Source: Escherichia coli
GTDB taxonomy: Bacteria; Pseudomonadota; Gammaproteobacteria; Enterobacterales; Enterobacteriaceae
DNA: 64,000 bases
Assembly (NCBI RefSeq): GCF_001677475.2
Contig: NZ_CP015229.1
Reading direction: 5' to 3' (one strand)
The stretch's first letter is position 1, and every line of letters starts with the position of its first letter. The translations under genes were made by a program, and so were the position numbers. The notes under the pieces were generated by a model. The model was not told where the DNA came from, made no database searches, and worked only from the letters and a program-made list of their open reading frames with translations. Below are positions 1 through 64,000 of this stretch, one piece after another.

Positions 1-300
1 CTGAATGAGCTGCTACTGAAACTGGATCGCTACCGGGTGATAGTGGTGGATGATCTTGGCTATGTCAAACGCGATAGTGCCGAAACGGGTGTGCTGTTCG
101 AGTTAATAGCGCATCGCTATGAACGTGGGAGCCTGGTGATAACCAGTAACCATCCGTTCAGCATGTGGGGCAGCATCTTCGTGGATGAGACTATGGCGGT
201 GGCTGCGGCAGACAGGCTGATCCATCACGGATATATGTTCGAACTGAAAGGGGAAAGCTACAGGAAAAAGACAGCGAAGGCAGTAACAAGCGCGACTTGA
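1..300 (+). CDS. istB: IS21-family transposition helper IstB, C-terminal part (gene begins upstream of window)
   Basis: Frame is open from nt 1; C-terminal motif ...DRLIHHGYMFELKGESYRKK typical of IstB AAA+ helper proteins; stop at 298-300. Confidence 0.7.
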   Translation: MNELLLKLDRYRVIVVDDLGYVKRDSAETGVLFELIAHRYERGSLVITSNHPFSMWGSIFVDETMAVAAADRLIHHGYMFELKGESYRKKTAKAVTSAT

Positions 301-366
301 TGTCGCCCTGAAGGGTGCGGCCAGTATAGTTGGCGCGAGTCGGCAAAACTAGTTGACGTCTAATAG
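1..366 (+). mobile_element. IS21-family insertion sequence, 3' portion with right terminal inverted repeat
   Basis: istB 3' end followed by ~45 bp (320-366) that is an imperfect inverted copy of the IS left end at 63429-63480 (GGCCAG.ATA..GGCGC.AG.CGG ... GTCT.ATA). Confidence 0.55.
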
Positions 367-451
367 TTTAAATTTTATCTGGAGCAACACGGCTGGATCG
401 TTGCCCGTAAAGAACAACTGGTGGAACGGTTGATGCGGTTTTAATGCATGC

Positions 452-476
452 AAAACCCCGGATGATCACCGGGGTT
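452..476 (-). terminator. Rho-independent terminator at end of prophage late operon (after tfa)
   Basis: Minus-strand hairpin CCCCGG-7nt-CCGGGG followed by UUUUG, directly downstream of tfa stop. Confidence 0.6.
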
Positions 477-480
477 AATT

Positions 481-1068
481 TTATCGAGCGTGATTGCCGC
501 TAATCGCCATCTCTCTGATTGAGCGTAAATCATCCAGGCTGCTCAGTTCCTCTTTCATCTCCCGCTGACGTTCGTGGATTTTAAAGCCCTCCGCCACCAT
601 GGCCACCATCATGGCATCGTTCAGCGCAATAAGTTTCTCCCTGGTCAGTACGACGTTATTATTATCCGCATCAGTCCAGAAAAATCCCTCCGGAAGCAGT
701 CCGGCCTGTGCTGTTGCAACCACGGGGGCAAGGCGTGACTGCGAGGTTTTTCCGCCATCAAAACGACGGCCATCAAACGTGAAAATAAACTCAACGTTTT
801 CCTGACTGTCGCGCCATGCCTCAATTTCCCGCCTTTTGGCATCCTTTGCCGCTGCAATAAGTTCCGGCGTGACGGTGAACGGGGCGATTTCGCCCCATTT
901 CCCGCTTTGCAGCTCCTGCCAGACATGCTGGCCTGTCGGGGCCATATCATCCTGTATGGCGGTATACAGGACGAACTCCGTTTCACCTTCAAATAACACC
1001 TCGCAGTCAACCGCACCATTTTCAAGATAATGCGCGTTTCTGATGCCTTTCACCGCTCTGATTTTCAT
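481..1068 (-). CDS. tfa: Tail fiber assembly protein (lambda Tfa-like)
   Basis: 195-aa ORF downstream of tail fiber gene; size, position and sequence character match the Tfa chaperone family. Confidence 0.8.
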   Translation of the reverse strand: MKIRAVKGIRNAHYLENGAVDCEVLFEGETEFVLYTAIQDDMAPTGQHVWQELQSGKWGEIAPFTVTPELIAAAKDAKRREIEAWRDSQENVEFIFTFDGRRFDGGKTSQSRLAPVVATAQAGLLPEGFFWTDADNNNVVLTREKLIALNDAMMVAMVAEGFKIHERQREMKEELSSLDDLRSIREMAISGNHAR

Positions 1069-1082
1069 GTCTTATTTCCTTA

Positions 1083-3179
1083 TTACTCAATGCGTACAAA
1101 AAGACCGATATAGCCACGCGTTGTATCGTGACTAATGCGGGTCCCCGAAAGCGCCGTGTAACGACCGGGGAAGTTGTATTCACCAGCACCGCCAATCACA
1201 ACCTGCGGTGAGGATGCGTATGTCCCTGTATCGCTAACCCGTGCACTCATAGCCAGAGGGCCAAGACGGGAACCCGGCACAATATCACCGAGCCCCAGAG
1301 ACGCATCTGCACCAAAACTCTCCCCCTGATATGCCGCCATAATCGGCACACCAACGGCCGGGTATTTATAATATGAGCCTGAGCCCGCCATCCTGGACAG
1401 CAGGTACGCCAGTGAATCTCCGTCGTATACAACTACCCGCGATGACATGTTCCAGCTGTTATCGCTGTCGTTGTACCGGTACTGCATATAGTGAATACAG
1501 TGTTCACCCTGATAATACTGGTTGTAGCACATCAGGGTTTTAAATTTGCGGACTGTGTCGGATTCACTGTTGGCGTACGGTGACCACATCACATCAATAA
1601 TGCCGTTAAATTGCGTGGTACCGGTAAGCAGTTGCGAGGAGTCTGTAATACTGACCGCATACCGCCCCGGCGTGACTTTCTTCAACCACTCAACGAAATC
1701 AGACAGCCCCTCAAACGCCAGAGCGTCAGTGCTGGTGAATGCCTGTCCAAACCCATACATCCCGGACAGGGCCAGCCTGCCCGGTGTGCGGTCACGGATA
1801 TCACTCTGGGGTTCCATCGTCGCAGCCGCGTTCAGCTCAAGCTCCGTGCGCATGGCTTCAGCCGTGTCATGCGCCAGTAATGCGCGGCCCTTCTCTGACA
1901 GCAGAGACAGTGAGGCATTCCCGTCTGTATTGAAGTACAGAAGATTATCTGCCCGTTGCGTCAGTGCGCTGATTGCCGTTAAGACGTCATTAAGCGGTTG
2001 TTTGCCTGCCAGCGCGTTTGTGATTGTCGTCGCAAAGTTCGGGTCATTGCCCAGCGCCGCTGCCAGCTCGTTCAGGGTGTCCAGAACTTCCGGCGATGAG
2101 CCAACCAGCGCAGCAAGCAGTTTGCGCACAAACGCTGCGTTCGCTGCTTCCAGACCGGCGGCATCATCCGGTGGGGTTGGGGTGGTTGGGGTGCCGGTGA
2201 AGGCCGGACTGTCCAGTGGCGCTTTTGTTTTCGCCTCGTCCATGACGTCTTTGACAGCCTTTGGCGTGGCAGCCAGTTCCTCGCTGTCGTTGTCCGTATC
2301 ACTACAGAGTTGCACCAGACCTTTTTCTGTCGTGGAGGCATTTGTTGCATTCAGGTCATCAACTATCTGCTGCGCCTCATCCCTGTACTGTTTCGCTTCC
2401 TGCGCATTGTCTGCACCTGCATCCTGGCTGGCTTTAGCCTGTCGGGCGTATTCGGCGGCACTGTTTTTGTGCCCCAGCGCCGCATTTGCCGACAGTTCTG
2501 AACTGGTCGCTGCTGATGATGCGGCATTATGATAAAGGCGGGCGCGTTCGGCGGCATCGACTGATTCGTCCCGCGCTGTGCCTGATGACTGTGCGCTGTT
2601 TTCTGCCTCACCCGCAAAACGTTCCGCATCATCACGGGCCGTTGCGGTTGTCGTCACATCCTGTGCCGTCTGCTGTGCGTTTCCGGCTGCAGCTTCGGCG
2701 CTCTGCTGTGTCTGATTTTTTAGCTCTTCTGCCTCATCCTTACTAACCGCCGCAGATGTTGCTGCATTGATTGCATCATCAGCAGCTGTTTCTGCTCTCT
2801 CCCTGTCACTGACCACCTGCTCAGACAAGCGAACAACGGTATTTACCATTTCCTCAAAACGCTTCATTACCTCAGGGCGTAAATCACCCTCCTTTGGTGC
2901 ATCCAGAAAAGCATTCAGCGTATCCGGCTCATCTGTCGGTGCAACATAAATTTCCCCCGCCTTTACAGGAGGATGCCCTGAGCGGGACAAAAATACATCA
3001 TAAAATCCCGGCTCAGCATTAATAGTATACCCGCCATCACTTCCCGTAAGACAGGTTGCCACAATATTAACCACAACTGTCGGACTGGTTCTTCTGGCTC
3101 GCAATTCAATCGCACAGTTTACGACAGGCTCACCCGCTCCGTCCTTCAGGACACCTGAAATCTTTACTGCCATATTCAC
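1083..3179 (-). CDS. stf: Side tail fiber protein (Stf-like)
   Basis: 698-aa ORF between lom and tfa; Ala/Gln-rich coiled shaft and C-terminal receptor-binding region. Confidence 0.8.
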   Translation of the reverse strand: MNMAVKISGVLKDGAGEPVVNCAIELRARRTSPTVVVNIVATCLTGSDGGYTINAEPGFYDVFLSRSGHPPVKAGEIYVAPTDEPDTLNAFLDAPKEGDLRPEVMKRFEEMVNTVVRLSEQVVSDRERAETAADDAINAATSAAVSKDEAEELKNQTQQSAEAAAGNAQQTAQDVTTTATARDDAERFAGEAENSAQSSGTARDESVDAAERARLYHNAASSAATSSELSANAALGHKNSAAEYARQAKASQDAGADNAQEAKQYRDEAQQIVDDLNATNASTTEKGLVQLCSDTDNDSEELAATPKAVKDVMDEAKTKAPLDSPAFTGTPTTPTPPDDAAGLEAANAAFVRKLLAALVGSSPEVLDTLNELAAALGNDPNFATTITNALAGKQPLNDVLTAISALTQRADNLLYFNTDGNASLSLLSEKGRALLAHDTAEAMRTELELNAAATMEPQSDIRDRTPGRLALSGMYGFGQAFTSTDALAFEGLSDFVEWLKKVTPGRYAVSITDSSQLLTGTTQFNGIIDVMWSPYANSESDTVRKFKTLMCYNQYYQGEHCIHYMQYRYNDSDNSWNMSSRVVVYDGDSLAYLLSRMAGSGSYYKYPAVGVPIMAAYQGESFGADASLGLGDIVPGSRLGPLAMSARVSDTGTYASSPQVVIGGAGEYNFPGRYTALSGTRISHDTTRGYIGLFVRIE

Positions 3180-3238
3180 CCCACAAAAAAGCCCGCCTGA
3201 ACCCGGCGGGCTGTCATAACACTGTGTTACCTGGCTAA

Positions 3239-3838
3239 TCAGAACTTATAACCGACACCCACGATGAAACCGTCAGTGCGCCAGTCGCCACTGCCGGAGC
3301 CTTCATAAGCAATATCAATAGCCACGGATTCGGTCGGGTTAAACTGCACGCCAGCTCCCCACGCCAGAGACGTGTTGCTGTGGCGACCGTCATCACTTCC
3401 GGTCAGCACATCGTGCGTTTTCCCCTTATTGTCAGTTACGCGGAGATAATCCCCGGAGAAAGTCGACACACGGCTGTAAGCCACACCCGCCATCGCATAC
3501 GCGCTGAACCATTCATTCACGCGCACAGACGGCCCCGCCATTACGCTGAACCAGCGGTTACGAACGGAATCTTCATGCCAGCGGGTATCGCTGTAACGGG
3601 TCAGCTGGCGATTCTTGTCTCCTGCATAGCTGAATGACGTCACCATACCCAGTGTGTCCGTAAACTCATAACGGTATTTCACGTTAATCCCGTTCAGATC
3701 ATCGCTGCCGGGAACGTTCGTCGAGACATGAAGATACCCCGCGCTCAGCGTGGACTGATGTTCAGACGCCCATGCAGGCGCACCGGATAAGGCCAGACAA
3801 ATGGCTGCGGACAAAATGGCGGCATAAAGTTTACGCAT
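3239..3838 (-). CDS. lom: Outer membrane beta-barrel protein Lom (Ail/Lom family)
   Basis: 199 aa, signal peptide (AAICLALSGAPAWA), C-terminal ...GYKF, located right after J as in lambda. Confidence 0.85.
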   Translation of the reverse strand: MRKLYAAILSAAICLALSGAPAWASEHQSTLSAGYLHVSTNVPGSDDLNGINVKYRYEFTDTLGMVTSFSYAGDKNRQLTRYSDTRWHEDSVRNRWFSVMAGPSVRVNEWFSAYAMAGVAYSRVSTFSGDYLRVTDNKGKTHDVLTGSDDGRHSNTSLAWGAGVQFNPTESVAIDIAYEGSGSGDWRTDGFIVGVGYKF

Positions 3839-3904
3839 AATTACCTCTCGCTTTTCTGCAATAAAAAAGGCGTCATTTCTGACGCCCGTTATGGGTTATA
3901 AAAT

Positions 3905-6900
3905 TCAGCTGATACTGATACCTGCTGTGGATTTCTTCATCACCACAACCAGCAGATCGCTGATACTGGTTGTTGGTGTCCAGTTATTCGCTCCTGATGA
4001 AGATACGGTGAATGTCAGTGTCAGCGCCCCCTGTCCGGCAGGCATATCTATAACTGAGGAAAATACGCCCTGAGCATCCGTCGTGGACTGATTAAAAATC
4101 TCCTGACCATTGCGGGTCACTCTTAACCGGCAGGTTGAATACCAGTATGACTGTTGGTTATTACTGTTGAAATTCTCATGCTTACCACCACGGAACAACA
4201 CTGGCGGTATCATGACCTGCCGGTCAAATTTCTGATCATCACTGATTCTTACCGTGATGGTGCCACTGGCATAACTGTTCGTGCGGGGGAAAGACTTGCT
4301 GACCGTTTTGACAATATCGCCTTCAATCTGGTTGGCTGACAGTTTCCCCTTAATCTGACAGTTCTCATTTATCGTGACGTTGTTGAGCGTCCCGGAGTTC
4401 GCATTCACGTTACCGCTGATATCGGCATTTTTAGCGGTCAGCTTTCCGTCCGGTGTCAGGGAAAATGCAGGAGGATTACCGCCGCTGGTAATGGTGGGAG
4501 CCGTCAGATATTTCAGGAACACTTCATTCATGAATATCTGATCACCCTGACCAACAAACATCGGTTTTGTGTTGCCATTTGCAGGATTAATCATCGCAAT
4601 CCTGTCTGCCGCCAGCAGCACCTGACTCTGCATGCCGTCGGGGGTGTTCTCAATACCGGCACCGATACCCGCAATATAAAGGCGACCATCCTGCATCTGC
4701 TGCAGTTTCACGGCCCACATACTGTTCAGGTTATTACTGGTGTCCGTCTGAACCTTTTGTATCTGCTGGATGGTGGCCTCCTGATCTCCCAGCTTCTGGT
4801 CCGTTGTCGTCATGATTTCACTGCTTTTTTGATCCACATACTGGCGAACCTGCGCTATCTGGCGTGCATTCTCCTCATTACTCTGACTGACCGTCTGCGT
4901 GAGTTCGCTGCTGACGTTATCCACTCTCTGGCTCACCTGTGATATACCCAGTGACAGCTCATCATTTTTTTTCGCAACCAGCTGCGTGAGGCTGTTTTCT
5001 GTCTCCCCGATTTTTTGGGTCACTTCAGCAATATCACTCTCTATCTGCTGATTGATCTCATCCTCCAGTTGCTCAACTTCACTGCGCAATGCCGAGGCAT
5101 TAATACGATCGTTCAGCTCCTGCCCCAGCAGGGTGCTGTTTATTTTCCCTTCAAAAAAATGGAGATATTTCTCAGCATCGTTACCCGGCTGGCCAACAGC
5201 CTCCACAAATGCCGATTTGCCGACGGTATTCACACTGCGAACGTAAAAATAATAATTATTGCCCGGCTCAATATCCGGTCCGGAGGCTATCCAGTACAGC
5301 GCCGTACCAAGATAGCGGGCTGTGGTTTCAACCTGCCTGATATCGATAATCCGCTTTTCCGATAACCAGAACTCAAACTGTACCGTCGGGTCATATACAG
5401 CCAGTTTCGGGACCGCCGTTATCTGAAAATACCCCGGTATCAGTTCAATAGTGACAGGCGCTACCGGTGCCGCAATCCGGAACGATACCGACGCCGGATC
5501 ACCCTGCTGCCCCCGGGCATTTACCGCCCGGACCGTCAGCATATAACGCCCCAGCGCCAGTTGTCTGAAGCGGTATGTGGTTTCCGTCGTCCGGGCTGTG
5601 CTGACCAGCCGCTCACTGCCGTCGTCCGCTGCCACGGTCAGGCGAAGCATGAAGCTCACGCCCTTCACCACCTTCGGCGTGTCCCAGCGGGCCAGTACCT
5701 GATACTCCCCGCTGTCTGCGGTGACTTCGGCGGTAAGGTGCTGCACCGCTGGCGGCGTGACACCATTCACCGTGCCGCTCTGGTCGCCGTCAAAGTGCGC
5801 CCCGTTATCCACGATGGCTTCTTTTTCCGGTACATGCTGCACGGCAGTGATGGCATACGTGCCGTCGTCGTTCTCACGGATACTCACGCAGCGGAACAGG
5901 CGCTGGCGCAGCGTCGGCAGCTTCAGCCCCCACACGCTGTATTCTGCAACGCCGTCAGGAACACGGCTCACTTTCACCTTCATGCCGTCGGTGACGGACT
6001 GAACCTCCACGCTGACCGGATTGCCATTTCCGTCAACCAGGCTTATCAGAGTGGTGCCGGAGGATGGCAGCGTGATTTCACGGTCGAGCGTCAGCGTCCG
6101 GGTCTGGCTGTTCACCGCCAGCACGCGACCACCGATGCTGATACCCGCATAGTCATCATCGCAGATTTCAATGATATCGCCCGGCACATGGCGAAGCCCT
6201 TCGGCACCCACGCTGAAGTCCACGGTCTGCGTTTCCAGCAGTTCCGTTTTAATCAGCCACAGCCCGGCGCGGTGCGCCTGCCCCCGGCTGGTACAGCCAA
6301 AGGCATCCATCTTCGTGACGTTACGACCGTAACGGGCAATGGCCTGCGTGTCCTCCACAAGCTCTGTTGCCGTCTCCCAGCCGTTGTCCGGGTCAATCCA
6401 GTTCACCTCAACGGCATTATGGCGGTCCTTCAGGGCGCTGAAGCTGTAGCGGAACGGCGCGCCGTCATCCGGCATCACCACATTACTGCGGTTATAGGTC
6501 CACACCTTATCCGACGGCCGGTCCTGCACGAACGTCAGCGTCTGCCCGTTCCATACCGGCATACAGCGCATCGCCGAGCAGAAATCACTGAGCACATCCC
6601 ACGCCTTACGCTGTGTTGTCAGGTAAGCATTACAGGTGATGCGCGGCTCCGTGCCGCCAAAGCCGTCCGGCACTGACTGGTCGCAGTACTGGCCGATGAC
6701 ATACAGCGCCCATTTATCCACATCCGCCGCACCAAGACGTTTCCCCATGCCGTAGCGCGGATGGGTCAGCATATCCCACAGACACCAGGCCATGTTGTTG
6801 CTGTATGCCGGTTTAAACGTTCCGTCCCAGATACTGCTGTATTGCCGCGTCTGCGGGTTATAGTTCGACGGCACCTGCAGAATGCGCCCGCGAAGATGAT

Positions 6901-7606
6901 AATTACGACTCACCTGCTGGCTGCCGAACTGCTCCGAGTCCACCTGTACACCGACCAGTGCCGTGTTCGGGTAGCCCTGTTTCACATCGATGATTTCGGT
7001 GTATGACGACCAGAGCGTTTTGTTCTGCAGCTGGTCTGTAGTGCTGTCCGGCGTCATCCTGCGCATCCGGATACTGAACGGGCGCGGCGGCAGGTTACCC
7101 ACCACCACCGAGGCCAGATACTGTGAGGTGGTTTTTCCCTTAATGGTGATGTCTTTTTCCGTCACCCAGCCACCGTTACGTTGTATCTGAACCAGCAGGC
7201 GGACTTCCGACGGATTCCGGTCCCCCTTTGAGGTGGTTTCCACCAGTGCCTGCACACCGAAGGTAAAGCGCAGACGGTCGATGTTTGCAGACGTGATGGT
7301 CCGGGTAATCGGCGTGTCGTACTTCACTTCCGTACCCAGCACCGTCTCGGAGCCGGAGGATTCAAATCCCTCCGGCGGTGTCTGCTCCTGCTCACCTGCA
7401 CGGAACACCACCGTGACACCGGAGATATTGGTATTCCCCTCACTGTCCAGCACCGGCGTACTGTTCAGCAGCACGCTTTTTAATCCATCCACCGGACCTT
7501 CAACCGGCCCTTCGCTGATGGCATCGATCACACTCAGCAACTGCGTGGACTTCAGGTTATCCTTCGCTTCGCGCGGGGTATGCCCCTTACTGCTGCCTTT
7601 ACCCAT
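3905..7606 (-). CDS. J: Host specificity / tail tip central fibre protein J
   Basis: 1233-aa ORF; N-terminus [24 protein letters not shown]... resembles lambda J; follows I. Confidence 0.9.
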
Positions 7607-7666
7607 TCCTCACGCTCCATAAACGACAAAACCGCCCGCAGGCGGTTTCACATAAAACATTTTGCA

Positions 7667-8338
7667 TCAGCGACCAATCACCACAACCTGACCACCGTCC
7701 CCCTCGTCTGCCGTGCTGATCTCCTGAGAAGCCACCCGCGACCCCACGCGCATTTCACCGTACAGAACAGGCAGAACATTGCCCTGGGCAACCATGTTAT
7801 CCAGTGAGGAGAAATAGGTGTTCTGCTTACCGTTATCCGTTGTCTGTGTACGGGGAGTTCTGGCTTTCGGTGCCAGCATCTGCGCCACACCACCAAGTAC
7901 CATACTGGCACCGAGAGAAAACAGGATACCGGTCATACCACCGGCCCCAATGGCTGCCCCCCATGCTGCAAGGGTGGCTCCGGCAGTAAAGAATGATCCG
8001 GCAATGGCGGCAGCCCCCAGGACAATCTGGAATACGCCACCTGACTTGGCCCCGGCGACTCTGGGAACAATATGAATCACAGCGCCATCAGGCAGAGTCT
8101 CATGTAACTGCGCCGTTAACCCGGACGTGCTGACGTCCCGCCCGGCAATCCGTACCTGATACCAGCCGTCGCTCAGTTTCTGACGAAACGCCGGGATCTG
8201 CATGACCAGCGCCCGGATGGCTTCGGCCCCCGTTTTCACACGAAGGTCGATGCGGCGGCCAAATCGTTGTAAATCCCCGTAAAGGCAGATGCGTGCCATG
8301 CCCGGTGACGCCAGAGGGAGTGTGTGCGTCGCTGCCAT
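7667..8338 (-). CDS. I: Tail assembly protein I
   Basis: 223 aa, lambda I-like sequence with Gly/Ala-rich hydrophobic C-terminal half. Confidence 0.85.
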   Translation of the reverse strand: MAATHTLPLASPGMARICLYGDLQRFGRRIDLRVKTGAEAIRALVMQIPAFRQKLSDGWYQVRIAGRDVSTSGLTAQLHETLPDGAVIHIVPRVAGAKSGGVFQIVLGAAAIAGSFFTAGATLAAWGAAIGAGGMTGILFSLGASMVLGGVAQMLAPKARTPRTQTTDNGKQNTYFSSLDNMVAQGNVLPVLYGEMRVGSRVASQEISTADEGDGGQVVVIGR

Positions 8339-8979
8339 TTGTCGGTATACCTCTCTCGTTTGCTCAGTTGTTCAGGAATATGGTGCAGCAGCTCGCCGTC
8401 GCCGCAGTAAATGGCGGCATGATTCGGCACCGATGAACCAAAACAGCACAGCAGCACATCGCCCGGTTGTGCTGATGACAACGGCACCTGATACAGCCCT
8501 GTGGCCTCCAGATTATCCAGATAGAGATTCTGGCCGTTACGCCACCAGTCATCCCCGCGATGAAAATCCGGCATCTCAATCCCCGCCAGATGGTAAGCAT
8601 CCCGGAACAGCGTGTAACAGTCCGTCACCCCGTACTCAAAGCGTCGCCCGGTAAGATGTGGCACACAGCGGAACTTGTGAATCGCCCCCCGGCAGACCAG
8701 CCACCACGGCAAATCACTCTGCACCTGCAGCCGCCTGTCGGCCTCACTCAGCCAGGGCAGTCCACCGGGGTGGCTGTGGACCAGCGCCACAATCTCACCC
8801 TGCATTTCTGCCCGCAGCCAGTCCTCCGGCGACATCCGGAAATACGCCTCCGGCTCACCGGAGATATTCACGCAGGGAAGATACCTGTCTCCCTCCGGCG
8901 TTCTCACCACGAAGCCGCACGATTCCGCAGGCGAACACCGCCGGGCGTGCGCCAGAATCGCTGATTCAGTCTGTGTCAT
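8236..8979 (-). CDS. K: Tail assembly protein K (MPN/JAMM plus NlpC/P60-like); alternative start at 8835
   Basis: Starts MTQTESAILAHARR..., contains HSHPGG (JAMM-like) motif; overlaps I by ~100 nt. Confidence 0.8.
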   Translation of the reverse strand: MTQTESAILAHARRCSPAESCGFVVRTPEGDRYLPCVNISGEPEAYFRMSPEDWLRAEMQGEIVALVHSHPGGLPWLSEADRRLQVQSDLPWWLVCRGAIHKFRCVPHLTGRRFEYGVTDCYTLFRDAYHLAGIEMPDFHRGDDWWRNGQNLYLDNLEATGLYQVPLSSAQPGDVLLCCFGSSVPNHAAIYCGDGELLHHIPEQLSKRERYTDKWQRRTHSLWRHRAWHASAFTGIYNDLAAASTFV

Positions 8980-8989
8980 AAAATGGGAT

Positions 8990-9688
8990 TTACTGCGAAA
9001 GTTTGTTAATGGAAAGGAAGCCGCCAAAGTTGCCGACGTTATTGCGGTACTTACAACCGCTCAGGCATTTGCTGCATTTATCCTTCGTGATATCGGACGT
9101 TGGCTGGTCATATTCATCCGCGACCGCCGGACCGTGATAACCGCACTCATCGCCGCGATAGGTCCAGGTGCAGGTGTTGGCCAGCATGATACGTCCCGGA
9201 AAAACAGCGCCGTCCGTTTCCGTCGGCGTGGACAGTACAAAAGAGGCACTCACCGCGCTCAGTTCGCTGCACTGCTCAATGCGCCAGCGGCTGATCACCT
9301 CCTGCTCCGGATCGGCGTCACTGTTTCCGTTGACGAAGTTCACCGCATCCAGAAAACGGGCGTAAACCTTACGCCGGACCACCGTTCCGCCGACCAGACT
9401 CTGCAGATCTTCCGCCATCCCGGTGACCATACCGTACAGGTTAGAAACCGTCAGCGTGGGGCGCGTACTGGTGCCTTTGCCATTCAGTTCGAAACCACTC
9501 CCCTGAATGGGATACGCCTGATACTGTCGCCCCTGCCAGGTGACCGGCTCACCTTTTTCGTTCTGCTCATTACAGAAAAAATAACGTTCTCCACCAACCT
9601 CTGTCAGATCGATTTCCCAGAGCACCACGCTGGCCGACTGCTCCGCACGGGTGCATTCATTCAGTGTTTCCTGTCGGATATCCTGCAT
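8990..9688 (-). CDS. L: Minor tail protein L
   Basis: 232 aa, lambda L-like incl. C-terminal Cys cluster (CSKCLSGCKYRNN). Confidence 0.85.
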   Translation of the reverse strand: MQDIRQETLNECTRAEQSASVVLWEIDLTEVGGERYFFCNEQNEKGEPVTWQGRQYQAYPIQGSGFELNGKGTSTRPTLTVSNLYGMVTGMAEDLQSLVGGTVVRRKVYARFLDAVNFVNGNSDADPEQEVISRWRIEQCSELSAVSASFVLSTPTETDGAVFPGRIMLANTCTWTYRGDECGYHGPAVADEYDQPTSDITKDKCSKCLSGCKYRNNVGNFGGFLSINKLSQ

Positions 9689-10017
9689 CAGTTCACCACC
9701 TGTTCAAACTCTGCGCTGAACTCAACACGCAACATACTGACCCGCGACGACCATTTTGCGCAGGTCACCTTTATCTGCCGGTAGCCATAAGGCGGCGTCC
9801 ACAGAAAGGATTTCCAGCCCCCGTGCTCAGCCAGAAACGACTCAAGCGCCGTGGCCTCCCAACGGGGAACAGAAAGCGTCACGCTGTACGTTTTCAGGTC
9901 GGCATTCAGCCCGGCAGGCGCTCGCTGGGAATAGCCATCACCAAAGCGCACCTTTCTTACGGAAGGGGCCGAAGCCACATCCATACCGGGTTTCACTTTC
10001 CAGCGGAAGGTTTTCAT
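9688..10017 (-). CDS. M: Minor tail protein M
   Basis: 109 aa, lambda M-like; start overlaps H stop. Confidence 0.85.
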   Translation of the reverse strand: MKTFRWKVKPGMDVASAPSVRKVRFGDGYSQRAPAGLNADLKTYSVTLSVPRWEATALESFLAEHGGWKSFLWTPPYGYRQIKVTCAKWSSRVSMLRVEFSAEFEQVVN

Positions 10018-12635
10018 CGTCCACCTCCGGAGAACAGACCACCATCGCGCATCTGCCCGGTCACAACATCCATTGCCGCCTTACGGGCTACGTCATAAAC
10101 AGCCTTCAGTGCCTGTGGCCCTATCTGACCGTTCGTGCCGTCGTTGTTAATCACCACATGGTTATTCTGCTCAAACGTCCCGGACGCCTGCGACCGGCTG
10201 TCCGCCATGCTGCCCGGTGTACCGACATAACCGCCGGTGGCATAGCCGCGCATCAGCCGGTAAAGATTTCCCACGCCAATCCGGCTGGTTGCCTCCTTCG
10301 TGAAGACAAACTCACCACGGTGAACAATCCCCGCTGGCTCATATTTGCCGCCGGTTCCCGTAAATCCTCCGGTCGCAAAATGGAATTTCGCCGCAGCTGC
10401 CTGAATGGCTGTACCACCTGACGCTGATGAGCCGCCACCGGCAGCACCGCCAATGGCGCTGCCGATACTCCCGACAATTCCCACCATTGCCTGCTTAAGC
10501 AGAATTTCTGTCATCATGGACAGCACGGAACGGGTGAAGCTGCGCCAGTTCTGCTCACTGCCGGTCAGCATCGCCGCCATATTCTGCGCAATACCATCAA
10601 AGGTCTGCGTGGCAGCACTTTTAACCTGCGACATACTGTCCGTGGCAGTCTCTTTCCACTCGCTCCAGCCGGACCTGAGGCCTGCCATCCAGCTCCCGCG
10701 AAGCTGGTCTTCAGCTGCCCAGGTCTTTTTCTGCTCTGACATGACGTTATTCAGCGCCAGCGGATTATCGCCATACTGTTCCTTCAGGCGCTGTTCCGTG
10801 GCTTCCCGTTCTGCCTGCCGGTCAGTCAGCCCCCGGCTTTTCGCATCAATAGCGGCCCGTTTTGCCCGTTGCTGCTGTGCGAATTTATCCGCCTGCTGCG
10901 CCAGCGCGTTCAGGCGCTCCTGATACGTAACCTTGTCGCCAAGTGCAGCCAGCTGGCGTTTATACTCCAGCGTCTCATCTTTATGCGCCAGCAGGGATTT
11001 CTCCTGTGCAGACAGCTGGCGACGTTGCGCCGCCTCCTCCAGTACCGCGAACTGACTCTCCGCCTTCCACAAATCCCGGCGCTGCTGGCTGATTTTCTCA
11101 TTCGCTCCGGCATGCTTCTCCAGCGTCCGGAGTTCTGCCTGAAGCGTCAGCAGGGCAGCATGAGCACTGTCTTCCTGACGATCGCCCGCAGACACCTTCA
11201 CGCCGGACTGTTTCGGCTTTTTCAGCGTCGCTTCATAATCCTTTTTCGCCGCCGCCATCAGCGTGTTGTAATCTGCCTGCAGGATTTTCCCGTCTTTCAG
11301 TGCCTTATTCAGTTCTTCCTGACGGGCGGTATATTTCTCCAGTGGCGTCAGCAGGCGCTCATACGCCTTCTGCGCCTCTCCGGTATACTTCAGCTGTGAC
11401 GCCTCACGCTCAGCCCGGTCCCTTGCCACCAGTTCACCGGCTTTTTCCATATCCGACTGCAGCGTGGCTGCCGCCAGCCCCAGACGGGCATTTTCACGGT
11501 CATCCCATGCACCCTGAAGGTTGGCACGGAAAGAGGAGGTCTTTCCCCGGCTCTGACTCCGGCTCTGGTACCACTGCCATTTTTTATCCGCCTCATCAAA
11601 TGCCTTCTGCGCACTGGCGAGCATATCCGCTGAGGATTCAGGACGACCGATATCCAGGATGGCATCCCACATCAATTTGAATGCCTTCCCGGTTTTATCC
11701 GCCCAGGTTTCCAGCGTCCCCATGTTTTCTTTCAGGCGACGGGTCTGCTCATCAAAGCCTTTTGTGGCGATATCGTTCGCCGCCTGTAAGGCCCCTGCCT
11801 CATCACCCGAACGCTGCAGCTGCGCAACATACGCAATCTGCTCTGCCGTCACGTTACGGAACTGGCGCGCCATAGCCATCAGTCCCGACGTCGGGTCGGT
11901 GGTCAGCTTTCCAAAAGCCTCTGCAACCTTGTCCACTTCCACACCGGATACAGAAGCAAAACGCGCCACACTCTGGTTGATGGCATCAAACTGCTCACCA
12001 CCACGCACACCGGCATTCACCAGGGCTGCCAGTGACTCACTCGCCTGGTTAAACGTCAGCCCTGCTGCCTGTCCGGCTCTGGAGAGCGTCAGCATGCGAT
12101 CGGCAGTCAGTCCGGACTGATTACCGGAAAGAACAAGGGTTTTATTAAACGCTGAAAGCGTGGAATCCCCCTGGTACCAGGCATACGCCAGCGCACCTGT
12201 CGCCACCGCCAGCGAGGTGACCCCGACCATCGGCAGGGTGATCGCACCGGCAAGCCCCCTGAACATGGGGAGCATCCCGCCGAAGGCGTCCTTCACCTGA
12301 CCGCCCTGTTGCAGCAGAATAAGCCAGGGATTCTGACCACCGGCAAGCTGCGTGGCGATATCCGTAAACTGTGCAGGCAGGGTACGCATGGCCGCTTTAT
12401 ACTGCCCGACGGAAATCCCGGCTTTTTGTGCAGCCAGCGCCTGACGGCTCAGGCCCTGTTCAACGGCAGTGGCCTGTTTCTTAAAAGACTGGCTGACACG
12501 CCCGGCCATCAAATCCGCAAGGTCACTGGTTTCACCCAGTTCTTTCTTTACCCGTGCAGCCTCTTCAGAAAAACGGGTTGAATCCAGTGTAAGAACAGCT
12601 GTCAGATCGGCAAAATTACCCGCCATAGCGTACAC
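10014..12635 (-). CDS. H: Tail tape measure protein H
   Basis: 873 aa, Ala/Gln-rich helical protein between the G-T chaperone and M. Confidence 0.9.
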   Translation of the reverse strand: MYAMAGNFADLTAVLTLDSTRFSEEAARVKKELGETSDLADLMAGRVSQSFKKQATAVEQGLSRQALAAQKAGISVGQYKAAMRTLPAQFTDIATQLAGGQNPWLILLQQGGQVKDAFGGMLPMFRGLAGAITLPMVGVTSLAVATGALAYAWYQGDSTLSAFNKTLVLSGNQSGLTADRMLTLSRAGQAAGLTFNQASESLAALVNAGVRGGEQFDAINQSVARFASVSGVEVDKVAEAFGKLTTDPTSGLMAMARQFRNVTAEQIAYVAQLQRSGDEAGALQAANDIATKGFDEQTRRLKENMGTLETWADKTGKAFKLMWDAILDIGRPESSADMLASAQKAFDEADKKWQWYQSRSQSRGKTSSFRANLQGAWDDRENARLGLAAATLQSDMEKAGELVARDRAEREASQLKYTGEAQKAYERLLTPLEKYTARQEELNKALKDGKILQADYNTLMAAAKKDYEATLKKPKQSGVKVSAGDRQEDSAHAALLTLQAELRTLEKHAGANEKISQQRRDLWKAESQFAVLEEAAQRRQLSAQEKSLLAHKDETLEYKRQLAALGDKVTYQERLNALAQQADKFAQQQRAKRAAIDAKSRGLTDRQAEREATEQRLKEQYGDNPLALNNVMSEQKKTWAAEDQLRGSWMAGLRSGWSEWKETATDSMSQVKSAATQTFDGIAQNMAAMLTGSEQNWRSFTRSVLSMMTEILLKQAMVGIVGSIGSAIGGAAGGGSSASGGTAIQAAAAKFHFATGGFTGTGGKYEPAGIVHRGEFVFTKEATSRIGVGNLYRLMRGYATGGYVGTPGSMADSRSQASGTFEQNNHVVINNDGTNGQIGPQALKAVYDVARKAAMDVVTGQMRDGGLFSGGGR

Positions 12636-13069
12636 CTCCTGGAATTCCCTCAGACACCATCATCAGCATGGCTTCATCCTCTGTACTGCTCCGCATGTCA
12701 TCACTGACCGTAACGATTTCCTTCCCGTCAGCCCCAAAGCGGACACCACCAGAAAGTCCTGCCGCTTTCCGCATCAGCATATCGTCCTCATCCGGCATCT
12801 CCGTCTGCTCATCATCACGTCGGGGTGCAAGCAGACTGAAATCCGCCGGATGCATATCCGGATCGCAAAAAAACAGGCTGAGTACGGCGTACATCAGCCC
12901 GGAAAAATGCATATCCAGCTGGGTATCCTGAAAATAATGCGTGCGGTAAAAACGGTGCCAGTCGGCATATTCGGTGGATGTCATCCCGGCAAGCATGGTG
13001 CGCCAGTCAGGCCTCCCCATCTCACGCGCCAGTCTGAGGGCAAAATTCAGCTCGCCGTCGAAGACTTTC
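12616..13069 (-). CDS. T: T-frame extension of tail assembly chaperone (G-T fusion made by -1 frameshift)
   Basis: Open -1 frame downstream of slippery heptamer in G; continues ...GKVFDGELNFALRLAREMGRPDW... Confidence 0.8.
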
Positions 13070-13478
13070 CCGCAGAAAAATCATCATCAGTAAGCGCATT
13101 ATTTTTCGCCACTTCGGTGATATCCGTATCCACATGAACAGGCTCACTCATCCCGGACAGACGCAACACCACGTCTTCCGCCCGGGCAATGGCATCAGCA
13201 GGCCAGGTGGTCAGGACTTCCTGCTCAATCTGCATCACAGCCTCATTCATTGACGGTGACTCCGTTTTCTGTGGATGGTTATGCCACAGGGACATCGCCA
13301 CCAGAAACGCCCCGGTTCTGACAAGGTCTTCCACGCTCACCTGCAGGTTGCCGCTGGCTTCAGCCTCTTCTGCCCGCCGTTTCAGGAGGGCAAGATGCTC
13401 AATACGCTGCAGCGCAGACAGTTCGGAAAGGGTGACGGACACGCCGTTATATTCAAATTGTTCTGTTTTCAGAAACAT
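13047..13478 (-). CDS. G: Tail assembly chaperone G
   Basis: 143 aa starting MFLKTEQFEYNGVSVTLSELSALQRIEHLALLKRR (lambda G-like). Confidence 0.9.
   Translation of the reverse strand: MFLKTEQFEYNGVSVTLSELSALQRIEHLALLKRRAEEAEASGNLQVSVEDLVRTGAFLVAMSLWHNHPQKTESPSMNEAVMQIEQEVLTTWPADAIARAEDVVLRLSGMSEPVHVDTDITEVAKNNALTDDDFSAGKSSTAS
13064..13070 (-). other. Programmed -1 ribosomal frameshift slippery site G GGA AAG
   Basis: Heptamer GGGAAAG (minus strand) in codons GCG GGA AAG, 5 codons before the G stop, same as the lambda G-T site. Confidence 0.85.
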
Positions 13479-13498
13479 GCTTTTATCACTCCCTCAGC

Positions 13499-14248
13499 TT
13501 AACCCGCAACACCATCCGTGACGGTAATTTCTGCCACTGCCGCAAACTGACCATTTCCGGTCACCACAGGGATCTGCGCTTTACCGGCCGCAACACCTTT
13601 CACCGTGATCGTGTTCCCTTTCACGGTAATGGTGGCGAAATTCTGATTCGCTGACGTGGCGCGGAAGGTTTTATCCGTCGCCCCTTCCGGCTGAACGGCC
13701 ACAGTCAGGGTGATATTCTGACCTTTTGCCACATTGCCCGTTGATGGCGTCACGGTAATACCGGTGACCGGCGTGATGTCCCCCTGATCTTCCGCCAGCG
13801 ACGGACGGCCGATATTGGTGATCTTCACGGTACGGGTGATCACCTCTTTGGCGGTCACCGCTTTACCAATGGCGCTCACCCAGCCACGGAACACATCCAC
13901 CGTGCCGTTCGGGAAACGGATTTTGTAGGCCCGGCTCTCACTGCTGTCAAACCAGGCGATCAAATCGCGCTGCCCTTTCTCGCCGGGCTTCCAGGCCAGC
14001 GTAAAACTGGTATCCCCTGCTGATTTCTGCCCCTGCCCGGTGGATACCCAGTCCGCATCATCATCATCCAGATAGTTATCATCGTAGGATTCTGCCGTCA
14101 TCTCGCCGGGTGTCAGATCCTTTATTTTTGCCAGGCGCGTCCACTCATCGTCTGACAGCGGGTTTGCATAAGCATCACCAGTGCCGGTGTACACCCATAG
14201 TGTGGTGCCGGAACCTTTCACCGGCTCAAGAGGATTTGGTATTGCCAT
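13499..14248 (-). CDS. V: Major tail tube protein V with C-terminal Ig-like (Big_2) domain
   Basis: 249 aa, lambda V-like; C-terminal Ig-like repeat ([22 protein letters not shown]). Confidence 0.9.
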
Positions 14249-14255
14249 ATCGTCC

Positions 14256-14654
14256 TCACATCTCGTAGGTAATTTTCCACAGGAGATCTGCCGATCCCCA
14301 CATCATAAACTCATCATCCCGGCGGTAGTCATACCCCTGAAGATTCATCTTCAGCAGTAACGCACTGAGGCCGGGAACCGCCTCCAGCGCAGGAAGGATT
14401 TTCTCTTCCATCCACATATCCAGTGCCGAGTCCGATTCTTTTGCCCTGAGAAAAACTTCAATATGCAGTGTCGCCTCCCAGGTCCCCTCATCAACGAACT
14501 CGTCAGCAGCAGACGCATCAGTCAGGTAAACAGCAACAGCAGGTAGTTCCTGTTCATCAATAAAAACCGGGCGGCCGTCAAACCAGCTCACCCGCTCAGA
14601 AATATTTTCTTTCAGGGCAGACAGAACTGCCGCCCGTATTTCACGGTGTTTCAT
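14256..14654 (-). CDS. U: Tail terminator protein U
   Basis: 132 aa, lambda U-like ends ...[25 protein letters not shown]. Confidence 0.85.
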
Positions 14655-14666
14655 ACCCCCTCCCTG

Positions 14667-15290
14667 TCATTTTCTTTTCAGCACCAGGCGTAACTGATGC
14701 GTCATGGCTTTCATCATCTGCACCGGTAATTTTTCCCGGTACATCCGGTCCCGTTCACGTTCAAAGGTTTCTGCCAGCGGTCCGGCAGTCGGAATCTTCA
14801 CCACTTCGATCGGCAGACGGTGGCGTTTCGTCCTCCCTTTGCTGTCCGCACCGGTGGACGATGATGCCCACGGCATACGCTGCATCACATGCCACCGGCC
14901 ATTTTCCAGCCGGGTAATAAAAGCATTCGGGATCCGCCGTTTCCCGACAATCAGCACACTGCTACCGCCTTTCGTGACCGAACGCTCACCTTTCTTTCGC
15001 CGCTTTCTGCGGGAAAGCCGCACGCTGGCCGTCCCCAGTTTTATGGCGGGCAGATTACCGGTGTTGATGATGACCTTCGCATAAACCCTGTCTGCGCTGG
15101 CCCGTTGCAGGCGGATACGCTCACGGATGAGACGGCGTGGGACCGCCAGCTCCCGGGCAACCGAAGAGGCCGTTTTCGCGATGATGGACTCCGCCACACG
15201 GTTAAGCGTCGTGGCGGCAGCCCGGGGAACGGCACGGCGGTTAATCGCATCCAGATTTTTCATGGCCTGCGCCAGACCTTTTATCGCCAT
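14667..15290 (-). CDS. Z: Tail completion protein Z
   Basis: 207 aa starting MAIKGL..., basic RRKRRKKG patch, lambda Z-like. Confidence 0.8.
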   Translation of the reverse strand: MAIKGLAQAMKNLDAINRRAVPRAAATTLNRVAESIIAKTASSVARELAVPRRLIRERIRLQRASADRVYAKVIINTGNLPAIKLGTASVRLSRRKRRKKGERSVTKGGSSVLIVGKRRIPNAFITRLENGRWHVMQRMPWASSSTGADSKGRTKRHRLPIEVVKIPTAGPLAETFERERDRMYREKLPVQMMKAMTHQLRLVLKRK

Positions 15291-15292
15291 AC

Positions 15293-15574
15293 TTATTCCT
15301 GTTCGACAAAAATCCGGGGATTACCGTTGTACGTGTCATAACGGGTCACCACCAGTGAGCGACCGTCAAACACAACCACATCATCGCGGGCCGGCCGGTA
15401 CTGCGCTGAAAACACCACCAGTGACAACTGACTGCCGGAAAGCGCCCCCATATCCGCAGACTCATACTCCGGTATCACGTCATACACTACGCCGTTAATC
15501 TCCGCCGTTTTCCCCATCATGCGTACGGTCGCCAGGTCCATCCGGCTGCACATTCGCGCAAACAGATCAGGCAT
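15293..15574 (-). CDS. Head-tail connector protein (FII-like position)
   Basis: ORF upstream of Z; start chosen at MPDLFARM to avoid overlap with preceding gene. Confidence 0.55.
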   Translation of the reverse strand: MPDLFARMCSRMDLATVRMMGKTAEINGVVYDVIPEYESADMGALSGSQLSLVVFSAQYRPARDDVVVFDGRSLVVTRYDTYNGNPRIFVEQE

Positions 15575-15893
15575 TGATTTTAACCGCCACCGTGGTGGTG
15601 CCTGACGGCGCATGCTCCCATGCCATTCCCGCCGCCACTGCACCGTCTGCGGCAGGCTGCACAGTCCCGTCCTTCAGATAAACCGCCACACCGGCCTGAA
15701 TATCGTCGGCAGACTGTTTGGGCAGCAGGAACACGCCTTCGGCGAACCCGTCACCAGTCTCCCCGGCAGGAATATCGGTAATGGTCACTGCCACCATGCT
15801 GCCAACCACCACAGCGGCACCGCTCAGAATGGTCTGATCCCCGGCATTCACCAGCTCAATGGTGGTGCCGTCCTGTACAAAATTTTTAGCCAT
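15567..15893 (-). CDS. Small Gly/Ala-rich head-associated protein (DUF2190-like)
   Basis: 108 aa from MAKNFVQDGTT..., SD GGAGAG; directly downstream of capsid gene. Confidence 0.55.
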   Translation of the reverse strand: MAKNFVQDGTTIELVNAGDQTILSGAAVVVGSMVAVTITDIPAGETGDGFAEGVFLLPKQSADDIQAGVAVYLKDGTVQPAADGAVAAGMAWEHAPSGTTTVAVKINA

Positions 15894-15938
15894 AATGCTG
15901 TCTCTCCGGACAGCCCCCGGGGGGCTGTTTTCAGGCAT

Positions 15939-15957
15939 AAAAAAAGCCCTTTCGGGC
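15939..15957 (-). terminator. Rho-independent terminator directly after the capsid gene
   Basis: Minus strand GCCCGAAAGGGC hairpin followed by UUUUUUU, 22 nt after capsid stop; 17-bp palindrome CAGCCCCCGGGGGGCTG follows at 15911-15927. Confidence 0.65.
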
Positions 15958-15979
15958 AGTGATTGTGATAACGCGGTTA

Positions 15980-17959
15980 TCAGGCCACCGACGAACGCAC
16001 CAGCCCGCGCCAGTCAAGTGGTGCCACACCGGCATCAATACGGATTTTTGTGGCGATACCGTCAGTGGTGAAACCTTCCTGCTGGTCAATGTAGGGGGTG
16101 TCCACACCATCGAGCCAGGCCACTTCAATGGTGTCGGTGCCCTGTGCCGCAGCCAGGTACCAGGTTTTCGGATCTGCCGCATCAAGACGCGCTTCCGCAA
16201 TTACTTCGGCAAAGTTCTGGATCGGGTTAATGACACCGGCGTTTGCATCCGCCCCTTTCACACTGGCCGATTTGATGGTCTGGTTCGCCACCGTCTCCAG
16301 TGACACCGGCACCAGCATAAAGGCCGGACGGATATTCAGGGCGCGATCGCCTTCTTTCTGCAGGCGCATCATCTGACGGGCCGCATCCAGCCCGGAAACG
16401 GAGATCCCGCCGGTGGCTATATTTTTGTGATCGGTATGGAACAGGGCCTTACCGTCTGACAGTTTCGGGTTATCCGTCAGCACCTTGTAAACCAGGTCAC
16501 CAATCGTTGCCTTCGCCGCACGCCCCATCTTCATCGGCACGTCCACCAGCATATTCAGATCATCATTGATAATGGCCTGGCGGGTGATGGAGAAAATCTC
16601 CCCGTAGGTGGCCAGAGCAATGGTCTCCTTGCGATCTGAGGTGGTGATGTATTTATACTCCGCCCCCTCACGAACCTGACGCAGAGAACCAAAACCGCCC
16701 ATCCCCACGCGATACGCTGTTTTGAAGTCTGACAGGCGTCCCTTACGGGTCCACTTCTGGAAGGTTTCTTCTGATTCCTCCCAGCCCTGGATCAGCCCCT
16801 TGTTCGACACATCCAGCAGAATATTGCCAAAATCAGAGGTGCTGTGCGTCAGCGCCAGCCCGACCATCTGCATGGGGTTATAACTGGCCACCCCAATACC
16901 ACGCTCGGTCAGTGACATGCGAGCCCATTCACGCAGGGTCATCCCGTTATAGACATTATCCTTCTCGACATTTTCATATCCGGCACGGGCCAGCATCGCC
17001 TGGCGGATCCCGTCTCCCACAAAATTGCCGTTTCCGGCATAAATATGGGCCGGTGTGTTTTTGTTGGTCGGCGAGGACTCCTTGCCCATTTCATTCAGAA
17101 GGCGCTCGCGGGCCATTTCCAGCGAACAGTCAGGATCGGCCACACACTGCGCCTGAAGCGCCTGATAGCGCCCGCCAAACATGGCAAACAGATCGTTAAT
17201 GCCTGACATGCGGGCTTTCTGCTCAGCCATAACGCGGGCGCGAATGGTCGCCTCATCAGACACTGCCGGTACCGGTGATGGTTCTGTTACCGCCGGTGCA
17301 GGGATTGTCACTGTGGTATCACGCGGGGCACTGTTGTGTGGCTGCGTGATCATATTTCGGATGGATTCCGGCATCTTTTTAAATTCCTCTGTACGTGTTG
17401 ACTGAATACATGCCATTGCCTTAACGGCTGGCGTCACCTGGTCAGCAAATCCGTGTGCCAGACACTCGGCACCGGACATCCAGGTCTCATCCGCCAGCAT
17501 GGCGGCAATTTCATCGGTAGTTTTTCCGGTTTTCTGCGCATATACCGGCACCATAACCGACTCAAGTTTGTCCAGACGTTCGGCATAAGTGCGCATTTTC
17601 TCCGCATCACCACCGCTGATCCCCCAGGGTTTATGGATCATCATGAAGGCATTTTCCGGCATAATGACCGTGTCACCGGCCATCGCAATCAGGGATGCCA
17701 TCGAGGCGGCAACGCCATCCACATACACGGTAATGGCCGCACCGTGATTTTTCAGGGCATTAAAAATGGCGATGCCTTCAAAGACATCGCCACCCGGTGA
17801 GTTGATGTGGAGATTAATGTGGGTGATATCACCCAGGGCATTCATATCGCTGACAAACTGCTTCGCGGTGACGCCCCAGAAACCAATCTCGTCATAAATA
17901 TAAATATCCGCCTCACCCTGACCCCCCGCCTGCATCCTGAACCAGGATTTATTCTTCAT
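15980..17959 (-). CDS. Prohead protease (ClpP/S49-like) fused to major capsid protein
   Basis: N-terminal protease core (INSPGGDVFEGIAIFNAL...VDGVAASMASLIAMAGD) and long C-terminal capsid-like region in one ORF; start MKNKSWF placed just after portal stop. Confidence 0.7.
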   Translation of the reverse strand: MKNKSWFRMQAGGQGEADIYIYDEIGFWGVTAKQFVSDMNALGDITHINLHINSPGGDVFEGIAIFNALKNHGAAITVYVDGVAASMASLIAMAGDTVIMPENAFMMIHKPWGISGGDAEKMRTYAERLDKLESVMVPVYAQKTGKTTDEIAAMLADETWMSGAECLAHGFADQVTPAVKAMACIQSTRTEEFKKMPESIRNMITQPHNSAPRDTTVTIPAPAVTEPSPVPAVSDEATIRARVMAEQKARMSGINDLFAMFGGRYQALQAQCVADPDCSLEMARERLLNEMGKESSPTNKNTPAHIYAGNGNFVGDGIRQAMLARAGYENVEKDNVYNGMTLREWARMSLTERGIGVASYNPMQMVGLALTHSTSDFGNILLDVSNKGLIQGWEESEETFQKWTRKGRLSDFKTAYRVGMGGFGSLRQVREGAEYKYITTSDRKETIALATYGEIFSITRQAIINDDLNMLVDVPMKMGRAAKATIGDLVYKVLTDNPKLSDGKALFHTDHKNIATGGISVSGLDAARQMMRLQKEGDRALNIRPAFMLVPVSLETVANQTIKSASVKGADANAGVINPIQNFAEVIAEARLDAADPKTWYLAAAQGTDTIEVAWLDGVDTPYIDQQEGFTTDGIATKIRIDAGVAPLDWRGLVRSSVA

Positions 17960-19451
17960 GCTGGCTGTCGGTGGCCTGCTGACGCTGTTGTTCAGTTCCG
18001 GCACTGTTGCCTCCTTTGTCGTTGGCGGGGTCAGTATCAAAGACCAGCCCCAGCCTGCGGTTTTCCTCAGTTTCCGCCTTACGGCGACGTTTGACCTCAT
18101 CCGGGTTGCGCCCGCCTGCGCGGATCCAGTCGGATTCCGTCGCGGCACCACCCCGGATCTGTATCCGCCAGGCTTCAGCCTCCTTAACCGGGTCAATCCA
18201 CGGCATCACCGGACCGGAATACGTCGCGTTATATAGCGTCTTCATCTCCACATCCGCCGGAATTTTCAGCAGACCTGCCGCAACCACCATATTCAGCCAT
18301 GTCCGGTACACCGGGCGGGTTACCGCACCAATAAAACAGTCCTGCAGGATCAGGTAACCATCCGTGGACTCGACCAGCTCCTGCCGCTGGGCGCTGTAGG
18401 TGCCGTTATAGTTACGCGCCGCACTGGAAAAGCTCAGACGACTGCCAGCTGCCACTGCACGCAACTGGCCGTTGCGGAAAGTTTCAAGGTTGGGATTGGG
18501 ACGATCGGATTTGACCATGCCGATATCCTCGCCCTTGCGCAAATCGTCATAAATAATTCCCGGGGTGATATGGACTTCCCGCTCGGTTTCTTTGCTCCCC
18601 GGATCTTCATAGTCCTGTCCGTCACCTTTACGGATATACAGTCCCAGCGCCGCAGCAATACGCGCCGCTGTCAGTTCCGCATCCTCATACTCCTTAAGGG
18701 CACTGATCCGCATCAGCACCCCCGATAACATGGATGAGCCTCGCGTCTGATGCAGACGACGAGTGAACTTCAGGTGGATCATTTTTCCGGCGGCGATTTC
18801 TTTCGTATCACTCTGCCGACCACTGACCGGATAATTTTTATAAACCAGATATTTTTTCGGTCTGCCCCACTCATCAAGAAAAACCCCCTGATTCAGCCCG
18901 GCGGATTCATCACTGCGCATGGGAACAAAATCCGGCTCCATCGCTTCAAGCCAGAATGGCACTCCCGCCGTCCGTTCCAGACCGTTTCCCGCACCACTGA
19001 CCATCTGCGCAAACACTTCACCATCCCGCAGCCAGGTCCGCAGCAGTAAACGCTCAAGCACGGGACGGGTATACTGCCCTGTCACATCCGGACTCACGGA
19101 CCATTCAGCCCACAACCGGCGGATATCCGCAGCCAGCTCTGCCGCCATTTCCCCGTTTTTTCGTAATGGCTGAGGCTCCACAGTAATTCCTCTGGCACCA
19201 ATCACCCGCTCTTCAAGCTTGTCAAACACACCAATCACCAGGTCATGATTGATATCCAGAAAACGGGCCTGCTCCCGCAGGGAAACCGCGCCATATTTAC
19301 TGAGTTGATCAGCAGATCGATTTTCACGCCGGGCTTTATGTGTCCGGGTCGGTTTCACCGCCTCATAGGCCATGATTAACGCCCTTGAACGCAGTCTGGC
19401 CGCTTTCCAGCCTGGAGAGAACACGCCTATCACATCATCAATAATTGCCAT
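17949..19451 (-). CDS. Portal protein (lambda B-like)
   Basis: 500-aa ORF between W-like gene and protease-capsid gene. Confidence 0.8.
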   Translation of the reverse strand: MAIIDDVIGVFSPGWKAARLRSRALIMAYEAVKPTRTHKARRENRSADQLSKYGAVSLREQARFLDINHDLVIGVFDKLEERVIGARGITVEPQPLRKNGEMAAELAADIRRLWAEWSVSPDVTGQYTRPVLERLLLRTWLRDGEVFAQMVSGAGNGLERTAGVPFWLEAMEPDFVPMRSDESAGLNQGVFLDEWGRPKKYLVYKNYPVSGRQSDTKEIAAGKMIHLKFTRRLHQTRGSSMLSGVLMRISALKEYEDAELTAARIAAALGLYIRKGDGQDYEDPGSKETEREVHITPGIIYDDLRKGEDIGMVKSDRPNPNLETFRNGQLRAVAAGSRLSFSSAARNYNGTYSAQRQELVESTDGYLILQDCFIGAVTRPVYRTWLNMVVAAGLLKIPADVEMKTLYNATYSGPVMPWIDPVKEAEAWRIQIRGGAATESDWIRAGGRNPDEVKRRRKAETEENRRLGLVFDTDPANDKGGNSAGTEQQRQQATDSQHEE

Positions 19452-19687
19452 TAAAACCTCGCCAGTTTAAATCCCGGTTTTCCCCGCCTGCGGCTCACCA
19501 TCGCGGCAAGCCTGCGTTCCCACTCCTGACGTCCGGCGCGGATCTGAGAAAGGCTTTCCAGCGTCAGTTGCTGTCCGTTGAAGGTGACAGACTTCCCCTC
19601 CAGTACGGCCATTTCCGCTTCACGGTACCGCTGTATCATTTCTCTGGCTTCTTCTGTGCTCACAACCAGCCTCCTGATGTTATCCAT
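19451..19687 (-). CDS. W: Head-tail joining protein W-like
   Basis: 78 aa ending ...RRRGKPGFKLARF, similar to lambda W C-terminus. Confidence 0.65.
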   Translation of the reverse strand: MDNIRRLVVSTEEAREMIQRYREAEMAVLEGKSVTFNGQQLTLESLSQIRAGRQEWERRLAAMVSRRRGKPGFKLARF

Positions 19688-21783
19688 GGATTATCTTCCG
19701 CACGCTCCGTCCGCAGTTTTTTCTTCCGGCGACGGCGTTTTTCTGCCCCGGCCGTCAGTTCCGGGGATGCCGTTTCACCAGAACGCTCCTGCGGGAAGAC
19801 GAGCCACGTTTCCCGCTGTGCCCAGTCCGGTGCGGAGGGCCAGCGGATCTTTTCGTAACCATGCAGAACGGCAAGCGCATCCGCATAAACCAGCAGGTCA
19901 AACGCCTCGTTAGCGCCCCTGCCCGGTTTTCGCCATTTTCCGTCACTGCCGCGCTCTTCATAGGTCAGCTCATCGTAAAACCACCGCCCCAGCCAGTCGG
20001 GAAAGTGGATATAGTTCGGCCCCGGTGTGTCACGCCACAGGGCATTATTTACACGGTCCTTAAACGCATCCGTCTGAACCAGCCACAGCGCGACATCGCC
20101 ACTGGCTCTGGCACGGCGGGCACTTCTGCCGGTATTATCCGGGAAGGTACGGTTAATCAGCCTGTCACGGCGAAGACCATCCCCCTTGAACAGAAACACC
20201 CTGTTGCCCAGTCCGTCACTCCGGCAACGACGCCAGAAACGATAGGCGTTATCTGTCACCCCGGCTTCCCCTCCCGTATCCACCGCCATGGCCATCAGAC
20301 GCATGCGCACATCCGGATCAGAAGCCAGCGGCCATGTTTTATGGAACACATCCGTCAGCAACAAATCCCAGTCCTCCGGATATGCCGCCGGATCAACCGG
20401 CAGACTTTCACCGTTGGGACTGCAGCGCAGTGAATGCCGGATGTTGTAGCGATCAACAATCCAGCGTTCCCCCTGCTCTCCGTATCCGGTGATCTGCACA
20501 ACAAAACGGCGATTTTTACCGCCCTGTACGTCAACCGTTGCCTCAATAAAACGCACACCATCCGGCACAGATCGCCGGGGAAACGGCTCGGCACGCTGTT
20601 CAAGCAGTTCACTTTTACGCTGTTCCGTGGCTGAACGGGGCAGATAGGGTCGTCCGATATCGGTGTTCACCACCACTTTCAGGGTCTCTTCACTGCCGGT
20701 TCGCTCATACTCTTCTTCTGCCGCCAGCAGTTTAAAAATCAGTTGTTCCCAGGTCTGAAACGCCGCAGCCGGCCCCTCCATCCAGAATGACGCAATCCGG
20801 GAATTTCGTGGCGTTCCGGTGATACTGCCGTCCGCCGCCGCCCGTTCACCTTCACGAAGCCAGATCCCCTGGTTATTCAGTTCACGTTTCTGTTCCGGAG
20901 CAATCAGGCCGCAGCAGTGCGGACACATCAGGCGGGCCGCCTGCCCGGCAGCCACAAAATCAGGGTTATTCCGGTAACCGGTCATGTTATCCATCACCGG
21001 CTGAAAATATTCCCCACAGTGCGGACACGGCCAGTACCACCGACGGCGGTCTCCCCGGTTATACAGGGACAGGATCCCCGTTGTTGGGGGTGCCTCATGT
21101 GTGCCGCCACATCGCCATTTGGTGTCAGTGATATCCCGCCCGGGTGAACTCTCGACCAGGGTCATCCCGGAAGACATAAAGGTGGTGGTACGCTTTGATG
21201 CCAGGGTGAAGGCATCCCCTTCCCCGTCCACGTTTTCAGGGAAACGGTCATAATCCGTCAGCGCCACACGACGGTAATCCGAGGAGGAAAATACGGTGAT
21301 CGACGGCCAGCCAATCTTCAGGAAGGAGCCGTCAAGAAACATTTTATCGTGGACGTTGTTGTCATTACGGGAAGGACTGAGACGCTTACTGACCTCCGGG
21401 CTGTGACGAAACGTTCTGGAAAGACGCGTTCTGGAGTGTTCCCGCGCCTTGGTCTCGGTCATCTGCACCACCAGCATATCCGCCGGATCACAGATGATGC
21501 CGTACACAATCCAGCCATCAATCAGCCCTTCGGTTTTCCCGGTCCGCGCCGGTCCTACAAACACCACCGCGTCATATTCACGGGCTGATAATGTATTAAT
21601 GGGGTCAATCATATAGGGCGTCAGTGATGACTCCCACGGACCGGAAGTGTTGGCTCCCCGTGGTACCCGCATATAACGCCTGATGGCTTCCGCTACTGGT
21701 AACCGGCCAGGTGGGCGAAACAGCGAGGCCACTTCGCGCCAGATATCGGATGCGCGGCTATGGCTCTCGTTCACCTGATTCAC
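19660..21783 (-). CDS. Terminase large subunit (lambda A-like)
   Basis: 707 aa; Walker A-like VGPARTGKTEG, lambda A-like N-terminus, basic C-terminal tail. Confidence 0.85.
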   Translation of the reverse strand: MNQVNESHSRASDIWREVASLFRPPGRLPVAEAIRRYMRVPRGANTSGPWESSLTPYMIDPINTLSAREYDAVVFVGPARTGKTEGLIDGWIVYGIICDPADMLVVQMTETKAREHSRTRLSRTFRHSPEVSKRLSPSRNDNNVHDKMFLDGSFLKIGWPSITVFSSSDYRRVALTDYDRFPENVDGEGDAFTLASKRTTTFMSSGMTLVESSPGRDITDTKWRCGGTHEAPPTTGILSLYNRGDRRRWYWPCPHCGEYFQPVMDNMTGYRNNPDFVAAGQAARLMCPHCCGLIAPEQKRELNNQGIWLREGERAAADGSITGTPRNSRIASFWMEGPAAAFQTWEQLIFKLLAAEEEYERTGSEETLKVVVNTDIGRPYLPRSATEQRKSELLEQRAEPFPRRSVPDGVRFIEATVDVQGGKNRRFVVQITGYGEQGERWIVDRYNIRHSLRCSPNGESLPVDPAAYPEDWDLLLTDVFHKTWPLASDPDVRMRLMAMAVDTGGEAGVTDNAYRFWRRCRSDGLGNRVFLFKGDGLRRDRLINRTFPDNTGRSARRARASGDVALWLVQTDAFKDRVNNALWRDTPGPNYIHFPDWLGRWFYDELTYEERGSDGKWRKPGRGANEAFDLLVYADALAVLHGYEKIRWPSAPDWAQRETWLVFPQERSGETASPELTAGAEKRRRRKKKLRTERAEDNPWITSGGWL

Positions 21784-22256
21784 ATATCGGCCTCATCACA
21801 ACAGTCAATGACTGCCTTTTCCAGTGTGTCGCGGATCTCATCAACCACAATCTGCACTTCGTTCAGTTGTGATGCAGTCCACCCCCTGTCCCTCTCCAGC
21901 CTGTCAGGCCAGGTTTCCAGTACCTGAACTATCGCTTTCACCACGACAGAAAACGACCGCCTGACATCACTGACAGGGACAAGCTGAACAGTTTCATGCT
22001 GAAATTTAAGACGCTCGCGCTCGGACTGATACCATGCCTTGCGATCGTGTGGATTCATCTCCTCATCTTCGGTGGATGGTGTTTTTGCCAGCAGCGCAGT
22101 AATCAGGTCCGTCAGGAGATAAAGTTTTTTCTTCTCATTACTGCCCGGAGCAAGAGGAACATCCGCCATTCTTGCGGTAACGGTCTGCCGGTGCAGGCCT
22201 GAAAGGGCTGCCAGTTGATTAATATTTAACTTCATATTTTTCAGCTCGCCGTCCAT
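21780..22256 (-). CDS. Terminase small subunit (Nu1/Noh-like)
   Basis: 158 aa with N-terminal HTH (LNINQLAALSGLHRQTVTARM) immediately upstream of large subunit. Confidence 0.75.
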   Translation of the reverse strand: MDGELKNMKLNINQLAALSGLHRQTVTARMADVPLAPGSNEKKKLYLLTDLITALLAKTPSTEDEEMNPHDRKAWYQSERERLKFQHETVQLVPVSDVRRSFSVVVKAIVQVLETWPDRLERDRGWTASQLNEVQIVVDEIRDTLEKAVIDCCDEADM

Positions 22257-22379
22257 CTACGCCTCCTCCACATACCCCTCTGAACAGAAGTGATTCTGTT
22301 TTTTTGTAAAGAAATGCCGCCACACAAAGATGTCGAACAAAAATTGGCCACAACCATCATCTTTTTTGCATCAATTACA

Positions 22380-22520
22380 TTAAAAACAACAGTTTACATA
22401 CATGATGATGATGACGATAAAATCACAAAAATGCGCTTTTTTCCGCGCCGACCCGCCCCGTGTACAGGCCCACCCCGCCAGGAGGACCCGAAAAATGATA
22501 ATTGTTATCATTTTGTAATG
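22380..22520 (-). other. cos region (cosN/cosB) of the prophage
   Basis: Minus strand reads CGGGTCCT...ACGGGGCGGGTCGGCGCGG (22443-22459), resembling lambda cos ...ACGGGGCGGCGACCTCGCGG, upstream of the small terminase gene. Confidence 0.5.
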
Positions 22521-22718
22521 TGTTCCGGTTTCTTCCACCATCGCACCGGCCAGGCGACTATGAGGGGACAACGCCGCGCTCCGTTAACGCAGTAAACCCC
22601 GGTGTGTATCGTTTTTGATTATCCCCGCACACTCGCGCAGAGGAGTCTCCCGGTCGGGCTGCGGTCTCTGTTAATGCAGGAATACGGCGACAATACCGCG
22701 CATGGATAATAAGGTCAC

Positions 22719-22943
22719 TCAACACACTGGCTGTAATGCAGCGGATACCATGCGGCATTTAGCGGCATTCATCGTACACTCAACGGTCAGCTCTTCATTC
22801 GTGGCATTCACCTGAAAGGTCCGGGAGTGTAATTGCGTACATTTACCACTGAACGAATCTTCAACAAGAACACGACCACGCTGCAAAATACGGAACGGAA
22901 TTGTTCCCTGAAAAGGCTTTACGGTTACCAATAATTTCTTCAT
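22719..22943 (-). CDS. Hypothetical protein downstream of Rz
   Basis: 74-aa ORF from MKKLLVTVKPFQG... with SD GGAGAA; function unknown. Confidence 0.4.
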   Translation of the reverse strand: MKKLLVTVKPFQGTIPFRILQRGRVLVEDSFSGKCTQLHSRTFQVNATNEELTVECTMNAAKCRMVSAALQPVC

Positions 22944-22966
22944 GCATTCTCCGGATAACAAAAATA

Positions 22967-23434
22967 CTAGTTAATACACTGAGTGCGGATATATTCCTGA
23001 AGCATTCTCAATGCTGCCTGGTCGCTGATGATTCCGTCTCTGATACCGAGAACGTTTCGTCCAGCAACCGGAGAGAGTTCGACGGCGGCATCATTGCCCA
23101 CGCCGGAGGTGCCGGTGGCTTCACGCACGGTACCGGGGCAGGTGGCGTTGATCCGCAGGCGCTTACGACCAGCGGCAACATCAGCACGCAGAGTTTCATT
23201 TTCAGCTCTCGCATCGGCTAATTCCCTCGAGTATTTTGCATCGAGCGCAGCAACATCGCGCTGGCGCACCTGCATATCAGTAATGGTTGCGTTTGCCAGC
23301 TCCAGCTCACTGGCTTTTTTATCGCGCTGCGCTTTGTAGGTGATGGCGTTATCGCGGTAATGATTCAGCCCCAGACTAAGCACACCACAGGCTACCAGCA
23401 GGACAATAATCACCACACACAGAACACGGTTCAT
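22967..23434 (-). CDS. Rz: i-spanin Rz
   Basis: Starts [18 protein letters not shown] (TM anchor) then ...[15 protein letters not shown]... lambda Rz-like. Confidence 0.9.
23008..23199 (-). CDS. Rz1: o-spanin Rz1 lipoprotein embedded in Rz (+1 frame)
   Basis: [15 protein letters not shown] lipobox, Pro-rich [15 protein letters not shown], fully inside Rz. Confidence 0.85.
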
Positions 23435-23435
23435 A

Positions 23436-23549
23436 TCACCACCAACGGATTGCCCAGACCAGAACAGCAATGGCTACAATACGAATGGCAAAAGCTGCCG
23501 CTCTTGTTAAATCCAGACTGGCTGGCGTCTCCACTTCAATGCCTTTCAT
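23436..23549 (-). CDS. Putative 37-aa single-TM micro-protein between endolysin and Rz
   Basis: ATG with GAGG upstream; [37 protein letters not shown]; stop TGA 1 nt before Rz ATG. Confidence 0.3.
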
Positions 23550-23767
23550 AATGGACAACCTCAGAAAGAATCTTTTATACTTCCTCACAGGGAAAGCACC
23601 TCCCTACCCATAATTTCTCCCTTGCCTTATCCAAGGTCAGAAACACAACCCCGCTTGCGACCAACAAACGGGGTTTTTACTTTTATTCACTTAGTTTTTG
23701 TCAGTTCGCAGGATTTCGTGTTATCCGTCCGCGTGAGCAAACGCCATTTTTCAGCAAAATATTCTGC

Positions 23768-24301
23768 TTATCTGTCGATACCCCAGCACGCCAGCGCACT
23801 TTCCTGATCTCGCCGGGATACCTGACCGTAGCAATTATTTGAGCGGATACGGCAATCTCTGCCACCGTCCTTAATCCACCAGCGAATCGCTTCGCAGGCA
23901 CCTTTTCGATCACCTGCATTAATTCGTTTATAAAACGTCGACGGGAAACACTTACCGGGGCCAATGTTATACGGGCAGAATGACGCGATCCCCGCTTTCT
24001 GGGGTTCGGTCAGCGGCACTTTGATGTTTTTCTCCACCCATGCCAGCGCCTTGTCACGTTCGATGGCGTTAACCCGGTCGCATTTTTCCTTTGACAGCTT
24101 CATGCCAGGAATAACAGGCTTACCATCCACCAGAATGGCACCACGGCAGATGGTCCAGATCCCCGCACCATCACGGTATGCCGTGGTGTGGTTACCTTCC
24201 TTTTCATCCAGAAACTGGTCGAGGATTTCAGGCGCAGGCGCACCTGCGGCAATCAGCGCCAGAACGGCAGCCGACAGACCGTATTTGATTTTGGTGTTCA
24301 T
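23768..24301 (-). CDS. R: SAR-type endolysin (lysozyme R21-like)
   Basis: 177 aa; weakly hydrophobic Gly/Ala-rich N-terminal SAR segment (GLSAAVLALIAAGAPA) then lysozyme-like body. Confidence 0.8.
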   Translation of the reverse strand: MNTKIKYGLSAAVLALIAAGAPAPEILDQFLDEKEGNHTTAYRDGAGIWTICRGAILVDGKPVIPGMKLSKEKCDRVNAIERDKALAWVEKNIKVPLTEPQKAGIASFCPYNIGPGKCFPSTFYKRINAGDRKGACEAIRWWIKDGGRDCRIRSNNCYGQVSRRDQESALACWGIDR

Positions 24302-24429
24302 GGATATTTATCAGGATTTATCGGTTCCGAATCCCTGGATATGTTAATTCTTCAGCCCGCCAGTGGTGGGCACTGGTGTTTTACCTGATGGCTGAAATAT
24401 ATCTGACAATTCCCGTCGAGGATTTAGCA

Positions 24430-24744
24430 ATGTATAACGATGAACATAAATATACCGCCTGCATGCAGGCCATGAATGAACAATTTAAATCAGCATTCCT
24501 TAAACTCATTCAGCAAAACCACGAAGCAGTAAAATCCATTCAGGCTGAACCGTATGGACACCTCACACCACCAACTCTCGACATTATGTCCAGAATATTA
24601 ACACCAGCCATGCTTCTACGTCTGAAAGACAATATAAATGACTGGTTAAACGAAGAATTAAACTACCTTGAATGTGAGTGGGATCATCATTACGCCAAAT
24701 CACAAAAAGAACGCATCTTCCGTCGATTATCCGGCAACAGATAA
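24430..24744 (+). CDS. Hypothetical protein (alternative start 24376)
   Basis: 104-aa ORF MYNDEHKYTACMQAMNEQ... convergent with the gene below; no recognised motif. Confidence 0.4.
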   Translation: MYNDEHKYTACMQAMNEQFKSAFLKLIQQNHEAVKSIQAEPYGHLTPPTLDIMSRILTPAMLLRLKDNINDWLNEELNYLECEWDHHYAKSQKERIFRRLSGNR

Positions 24745-24753
24745 CGAGCCAGC

Positions 24754-25395
24754 TTATATACGTCCTTTAAGATAAGTCAGTCCTGGATGAAACCAGTAAG
24801 CCGGCACTTTTTTAAAGGGTGAATTATCAAAATCACGAAGAAGAGCCTCCCGCACAACTGCATCCTTGTCCGCACCACTGGCCAGCGCTTCAATCTCAGC
24901 AGCTACCTGCAGATATCCCATGCAACGACCAACGCGCTTCATTAGTCCCTGCTTTTTATTGTTCTTCAGGTAATCAATGGCAAATTCAATGAGCGCCTCA
25001 CTGTGCTGGTGCGATGCTGGTGTTACTTTTCCATCTTCACGGATCGTGATATTCCAGTCATCGCTTGTCACAATAAAAGATGGCCGATTATCCCCCCATT
25101 CCTGGTCTTTATCCGGTGCAGACGCAATAAAATAACGTTTATTGCCTTCCTCTCCGGCACTTTTAACTGTAATGGAGTACTTTTCTGACAATGCGGTCGG
25201 TAAAAACTTTTCCTGCAAAATCTTCGCAAAGGTCCTGCGAGCAATTTTGATGCAATCATCGTAAAACGCTGCTTCCTGCTCATCGCGGCGTTTTTTTTCA
25301 TCTTCAGAAACCATCAGCACCGACAGTTTTTTATTCAGTTCAGTGATTTCATTTTCCAGGCAACTTATGCGCTGATTCATTTCTTCATGGTTCAT
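24754..25395 (-). CDS. Hypothetical coiled-coil protein translationally coupled to the holin
   Basis: 213 aa; N-terminal coiled coil (ISCLENEITELNKKL...); its start codon overlaps the holin stop by 1 nt (ATGA). Confidence 0.5.
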   Translation of the reverse strand: MNHEEMNQRISCLENEITELNKKLSVLMVSEDEKKRRDEQEAAFYDDCIKIARRTFAKILQEKFLPTALSEKYSITVKSAGEEGNKRYFIASAPDKDQEWGDNRPSFIVTSDDWNITIREDGKVTPASHQHSEALIEFAIDYLKNNKKQGLMKRVGRCMGYLQVAAEIEALASGADKDAVVREALLRDFDNSPFKKVPAYWFHPGLTYLKGRI

Positions 25396-25398
25396 CGT

Positions 25399-25614
25399 CT
25401 ACTCTCCCCGCGCCGCCTTACGCCGGTCTTCTTTAATTTTGAAATACAGGTTCGTCAGGTACGTCAGCAGACCAAACAGCAGACTCCCCAGCACGCCTAT
25501 TGCCACCCACTGGGACGGAGAGACTTTGTCCAGCAGCTGCAGTAACCAGTATCCCGTCCCCACCGCTGACGTGGTGTATGACACACCTGTTGTGATTTTT
25601 TCCATCTGGTACAT
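25399..25614 (-). CDS. S: Pinholin S (S21-like) with dual-start motif
   Basis: [71 protein letters not shown] resembles phage 21 S; two Met starts 3 codons apart. Confidence 0.85.
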
Positions 25615-25786
25615 ACCCCGTCTCCCGTTATCCGGAAGCTGACAACAATAAAAAAGCCACCCGTTAATTACTGATGGTCCTGATACCTCATACATCAGAA
25701 AAATAATTCTGCTCTATGGTTTACATTCAAAATTATCATTTATACTTTTCAGAACATCACCAGCAAGGCATAAATAAGGAAACTAA

Positions 25787-26122
25787 ATGAAGTGGATTGT
25801 GATTGACACAGTTATCCAGCCATCATGTGGAATATCTTTTTCAGCCATATGGAGTAAAATAAAATTAATAATCTGGTATCAATCGGATGTTTTCTTACCT
25901 CCTGAAAGTATATTTACGCTGACTCACACAGGTATCGTACTCAATAACAAAGTGCTACCTGTAACCATTTACAACGTTGTACCATTCAATAAAAGATTCT
26001 GGGATTTAATCAAAAACAGCCAAGAATGCCCTGCAAATTCAGATAACGTATTTAATGAATGCTTTAATAACCGTTGCATTCTGCAAATATGCCCCTACGG
26101 GCTAAAACGACACAGGCCATAA
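25787..26122 (+). CDS. Hypothetical Cys-rich protein in low-GC DNA
   Basis: 111-aa ORF with SD AAGGAAA, opposite strand to late operon, C-terminal [25 protein letters not shown]. Confidence 0.45.
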
Positions 26123-26383
26123 TAAGTTTACGCATGTCTGATAGAATCTGTAGAACCTGTTTATATAAAAAGCCCCTCAGGAGAGGGGCATGCTTGCATG
26201 GTGCCGGGTGCCTCCCGATGAATTCAGTATCAGTACCCGAATCAGCATAATAAAGGAGCAGAACAGAAACATACATCACTCATATGCCCACCACCCGGGG
26301 GGATCCACCATGCAAATTTTTTCTAACAAAAGCTCCGTCAACCAGCAATGCCCAATCAACTTAATTGTGATGGATTTAACATT

Positions 26384-26548
26384 TCACGTCTGTGTATTTT
26401 TTACACTCTTCAGCAAAGGCAACACCATTATCACCATCCCCGCCACCAGCACACCATCTGCCAGTACCGACATCAGCCGTCCGGTGAAATCCACTGCCAC
26501 TACCAGAAACAGCAGGATGGCAGCCAGCACAAGGCGCGCACTTTTCAC
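26384..26548 (-). CDS. Putative 54-aa two-TM membrane peptide, GTG start overlapping preceding stop
   Basis: VKSARLVLAAILLFLVVAVDFTGRLMSVLADGVLVAGMVIMVLPLLKSVKNTQT; GTGA overlap with upstream gene. Confidence 0.4.
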   Translation of the reverse strand: MKSARLVLAAILLFLVVAVDFTGRLMSVLADGVLVAGMVIMVLPLLKSVKNTQT

Positions 26549-26970
26549 AGGTACTGCTCCAGTGGTAGCTGCAGCGCCTGAGCAATTTTCTTGAGCTGTG
26601 CTTCTTCATCCGGACCAATACCATCCTGGTCAGCGATATCCAGACACAGGCACAGCACATTAACTGCGTCATCAGTACCTGCAATATCAGCCAGCTGGCG
26701 GAGGGCTTCGGCATTGGCAGAACGCGGCGATGCTTCATAACGGGCGCGGATATTTGCACTCATTTGTGCAATCTCACCCGAGAACGGCGCAAAGGCAGGA
26801 AGTGCTGCAATGGTTTTCTCCAGTACCGCGATTTCTTTCGCGTCACAGGTGCCGTCAGCATATGCAATGGAATACGCACCCCAGACGGTCGCCTCCACTG
26901 CATCGCGATTCTCCATCTTCTTCACTTCGGTAATGGCCTTGCGTGTTTTCTTTTTGAAAATACCAAACAT
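26545..26970 (-). CDS. TerB-like (tellurite-resistance TerB / DjlA N-domain-like) protein
   Basis: 141 aa, two helical half-repeats each with a DG...E...L signature (AYADGTCDAKEIAVLEK ; IADQDGIGPDEEAQLKKIAQALQL). Confidence 0.45.
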   Translation of the reverse strand: MFGIFKKKTRKAITEVKKMENRDAVEATVWGAYSIAYADGTCDAKEIAVLEKTIAALPAFAPFSGEIAQMSANIRARYEASPRSANAEALRQLADIAGTDDAVNVLCLCLDIADQDGIGPDEEAQLKKIAQALQLPLEQYL

Positions 26971-27180
26971 CGTGACTTTTCCTTTTAGTGGGTGAGCCTG
27001 CGCCCTGGGGTGACCAGCCCACAGAGAAAGTCACACTGACCATCCCGTAAGCTCACCCCTGAAAGGCTCTGTGGTTTTTGATATGCGCCGGGCGTGGCGC
27101 GGATACAAAAAAGGCCACGTAAATGCGCAGCCTGGTGATTCTGAGATTTTCGAACGATTCCTTTTTACGACTCCTGCCTT

Positions 27181-27723
27181 CTATCTTCGGCAGAGATGCT
27201 TTGCCAAATTCACATCATTCATCGACATTAAAATACTGTCTTTGATGAACTCGCATACCTCGTTAATTTTTGCATCGGTATCTACGTGCGAAAATGTTCT
27301 GTCCCCATAACCATTAACTGAAATCGTCAGGTTATCGCCATCAAGCAGCACAATCTTTACACCAACTTCCACACTTGCAGACTGGCGGGGATTGTCATCA
27401 ACAACTGTGTATAAATTAAACGCAACTCCGTCCCTAAGGTCTACCTGCAAATCCTCCGGTCGGACACTGAAGCCATTGAGGCAAATATAGACGTAAGGAT
27501 GTAACTCACCCTCAATGTCTCGCCATTGCAGTTCCGGCAACGCCAGTGAAGACTCATAGGCATTGACCAGCCTTGTGGCTGTATCCCGCAACCGCTGAAT
27601 GTATTCCTGCTTAGCTTTCAGTATTTCGGCCCGTTTTGCCCTGATATCAGCATAAGTGACCACTGTATCAATCCTCTTATGAACAAATAAACAAGCCATC
27701 ATAATAACCGCCAGGGTATACAT
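27181..27723 (-). CDS. Hypothetical N-terminally membrane-anchored protein
   Basis: 180 aa, MYTLAVIMMACLFV anchor then coiled region and beta-rich C-terminus; no recognised family. Confidence 0.45.
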   Translation of the reverse strand: MYTLAVIMMACLFVHKRIDTVVTYADIRAKRAEILKAKQEYIQRLRDTATRLVNAYESSLALPELQWRDIEGELHPYVYICLNGFSVRPEDLQVDLRDGVAFNLYTVVDDNPRQSASVEVGVKIVLLDGDNLTISVNGYGDRTFSHVDTDAKINEVCEFIKDSILMSMNDVNLAKHLCRR

Positions 27724-27761
27724 GAAAAAGGCCGCCGTAGCGAGCCATGAAAAAACAGAAT

Positions 27762-27787
27762 AAAAAAAAACCGCCAGGTGTGGCGGT
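27762..27787 (-). terminator. Rho-independent terminator
   Basis: Minus strand ACCGCCACACCUGGCGG followed by a run of 9 U. Confidence 0.6.
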
Positions 27788-27865
27788 AAAGATGTATTCC
27801 CAGGTTTCAGGTTTTACTTAGTAGCAAATTGTTCTATAACTTACTCTAAGTGATGTTTACAACAT

Positions 27866-27934
27866 CGGAATGGTGCATCACCGGTACCTGCCATAGGGCT
27901 CACTACGTAGCCCAACCAATAATGCACCATTCCG
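27866..27934 (-). repeat. Nested inverted repeat (13-bp perfect arms enclosing an 18-bp palindrome)
   Basis: CGGAATGGTGCAT at 27866-27878 and its reverse complement at 27922-27934; inner GGGCTCACTACGTAGCCC. Confidence 0.6.
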
Positions 27935-28067
27935 GTATTGTAAAAAATCAGCACTGAGGCTAACCTGGCCTCAAAACATAGCCCGAAAACTGAGAGTTCC
28001 TAAAAAAAACAATCTGTCCTCACGTAATAAAAATACGCCAGTGCTGCAATACGCCTCTATCAAATGT

Positions 28068-28142
<75 letters not shown>

Positions 28143-28145
28143 ATA

Positions 28146-28221
<76 letters not shown>

Positions 28222-28335
28222 ATTGCTTCCTCGGATGTGAGATGAAATACATCTGAAATGTAATGCACCTTTCTCTCGAAGTAACCCAATAATACGGGAA
28301 GTTAACATTAATTCATTAGCTTATTGTGCAGTGAT

Positions 28336-28885
28336 TTAATTATCTGCCAACGTAACTATTTCACCCGCAGTATGCTCAAAACGTTCAGACTCAAGTTCAA
28401 CGCTTAACGCCATGCCCCCAAGTGCCAGCGCTGCTTTTATTATGGAGCCTGATCCCATGAAAAAGTCGGCAACCAAATCTCCCGGACGCAAACAGAATGC
28501 GCTCTGTTGCCGGGAAATACGCCCGCAGGCTTTCCTTGTTGCACCCGTTCCAGCGCCCGGACAGCTTCGCCCAGATAATGTGGTTCAGCACATTAAAGCG
28601 CTCACGCATCATGATTTCGATATCAGATGCCAGGCGATGACCACAGAACAGGTAAAGACTTCCGGCGGGTTTTAATACCCACCAGAACTGCGCCAGACAC
28701 TGATCCAGCCATTTCAGGTAATCATCGTCGCCCTTCCACTGGTTATCCCAGCCCTCGGGCTTCACTTTAAAGTATGGCGGGTCTGTGACTATCAGATCGA
28801 CAGAGTTTTCCGGTAAGGTCTGGATAAATTCCAGGAAATCAGCGTTGATTAACTCGCAGCTGGATATTTTTACAGTATTAGCCAT
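28336..28885 (-). pseudogene. DNA methyltransferase (DPPY, beta-class) interrupted by a 1-nt frameshift
   Basis: N-part has DLIVTDPPYF; SAM motif DFFMGSGS and C-terminus lie in another frame after a CCGGG run near 28480. Confidence 0.6.
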
Positions 28886-29035
28886 AGATCAATAAGCACT
28901 TCTCTGATAGGCTCATACCGCTTTTGCGCAAAGCAGATGGGCCTGAGGTTTGCTTGTGACCCCAACGCATGAGCAGATGGCTGGCAGGTGCCGCTAACAC
29001 CCACCAGCCGCCCATTACCACAAATTAAAAAGCCT

Positions 29036-29233
29036 TCACTGCGGAAGGCGTCTGTAACAACCGAACTGATAATCTGCCAGACCCGCCATAACAAGCTGAG
29101 TCAGTATTAACTGGCAGCGCTCGCGTGAAAGGTAAGTATTCTGCGCAATCTCCCCGACGGTCGCCGGTTCGGTGACGCTTAATTCATTAAACACCACTCT
29201 GGCGGTTTCGGTCATATCCTGCTGTTTTAGCAT
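29036..29233 (-). CDS. Small putative HTH protein (ORF extends to 29326)
   Basis: 65 aa from MLKQQDMTETARVVFNELSVTEPATVGEIAQNTYLSRERCQLIL... with SD AAGGGA. Confidence 0.4.
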   Translation of the reverse strand: MLKQQDMTETARVVFNELSVTEPATVGEIAQNTYLSRERCQLILTQLVMAGLADYQFGCYRRLPQ

Positions 29234-29521
29234 GTCTTTTTCCCTTTTCTGGTTAACGTGACATACCAATAACTCTTGTCGAAAAAGCCAGCAAGCAGAA
29301 AGACCAGTATTAATAACCACCAGCACATTTAACGCACTGCGCTACTTTGCGGGCACAAAAAACCCGCTCAGAGGAGGCGGGTTCAGGCTATGCAGTGAAA
29401 TAACCACTCTTAAAAGCATACATGATTTTTTACGTACGTAAATGCTTTGCCGTGCATATTTTTCATGCAAATGTCACATACTGCTATTTTCAGTGTTATA
29501 AATTTAAAGCCATAGAAAAAA

Positions 29522-30340
29522 TCAATTATGTTTTAAGAATGGATAGGTAAAGAATAACAAGTGACACAGATTCAGACCAAAATGGAAAAGGGTTGCCACC
29601 CACAAGCGCCCACTCCACATCCATGACAATCCATACACAACACCAGATAACGTGGCAAATAATACAAGTAAAGCACCACCTGAATAGTGATAAAAACCAA
29701 ACAACAAAGACGCCACAATTAACGCAACCAATGGAGACGTCACTTCTGATAGCCGTGATTGAATATACCCTCTAAATAATGACTCCTCTGCCAGAGACAC
29801 AAAAAACAAATTAGCCAATATAAACTCTGGCAACCACTCTGGAAAATGAATCTCTGGCTTTAACCCACCAAAAAAAACAGCCAAAAACAGGATAAGAGGA
29901 ACAGAGAGCAACAGAGCCGCCCATTTCCACAAAGACACTTCTGATTTCACTTCTTTTTTAAAAAAAGAAGCTGTACACAGGACTAACAAAAATGGCACCA
30001 GCGCTTTATCAAAATTAAAATACATTGTATAGGGAGTGCTTTGAGGTCCGACAGTGACAGACTTTAGCACTACAGGATTGTGAAACCCTGGCCATAAATG
30101 AAAAGATAATGCTATGGCTGATAAAACTATGCCAGCTTCATATATGGATTTAGCCCAGGCGTTATATTTCCAGTTGAACTTCAAAATAATAAAAAAAACG
30201 ATTGTAGCAACAAAAAACAACACCGGCCAATCAATAATATCATTAAGCACAGCCAGGACAACAGACACCGTCAACAATGAAAAAGCCACTACCTTATGCC
30301 AACTGAGAGTTGACAGTGACAGTGCTAACACAATCCACAT
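29522..30340 (-). CDS. CPBP-family intramembrane metalloprotease (Abi/CAAX protease domain)
   Basis: Multi-TM protein with the family motifs EESLFRGY (EExxxR), FGFYH and HFGLN; encoded in AT-rich DNA. Confidence 0.7.
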   Translation of the reverse strand: MWIVLALSLSTLSWHKVVAFSLLTVSVVLAVLNDIIDWPVLFFVATIVFFIILKFNWKYNAWAKSIYEAGIVLSAIALSFHLWPGFHNPVVLKSVTVGPQSTPYTMYFNFDKALVPFLLVLCTASFFKKEVKSEVSLWKWAALLLSVPLILFLAVFFGGLKPEIHFPEWLPEFILANLFFVSLAEESLFRGYIQSRLSEVTSPLVALIVASLLFGFYHYSGGALLVLFATLSGVVYGLSWMWSGRLWVATLFHFGLNLCHLLFFTYPFLKHN

Positions 30341-30494
30341 AAACACTCCTTTTATTTAATGATGAAGATTGATTATCAATATTTTCAATTCACCTGGCAA
30401 CATTTTGTTTACCTTCCATAAAATTCATGACCATCAAAAAAATAAACATATTAATTATAAACACAGAAAACATAACCCTCGTCACTATATATCC

Positions 30495-30869
30495 CTACCG
30501 CATATCCATATCTAACCGGACATTCAGAGCCATAAGCATTCCTTCAATAATACCTTCAGCTTTATAAAGTCTTTTACCAATAAGCCCATCAGAACATCTA
30601 TGCTTACGTGCAAGAGCCATAAATGTCATTCCACCTACGTAATAATCGACCAACAAATCGTGCAAATACTGATTATTCTTGTTTAATCGTGCCATACAGC
30701 CACAAATTATCATGGCGTCATCATCAGAACACTGAGGACGTGATTTCACTTTAGTTGGGATTAATCCTTTAAAACCAGCAGCTATCGAGGACCATGTTAC
30801 ATCTTCATGATTATTTGCTGCCCATGCTCCCCACCGCTCCATAACCAGCTGAATATCACGCAACATCAT
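30495..30869 (-). CDS. Q: Late antiterminator Q (QuuD-like)
   Basis: 124 aa, [34 protein letters not shown]...[16 protein letters not shown] matches the small Q family. Confidence 0.85.
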
Positions 30870-31227
30870 TACATCCTCTTATTACGAATATATTCACGCC
30901 CAGTCGCCCACCGCAAACAGGCAGACCATGCACAATATTGATTTCATCAAACTGCTCGTCGTCTATAAGCAGCCCCGCATGTGTCAGCGCATCCAGCAGT
31001 GCTTTCAGGATATTGTCCAGGTCACGACGGCGCTTATCCGGTGGATCTGCAATAATCTTTATCGCCAGCCTTCCGGACAGGTTTAATTTCAACCGCTGCT
31101 GGCGAACAATGAGCACCACATCACGGCGATAACGCTCACCGGCTTTTGATACAAAATATGTGCTGCCATAACGTCGCCAGTAGGTGTTCACCGTCGGCGG
31201 GTAAGGCAAAACAAACTCTATACGCAT
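30856..31227 (-). CDS. rusA: Holliday junction resolvase RusA
   Basis: 123 aa, catalytic region [30 protein letters not shown]. Confidence 0.85.
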
Positions 31228-31239
31228 CAGTAACCTCTT

Positions 31240-32289
31240 TTACCCAAGCACGCCGGTTGCAAAGGCGTGATCAAGAAAACGAAAAATTAAATCAATCTGG
31301 GAACCATGGTTTTCTTCGAACGCCAGCAGATCCGCATGAAGTTCGTTGTGATGCTCCCGGCACAGCGGTAGTGTAAAAATATCGTGGGCCTTTGTTCCCA
31401 TTCCGCCCTGACCATGACCAATCAGGTGATGGGGATCGTCGGCTGGCTTACCACAACACGCACACGGCTGTGTCTTTACCCAGCGCGTGTATTTCTCATT
31501 TACCCAGCGGCGACGTTTAGGTCGCCTCATGAACGATTCAGGAGACTCCGGATCAACGGCGATACTGACAACCGTTTTTTTCTGTGGTGGATTTTGTTGC
31601 TGGTGGACGTGAAGTGGCAGCGCAATATTTTTTGTGCGCTGCTTCAGTATGCTGGTGGCTGTCGGTTCTCCCGGTATGATGTCGCTCTCGCGGTACACCG
31701 AGCAAATTTTCTCTGCACGTAACCCCAGAGAACGACGTAATACTGTCTCCGGTAGCGCGTCCGCCACCTGATTGCAGACCGCCCACCAGGATAATTCAGC
31801 CAAAGATAATTCACGCTCCTGCGTACCGCTTATTGCGTGACCGATGACGTCAATCATCCATGCTGACAGGTTTTGATGAGCAAGTTGCTCGAGTGATTCG
31901 GATGTCTGGTCACGCAGCTGGTTGTCGCAGTGCCAGCACAACACCATTGCGCCGGTACCATAACGGTGAATGACGGTTTCGCTGTGATGATAATCGCCGT
32001 GTGGCCACTGGCAGGATTTAATATGGCGCAACAGCCAGTCAGACAATGCACCAGCACCACCAGCAGCACGAATCACCCGTGCGTTACTGAAAAACGGCAG
32101 CAATGTTTTGTCTTCCACCAGCGGCTGGCGAACGGCAGGAACGACCCCGGACGGCAGATTACGCATGCTTTTCGGTTCCGGCTCCACCAATACCCGGGTA
32201 TTGTGGAATACCGGCATGGATTCACGGCCCGGCTTAACGATCACCAGCCCGAGTTCCGGTACCAGAACAGGTCGAAGTAATACCCGCAC
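31240..32289 (-). CDS. DUF968-family protein (YdfU-like) with HNH-like Cys/His motif
   Basis: 349 aa; C-terminal CACCGKPADDPHHLIGHGQGGMGTKAHD...CREHHNELH. Confidence 0.7.
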   Translation of the reverse strand: MRVLLRPVLVPELGLVIVKPGRESMPVFHNTRVLVEPEPKSMRNLPSGVVPAVRQPLVEDKTLLPFFSNARVIRAAGGAGALSDWLLRHIKSCQWPHGDYHHSETVIHRYGTGAMVLCWHCDNQLRDQTSESLEQLAHQNLSAWMIDVIGHAISGTQERELSLAELSWWAVCNQVADALPETVLRRSLGLRAEKICSVYRESDIIPGEPTATSILKQRTKNIALPLHVHQQQNPPQKKTVVSIAVDPESPESFMRRPKRRRWVNEKYTRWVKTQPCACCGKPADDPHHLIGHGQGGMGTKAHDIFTLPLCREHHNELHADLLAFEENHGSQIDLIFRFLDHAFATGVLG

Positions 32290-32290
32290 G

Positions 32291-32569
32291 TTACCTCCAG
32301 ATGCGTTGCTGGAATGTGCGAGACGGACGCGGTGGGCGCTCGGAGTACGGCAGCCTGACGTAGATTATCCAGAGACGATAATCGAGGCTGAGGGATTTCT
32401 TAATCTCGTATCCACGCCTGCGGTAGTTCTGAATCAGCCATTTGGCCTGTTCTTCAGTGCATGGTTCATGCTGGAACCAGTCAGATTTGAATGTGAGAGA
32501 ACGCCGCCCGTGCCTGCTGGCAAAGACGGCTGAATTATCGGAATTGTGTAGTCTGGAATTTTGCGCCAT
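32291..32569 (-). CDS. Hypothetical nin-region protein
   Basis: 92-aa ORF abutting the DUF968 gene; no recognised motif. Confidence 0.35.
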   Translation of the reverse strand: MAQNSRLHNSDNSAVFASRHGRRSLTFKSDWFQHEPCTEEQAKWLIQNYRRRGYEIKKSLSLDYRLWIIYVRLPYSERPPRPSRTFQQRIWR

Positions 32570-32635
32570 CGGCTTTCTCCGCTGGCACAGTGTTACTCAA
32601 CAGGGGTTCAGCCCTGCGCTGAATTGTAGTTGAAT

Positions 32636-32899
32636 TCACTCATATTCAAAAGCAGAAAAACCAGCCTTAAGCTCAGCTTCTTTCAGAGACTGCAATGATG
32701 TGACAAATTCATTTTCACGCAAAATAAAACCATCCGTCACAAATCCATCCACAAAATAAATTAACGCAGCTCCACTCTTCCCTTGTTGAGACTGTAAACA
32801 TTTAATACGGCAGTGACTGACAATAGCGCCATTCTCAACGCGCGCAGTGTAGAGGCCATCTTCACTAAAAATTTCACGTAATTCTTCGATTTTCATCAA
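32636..32899 (-). CDS. Hypothetical protein
   Basis: 87-aa ORF downstream of hok. Confidence 0.4.
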   Translation of the reverse strand: MMKIEELREIFSEDGLYTARVENGAIVSHCRIKCLQSQQGKSGAALIYFVDGFVTDGFILRENEFVTSLQSLKEAELKAGFSAFEYE

Positions 32900-33050
32900 C
32901 AGAATCCTTCCAGATAAATAGCACTCCCCTGTTCGGGGTCCATCCCTCTTCTCCCTGCGCGCTAACTAAGTAATATGATTCTATTTACCCCAAACGCCCC
33001 CTCAAGAACCGCAACCAATGGAGTACACAAAAAGCTAATCAGCTACGCTA

Positions 33051-33078
33051 CGCAATAAAAAACCCGCCGAAGCGGGTT
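33051..33078 (-). terminator. Rho-independent terminator downstream of hok
   Basis: Minus strand AACCCGCUUCGGCGGGUU followed by UUUUUAUU. Confidence 0.65.
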
Positions 33079-33148
33079 AAGTGCGGGCGCGTTGAGGATG
33101 CCTGACACATCAGAGGTGGCGAGGGATTTCTCCCTCGCCAGGTCACTC

Positions 33149-33304
33149 TTACTCCTCAGATTCGTAAGCTGTGAAGACAGCGACCTCCGTCTGGCCGGTT
33201 CGGATTCGCACCTCGCAGAGGTCTTTCCTCGTTACCAGTGCCGTCACTATGACGGTTAAACAGATGACGATCAGGGCGATTAACATCGCCTTTTGCTGCT
33301 TCAT
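33149..33304 (-). CDS. hokD: Hok/Gef-family membrane toxin (HokD/RelF-like)
   Basis: MKQQKAMLIALIVICLTVIVTALVTRKDLCEVRIRTGQTEVAVFTAYESEE, near-identical to E. coli HokD; longer overlapping in-frame ORF is mok-like. Confidence 0.9.
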   Translation of the reverse strand: MKQQKAMLIALIVICLTVIVTALVTRKDLCEVRIRTGQTEVAVFTAYESEE

Positions 33305-33594
33305 AGCCTGCTTCTCCTTGCCTTTCGGCACGTAAGAGGCTAACCTACATGTGCAAAGCATGAAATTGGCCTCAGATTAATGTTAAGCGTCTTGCCGGAC
33401 GCGTAATGTTAACTGGGGCTTTTCTCTATCTGCCGTTGGTGTTCATGCCCGAGGCAGATAGCCTCAAGCACCCGCTGCAATTCTACTTAACTCTCCTTTT
33501 CCCGCAAACCGTTTTTATCCCCAGCGGCAAATCGAATACACCACCAGCGCCACCGCAAGTGCAATTCCTACCGTTGTGAATGCTTCAGGCCAGG

Positions 33595-34017
33595 TCATCG
33601 ATTCACCTCCTGCTCAATATTTTTAAGGTCATTTTCCGCATACAGTATTGCTGTCCTGGCTGCTCGTAACCGGGCTTTGGCATTTTTCTCTTCACGTTCA
33701 AGTTTTTCCACAGCTTCACGAAGAGCATCCCGCTTTGCATAGAGTGATTTAATCTCAGACACTATGTTTTCACCGTTTCTCGCACGGTCGAGAACAAGCT
33801 CGAACGGATCTAAAGCCAATCCGCATCGGTTACAGGTAATCGTACGATTCACTTCTGAAATTGTTGTACGGATATGCTGACAGCATTTTTGCTCGCCGCT
33901 TTTTCTGTCGGTTATCACAACGTTGAGAAGCCCTTCTTCCTCTGATTTTGGTTGCACAAGGGTGATAACATTGTCGATGTCATTTTTCATTAGCCCCCCA
34001 CTCTTGTGGTGATTCAT
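33595..34017 (-). CDS. Hypothetical Zn-ribbon plus coiled-coil protein
   Basis: 140 aa; CCQH...CNRCG Cys pairs and C-terminal coiled coil (LREAVEKLEREEKNAKARLRAAR); start overlaps upstream stop (ATGA). Confidence 0.45.
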   Translation of the reverse strand: MNHHKSGGLMKNDIDNVITLVQPKSEEEGLLNVVITDRKSGEQKCCQHIRTTISEVNRTITCNRCGLALDPFELVLDRARNGENIVSEIKSLYAKRDALREAVEKLEREEKNAKARLRAARTAILYAENDLKNIEQEVNR

Positions 34018-34190
34018 TCATCACCCCACTCATCACAATATGCTTCGACAGGTGTTTTTCCTGCTTCGTAGTCATCACGCCAGGCTTCAGCATCAACAGC
34101 ACTTCCACCACGTAACTCTGCATAGTCCATTAACAGTTCATGCCATTCTTCAAAACTGACGTTGTATTTAGTTGAACCAAAATCAGCCAT
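34014..34190 (-). CDS. Hypothetical small acidic protein (58 aa), not in ORF track
   Basis: MADFGSTKYNVSFEEWHELLMDYAELRGGSAVDAEAWRDDYEAGKTPVEAYCDEWGDE; coupled to flanking genes. Confidence 0.4.
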   Translation of the reverse strand: MADFGSTKYNVSFEEWHELLMDYAELRGGSAVDAEAWRDDYEAGKTPVEAYCDEWGDE

Positions 34191-34365
34191 TTTGTTCTTC
34201 CTCTTCGTCTTTTATTGCGTGATATGAGTAATTGCAGTAGTTAAAGAAAATTTCTTTTGCTTCATCATGAATTTCATCAGGTGTTGCGTCATCGCCCACT
34301 TCGAATACATCCTCAAAATCTCCACCAGCTATTCCCGTTTCAATAATTATTTTGAACTTTCGCAT
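34183..34365 (-). CDS. Hypothetical small acidic protein
   Basis: 60 aa from MRKFKIIIETGIAGGDFEDVFEV...; hairpin CCGCCCTTTCGGGCGG immediately 5' of start. Confidence 0.4.
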   Translation of the reverse strand: MRKFKIIIETGIAGGDFEDVFEVGDDATPDEIHDEAKEIFFNYCNYSYHAIKDEEEEQNG

Positions 34366-34509
34366 TTCACTACCGCCCTTTCGGGCGGCCTCCTGATGAT
34401 TTGAGAGTGCAAAAATCACTCCGGTTAAGGATTAAATTTTATTTACAGAACTGAATTTAATTATTCAGATATACGTATCTGTAACCCTACGAACCTACTC
34501 ACTGGATGC

Positions 34510-34983
34510 CTATTTCATAAAAATAATCCAGTGAGTTTTATCGTTTTTTCCTGTTCGTTGACCGATAACAGGTTTTCTGTCGGTCAGTGCCAATATCTGG
34601 CGAACAGGTATTTGCGTTTCATTCCATTTGAAAATCAGAACGCCGTATGGCTGCAACACACGAAAGGCTTCTTTAAATCCCTGCCGCAAATCATCACGCC
34701 AGGTATCTTTATTTAGCCGTCCATATTTCTTTCCCATCCAGGCGTTATCACCAACACGCTCAAGATGCGGAGGGTCGAATACAACCATCGAAAAAGATGC
34801 GTCTGCAAATGGTAGTGCACGAAAATCTGCTATCAGGTCAGGGCTAATTATCAGGCGTCGTCCATCACATAATGTGTGCTCTTCTTTTCTGATATCGCTA
34901 AATATCGCCCGGTCGTCATTCTTATCGAACCAGAACATACGACTACCACAGGACATATCAAGAATGGTTGCCGATTCACTCAC
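34510..34983 (-). CDS. Putative SAM-dependent (DNA) methyltransferase
   Basis: 157 aa; motif I-like ILDMSCGSRMFW and motif IV-like MVVFDPPH. Confidence 0.5.
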   Translation of the reverse strand: MSESATILDMSCGSRMFWFDKNDDRAIFSDIRKEEHTLCDGRRLIISPDLIADFRALPFADASFSMVVFDPPHLERVGDNAWMGKKYGRLNKDTWRDDLRQGFKEAFRVLQPYGVLIFKWNETQIPVRQILALTDRKPVIGQRTGKNDKTHWIIFMK

Positions 34984-35203
34984 TGTTTACCTCCTGCAAC
35001 GCTACCCGGTACGCCTTCTTTATCCACGCTGTACTGCCATATAACTTCGTCTTCATAAAAAACACCCCTGCACGGCTCGCCGATATCCCCGGACAGGCTA
35101 ACAGCACTGCATCCACCACACGGTTATGCTTCCGGAACTCCATTACAGTACTGCTGATAACCACCTGTCCCACCGGGCCGTAATCCTGATACAGGATTTT
35201 CAC
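34976..35203 (-). CDS. Hypothetical protein
   Basis: 75-aa ORF with start overlapping upstream stop (ATGA). Confidence 0.4.
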   Translation of the reverse strand: MKILYQDYGPVGQVVISSTVMEFRKHNRVVDAVLLACPGISASRAGVFFMKTKLYGSTAWIKKAYRVALQEVNSE

Positions 35204-35454
35204 GCAGACACCCTCCTGTCGAAATAAACGTAGTTATTCACTGTGCGCAGCGGCATTCCAAATTTTCTGGCGATTTCTCTCCTGGACACGCCACGCTGAT
35301 GCAATTGTCGCGTCAGCTCAATATCACTCTGCGGATATTTTGCTGACTGGTGATAATCACCCCGTAACATCATACTAATACCCAGTTCCCGCGCTTTCGT
35401 TCTGACCGCCGCCTCACTACGGCCAATCAGACTGCCGATGCTTTTTACCTTCAT
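35200..35454 (-). CDS. Small DNA-binding protein with two HTH-like segments
   Basis: 84 aa from MKVKSIGSLIGRSEAAVRTKARELGI...GVSRREIARKFGMPLRTVNNYV. Confidence 0.45.
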   Translation of the reverse strand: MKVKSIGSLIGRSEAAVRTKARELGISMMLRGDYHQSAKYPQSDIELTRQLHQRGVSRREIARKFGMPLRTVNNYVYFDRRVSA

Positions 35455-35510
35455 TGTTCCCGCGCACTGCCGAAGAATAAGGATTTCAGCCCGCACCCAG
35501 CCACGCCATC

Positions 35511-36272
35511 TCACTTCACATCCTCTCTGGAACAATTCATCTGCCGTATAATATCCCGGTACTTGTTCAGCTCCCGCAGCGCGGCGCAGACACGCTCCCA
35601 CTTCTGGACATGGCTTTTCGCCCGACGCAATTCGCGGTTTGCTATATGCAGCGATGGTAAAATCAGGTCATCCCCTTGCGTTTCGGTGAGCGATGGTAAC
35701 GACTGCACCATGTCCGCCACAGTTTCTGTTTTAATATCTTCCTGTGTTGCAGCTTCCTGTACCGGTAACGCAACACCGGCTGGCTGAGGAAAGGCTTTAC
35801 CATCGGTTTCCGCTACCGATGCGGCTTTCAGCTCTGCTGGTAAATTATCTCCCGGCATGCAGTAGCGAAATTTACCGTTCTGGTTTACGCGTGCCAGCCG
35901 CCCCGTTGCGGTTACTACTGCCAGCGTGGAAGCAACCTTGCGAGTGCTGACACAGAACTTACCCGCCAGTTCCTCACACGTTTTAGCTCCCTCCTGACCG
36001 ATAAACTCAATCATCATGTCAGCGGTAACTTTTCGTTCGACCGCCCTGGTCAGCACATCCGGTACTTCAGATTGTGCTGGCTGCTCTTCGGTTACCCCGG
36101 ATTCACCTTCGCCAGCCAGAAACCAGGTGTGACCCGTTTTATCAACGACGCCATTTCTTTTCAGTTCCCACAGCTCGTTCAGCACTTCTTCACGACTGAT
36201 ATCAAGTCGCGCAGCCAGTTCTGTCGACGTGGCTTTCCCCATTGCTTTCAGTGCGTCAAAAACAGTCTCCAT
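35511..36272 (-). CDS. Hypothetical phage protein (DUF1627-like), N-terminal winged-helix
   Basis: 253 aa from [43 protein letters not shown]. Confidence 0.5.
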
Positions 36273-36306
36273 TAAAATTTCCTCCCGGTAAAAATCACTT
36301 CTCAAC

Positions 36307-36972
36307 TCAAACAAAACCAGCCGTTTTCCGGCGTTCATACTCCTGTTTCAGCAACTCAATTGGCGTTGGTCCCGACGGGCGTTTGGGTGCCGCCAGTTGT
36401 CGCCGGACTGGCGGAATGCTCAGGCCATTACCAACATGCTTTGCCCATTTCGTCAGTTGCCGTTCTGCAAGCCGTTTTAACTCCCCTTCGGTCATCTGGC
36501 GCTCAATCCCCTTTGAACGCATCTCGAGGCAAATGTGATACAGCACAGGCTGAGACCACGGGTACTTATCACTTCCGTCGTATCGCCAGGACTCATTGCG
36601 CCAGCGGCGGTACTCCTCCATCACAGCATCCACCGTCAGACCGAATGGATTGGCTCCGCTTTCCGAAATCAGTGCCACAAACTCAGCCAGGTCCGGAGGC
36701 CATGTTTCACCCGCCCGGCAGCGGTCCATGCACTGGCGGCAGACCTGCCGGATTTGCTGCTCAGTCATCGCGCCAATCTGTGCAATCCAGAGCTTCGAAG
36801 GTGCGGCCCCGTTCTTCCGGGGCCAGCGGTTCGAATAAACCTCCCCCATGAGTTCCCACAGCTTCCAGGCCGTTTCCGTCGCTGATAAATCCGTTTTCAC
36901 GTTCCCACTGCTCACGTGCTGCCCGAATTTCCTGAACTGCCCGTGATGCGGTGCCACCTGGTGCTGCTGCAT
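36307..36972 (-). CDS. Replication protein P-like helicase loader (true start probably internal, ~36768)
   Basis: C-terminal half resembles lambda P ([16 protein letters not shown] ; [14 protein letters not shown]...IPPV); 5' part overlaps the O-like gene. Confidence 0.6.
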
Positions 36973-37801
36973 GGTTTGCCCCCTTGCTGACTGGTTTAAC
37001 CTGTGCCCTGACGTGATTTACGTGACGGGCGAATTTCTGCTCCCACTGAACCTGCGTGAAAACTTTACCCTCCTCAGTCCAGTAATCCCTGAATGCGGCA
37101 AGTTCAGCAGGTGTAAATTCCGGCTCTGGCAGAGCCATCCCCCACAACGCAGCCCGTCGTCGAAAATCCCGTGACGGATACCAGCTATCGGTCATCGGAA
37201 ATTTTCCGATGGGTTCGTTCACGCCGTCCAGGAGCACGGGGGGGGTTGTCTGTAGCGACAAAACTCCCCGCTCACTGGTCGGAGCACTCTCACGTGCGTT
37301 ATGTGTGGGGTTTAGATCTTTGGGTTCCTTTGGGTTCCGTGATCCGTTTTTGGGTGTCTTTGATGGAAAATTTGGGTGTCTTTGGTTATTTTCCATGCAG
37401 CAAAGAGTTCCGTTTTTGGGGCTGTTTTGTGCTGAAACATAACCGTTTTCGGTACTGTTTTTATTAACAGCACCAATTTTACCCACCTTTAAAGACACCC
37501 GTTTTTGGGTGTATTCAGGCTCGGCAACACTTTCTTCTACACCGATAAGTCGGTACACCACAATTTGCTTTGTTCTGCCTTTTCTCTCACCGGTATCAAT
37601 AATTAACCCAATCTCCATCAGGTGTCGTAAGCTGTCCTGCACAGTCTTTTTGTTCAGTTCCGTTACTTCTGCCAGTGCAGATACAGACGGGTATGCACAC
37701 AAATCGGCACCGCACATATCAGCAAGCCAGGTCAATACTGACTTACTGGATGAACTGCCGGTTTTCACCTTTTTAGCCCACCGTAGTGCATCGATACTCA
37801 T
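36761..37801 (-). CDS. Replication initiator (lambda O-like), contains ori iterons
   Basis: 346 aa from MSIDALRWAKKVKTGSSSSKSVLTWLADMCGADLCAYPSVSALAEV (HTH); internal repeated KTPKNG / PKEPKD encoded by iterons. Confidence 0.65.
   Translation of the reverse strand: MSIDALRWAKKVKTGSSSSKSVLTWLADMCGADLCAYPSVSALAEVTELNKKTVQDSLRHLMEIGLIIDTGERKGRTKQIVVYRLIGVEESVAEPEYTQKRVSLKVGKIGAVNKNSTENGYVSAQNSPKNGTLCCMENNQRHPNFPSKTPKNGSRNPKEPKDLNPTHNARESAPTSERGVLSLQTTPPVLLDGVNEPIGKFPMTDSWYPSRDFRRRAALWGMALPEPEFTPAELAAFRDYWTEEGKVFTQVQWEQKFARHVNHVRAQVKPVSKGANHAAAPGGTASRAVQEIRAAREQWERENGFISDGNGLEAVGTHGGGLFEPLAPEERGRTFEALDCTDWRDD
37320..37530 (-). repeat. Putative replication origin iterons inside O-like gene
   Basis: Repeats of TTTGGGTGTCTTTG / TTTGGGTTCC / CGTTTTTGGG in direct and inverted orientation. 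Confidence 0.55.
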
Positions 37802-38324
37802 ACGAACCTCTGGCAGACATTTGTTTATCTGCAAAGTAATAATGATATTGCTGACGATACGCATGCTTGAAAGCAATAGCTTTTTCTATAAGCTCGTCAG
37901 TCTCACGTTCCACAACAGATGGATCCGCAAAAAGCAGCCCGGACTCCACCACATCGCCATATTCTTTGTTTAACCCGGCGATCATGTACGTAATGCTTTT
38001 TCCGTCAGTAATTTCACAATACAACCTGAAATCGCTGATCCGGATAGCCTCCATAATTGCCGGAATCAGCGCCGTGAATTTTTCCCGCTTATCCCTGGTG
38101 TCGATAGCTTTCCAGCGTTCGAATATCTTCACCCGGTTAACGCCCAGCGCCCGTTGATCAACCTCGCCATCATTAAACGTGACGCGTTGAACATCGATGT
38201 TCGGGCGTTCTTTCAGAGCCCAGAATGCTTCCGTGATTAAAATAGTCGCCTGCTCCTGTGTCATTCCTGGTCGGCATACCCAGGCATCCAGAGCCTCACA
38301 AACCTGTTCAGGGGTGATTTTCAT
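37773..38324 (-). CDS. YdaT-like regulatory protein (cII-position gene)
   Basis: 183 aa starting MKITPEQVCEALDAW..., located between the cro-like gene and O. Confidence 0.45.
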   Translation of the reverse strand: MKITPEQVCEALDAWVCRPGMTQEQATILITEAFWALKERPNIDVQRVTFNDGEVDQRALGVNRVKIFERWKAIDTRDKREKFTALIPAIMEAIRISDFRLYCEITDGKSITYMIAGLNKEYGDVVESGLLFADPSVVERETDELIEKAIAFKHAYRQQYHYYFADKQMSARGSYEYRCTTVG

Positions 38325-38535
38325 TGTTCAACCGCCCCGCCCGCTTTGCCTTACGATATTCGTCATAAACTTTGGGGTCGTACTGAAGTTCCCCGCCGGA
38401 TGCCTCTTGCAGGCGCATCGCGCGACCTTCAGGAACCAGTTCCCCCCATGCAGCAATGCTTGCCAGCCTAACTCCTGCGGCATTGGCAAGCTTTGTTTTG
38501 CTGCCAAAAAACGCTATAGCATCAATTTTCAACAT
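38308..38535 (-). CDS. dicC: Cro-like repressor (DicC-like)
   Basis: 75 aa, MLKIDAIAFFGSKTKLANAAGVRLASIAAWGELVPEGRAMRLQEASGGELQYDPKVY, P22 Cro/DicC-type. Confidence 0.75.
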   Translation of the reverse strand: MLKIDAIAFFGSKTKLANAAGVRLASIAAWGELVPEGRAMRLQEASGGELQYDPKVYDEYRKAKRAGRLNNENHP

Positions 38536-38611
38536 ATCGAGTTCCTTAGATTTTCCTAAGGAAACTAGATCGTAGAGAAACCTAAGTCAATAAAAATTAG
38601 AATTCCCTAAT
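38536..38611 (+). promoter_or_regulatory. Divergent promoter/operator region between dicC and dicA
   Basis: Palindrome TTCCTTAG-ATTTTC-CTAAGGAA (38542-38563) plus further ACCTAAG half-sites. Confidence 0.6.
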
Positions 38612-39019
38612 ATGAAAAACGAAACCTTCGGTGCTCGCCTCTTACATAGGCGTAAAAAATTAAAACTGTCTCAGGCCGCATTAGGTAAGCTGGTCAAAGT
38701 GGCTCACGTAACAATTTCTCAATGGGAAAGAGATGAAACACAGCCGGCGGGGAAAAGATTATTCGCACTGAGCCAAGCGCTTCAGTGCTCACCGACTTGG
38801 CTTCTTTTTGGGGATGAAGATAAACAACCAGGCGAACCGATCCCGGATAATCAGCCAGCCATTCTGACAGAAGATCAAAAAGAGTTACTTCAACTGTTCG
38901 ACGCACTGCCTGAGTCAGAGCAAAAGGCCCTGTTGTCAGAGATGCGTGCTCGAGTTGAAAATTTCAACAAACTTTTTGAAGAACTACTCAAAGCTCGCAA
39001 AAGAAGCGCAAACAAATAA
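38612..39019 (+). CDS. dicA: Prophage repressor DicA-like (XRE HTH, no LexA-type peptidase domain)
   Basis: 135 aa; LSQAALGKLVKVAHVTISQWERDETQP...CSPTWLLFGDEDKQP...NFNKLFEELLKARKR resembles DicA. Confidence 0.8.
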   Translation: MKNETFGARLLHRRKKLKLSQAALGKLVKVAHVTISQWERDETQPAGKRLFALSQALQCSPTWLLFGDEDKQPGEPIPDNQPAILTEDQKELLQLFDALPESEQKALLSEMRARVENFNKLFEELLKARKRSANK

Positions 39020-39079
39020 CCCCCTTTTTTCTCCACACCCTGTAATAAAAAGCACAAAATTTCAAACAATTGTGTTTTT

Positions 39080-39150
39080 TACATCAAAAAACTTAGGTTT
39101 TTCTACATAAACAGCTTGACCACATACCTTAGGTTATTCTAAATTTCATT
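39080..39150 (+). promoter_or_regulatory. Second operator cluster (OL-like) downstream of dicA
   Basis: Repeated CTTAGG/CCTAAG half-sites (AAACTTAGGTTTTTC ... ATACCTTAGGTTATTC) like those between dicC and dicA. Confidence 0.45.
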
Positions 39151-39221
39151 CATCAAGACACCGCACGGTGTTCTCAGCAAACAGTTCCGCTACCCCAGCG
39201 TTAAGGGGAAATGAGGTCAGC

Positions 39222-39377
39222 ATGGATACTATCGATCTTGGTAACAACGAATCTCTGGTGTGCGGCGTGTTCCCAAACCAGGACGGCACATTCACCGCGA
39301 TGACGTATACCAGAAGCAAAACGTTTAAAACCGAAGCTGGCGCGCGTCGCTGGCTGGAAAGAAATTCAGGTGAGTGA
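39222..39377 (+). CDS. ydfA: YdfA-like small protein (DUF1391)
   Basis: 51 aa MDTIDLGNNESLVCGVFPNQDGTFTAMTYTRSKTFKTEAGARRWLERNSGE; SD GGGGAAATGAGG. Confidence 0.6.
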   Translation: MDTIDLGNNESLVCGVFPNQDGTFTAMTYTRSKTFKTEAGARRWLERNSGE

Positions 39378-39378
39378 T

Positions 39379-39507
39379 ATGGATTTCGACGCAATCATGG
39401 AAAAGGCTTACGAAGAATACTTCGAAGGCCTTGCCGAAGGCGAAGAAGCTCTCAGCTTCAGTGAGTTTAAACAGACGCTTTCCAGTTCGGCAAAATCTAA
39501 CGACTGA
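39379..39507 (+). CDS. ydfB: YdfB-like small acidic protein
   Basis: 42 aa MDFDAIMEKAYEEYFEGLAEGEEALSFSEFKQTLSSSAKSND; start 1 nt after ydfA stop. Confidence 0.5.
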   Translation: MDFDAIMEKAYEEYFEGLAEGEEALSFSEFKQTLSSSAKSND

Positions 39508-39536
39508 TAAGAGAAGCGGCACCGCGAGGAATCAGT

Positions 39537-39752
39537 ATGCAGAAACGAGAACCCGTCATCATCGCACCAGACTATACCGAGGATGAAATTTACGAATGGA
39601 TGTGCGGAAAGATACGCGCCATTAATTACCTGAAGCAGGCCGCTGACTACAAAGAGCGCCTCTCTAAAGAACTGGTGTCAGCGGAGCAGGATATTACCAC
39701 TCTGGCAAAAAGCGCGGCATTAAACGTTTCGCGAGTGACTGAAAACTACTGA
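39537..39752 (+). CDS. ydfC: YdfC-like protein
   Basis: 71 aa MQKREPVIIAPDYTEDEIYEWMCGKIRA... Confidence 0.55.
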   Translation: MQKREPVIIAPDYTEDEIYEWMCGKIRAINYLKQAADYKERLSKELVSAEQDITTLAKSAALNVSRVTENY

Positions 39753-39841
39753 CCACTGAGCTCAAGTAGTTCTCCACAGATGAAGTGCGTGCGCCGGACA
39801 CGGATAAACCTCCGGCATGCTCTTTAACAATCTGGATATTC

Positions 39842-40288
39842 CTAACCACAAAGAAATCGCATCAATTTGGATTTTGTGGGCAACTTCTCTTGTTGTTCGA
39901 TGGAGACGCCCATTTTGATCTGTGTTTTTAAGATCGCAATATCTTTAAGTGATGACCAAATATGACCATCTGTTTTTTCCAGAATTTTTAACTGAATTTT
40001 CAATTCCGAATCAGAATATTTTTCTGCATCATCAAAAAGCTGCAAATATTCTGCGGATTTTCTCATGGCATTACCTGACTTTTGTCCGAATCCATAAATC
40101 GTTTGGACGGTTGCGATCACAACAATAAAAACGCCAGAAATTTCCGGAATGAATCCGCCAATGACAGATGAACCGAGGATAACACTCACTACTGAGAGAA
40201 GTTTATCGAGACGACCAGTCGCTACAGAAAATAGTTGCTCAAGAAAATAGCCATATAAAATTCTGTCAAGAATATCATCCCGGTCCAT
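39842..40288 (-). CDS. Hypothetical two-TM membrane protein (accessory, antisense to dicB operon)
   Basis: 148 aa, SD AGGTGA; adjacent TM helices LLSVVSVILGSSVIGGFI and ISGVFIVVIATVQTIYGF; low-GC DNA. Confidence 0.55.
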   Translation of the reverse strand: MDRDDILDRILYGYFLEQLFSVATGRLDKLLSVVSVILGSSVIGGFIPEISGVFIVVIATVQTIYGFGQKSGNAMRKSAEYLQLFDDAEKYSDSELKIQLKILEKTDGHIWSSLKDIAILKTQIKMGVSIEQQEKLPTKSKLMRFLCG

Positions 40289-40294
40289 ACATCA

Positions 40295-40442
40295 TCACCT
40301 GCTTGTTTGGTTGTTGCTGTTCCCCCTCTCCTCCGAAGGAGTTGGAGATGGTTTTGGTCGAATGTTTTTCTCTGGTATGTGATCCCAGACTGTTTTATGC
40401 GTCGAATTGCCACCACCTGCTTGTGCTCTTTGCTCTGTCATA
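40295..40442 (-). CDS. Hypothetical 48-aa Pro/Gly/Asn-rich peptide upstream of the 2-TM protein (longer 87-aa frame to 40558 possible)
   Basis: MTEQRAQAGGGNSTHKTVWDHIPEKNIRPKPSPTPSEERGNSNNQTSR with SD AAGGAAA; stop 7 nt before next gene. Confidence 0.4.
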
Positions 40443-40746
40443 TGATTTCCTTGGATCGTTGGGGATATCCAGATTATACAGATTTCCTGTCGTTGGGGAA
40501 TGACGGAAACCACCTCGCCTGACGTGGTTAAAAGCAGGCACACAACACGAAAGCGCACGGCGAAGTTCGTCTCACTGTACGGTGTCGGTAAATTTAATTC
40601 GACCGTGCGCTTCCGGTTGTGGCACTCCGCGAAATGACGCGGCGGTAAGTATGGCGGGGTTATTCTTTCCCCGTTGAGGACACCGGGTTGTCAGGTTGAC
40701 CATACGCTTAAGTGACAACCCCGCTGCAACGCCCTCTGTTATCAAT

Positions 40747-40799
40747 ATTCTGGTGACATTTGGCGGTATCAGTTTTACTCCGTGACTGCTCTGCCGCCC
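40747..40799 (+). ncRNA. dicF: DicF small RNA
   Basis: TTCTGGTGACATTTGGCGGTATCAGTTTTACTCCGTGACTGCTCTGCCGCCC followed by TTTTT, matches DicF sRNA upstream of dicB. Confidence 0.8.
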
Positions 40800-40983
40800 T
40801 TTTTAAAAGTGAATTTTGTGATGCGGTGAATGCGGCTCAGCGCACGCGGAACAGTTAAATCGGTAAAGAGGTCATTTGCTGAGTAACGGGAATGCTCTGT
40901 ATCCGGCGTTAATTGTTAACTGGTTAACGTCACCTGGAGGCACCAGGCACTGCATCACAAAATTCATTGTTGAGGACGCGATA

Positions 40984-41172
40984 ATGGAAAAGTTATCATG
41001 CAATGCCAGTACGTCTGAACTTCGTTTCGAAATTGGCGTTATCACTGGAGAAAAAACATTTATTGAAGACGCCATTAAGCAGAGAAAACTCGAGCAGGAC
41101 CTGTTAAATGAAGTATGCATTCCTTCAATGCTGGCTCGTCTGGACCTGCTGCAAAAAGGATATAAACAATGA
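40984..41172 (+). CDS. dicB: Cell-division inhibitor DicB
   Basis: 62 aa MEKLSCNASTSELRFEIGVITGEKTFIEDAIKQRKLEQDLLNEVCIPSMLARLDLLQKGYKQ. Confidence 0.8.
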   Translation: MEKLSCNASTSELRFEIGVITGEKTFIEDAIKQRKLEQDLLNEVCIPSMLARLDLLQKGYKQ

Positions 41173-41360
41173 ATACAACATTTGCACTCGTTCTGACAGT
41201 TTATCTTGTTTCCGGCGAATCTCTTGAGCTGGTGACTGGCTTATACGGTTCAATGAAAGAATGCATGGCTGCCGCAGCAGAACAAAAAATTCCCGGTAAC
41301 TGTTATCCGGTAGATAAAGCTACTCACACTAATAATAACGAAATACCGGCGGGACTTTAA
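41169..41360 (+). CDS. ydfD: YdfD-like small protein with N-terminal hydrophobic segment
   Basis: 63 aa MNTTFALVLTVYLVSGESLEL...; overlaps dicB stop. Confidence 0.55.
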   Translation: MNTTFALVLTVYLVSGESLELVTGLYGSMKECMAAAAEQKIPGNCYPVDKATHTNNNEIPAGL

Positions 41361-41453
41361 AACAGCACCGAAATAAACATCCGGTTTCATTTTTATATGC
41401 CAGCAATGGCAGGGATTTGTTCACCCTTAAATCTGTAATGAGGTTAAAACAAA

Positions 41454-43925
41454 ATGAATAAAGTCTTTATTTGCGCAGCTATTCCGGACGAACAGGCAAT
41501 AAAGGAAGAAGGTGCAGTCGCTGTGGCCTCTGCCATTGAAGCCGGTGACGAGCGCCGCGCCCGTGCCAAATTTACCTGGCAATTCCTGGAGCAATATCCG
41601 GCTGCTCAGGACTGCGCTTATAAATTTCTTGTCTGTGAGGATAAACCCGGCATGCCCCGCCCTGCCATTGACTCCTGGGATACCGAATATATGCAGGAAA
41701 ACCGCTGGGATGAGGAATGCGCTTCCTTTGTTCCGGTCGAACCAGAATCCGATCCGATGAACGTCAATTTTGACAAGCTGTCCCCTGAAGTACAGAACGC
41801 GGTCCTGATTAAGTTCGGTACATGTGAAAACATCACCGTTGATATGGCGATTGACGCTCAGGAATTACTGCAGGAAGACGTGGCTACCTTTGACGGGCAT
41901 ATCGTTGAAGCACTGATGAAAACGCCTGAAATTAACGCTATGTATCCGGAACGCAAACTGTTCGCTATCGGATGGGTTAAACACAAATGTAAGCCGGGTA
42001 CCAAATGGACCGAAATTCAGGCTGAATTACGTAACTGGAAAAAACGGCAGGACGCAGAGCGCAAAGAGACTGGAAAATACACGTCTGTTGTTGATCTTGC
42101 CCGCGCCAGAGTCAACCGACATAGCACTGAAAACTCAGCAGAAAAAATCAATTCTGTCACTGCCGCCATTCGTCGCGAATACAAGCAGACCTGGAAAACA
42201 CTGGATAAAGAACTGGCCTATGCTCTCTGGCCTGGTGACATTGATGTCCGGAACATTGACGGCAGCATCCATAGATGGGCAAAAAATGAAGTTATCGACA
42301 AGGATCGCGAAGACTGGAAACGCATCTCCGCATCAATGCGCAAACAGCCTGATGCGATTCGCTACAGCCGTCAGACGATTTTTGGCCTTGTTCGTGAACG
42401 TCCGGTCGACATTCACAAAGACCCCGTGGCACTGAATAAATACATCACTGAATACCTTGCGACAAAGGGCGTGTTTGAAGATGAAGAAGAAGATCAGAGC
42501 GTTGTTGATGTTCTCCAGTCGTCAGCATCACAAACTGATGCAGTGGAAACTGAAGTACCTGATACCCAAAAAAATGAAAGCGCGCTGGAAGATGAATCAT
42601 CTGTAGAGCGTGAGGGGCCGTTCTACTTCCTCTTCAGCGATAAGGATGGAGAAAAATACGGTCGCGCAAACAAACTTTCAGGTCTGAATAAGGCGCTCGC
42701 TGCAGGGGCTACTGAAATCACGAAAGAAGAATATTTTGCTCGAAAAAACGGTACATACTCAGGTTCACAACAAAATACTGGTGCATCTGACACGACCGCA
42801 CAACCAGAGCCGGTAAAAGTTACTGCTGACGAAGTGAACAAAATTATGCAGGCAGCCAATATCAGCCTGCCTGACGCCAGTCAGTTGCTCGCTGCATCAC
42901 GTGGTGAATTTGTTGCAGGGATTAGCGACCCGAATGATCTGAAATGGATTAAAGGGATCCAGACCCGCGATTCTATGAACCAAAACCAGCAAGAAACGGA
43001 ACAGAACGACCAGAAAGCGGAACAAAGCAGCCCAAATGCGCAACAAAACGAGCCAGAAACGAAACAATCCGAACCAGTAGTGCAACAGGAACCGGAAAAA
43101 GTCTGCACCGCCTGCGGTCAGAGCGGTGGCGGCAACTGCCCCGATTGTGGCGCGGTCATGGGCAACGCAACATACCAGGAAACATTCGATGAAGAGAATC
43201 AGGTTGAAGCTCAGGAGAATGATCCGGAGGAAATGGAAGGCGCTGAACATCCACACAAGGAGAACACTGGCGGCAATCAGCATCACGCCAGCGATAGTGA
43301 AACTGGCGAGACGGCAGATCCCTTAATTACGGTGAACAGTCATCACGTTATCACATCCACCAGCAGGACGTGTGACCATCTAATGATCGACCTTGAAGCC
43401 ATGGGAATAAATCCTGATGCCCCGATTATCTCAATAGGTGCAATATTTTTCGATCCGCAAACCGGAGATATGGGACCGGAATTTAGTAAGACTGTCGATC
43501 TGGAAACTGCTGGCGGAGTCATTGATCGGGACGCCATTAAATGGTGGCTTAAGCAATCACGCGAAGCGCAATCTGCCATTATGACCGATGAAATCCCGTT
43601 AGATGATGCACTGTTACAATTGCGGGAATTTATCGACGAAAACTCCGGTGAATTTTTTGTTCAGGTCTGGGGAAATGGAGCAAACTTCGACAACACGATT
43701 TTGCGCCGTTCATACGAACGGCAGGGGATCCCCTGCCCGTGGCGTTACTACAACGATCGCGATGTGCGCACAATCGTTGAGCTGGGGAAAGCCATAGACT
43801 TCGATGCCAGAACTGCTATCCCATTCGAAGGTGAGCGCCATAATGCACTTGATGACGCTCGTTACCAGGCAAAATACGTTTCAGCTATCTGGCAAAAACT
43901 GATCCCGAGTCAGGCTGATTTTTAA
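41454..43925 (+). CDS. Large prophage exonuclease (YdfE/RecE-position) with Zn-ribbon and C-terminal DEDDh 3'-5' exonuclease domain
   Basis: 823 aa; CTACGQSGGGNCPDCG ribbon; C-terminal DnaQ-like motifs (MIDLEAMG..., HNALDDARY). Confidence 0.65.
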   Translation: MNKVFICAAIPDEQAIKEEGAVAVASAIEAGDERRARAKFTWQFLEQYPAAQDCAYKFLVCEDKPGMPRPAIDSWDTEYMQENRWDEECASFVPVEPESDPMNVNFDKLSPEVQNAVLIKFGTCENITVDMAIDAQELLQEDVATFDGHIVEALMKTPEINAMYPERKLFAIGWVKHKCKPGTKWTEIQAELRNWKKRQDAERKETGKYTSVVDLARARVNRHSTENSAEKINSVTAAIRREYKQTWKTLDKELAYALWPGDIDVRNIDGSIHRWAKNEVIDKDREDWKRISASMRKQPDAIRYSRQTIFGLVRERPVDIHKDPVALNKYITEYLATKGVFEDEEEDQSVVDVLQSSASQTDAVETEVPDTQKNESALEDESSVEREGPFYFLFSDKDGEKYGRANKLSGLNKALAAGATEITKEEYFARKNGTYSGSQQNTGASDTTAQPEPVKVTADEVNKIMQAANISLPDASQLLAASRGEFVAGISDPNDLKWIKGIQTRDSMNQNQQETEQNDQKAEQSSPNAQQNEPETKQSEPVVQQEPEKVCTACGQSGGGNCPDCGAVMGNATYQETFDEENQVEAQENDPEEMEGAEHPHKENTGGNQHHASDSETGETADPLITVNSHHVITSTSRTCDHLMIDLEAMGINPDAPIISIGAIFFDPQTGDMGPEFSKTVDLETAGGVIDRDAIKWWLKQSREAQSAIMTDEIPLDDALLQLREFIDENSGEFFVQVWGNGANFDNTILRRSYERQGIPCPWRYYNDRDVRTIVELGKAIDFDARTAIPFEGERHNALDDARYQAKYVSAIWQKLIPSQADF

Positions 43926-43977
43926 TGTTCAACCCTAATTGCCGCTAACCGTATATAGTTAGCGGCGGTTATGAGAT

Positions 43978-44187
43978 ATGGCTATGAGCAGCTTATTTTT
44001 AACCGAAGATGAATTGCTAATATTAACGGGCTGCAAATATGCAAGCCACCAGCGAAAATGGTTAATGGAAAACGGGCTTCCGTTCTATACCAATCGTAGT
44101 GGCAAACCGATTGTCAGCCGGGATCTATTTACCTGCAATAAAACTTTACCACCACGCGAGGTAGAGCCGAATTTTGGTGCAATCTGA
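43978..44187 (+). CDS. xis: Excisionase-like protein
   Basis: 69-aa ORF immediately upstream of and overlapping integrase start. Confidence 0.6.
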   Translation: MAMSSLFLTEDELLILTGCKYASHQRKWLMENGLPFYTNRSGKPIVSRDLFTCNKTLPPREVEPNFGAI

Positions 44188-45212
44188 TGGGAAGACGAAG
44201 GAAAAATCCTGAACACGAAAAATTACCTCCAAATGTATACCCAAATAAATATAGTTATGTATGGAAACCAACATCCAGAGAATCTGTCACACTAACCGCC
44301 ATCAAGGATGGTTTAGCTGCTTTATGGAAAAAGTATGAGGAAACTGTAAATAATCGCGATCGCGCAATGACATTCGGTCGCTTGTGGGAAAAATTCCTCG
44401 CCAGCGCCTATTACAGTGACCTCAGTCCAAGAACACAAAAAGATTATCTGCAACATCAAAAAAAGTTGCTTGCCGTATTCGGTAAGGTGCCGGCAGATTC
44501 CATAAAACCAGAACACATCCGTCGATACATGGACAAGAGAGGGGAACAGAGTAAAACGCAAGCCAACCATGAAAAAAGCAGTATGTCCCGCGTTTACAAT
44601 TGGGGGTATGAGCGAGGGTACGTGAAGGGTAACCCATGTGCAGGTGTAAGTAAATTCAAGGCCAAAAACCGCGAACGATATGTAACCGACAAAGAATACC
44701 AGGCAGTATTAAGTGTTGCACCTCTTCCTGTTTTTATCGCAATGGAAATTGCCTATCTGTGTGCAGCGAGGGTTTCCGATGTGTTATCACTGAAATGGGA
44801 GCAGATTGGAAACGACGGGATCTTTATCCAGCAAGGGAAAACAGGGAAAAAACAGATAAAAGCATGGAGTCCACGATTACAGGCGGCGATCGAAAAAGCA
44901 AAACAGTTACCAACATCTGCCTATGTAATCAGCAATCAATATGGCAACCGATATATGTACAAAGGTTTTAACGAAATGTGGGTAGAAGCAAGAAATCACG
45001 CAGGCAAAATTTCAGGTATTTTAACCGACTTCACCTTTCATGATCTGAAGGCGAAAGGAATTTCAGACTATGAAGGAAGCAGCCGGGATAAGCAACTTTT
45101 CTCTGGTCACAAAACCGAAGGGCAAGTGCTAATCTATGACAGAAAGGTTAAAGTTTCACCAACACTTGATGTCCCGTTACCTGATAATATTCCAAGAAAA
45201 TATTCCAAGTAA
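44187..45212 (+). CDS. int: Tyrosine integrase
   Basis: 341 aa; C-terminal catalytic region with R...HDLKAKG...GHKTEGQVLIY; 3' end 43 nt from serU. Confidence 0.9.
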   Translation: MGRRRKNPEHEKLPPNVYPNKYSYVWKPTSRESVTLTAIKDGLAALWKKYEETVNNRDRAMTFGRLWEKFLASAYYSDLSPRTQKDYLQHQKKLLAVFGKVPADSIKPEHIRRYMDKRGEQSKTQANHEKSSMSRVYNWGYERGYVKGNPCAGVSKFKAKNRERYVTDKEYQAVLSVAPLPVFIAMEIAYLCAARVSDVLSLKWEQIGNDGIFIQQGKTGKKQIKAWSPRLQAAIEKAKQLPTSAYVISNQYGNRYMYKGFNEMWVEARNHAGKISGILTDFTFHDLKAKGISDYEGSSRDKQLFSGHKTEGQVLIYDRKVKVSPTLDVPLPDNIPRKYSK

Positions 45213-45254
45213 TTCCAAGTGTGATTTTTGTCACTGACTTAATGATGTGTAAGT

Positions 45255-45344
45255 GATTGAATTTTGGCGGAGAGAGGGGGATTTGAACCCCCGGTGGAGT
45301 TGCCCCCACTCCGGTTTTCGAGACCGGTCCGTTCAGCCGCTCCG
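45255..45344 (-). tRNA. serU: tRNA-Ser (anticodon CGA), serU; prophage attachment site
   Basis: 90-nt tRNA with long variable arm, anticodon loop CUCGAAA, GGTTCAAATCC T-arm, CCA end. Confidence 0.9.
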
Positions 45345-45447
45345 GCATCTCTCCGTTCAGATGGTTGCCATGATGCCAGGAAATTTGGCATTTTAACAGT
45401 CCCTGTCCGTGCAATTTTGTTCAAGTGACGAGTTTGCGAGCAAAACG

Positions 45448-46245
45448 ATGATTAAGTGGCCCTGGAAAGTACAAGAATCAGCACATCAAACTGCCCTTCC
45501 CTGGCAGGAAGCACTATCGATCCCCCTTTTAACGTGTCTGACGGAACAGGAACAAAGCAAATTAGTCACTCTTGCCGAACGTTTTTTACAGCAAAAACGG
45601 CTTGTTCCTTTACAGGGCTTTGAACTGGATTCATTAAGAAGCTGCCGGATAGCACTTCTATTTTGCCTGCCCGTTCTGGAGTTAGGACTGGAATGGCTGG
45701 ATGGTTTTCATGAAGTCTTAATTTATCCTGCGCCATTTGTGGTCGATGATGAATGGGAAGACGATATCGGTCTGGTGCATAACCAACGTATTGTTCAGTC
45801 AGGTCAGAGCTGGCAGCAAGGGCCTATCGTTTTGAACTGGTTGGATATACAAGATTCTTTTGATGCTTCTGGTTTTAACCTGATTATTCATGAAGTCGCT
45901 CATAAGCTGGACACCCGTAACGGCGATCGCGCCAGTGGAGTTCCCTTTATTCCGTTGCGTGAGGTTGCTGGCTGGGAACACGATCTTCATGCTGCAATGA
46001 ACAACATTCAGGAAGAAATCGAATTAGTTGGCGAGAATGCGGCGAGCATTGATGCTTATGCTGCCAGTGATCCTGCTGAATGTTTTGCCGTACTTTCTGA
46101 ATATTTCTTTAACGCCCCAGAACTTTTTGCTCCTCGTTTCCCTTCATTGTGGCAACGTTTCTGCCAATTTTATCAACAAGATCCTTTGCAGAGACTGCAT
46201 CACGCTAATGATACAGACTCGTTTTCGGCGACGAATGTTCATTAA
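45448..46245 (+). CDS. mtfA: Mlc titration factor MtfA (zinc peptidase)
   Basis: From MIKWPWKVQ...; HEVAHKLD zinc-binding motif; precedes asnT. Confidence 0.85.
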
Positions 46246-46345
46246 TTAACAACTTTGCAGATTAATTAACCAATTGAAATGACTTATGAAATTTAGTGTT
46301 GACAGACAAGGTACCGCTAAGTAATATGCGCCCCGTTCACACGAT

Positions 46346-46421
46346 TCCTCTGTAGTTCAGTCGGTAGAACGGCGGACTGTTAATCCGTATGTCACTGGTT
46401 CGAGTCCAGTCAGAGGAGCCA
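46346..46421 (+). tRNA. asnT: tRNA-Asn (GUU)
   Basis: TCCTCTGTAGTTCAGTCGGTAGAACGGCGGACTGTTAATCCGT...GGTTCGAGTCC...CCA. Confidence 0.95.
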
Positions 46422-46734
46422 AATTCTAAAAATTCGCTTTTTTAGCGCAATGTCACTGACCTTAGTTGAACATTGTTTTTTAACGGATAGCGGTTTTTTA
46501 ACATCTTAAGCGCCCTCGACCTTTATGGTTGAGGGCGTTTTGCTATGAACGCCATCACCATTTTCCCCTCGATTATAAAACTTGAGTTATTCAGTAGTCT
46601 CCCCTCTTGCAACTCACACCCAAAACTGCCTAACGAAAAGTTATTAATTTTCAATCATATTGCTATCAGGATTTACATTTTTTCGCTGTGCTAGAAAGGG
46701 CGCATTTATGTTAGCTCGTTCAGGGAAGGTCAGC

Positions 46735-54738
<8,004 letters not shown>

Positions 54739-55319
54739 TTTTTCGTTATAATTTCTTACAGAGTGCTCCATTCGGGGCGCTCTGCTTTTACATTCGTTTA
54801 CTGTCAAACGCTCTATTAATATACCTGCATTTCCCATACCCCCCTGTTAGTTTGAAGATAGTCGAGCCTCCTTACTTTTTTTATAAAAGCTTTCACACAC
54901 GATATAACCACCTGTTCCACGCCAGCAGGAAACGAAGTACATGAGCTATTTTTGATAGCTATGATTGTTGCTATGTAGTCAAATTACGTTAATGTTTAGC
55001 TAATTACATCAAGAAGGAAGATATGTTAGGACGTACAAACAACATTAATTCATATTTCAATATTACAAATTACATCAGTACCACTCATAATAATGTATGC
55101 CTGTTAACGGAGATTTAAGTTCAGGTTGTCTTATTTATGATGGTGAAATACATTACAATGTTTTAGTTCCACCTGAATCGCGTTCGGTGTGACTATGATC
55201 ATTTTCGGTGAGTACTGCTTTGATCCAAAGGCTGGTTTTCTGTGATGATTAACCAGCCTCAGGGTATTGATGACACCACCGTTCATAACAGATCGGCATT
55301 ACTTTGCATACGTACTGCT

Positions 55320-56372
55320 TCATATTCTTGCCAAAACACTTTTTAATGCCTTTGCGAATTCATCCAGACTTATATTGTCAATTTTTTGCCCAACGACGAC
55401 TGACTCCGAGACATCGGCCATTGCGGGCCATCGCGTTTTGTAATCAGCATAAATTGCAACAACGGGGGTATTATAGGCACTTGCCATATGTAATATTGAG
55501 GTGTCAGGAGTTATTGCGATATAAGCATCTTTTATGATTGCTGCCGAACGTTTAATCGAGGGTGATAAGGATAAACGGAAGACATTATTATAACAATCCA
55601 CTAATACCCTGGCTTTATCTTCCCCTTTTGGTCCATGAACGATCACTATTGGCATATCTGTTTCATTTTTAATTTTTGCTATTAGATTTTCTGCTATCGA
55701 TAATGAAAATGTACGTTCCTGTGCACTACCTTCTAAATTGAGCGCAATGTAAGCTCCTAACGATCGCATTTCCTCGCGCACCTCATCGAGTACATCCTCG
55801 CTTAATGGCAATTCATATATTGGCCTGACTGCAGGAAAACCCGCTTCACGCATCATAAACGCCCATGTCATGGGTACGGGAGCCCTGAGATTCTGATCCA
55901 TCCGGGACGCGTTCTTACACAAAGGGGAATAGCACTTCATGGTTAAACCGACAACCTGAAAATTCGTTTTTGCTTTCAACTGACTGATAAATAACATCGT
56001 TTTCAGGTTCTTTTTACGCATCGCCTCTATACAAAGATCCGGCGTACCGTATTGCTGTGTTATGTTCTTCGCTAAATCTTTTATTTCTTTTAATGTTGCG
56101 TGATCCTGCATAGTCATTGTGACTAATGTTAATTTAGTCTGTTCAAGTTTGAGCGCATTAAAGACTTCTAAATTAATAGTCGAAGTAACAATTAAAAGAT
56201 GCTTTATTTTATGCATTTCAATCGCCCGAATAACTGGAAAGATGGCCATCGCATCGCCAATTTGATCGGGAATATGGATGACAACAAAGTCTGTTTTTCC
56301 AATATTGAAATTATTAGCTTTATAATCGTAGTAACTAAATGCAATACGTCTCAACAATGATGCTAAAAACAT
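55320..56372 (-). CDS. yeeL: Glycosyltransferase family 9 (heptosyltransferase-like) YeeL, intact
   Basis: 350-aa uninterrupted ORF between yeeJ and shiA. Confidence 0.6.
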   Translation of the reverse strand: MFLASLLRRIAFSYYDYKANNFNIGKTDFVVIHIPDQIGDAMAIFPVIRAIEMHKIKHLLIVTSTINLEVFNALKLEQTKLTLVTMTMQDHATLKEIKDLAKNITQQYGTPDLCIEAMRKKNLKTMLFISQLKAKTNFQVVGLTMKCYSPLCKNASRMDQNLRAPVPMTWAFMMREAGFPAVRPIYELPLSEDVLDEVREEMRSLGAYIALNLEGSAQERTFSLSIAENLIAKIKNETDMPIVIVHGPKGEDKARVLVDCYNNVFRLSLSPSIKRSAAIIKDAYIAITPDTSILHMASAYNTPVVAIYADYKTRWPAMADVSESVVVGQKIDNISLDEFAKALKSVLARI

Positions 56373-56686
56373 ACCTAACCTCGCCTCCCTACTGGTTATA
56401 ATGCAATGCAGTCTATCAGACTCATCAGGGTGCTATTTTGTACATATGCGGACTTTTATGTTTCATATCTCGAACCTGTGGGTGCTCTGCTTAATCCTTA
56501 AACAACACCAGCAACACCTGCGCTTTCATCTTCCATCGAATTTTTCATGTTGCCGTTAATCAGCTATAAAATCATTTGCAGATGCGCTCTGTCGAGGTAG
56601 TCTCATAAGGTTCGTTTATAGATCGACGGCAATGTGAGTTACCTTTTCCATACTAATTATAAAAAGACAGTACAAACAGGATCATT

Positions 56687-58003
56687 ATGGACTCCACGCT
56701 CATCTCCACTCGTCCCGATGAAGGGACGCTTTCGTTAAGTCGCGCCCGACGAGCTGCGTTAGGCAGTTTTGCCGGTGCCGTCGTCGACTGGTATGATTTT
56801 TTACTCTATGGCATTACCGCCGCACTGGTGTTTAATCGCGAGTTTTTCCCGCAAGTAAGCCCGGCTATGGGAACGCTCGCCGCATTTGCTACCTTTGGCG
56901 TCGGATTCCTTTTCCGTCCGCTCGGCGGTGTCATTTTCGGTCACTTTGGCGACCGACTGGGACGTAAGCGCATGTTAATGCTGACCGTCTGGATGATGGG
57001 CATCGCGACAGCCTTGATTGGTATTCTTCCTTCCTTCTCGACCATTGGGTGGTGGGCACCTATTTTGCTGGTGACACTGCGTGCCATTCAGGGATTTGCC
57101 GTCGGCGGCGAATGGGGAGGCGCAGCGTTGCTTTCCGTTGAAAGTGCGCCGGAAAATAAAAAAGCCTTTTACAGTAGCGGTGTACAAGTTGGCTACGGTG
57201 TAGGTTTACTGCTTTCAACCGGACTGGTTTCATTGATCAGTATGATGACGACCGACGAACAATTTTTAAGCTGGGGCTGGCGCATTCCTTTCCTGTTTAG
57301 CATCGTACTGGTACTGGGAGCATTGTGGGTGCGCAATGGCATGGAGGAGTCCGCGGAATTTGAACAACAGCAACATAATCAAGCGGCCGCGAAAAAACGC
57401 ATCCCGGTTATCGAAGCACTATTACGACATCCCGGTGCTTTCCTGAAGATTATTGCGCTACGACTGTGCGAGTTGCTGACGATGTACATCGTTACCGCCT
57501 TTGCACTTAATTATTCAACCCAGAATATGGGTTTACCGCGCGAACTTTTCCTTAATATAGGTTTGCTGGTCGGTGGATTAAGCTGCCTGACAATTCCCTG
57601 TTTTGCCTGGCTTGCCGATCGTTTTGGTCGCCGCAGGGTTTATATCACAGGCGCGTTGATCGGAACGTTGAGCGCATTTCCTTTCTTTATGGCGCTTGAA
57701 GCACAATCTATTTTCTGGATAGTTTTCTTCTCCATAATGCTGGCAAACATTGCGCATGACATGGTGGTGTGTGTACAACAACCGATGTTTACCGAAATGT
57801 TTGGTGCCAGTTATCGCTATAGTGGCGCTGGAGTCGGTTATCAGGTTGCCAGTGTGGTTGGTGGTGGATTTACACCTTTTATTGCCGCTGCACTCATCAC
57901 TTACTTTGCCGGGAACTGGCATAGCGTCGCCATTTATTTGCTGGCTGGATGCCTGATTTCCGCAATAACCGCTTCGTTGATGAAAGACAATCAACGCGCT
58001 TGA
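56687..58003 (+). CDS. shiA: Shikimate transporter ShiA (MFS)
   Basis: 438 aa, 12-TM MFS signature (GHFGDRLGRKRM). Confidence 0.85.
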   Translation: MDSTLISTRPDEGTLSLSRARRAALGSFAGAVVDWYDFLLYGITAALVFNREFFPQVSPAMGTLAAFATFGVGFLFRPLGGVIFGHFGDRLGRKRMLMLTVWMMGIATALIGILPSFSTIGWWAPILLVTLRAIQGFAVGGEWGGAALLSVESAPENKKAFYSSGVQVGYGVGLLLSTGLVSLISMMTTDEQFLSWGWRIPFLFSIVLVLGALWVRNGMEESAEFEQQQHNQAAAKKRIPVIEALLRHPGAFLKIIALRLCELLTMYIVTAFALNYSTQNMGLPRELFLNIGLLVGGLSCLTIPCFAWLADRFGRRRVYITGALIGTLSAFPFFMALEAQSIFWIVFFSIMLANIAHDMVVCVQQPMFTEMFGASYRYSGAGVGYQVASVVGGGFTPFIAAALITYFAGNWHSVAIYLLAGCLISAITASLMKDNQRA

Positions 58004-58104
58004 TAGTCTGGCGAAGATCATCCGATCTTCGCCTTACACTTTTGTTTCACATTCCTGTGACATACTATCGGATGTGCGGTAATTGTATGGAACAGGAGAC
58101 ACAC

Positions 58105-59559
58105 ATGAATAATAAGGGCTCCGGTCTGACCCCAGCTCAGGCACTGGATAAACTCGACGCGCTGTATGAGCAATCTGTAGTCGCTTTACGCAACGCCATT
58201 GGCAAATATATTACAAGTGGCGAATTACCTGATGAAAACGCCCGCAAACAAGGTCTTTTTGTCTATCCATCACTGACCGTAACCTGGGACGGTAGCACAA
58301 CCAATCCCCCCAAAACGCGCGCATTTGGTCGTTTTACTCACGCAGGCAGCTACACCACCACGATTACTCGCCCTACTCTCTTTCGTTCGTATCTCAATGA
58401 ACAACTTACGTTGCTGTATCAGGATTATGGTGCGCATATCTCTGTGCAACCCTCGCAGCATGAAATCCCTTATCCTTATGTCATCGATGGCTCTGAATTG
58501 ACACTTGATCGCTCAATGAGCGCTGGGTTAACTCGCTATTTCCCGACAACAGAACTGGCGCAAATTGGCGATGAAACTGCAGACGGCATTTATCATCCAA
58601 CTGAATTCTCCCCGCTATCGCATTTTGATGCGCGCCGCGTCGATTTTTCCCTCGCGCGGTTGCGCCATTATACCGGTACGCCGGTTGAACATTTTCAGCC
58701 GTTCGTCTTGTTTACCAACTACACACGTTATGTGGATGAATTCGTTCGTTGGGGATGCAACCAGATCCTCGATCCTGATAGTCCCTACATTGCCCTTTCT
58801 TGTGCTGGCGGGAACTGGATCACCGCCGAAACCGAAGCGCCAGAAGAAGCCATTTCCGACCTTGCATGGAAAAAACACCAGATGCCCGCATGGCATTTAA
58901 TTACCGCCGATGGTCAGGGTATTACTCTGGTGAATATTGGCGTGGGACCGTCAAATGCTAAAACCATCTGCGATCATCTGGCGGTGCTACGCCCGGATGT
59001 CTGGTTGATGATTGGTCACTGTGGTGGCTTACGTGAAAGCCAGGCCATTGGAGATTATGTACTTGCACACGCTTATTTACGCGATGACCACGTTCTTGAT
59101 GCGGTACTGCCGCCCGATATTCCTATTCCGAGCATTGCTGAAGTGCAACGTGCGCTTTATGACGCTACCAAGTTAGTCAGCGGCAGGCCAGGTGAGGAAG
59201 TTAAACAGCGGCTACGTACTGGCACTGTGGTAACCACAGATGACAGGAACTGGGAATTACGTTACTCAGCTTCTGCACTTCGTTTTAACTTAAGCCGGGC
59301 CGTAGCAATTGATATGGAAAGTGCAACCATTGCCGCGCAAGGATATCGTTTCCGCGTGCCATACGGGACACTACTGTGTGTTTCAGATAAACCGTTGCAT
59401 GGTGAGATTAAACTTCCCGGTCAGGCTAACCGTTTTTATGAAGGCGCTATTTCCGAACACCTGCAAATTGGCATTCGGGCGATCGATTTGCTGCGCGCAG
59501 AAGGCGACCGACTGCATTCGCGTAAATTACGAACCTTTAATGAGCCGCCGTTCCGATAA
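58105..59559 (+). CDS. amn: AMP nucleosidase
   Basis: 484 aa from MNNKGSGLTPAQALDKLDALYEQSV...; upstream ORF extension in track is not coding. Confidence 0.85.
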   Translation: MNNKGSGLTPAQALDKLDALYEQSVVALRNAIGKYITSGELPDENARKQGLFVYPSLTVTWDGSTTNPPKTRAFGRFTHAGSYTTTITRPTLFRSYLNEQLTLLYQDYGAHISVQPSQHEIPYPYVIDGSELTLDRSMSAGLTRYFPTTELAQIGDETADGIYHPTEFSPLSHFDARRVDFSLARLRHYTGTPVEHFQPFVLFTNYTRYVDEFVRWGCNQILDPDSPYIALSCAGGNWITAETEAPEEAISDLAWKKHQMPAWHLITADGQGITLVNIGVGPSNAKTICDHLAVLRPDVWLMIGHCGGLRESQAIGDYVLAHAYLRDDHVLDAVLPPDIPIPSIAEVQRALYDATKLVSGRPGEEVKQRLRTGTVVTTDDRNWELRYSASALRFNLSRAVAIDMESATIAAQGYRFRVPYGTLLCVSDKPLHGEIKLPGQANRFYEGAISEHLQIGIRAIDLLRAEGDRLHSRKLRTFNEPPFR

Positions 59560-59901
59560 TAAGTTCTGAACCTTCTTATCAAAAATAGATGTGAAGGATT
59601 AAGTAAGACATCTGGCAAATAGCCCGCAATAAACGCGGGCTGTTTGCTTCCTTGGGCGGATACGAGTTTTATTATCGTCTTAATGATTTCCACATATTAA
59701 AAGCAAGTATGCTTTCAAAACACAATTATAAAAAATTCCGCCAACAATATAAGTTTTTATAAAATTAAATATAAGATTATGGCTTTAGAATATTTTTATT
59801 TCTAATAGACGAGATTTTTCCTGTTATGATATAATATGCCGAATTAACACATGTTAACGATTTACCAGTAATGTAAATAAATTTTCGAGGAGATCATTCC
59901 A

Positions 59902-60618
59902 GTGGGACGTAAATGGGCCAATATTGTTGCTAAAAAAACGGCTAAAGACGGTGCAACGTCTAAAATTTATGCAAAATTCGGTGTAGAAATCTATGCCGCT
60001 GCCAAACAAGGTGAACCCGATCCAGAATTAAACACATCTTTAAAATTCGTTATTGAACGAGCAAAGCAGGCACAAGTTCCAAAGCATGTTATTGATAAAG
60101 CAATTGATAAAGCCAAAGGCGGCGGAGATGAAACGTTCGTGCAGGGCCGTTATGAAGGCTTTGGTCCTAATGGCTCAATGATTATCGCTGAGACCTTGAC
60201 TTCCAATGTTAACCGTACGATTGCTAACGTTCGCACAATTTTCAATAAAAAAGGCGGCAATATCGGAGCGGCAGGTTCTGTCAGCTATATGTTTGACAAT
60301 ACGGGTGTGATTGTATTTAAAGGAACAGACCCTGACCATATTTTTGAAATTTTACTTGAAGCTGAAGTTGATGTTCGTGATGTAACTGAAGAAGAAGGTA
60401 ATATTGTTATTTATACTGAACCTACTGACCTTCATAAAGAAATCGCGGCTCTAAAAGCAGCTGGAATCACTGAGTTCTCAACAACAGAATTAGAAATGAT
60501 TGCTCAATCTGAAGTTGAGCTTTCCCCAGAAGATTTAGAAATCTTTGAAGGGCTTGTTGATGCCCTTGAAGATGACGACGATGTTCAAAAAGTTTATCAT
60601 AACGTCGCAAATCTCTAA
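59902..60618 (+). CDS. yeeN: YebC/PmpR-family transcriptional regulator YeeN (GTG start)
   Basis: 238 aa; [15 protein letters not shown]... family N-terminus. Confidence 0.85.
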
Positions 60619-60627
60619 TTATATTTT

Positions 60628-60660
60628 AAAGAAATCTGTCTTTATGGCAGATTTCTTTAA
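60628..60660 (+). terminator. Rho-independent terminator after yeeN
   Basis: GAAATCTG-tctttatgg-CAGATTTC followed by TTTAAT. Confidence 0.6.
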
Positions 60661-61071
60661 TCTCATATAATTCTTATAAAAAATATAATATTCAACTCGT
60701 CATATTGATTATAAAAATACCGGTCCCAGAGAAATAATATTTATTAAATTTCCAGGTTTTCTTTTTCTGATTACAGAAGACAAAGTGGCAATTACGTTTA
60801 GTTTCCCGATAAAAACGCGACAGCAACATCCCGCATAAGGCATTTTTCTCTTTATCTTTGTACGATACTTCATGGAACAGAGTTTTTGACCTTGTGAATC
60901 GTGATGTCTGTTGGGGAGGGGCAATTTGCTCACTGAAGCGTGAGACTCGATTAAGCGCACGAAACACAGAAATCAAAAAACCCGGTCACTTTTTTACAAG
61001 GTAACCGGGTAAAAATAATTTTTATTTTTTAATTGTTTTGAGACTCATAGAGATGTCTCAAAACTAAAATT

Positions 61072-61147
61072 TGGCTCCTCTGACTGGACTCGAACCAGTG
61101 ACATACGGATTAACAGTCCGCCGTTCTACCGACTGAACTACAGAGGA
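61072..61147 (-). tRNA. asnW: tRNA-Asn (GUU)
   Basis: Reverse complement identical to the asnT sequence. Confidence 0.95.
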
Positions 61148-61247
61148 ATCGTGAGAACGAGGCGAATATTAGCGATGCCCATCCACAATGTCAAAGCCTG
61201 TTTTTTAAATTTGAAATCGTTTGCTGAAATAATCTGCATTTTGTCGT

Positions 61248-62735
61248 TTATTCCGACACAACTGGCTTTTTTTCACACTTTTGCGGCTCGGGTCGAGGGT
61301 ATTTCCATAGCCAACGTCCAGTAACCATTCGCCAGTAAAACAGCACGGCCCGCACAGCCCAGTCGGCAAACATTCCCATCCAGACACCAACCACACCCCA
61401 GCCAAGCATGATTCCCAGCACATAACCGACTACAACCCGGCAACCCCACATGCTCAACATAGAAACCCACATGGCGTAACGGGCATCACGAGCACCTTTA
61501 AATCCAGCGGGTAGCACCCATGAGGCGGACCAAATAGGCATAAATAAAGCATTTAGCCAAATCAGAATCACAACGACATGTTTAACCTGTGGATCCTGGG
61601 TGTAAAACGATGCCATAAGCCCGGCAAAGGGAGCCGTTAGCCAGGCGATGGCCGTTAACCCAAGAGTGGACAGCCAGAACACATGCCGCAACTGAATCTC
61701 TGCTTGCGCTATCTGCCCTACCCCCAACCTTCGGCCTGTAATGATCGTAGAAGCAGAGCCGAGCGCACTTCCGGGTAAGTTGATAAGAGCCGCAATTGAA
61801 AACGCGATAAAATTTCCGGCAATAACACTGGTCCCCATCCCGGCAACGAACATTTGGGTTAATAACCGACCACTGGTAAATAACACTGATTCGACACTCG
61901 CGGGAATACCAATCCCCATGACTTCCCAGATAATGCTAAAATTCAGCGGTTTAAAATAGCTCTTTAACGAAATCCTTAGCGCAGGATTAAAACCAATCGC
62001 CAGCACCCACAAAATTGCAACTGCGCCAATATAACGAGAAATGGTTAAACCCAACCCAGCCCCGACAAATCCCAGTCCCGGCCAGGAGAAAAGGCCGTAA
62101 ATCAATATGCCGCTAATAATAATATTAAGAATATTCAGGCTACCGTTAATCAGTAGCGGTATTTTCGTATTCCCTGCACCACGAAGTGCCCCGCTACCAA
62201 TTAGAGTGATGGCAGCTGCTGGATAACTGAGTACCGTCAGCTCCAGATAAGTCAACGCCAGTGCTTTAACTTCTGTCGTGGCATCACCCGCGACGAAATC
62301 AATAATTTGCTCGCCAAAATGATGAATAAGCGTTGCCAACAGTACGGCAAACAACGTCATGATCACCAATGACTGCCGCGTCGCCACCCTCGCTCGTCGT
62401 CGATCCCGCTTACCGAGACTAAATGCCACAACGACAGTAGTACCAAGATCGATAGCAGCAAAAAAAGCCATAATGACCATATTGAAGCTGTCCGCCAATC
62501 CCACGCCGGCCATCGCATCTTTTCCCAGCCAGCTGACCAGAAAAGTGCTCAGGACCCCCATCAGCAGGACACAGGCATTCTCCATGAAGATAGGAACAGC
62601 AAGCGGGGTTATCTCGCGCCAGAACAACACTTTGTAGCTCTTGCGTTTAGCGTGCCAGCGAGTGCCGTGAACAACCTGGCGTAAAGCAGAGGAGATATTC
62701 AAAGCCGACCTTAATTGCAGAAAGTGAAACCACAT
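61248..62735 (-). CDS. yeeO: MATE-family efflux transporter YeeO (ORF open to 62888; start at MWFHFLQ chosen)
   Basis: 12-TM MATE-like protein between asnW and asnU. Confidence 0.8.
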   Translation of the reverse strand: MWFHFLQLRSALNISSALRQVVHGTRWHAKRKSYKVLFWREITPLAVPIFMENACVLLMGVLSTFLVSWLGKDAMAGVGLADSFNMVIMAFFAAIDLGTTVVVAFSLGKRDRRRARVATRQSLVIMTLFAVLLATLIHHFGEQIIDFVAGDATTEVKALALTYLELTVLSYPAAAITLIGSGALRGAGNTKIPLLINGSLNILNIIISGILIYGLFSWPGLGFVGAGLGLTISRYIGAVAILWVLAIGFNPALRISLKSYFKPLNFSIIWEVMGIGIPASVESVLFTSGRLLTQMFVAGMGTSVIAGNFIAFSIAALINLPGSALGSASTIITGRRLGVGQIAQAEIQLRHVFWLSTLGLTAIAWLTAPFAGLMASFYTQDPQVKHVVVILIWLNALFMPIWSASWVLPAGFKGARDARYAMWVSMLSMWGCRVVVGYVLGIMLGWGVVGVWMGMFADWAVRAVLFYWRMVTGRWLWKYPRPEPQKCEKKPVVSE

Positions 62736-62895
62736 TTCAAATGATGAGGGAGAATCAGCAAAGCTGCAAAGATTTTCGCCAACAAATTGTCTGCAAATGC
62801 AACAAACTGTTGATAGAAACGGCAAACAGTTGGGGAATTTAAAAATCGGGTTTGACAAAAGATTTTTCGCCGTTAAGATGTGCCTCAACAGCGAT

Positions 62896-62971
62896 TCCTC
62901 TGTAGTTCAGTCGGTAGAACGGCGGACTGTTAATCCGTATGTCACTGGTTCGAGTCCAGTCAGAGGAGCCA
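62896..62971 (+). tRNA. asnU: tRNA-Asn (GUU)
   Basis: Identical to asnT sequence. Confidence 0.95.
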
Positions 62972-62980
62972 AATTTCTAA

Positions 62981-63008
62981 AAAGCCCGCTTTTTTAGCGG
63001 GCTTTTTG
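62981..63008 (+). terminator. Bidirectional rho-independent terminator between asnU and cbl
   Basis: AGCCCGC-TTTTTTA-GCGGGCT flanked by A-run and T-run. Confidence 0.7.
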
Positions 63009-63428
63009 CTATATCTGATAATCAATTTCCTCTTCACTGTTTTCCATCACCTGCCGCTTAATATCCTCAACTGACAGTCCTGCATTACAAAGTTCCAGAA
63101 AGCGCCAGACATAGTTACGCTGAAGTTGTCCTCGCTTGAGTCCCAACCAGACAGTATTAGCATCAAAAAGATGCCGCGTATCCAGGCGGATTAGATTCTC
63201 TTCCTCTTGTTCGCCGCTGGATTGTTCGGCAACTAATCCGATCCCAAGCCCAAGAGCAACATAGGTTTTAATGACATCAGAATCCTGCGCACTTAATACA
63301 ATATCTGCCAGCAAACCTTTGCGGGCAAATGCGTCATCAATACGTGAGCGCCCCGTAATCCCCTGTCGGTAAGTGATTAACGGCCACTTCGCTATTGATT
63401 CCAGCGTCAATGGTGAAATTTGCGTCAA
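63009..63428 (-). pseudogene. cbl: cbl (LysR-family sulfonate regulator), C-terminal 139 codons only; truncated by IS insertion
   Basis: LTQISPLTLESIAKWPLITYRQGITGRSRIDD... to stop; N-terminal HTH and first ~175 codons replaced by IS sequence from 63429. Confidence 0.8.
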
Positions 63429-64000
63429 GTATGAGACGACAATAACTCAGTCCGCCTGGCGCCGATTATTCTGGCCGGTTTTGTAACCTGAGTGTCATTT
63501 ACATGATCCAACAGGAAATGGCGTGACGCTCAATACTTCTCAGGTCAGTTACTATATGACTCAGCGTAAGAAAGGTATAACTCAGCATATCTCGGCCATG
63601 AAGGCTGGTATCTCAGTCCGTTCTGGTCGTCGGATCGAAAAAGGAGAGTGGGCAAAAAACAGTGTTCGGCACTGGCGCACACGCAAAGATCCTCTGGAAG
63701 CTGTGTGGGACAGCATGCTTGTTCCTCTGTTGAAAGAGAGGCCGGCTCTGACACCAACAACTCTACTGGAGATGCTACAGGATAAATATCCCGGCCAGTA
63801 CCCCAACAGCCTTCGAAGAACAATGCAACGGCGGGTTCGCGAATGGAAACTACAGTATGGTACAGAGCAGGAGGTCATGTTCCGCCAGCAACATCAGCCC
63901 GGCCTGCGAGGCCTGTCGGACTTTACTGAACTGAAAGGTGTAGTTGTCACCATCGCCGGTAAGTTGTTGGCGCATAAGTTGTATCACTTCCGTCTGGAAT
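63429..64000 (+). mobile_element. IS21-family insertion sequence, 5' portion (left inverted repeat and istA start), continues beyond window
   Basis: Junction with cbl at 63428/63429; terminal ~50 bp is inverse of the IS end at 320-366; istA follows. Confidence 0.6.
63556..64000 (+). CDS. istA: IS21-family transposase IstA, N-terminal part (runs off window)
   Basis: MTQRKKGITQHISAMKAGISVRSGRRIEKGE... HTH then start of DDE domain; no stop before window end. Confidence 0.65.
   Translation, partial: MTQRKKGITQHISAMKAGISVRSGRRIEKGEWAKNSVRHWRTRKDPLEAVWDSMLVPLLKERPALTPTTLLEMLQDKYPGQYPNSLRRTMQRRVREWKLQYGTEQEVMFRQQHQPGLRGLSDFTELKGVVVTIAGKLLAHKLYHFRLE

Follow-up and report, generated by a model that had tools for sequence, protein, structure and literature searches.

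The window examined here, a 64,000-nt stretch of Escherichia coli DNA, ends on its right at the locus of cbl. The gene order at this end, yeeN-asnW-yeeO-asnU-cbl, is standard for E. coli and matches the annotated locus L001. It includes a tRNA-Asn gene at 61072 to 61147 (minus strand), yeeO at 61248 to 62888 (minus strand), the tRNA-Asn(GTT) gene asnU at 62896 to 62971 (plus strand; called by ARAGORN and placed in the same arrangement in L001) and, convergent with asnU, the 3' remnant of cbl at 63009 to 63429 (minus strand). The remaining 571 bp, 63430 to 64000 (plus strand), are the left part of the insertion sequence ISEc10. The orthologous position of cbl is between asnU and nac; the asnU side is present in the window, and the nac side is visible only in the contigs of sister assemblies described below. 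With asnU next to the remnant, this is the normal chromosomal cbl locus.

Two small features of this neighborhood are recorded here for completeness. The yeeO product is called as 495 aa (RefSeq start at 62735) or as 547 aa (upstream TTG or alternative start) in different assemblies with the same sequence, which is an annotation inconsistency only. The window also departs from every compared locus at 62979 (A in place of G) and 62994 (T in place of A); these positions lie just past asnU and in the loop of a hairpin common to the convergent asnU and cbl.

The remnant was delimited from the list of open reading frames and by alignment to intact cbl. It consists of the last 421 nt (nt 531 to 951) of the 951-nt gene: the stop codon TAG at 63009 to 63011, codons 178 to 316 at 63012 to 63428, and a single base of codon 177 at 63429. 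The corresponding ORF (63009 to 63428, minus strand) encodes 139 aa and aligns to positions 178 to 316 of the 316-position NCBIfam Cbl equivalog model NF009324 (E = 8e-83). Since the match covers those positions only and scores 278 bits, against a curated cut-off of 491 bits and 687.5 bits for the intact sister protein, the window holds a fragment of the gene and not a Cbl gene. In the gene tables the 138/139-aa piece retains only PF03466, part of the LysR substrate-binding domain, and the N-terminal HTH_1 domain of Cbl is absent from the window. The retained residues are identical to residues 178 to 316 of the intact Cbl encoded by a sister locus (L020), relative to which the remnant has no non-synonymous change; one residue, G249, differs from the Ser of the L001 protein, a common polymorphism. 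Nowhere in the full 64 kb did a search find the missing 5' part of cbl, nac or another ISEc10 copy; it returned only the repeats formed by tRNA-Asn genes.

At the nucleotide level, homology to intact cbl is perfectly colinear through 63429 and absent beyond it, and the window from 63430 is the exact left terminus of ISEc10. The initial annotation, made from the sequence alone, had described cbl as broken by an IS21-family insertion, and this is borne out, with the element now named from its identity and its exact terminus. The break had been put at 63428/63429, one base from where it lies: that position is a codon boundary, and the DNA junction is 63429/63430. By megablast, the 571 nt match, at up to 99.8% identity, features that are annotated as "IS21-like element ISEc10 family transposase" across hundreds of E. 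coli genomes; the identity to annotated copies is 99.7 to 99.8%. In a base-by-base comparison with four reference copies of ISEc10 we counted one to seven mismatches (one against the copy in L019), an identity above the isoform-level criterion of at least 95%. All four references begin with TATGAGACG directly after unrelated flanking DNA, as the element does at 63430, and the element start in all four reads TATGAGACGACAATAACTC. The left inverted repeat (IRL), at 63430 to 63477, is identical to that in L019. Judged from these alignments, neither the resemblance to cbl nor that to ISEc10 is a product of chance.

Behind the IRL, istA begins with a GTG codon at 63523, a start taken from the RefSeq annotation of the copies in L019, L034 and L035. 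Its frame (63523 to 64000, plus strand) runs for 159 of 499 codons without a stop and leaves the window at 64000; over this visible part there is one amino acid difference from WP_000174400.1. The partial product matches the IS21-family transposase model NF033546 (E = 6e-24) with 85 bits, less than the whole-protein cut-off of 160 bits because the window end cuts the gene; the full-length reference IstA scores 227.5 bits. The catalytic domain of IstA lies outside the window and istB lies beyond 64000.

For the organization of the whole element we relied on the three complete reference copies (L019, L034 and L035) and on one truncated copy (L002). Complete ISEc10 is 2410 bp long, with a 499-codon istA that starts with GTG 93 nt from the end of the element and overlaps an istB of 251 codons. 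The full-length IstA and IstB of the reference copies exceed the NCBIfam cut-offs for the IS21 transposase and the IS21 helper ATPase, and the three istB genes match NF038214 with 266.7 bits. The termini of the copy in L019 are 48-nt imperfect inverted repeats, 71% complementary, and the reference insertions are bordered by target duplications of 5 bp (GTATG), 6 bp (GGCAAG) and 8 bp (CTCATAAG). The likeness to IS21 thus extends from the N-terminal region of IstA, which fits the family's transposase model, to an istB matching IS21_help_AAA, imperfect terminal repeats and 5- to 8-bp target-site duplications (TSDs) in the reference copies. The ends are a point of difference. IS21-family termini are usually TG...CA, whereas ISEc10 ends in TA...TA. 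As for the window copy, it shares the terminal sequence, the IRL and the istA start with annotated ISEc10, and differs from the known copies in that only its left quarter is visible and in that the cbl site is not found among 5,426 complete RefSeq E. coli genomes.

IS21-family elements transpose by means of the DDE transposase IstA, which the AAA+ ATPase IstB activates and directs to the target (PMC10122671, PMC11208146). By analogy, the same mechanism may be carried over to ISEc10, an element whose activity in E. coli CFT073 was revealed by new insertions near lpp that arose under selection (PMC7482066). We also noted that three of five left flanks of ISEc10 end in AAG: TCAAG in the window (AAG at 63427 to 63429), GGCAAG in L034 (3002 to 3004) and CTCATAAG in L035 (3001 to 3003). 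The remaining two have GTATG and AGAAC at this point. The element may have a weak target preference, but five flanks are too few to establish one.

Insertion sequences are classic sites of misassembly, and the junction could in principle be a chimeric join between a contig ending in cbl and a contig carrying the IS, with cbl truly intact in the cell. The exact junction is indeed found in no other public sequence among those searched: by megablast of the junction region, no record among the 5,426 complete RefSeq E. coli genomes spans it, and the exact junction 40-mer has zero matches in species-representative genomes and in JGI metagenomes. A search of the literature on ISEc10 and on cbl with insertion sequences likewise found no report of cbl::ISEc10. 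Against a chimera, the junction coincides precisely with the terminal base of the IS, and some 10 independent drafts of the same lineage break within 2 to 4 nt of the same site, on both sides. An artefact is therefore the least credible account of the locus, and we regard it as highly improbable.

The lineage was found through an exact and rare allele of YeeJ, present on 13 contigs; the YeeO allele was rejected as a marker because it is too common. On the asnU side, the contig of one assembly of the lineage (L023, GCA_016118665.1) matches the window at 99.996% identity over 26,448 nt and stops at window position 63425. Three further contigs (L021, L022 and L024) break off at exactly this position, and two (L036 and L037) end within 63425 to 63427. 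A look-up of the cut 138-aa product retrieved about 10 NCBI isolate contigs that start at cbl nt 533 to 535 and are 100% identical to the window where compared. On the nac side, the 177-aa N-terminal cut product led to nine long contigs that carry cbl nt 1 to 533. One of these, the 179-kb contig L026 (GCA_033745465.1), reads cobUST-ldtA-nac, with nac intact, followed by cbl nt 1 to 533 and the end of the contig. Short-read assemblies split at multicopy repeats, so breaks that approach the junction from both sides to within 2 to 4 nt are the pattern that a real IS insertion would leave.

The same look-up gave 56 blocks with the 177-aa product, which raised the idea of an insertion hotspot in cbl. 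We rejected it, since 42 of the 56 consist solely of contigs shorter than 2 kb, and the eight contigs compared from metagenomes or sequencing runs share only about 98% identity with the lineage and thus belong to other strains. The many metagenome contigs that end at cbl nt 531 to 533 come from such strains and are random ends picked out by a query of exact length. Information comes only from the nine blocks that include long contigs, the NCBI isolate contig L026 among them.

The initial annotation had stated that only the C-terminal 139 codons of cbl remain and had proposed looking beyond the element for the rest. The statement holds within the window but not for the lineage: the sister assemblies keep nt 1 to 533, next to an intact nac, on contigs that end at the same site. 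The nac-side contigs reach cbl nt 533, equivalent to window position 63427, and so overlap the nt 531 to 533 that the window also carries. This 3-nt overlap points to a TSD of at least 3 bp and not to a deletion. By analogy with the reference copies, the TSD of cbl::ISEc10 would be 5 to 8 bp long; its probable left copy, placed from the reference duplications and the overlap of the sister contigs, occupies 63425 to 63429 (TCAAG) if 5 bp and may reach back to 63422 if 8 bp, with the right copy outside the window. When we predicted the read-through ORFs at the right junction for TSD lengths of 1 to 10, none was present in the protein collection. The lineage drafts themselves (L021 to L024, L026, L036 and L037) stop 2 to 4 nt before the junction on both sides without a single IS base, presumably as a result of end-trimming by the assembler.

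These observations also bear on whether the 5' half, and perhaps nac and DNA further on, has been deleted, inverted or moved through recombination between ISEc10 copies or through an adjacent deletion. Such a rearrangement has some appeal: the far side of the IS lies outside the window, some E. coli genomes carry ISEc10 at as many as 10 places, which could serve as recombination substrates, and truncated copies such as that in L002 do exist. Yet sisters from the same clone keep nac and cbl nt 1 to 533 on a long contig running to the same site, and the 3 nt shared with the window's cbl bases fit a TSD and not a deletion. We therefore consider a deletion or rearrangement unlikely. The arrangement beyond the window is read from the sister assemblies, and most likely the N-terminal half of cbl is still present past the IS, uncoupled from the 3' half and not lost.

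The age of the event can be judged from the same strains. The sister L020 (GCA_016118575.1), which has an intact 316-codon cbl followed by nac, differs from the window by 5 mismatches over 26.7 kb and, across the 1,312 nt it shares with L026, is 100% identical to that contig. An intact gene in so close a relative implies that the insertion is recent and arose inside the clone, in keeping with a remnant free of non-synonymous changes. In the cbl region, no complete RefSeq E. coli genome comes closer than about 99% identity, so the lineage is without a complete-genome representative.

Taken together, the locus is very probably the product of a simple and recent insertion of ISEc10 into cbl at codon 177/178, with both halves of the gene kept and a cbl-null state expected. 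In outline, an ISEc10 copy would have transposed into the chromosomal cbl through the IstA DDE transposase, assisted by the AAA+ helper IstB, in the middle of the region encoding the effector-binding domain and with istA on the plus strand, opposite to cbl. The two halves of the gene would now be separated by 2.4 kb of IS with a short target duplication at both sides. Past 64000 one would expect the rest of ISEc10, a right inverted repeat (IRR) ending in GTTGACGTCTAATA, a target repeat ending in TCAAG, then GGATGATCGTGTGG (cbl from nt 530 downwards) and nac. The allele would have arisen in one E. coli clone and been inherited by roughly 10 sequenced isolates.

According to PMC11495319 and the papers cited there, Cbl is a LysR regulator resembling CysB, and during sulfate starvation it activates tauABCD and ssuEADCB. 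The structure of the Cbl effector domain (2FYI) spans residues 87 to 306, which places the break, at residue 177/178, inside the effector-binding domain. Neither half of the gene is expected, from its sequence, to make a working regulator. The 5' half would give a protein of about 180 aa comprising the HTH, the linker, about half of the regulatory domain and a few residues encoded by the IS. An in-frame fusion beyond the element, one of two escapes foreseen in the initial annotation, is unlikely: every predicted read-through into the right end of the IS stops or changes frame. The 3' half is without a DNA-binding domain; reading of the sequence found no Shine-Dalgarno motif upstream of its TTG codon, and a scan found no promoter-like site. 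The other escape, a second intact cbl elsewhere in the genome, is likewise unlikely, since the gene is single copy, with a median of one place per genome among the 5,418 complete genomes that have it.

On the strength of the published biology of Cbl, on which this reasoning rests, loss of Cbl-dependent activation of tauABCD and ssuEADCB would be the expected phenotype, and the strain would probably fail to grow when taurine or an aliphatic sulfonate is the sole sulfur source. Assimilation of sulfate and cysteine through CysB would be unaffected. A polar effect is not expected, since no further gene lies between cbl and the convergent asnU. The same gene is lost, with the same expected phenotype, in the cbl null mutants of K-12 as these are presented in PMC11495319 (Iwanicka-Nowicka & Hryniewicz 1995; van der Ploeg et al. 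1997, 1999). The case described here differs in being a natural IS insertion in a wild lineage and not a laboratory allele, in that the phenotype is predicted, and in that the 5' half might still yield a truncated product of about 180 aa that retains HTH and linker.

In 5,411 of 5,426 complete E. coli genomes, at least 80% of the length of cbl is uninterrupted, so large disruptions are rare (below 0.3%). An exact look-up of the 139-aa ORF matched six contigs, none with an IS. Their cbl alleles are nonsense or 1-nt deletion alleles with no relation to the insertion. These contigs (L003 to L008) are unrelated and carry independent inactivating mutations within cbl nt 456 to 531; they include a TGG-to-TAG nonsense codon in L003 and single-base deletions at nt 465 (L006), 470 (L008), 497 (L004) and 529 (L005). 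The exact look-up brought them together because all of them leave the same downstream ORF.

The initial annotation had also raised the loss of Cbl as a potentially selectable change, which is speculation. On this reading the loss was itself selected, and the insertion is not a neutral or mildly deleterious hitch-hiker. Its presence in most sequenced members of the lineage would fit, as would the occurrence of several unrelated public contigs with their own nonsense or frameshift mutations in cbl. Those mutants, however, are a handful among thousands of contigs and were retrieved by a query biased toward such alleles. No parallel IS insertions came to light, and the contiguity of cbl in nearly all complete genomes speaks for general maintenance; adaptive loss is accordingly a doubtful account. 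Somewhat less probable still is the broader proposition that the loss of Cbl was positively selected or that the fragment of about 180 aa, with its HTH and linker, acts as a non-activating binder at Cbl or CysB sites. Were it true, selection could have acted, for example, by making sulfonate-scavenging genes less costly or through changed Cbl-linked regulation of sulfur metabolism or virulence in the host gut, and the insertion of ISEc10 would amount to regulatory adaptation, more than a pseudogene.

The fragment at positions 63009 to 63429 is best labeled as a pseudogene of cbl, split by ISEc10. The inactivation of a non-essential regulator by a known IS in one clone is an ordinary event of the textbook kind, and cbl::ISEc10 is mostly a matter of bookkeeping that raises no open biological question. 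The junction is nevertheless a clean, clone-specific marker, shared by about 10 drafts and absent from a very close relative, and could be used to type the lineage.

Elsewhere in the window, within positions 1 to 45354, a lambdoid prophage fills about the first 45 kb, with genes for the tail fiber J (3905 to 7606), the tape measure protein (10014 to 12635), the terminase large subunit (19660 to 21783), an exonuclease (41454 to 43925) and an integrase (44187 to 45212), as well as phage tRNA-Gly and tRNA-Thr genes (28068 to 28221). The prophage adjoins a tRNA-Ser(CGA) gene (45265 to 45354) and mtfA, and the differences between the window and the sister assemblies fall mainly in the prophage region.
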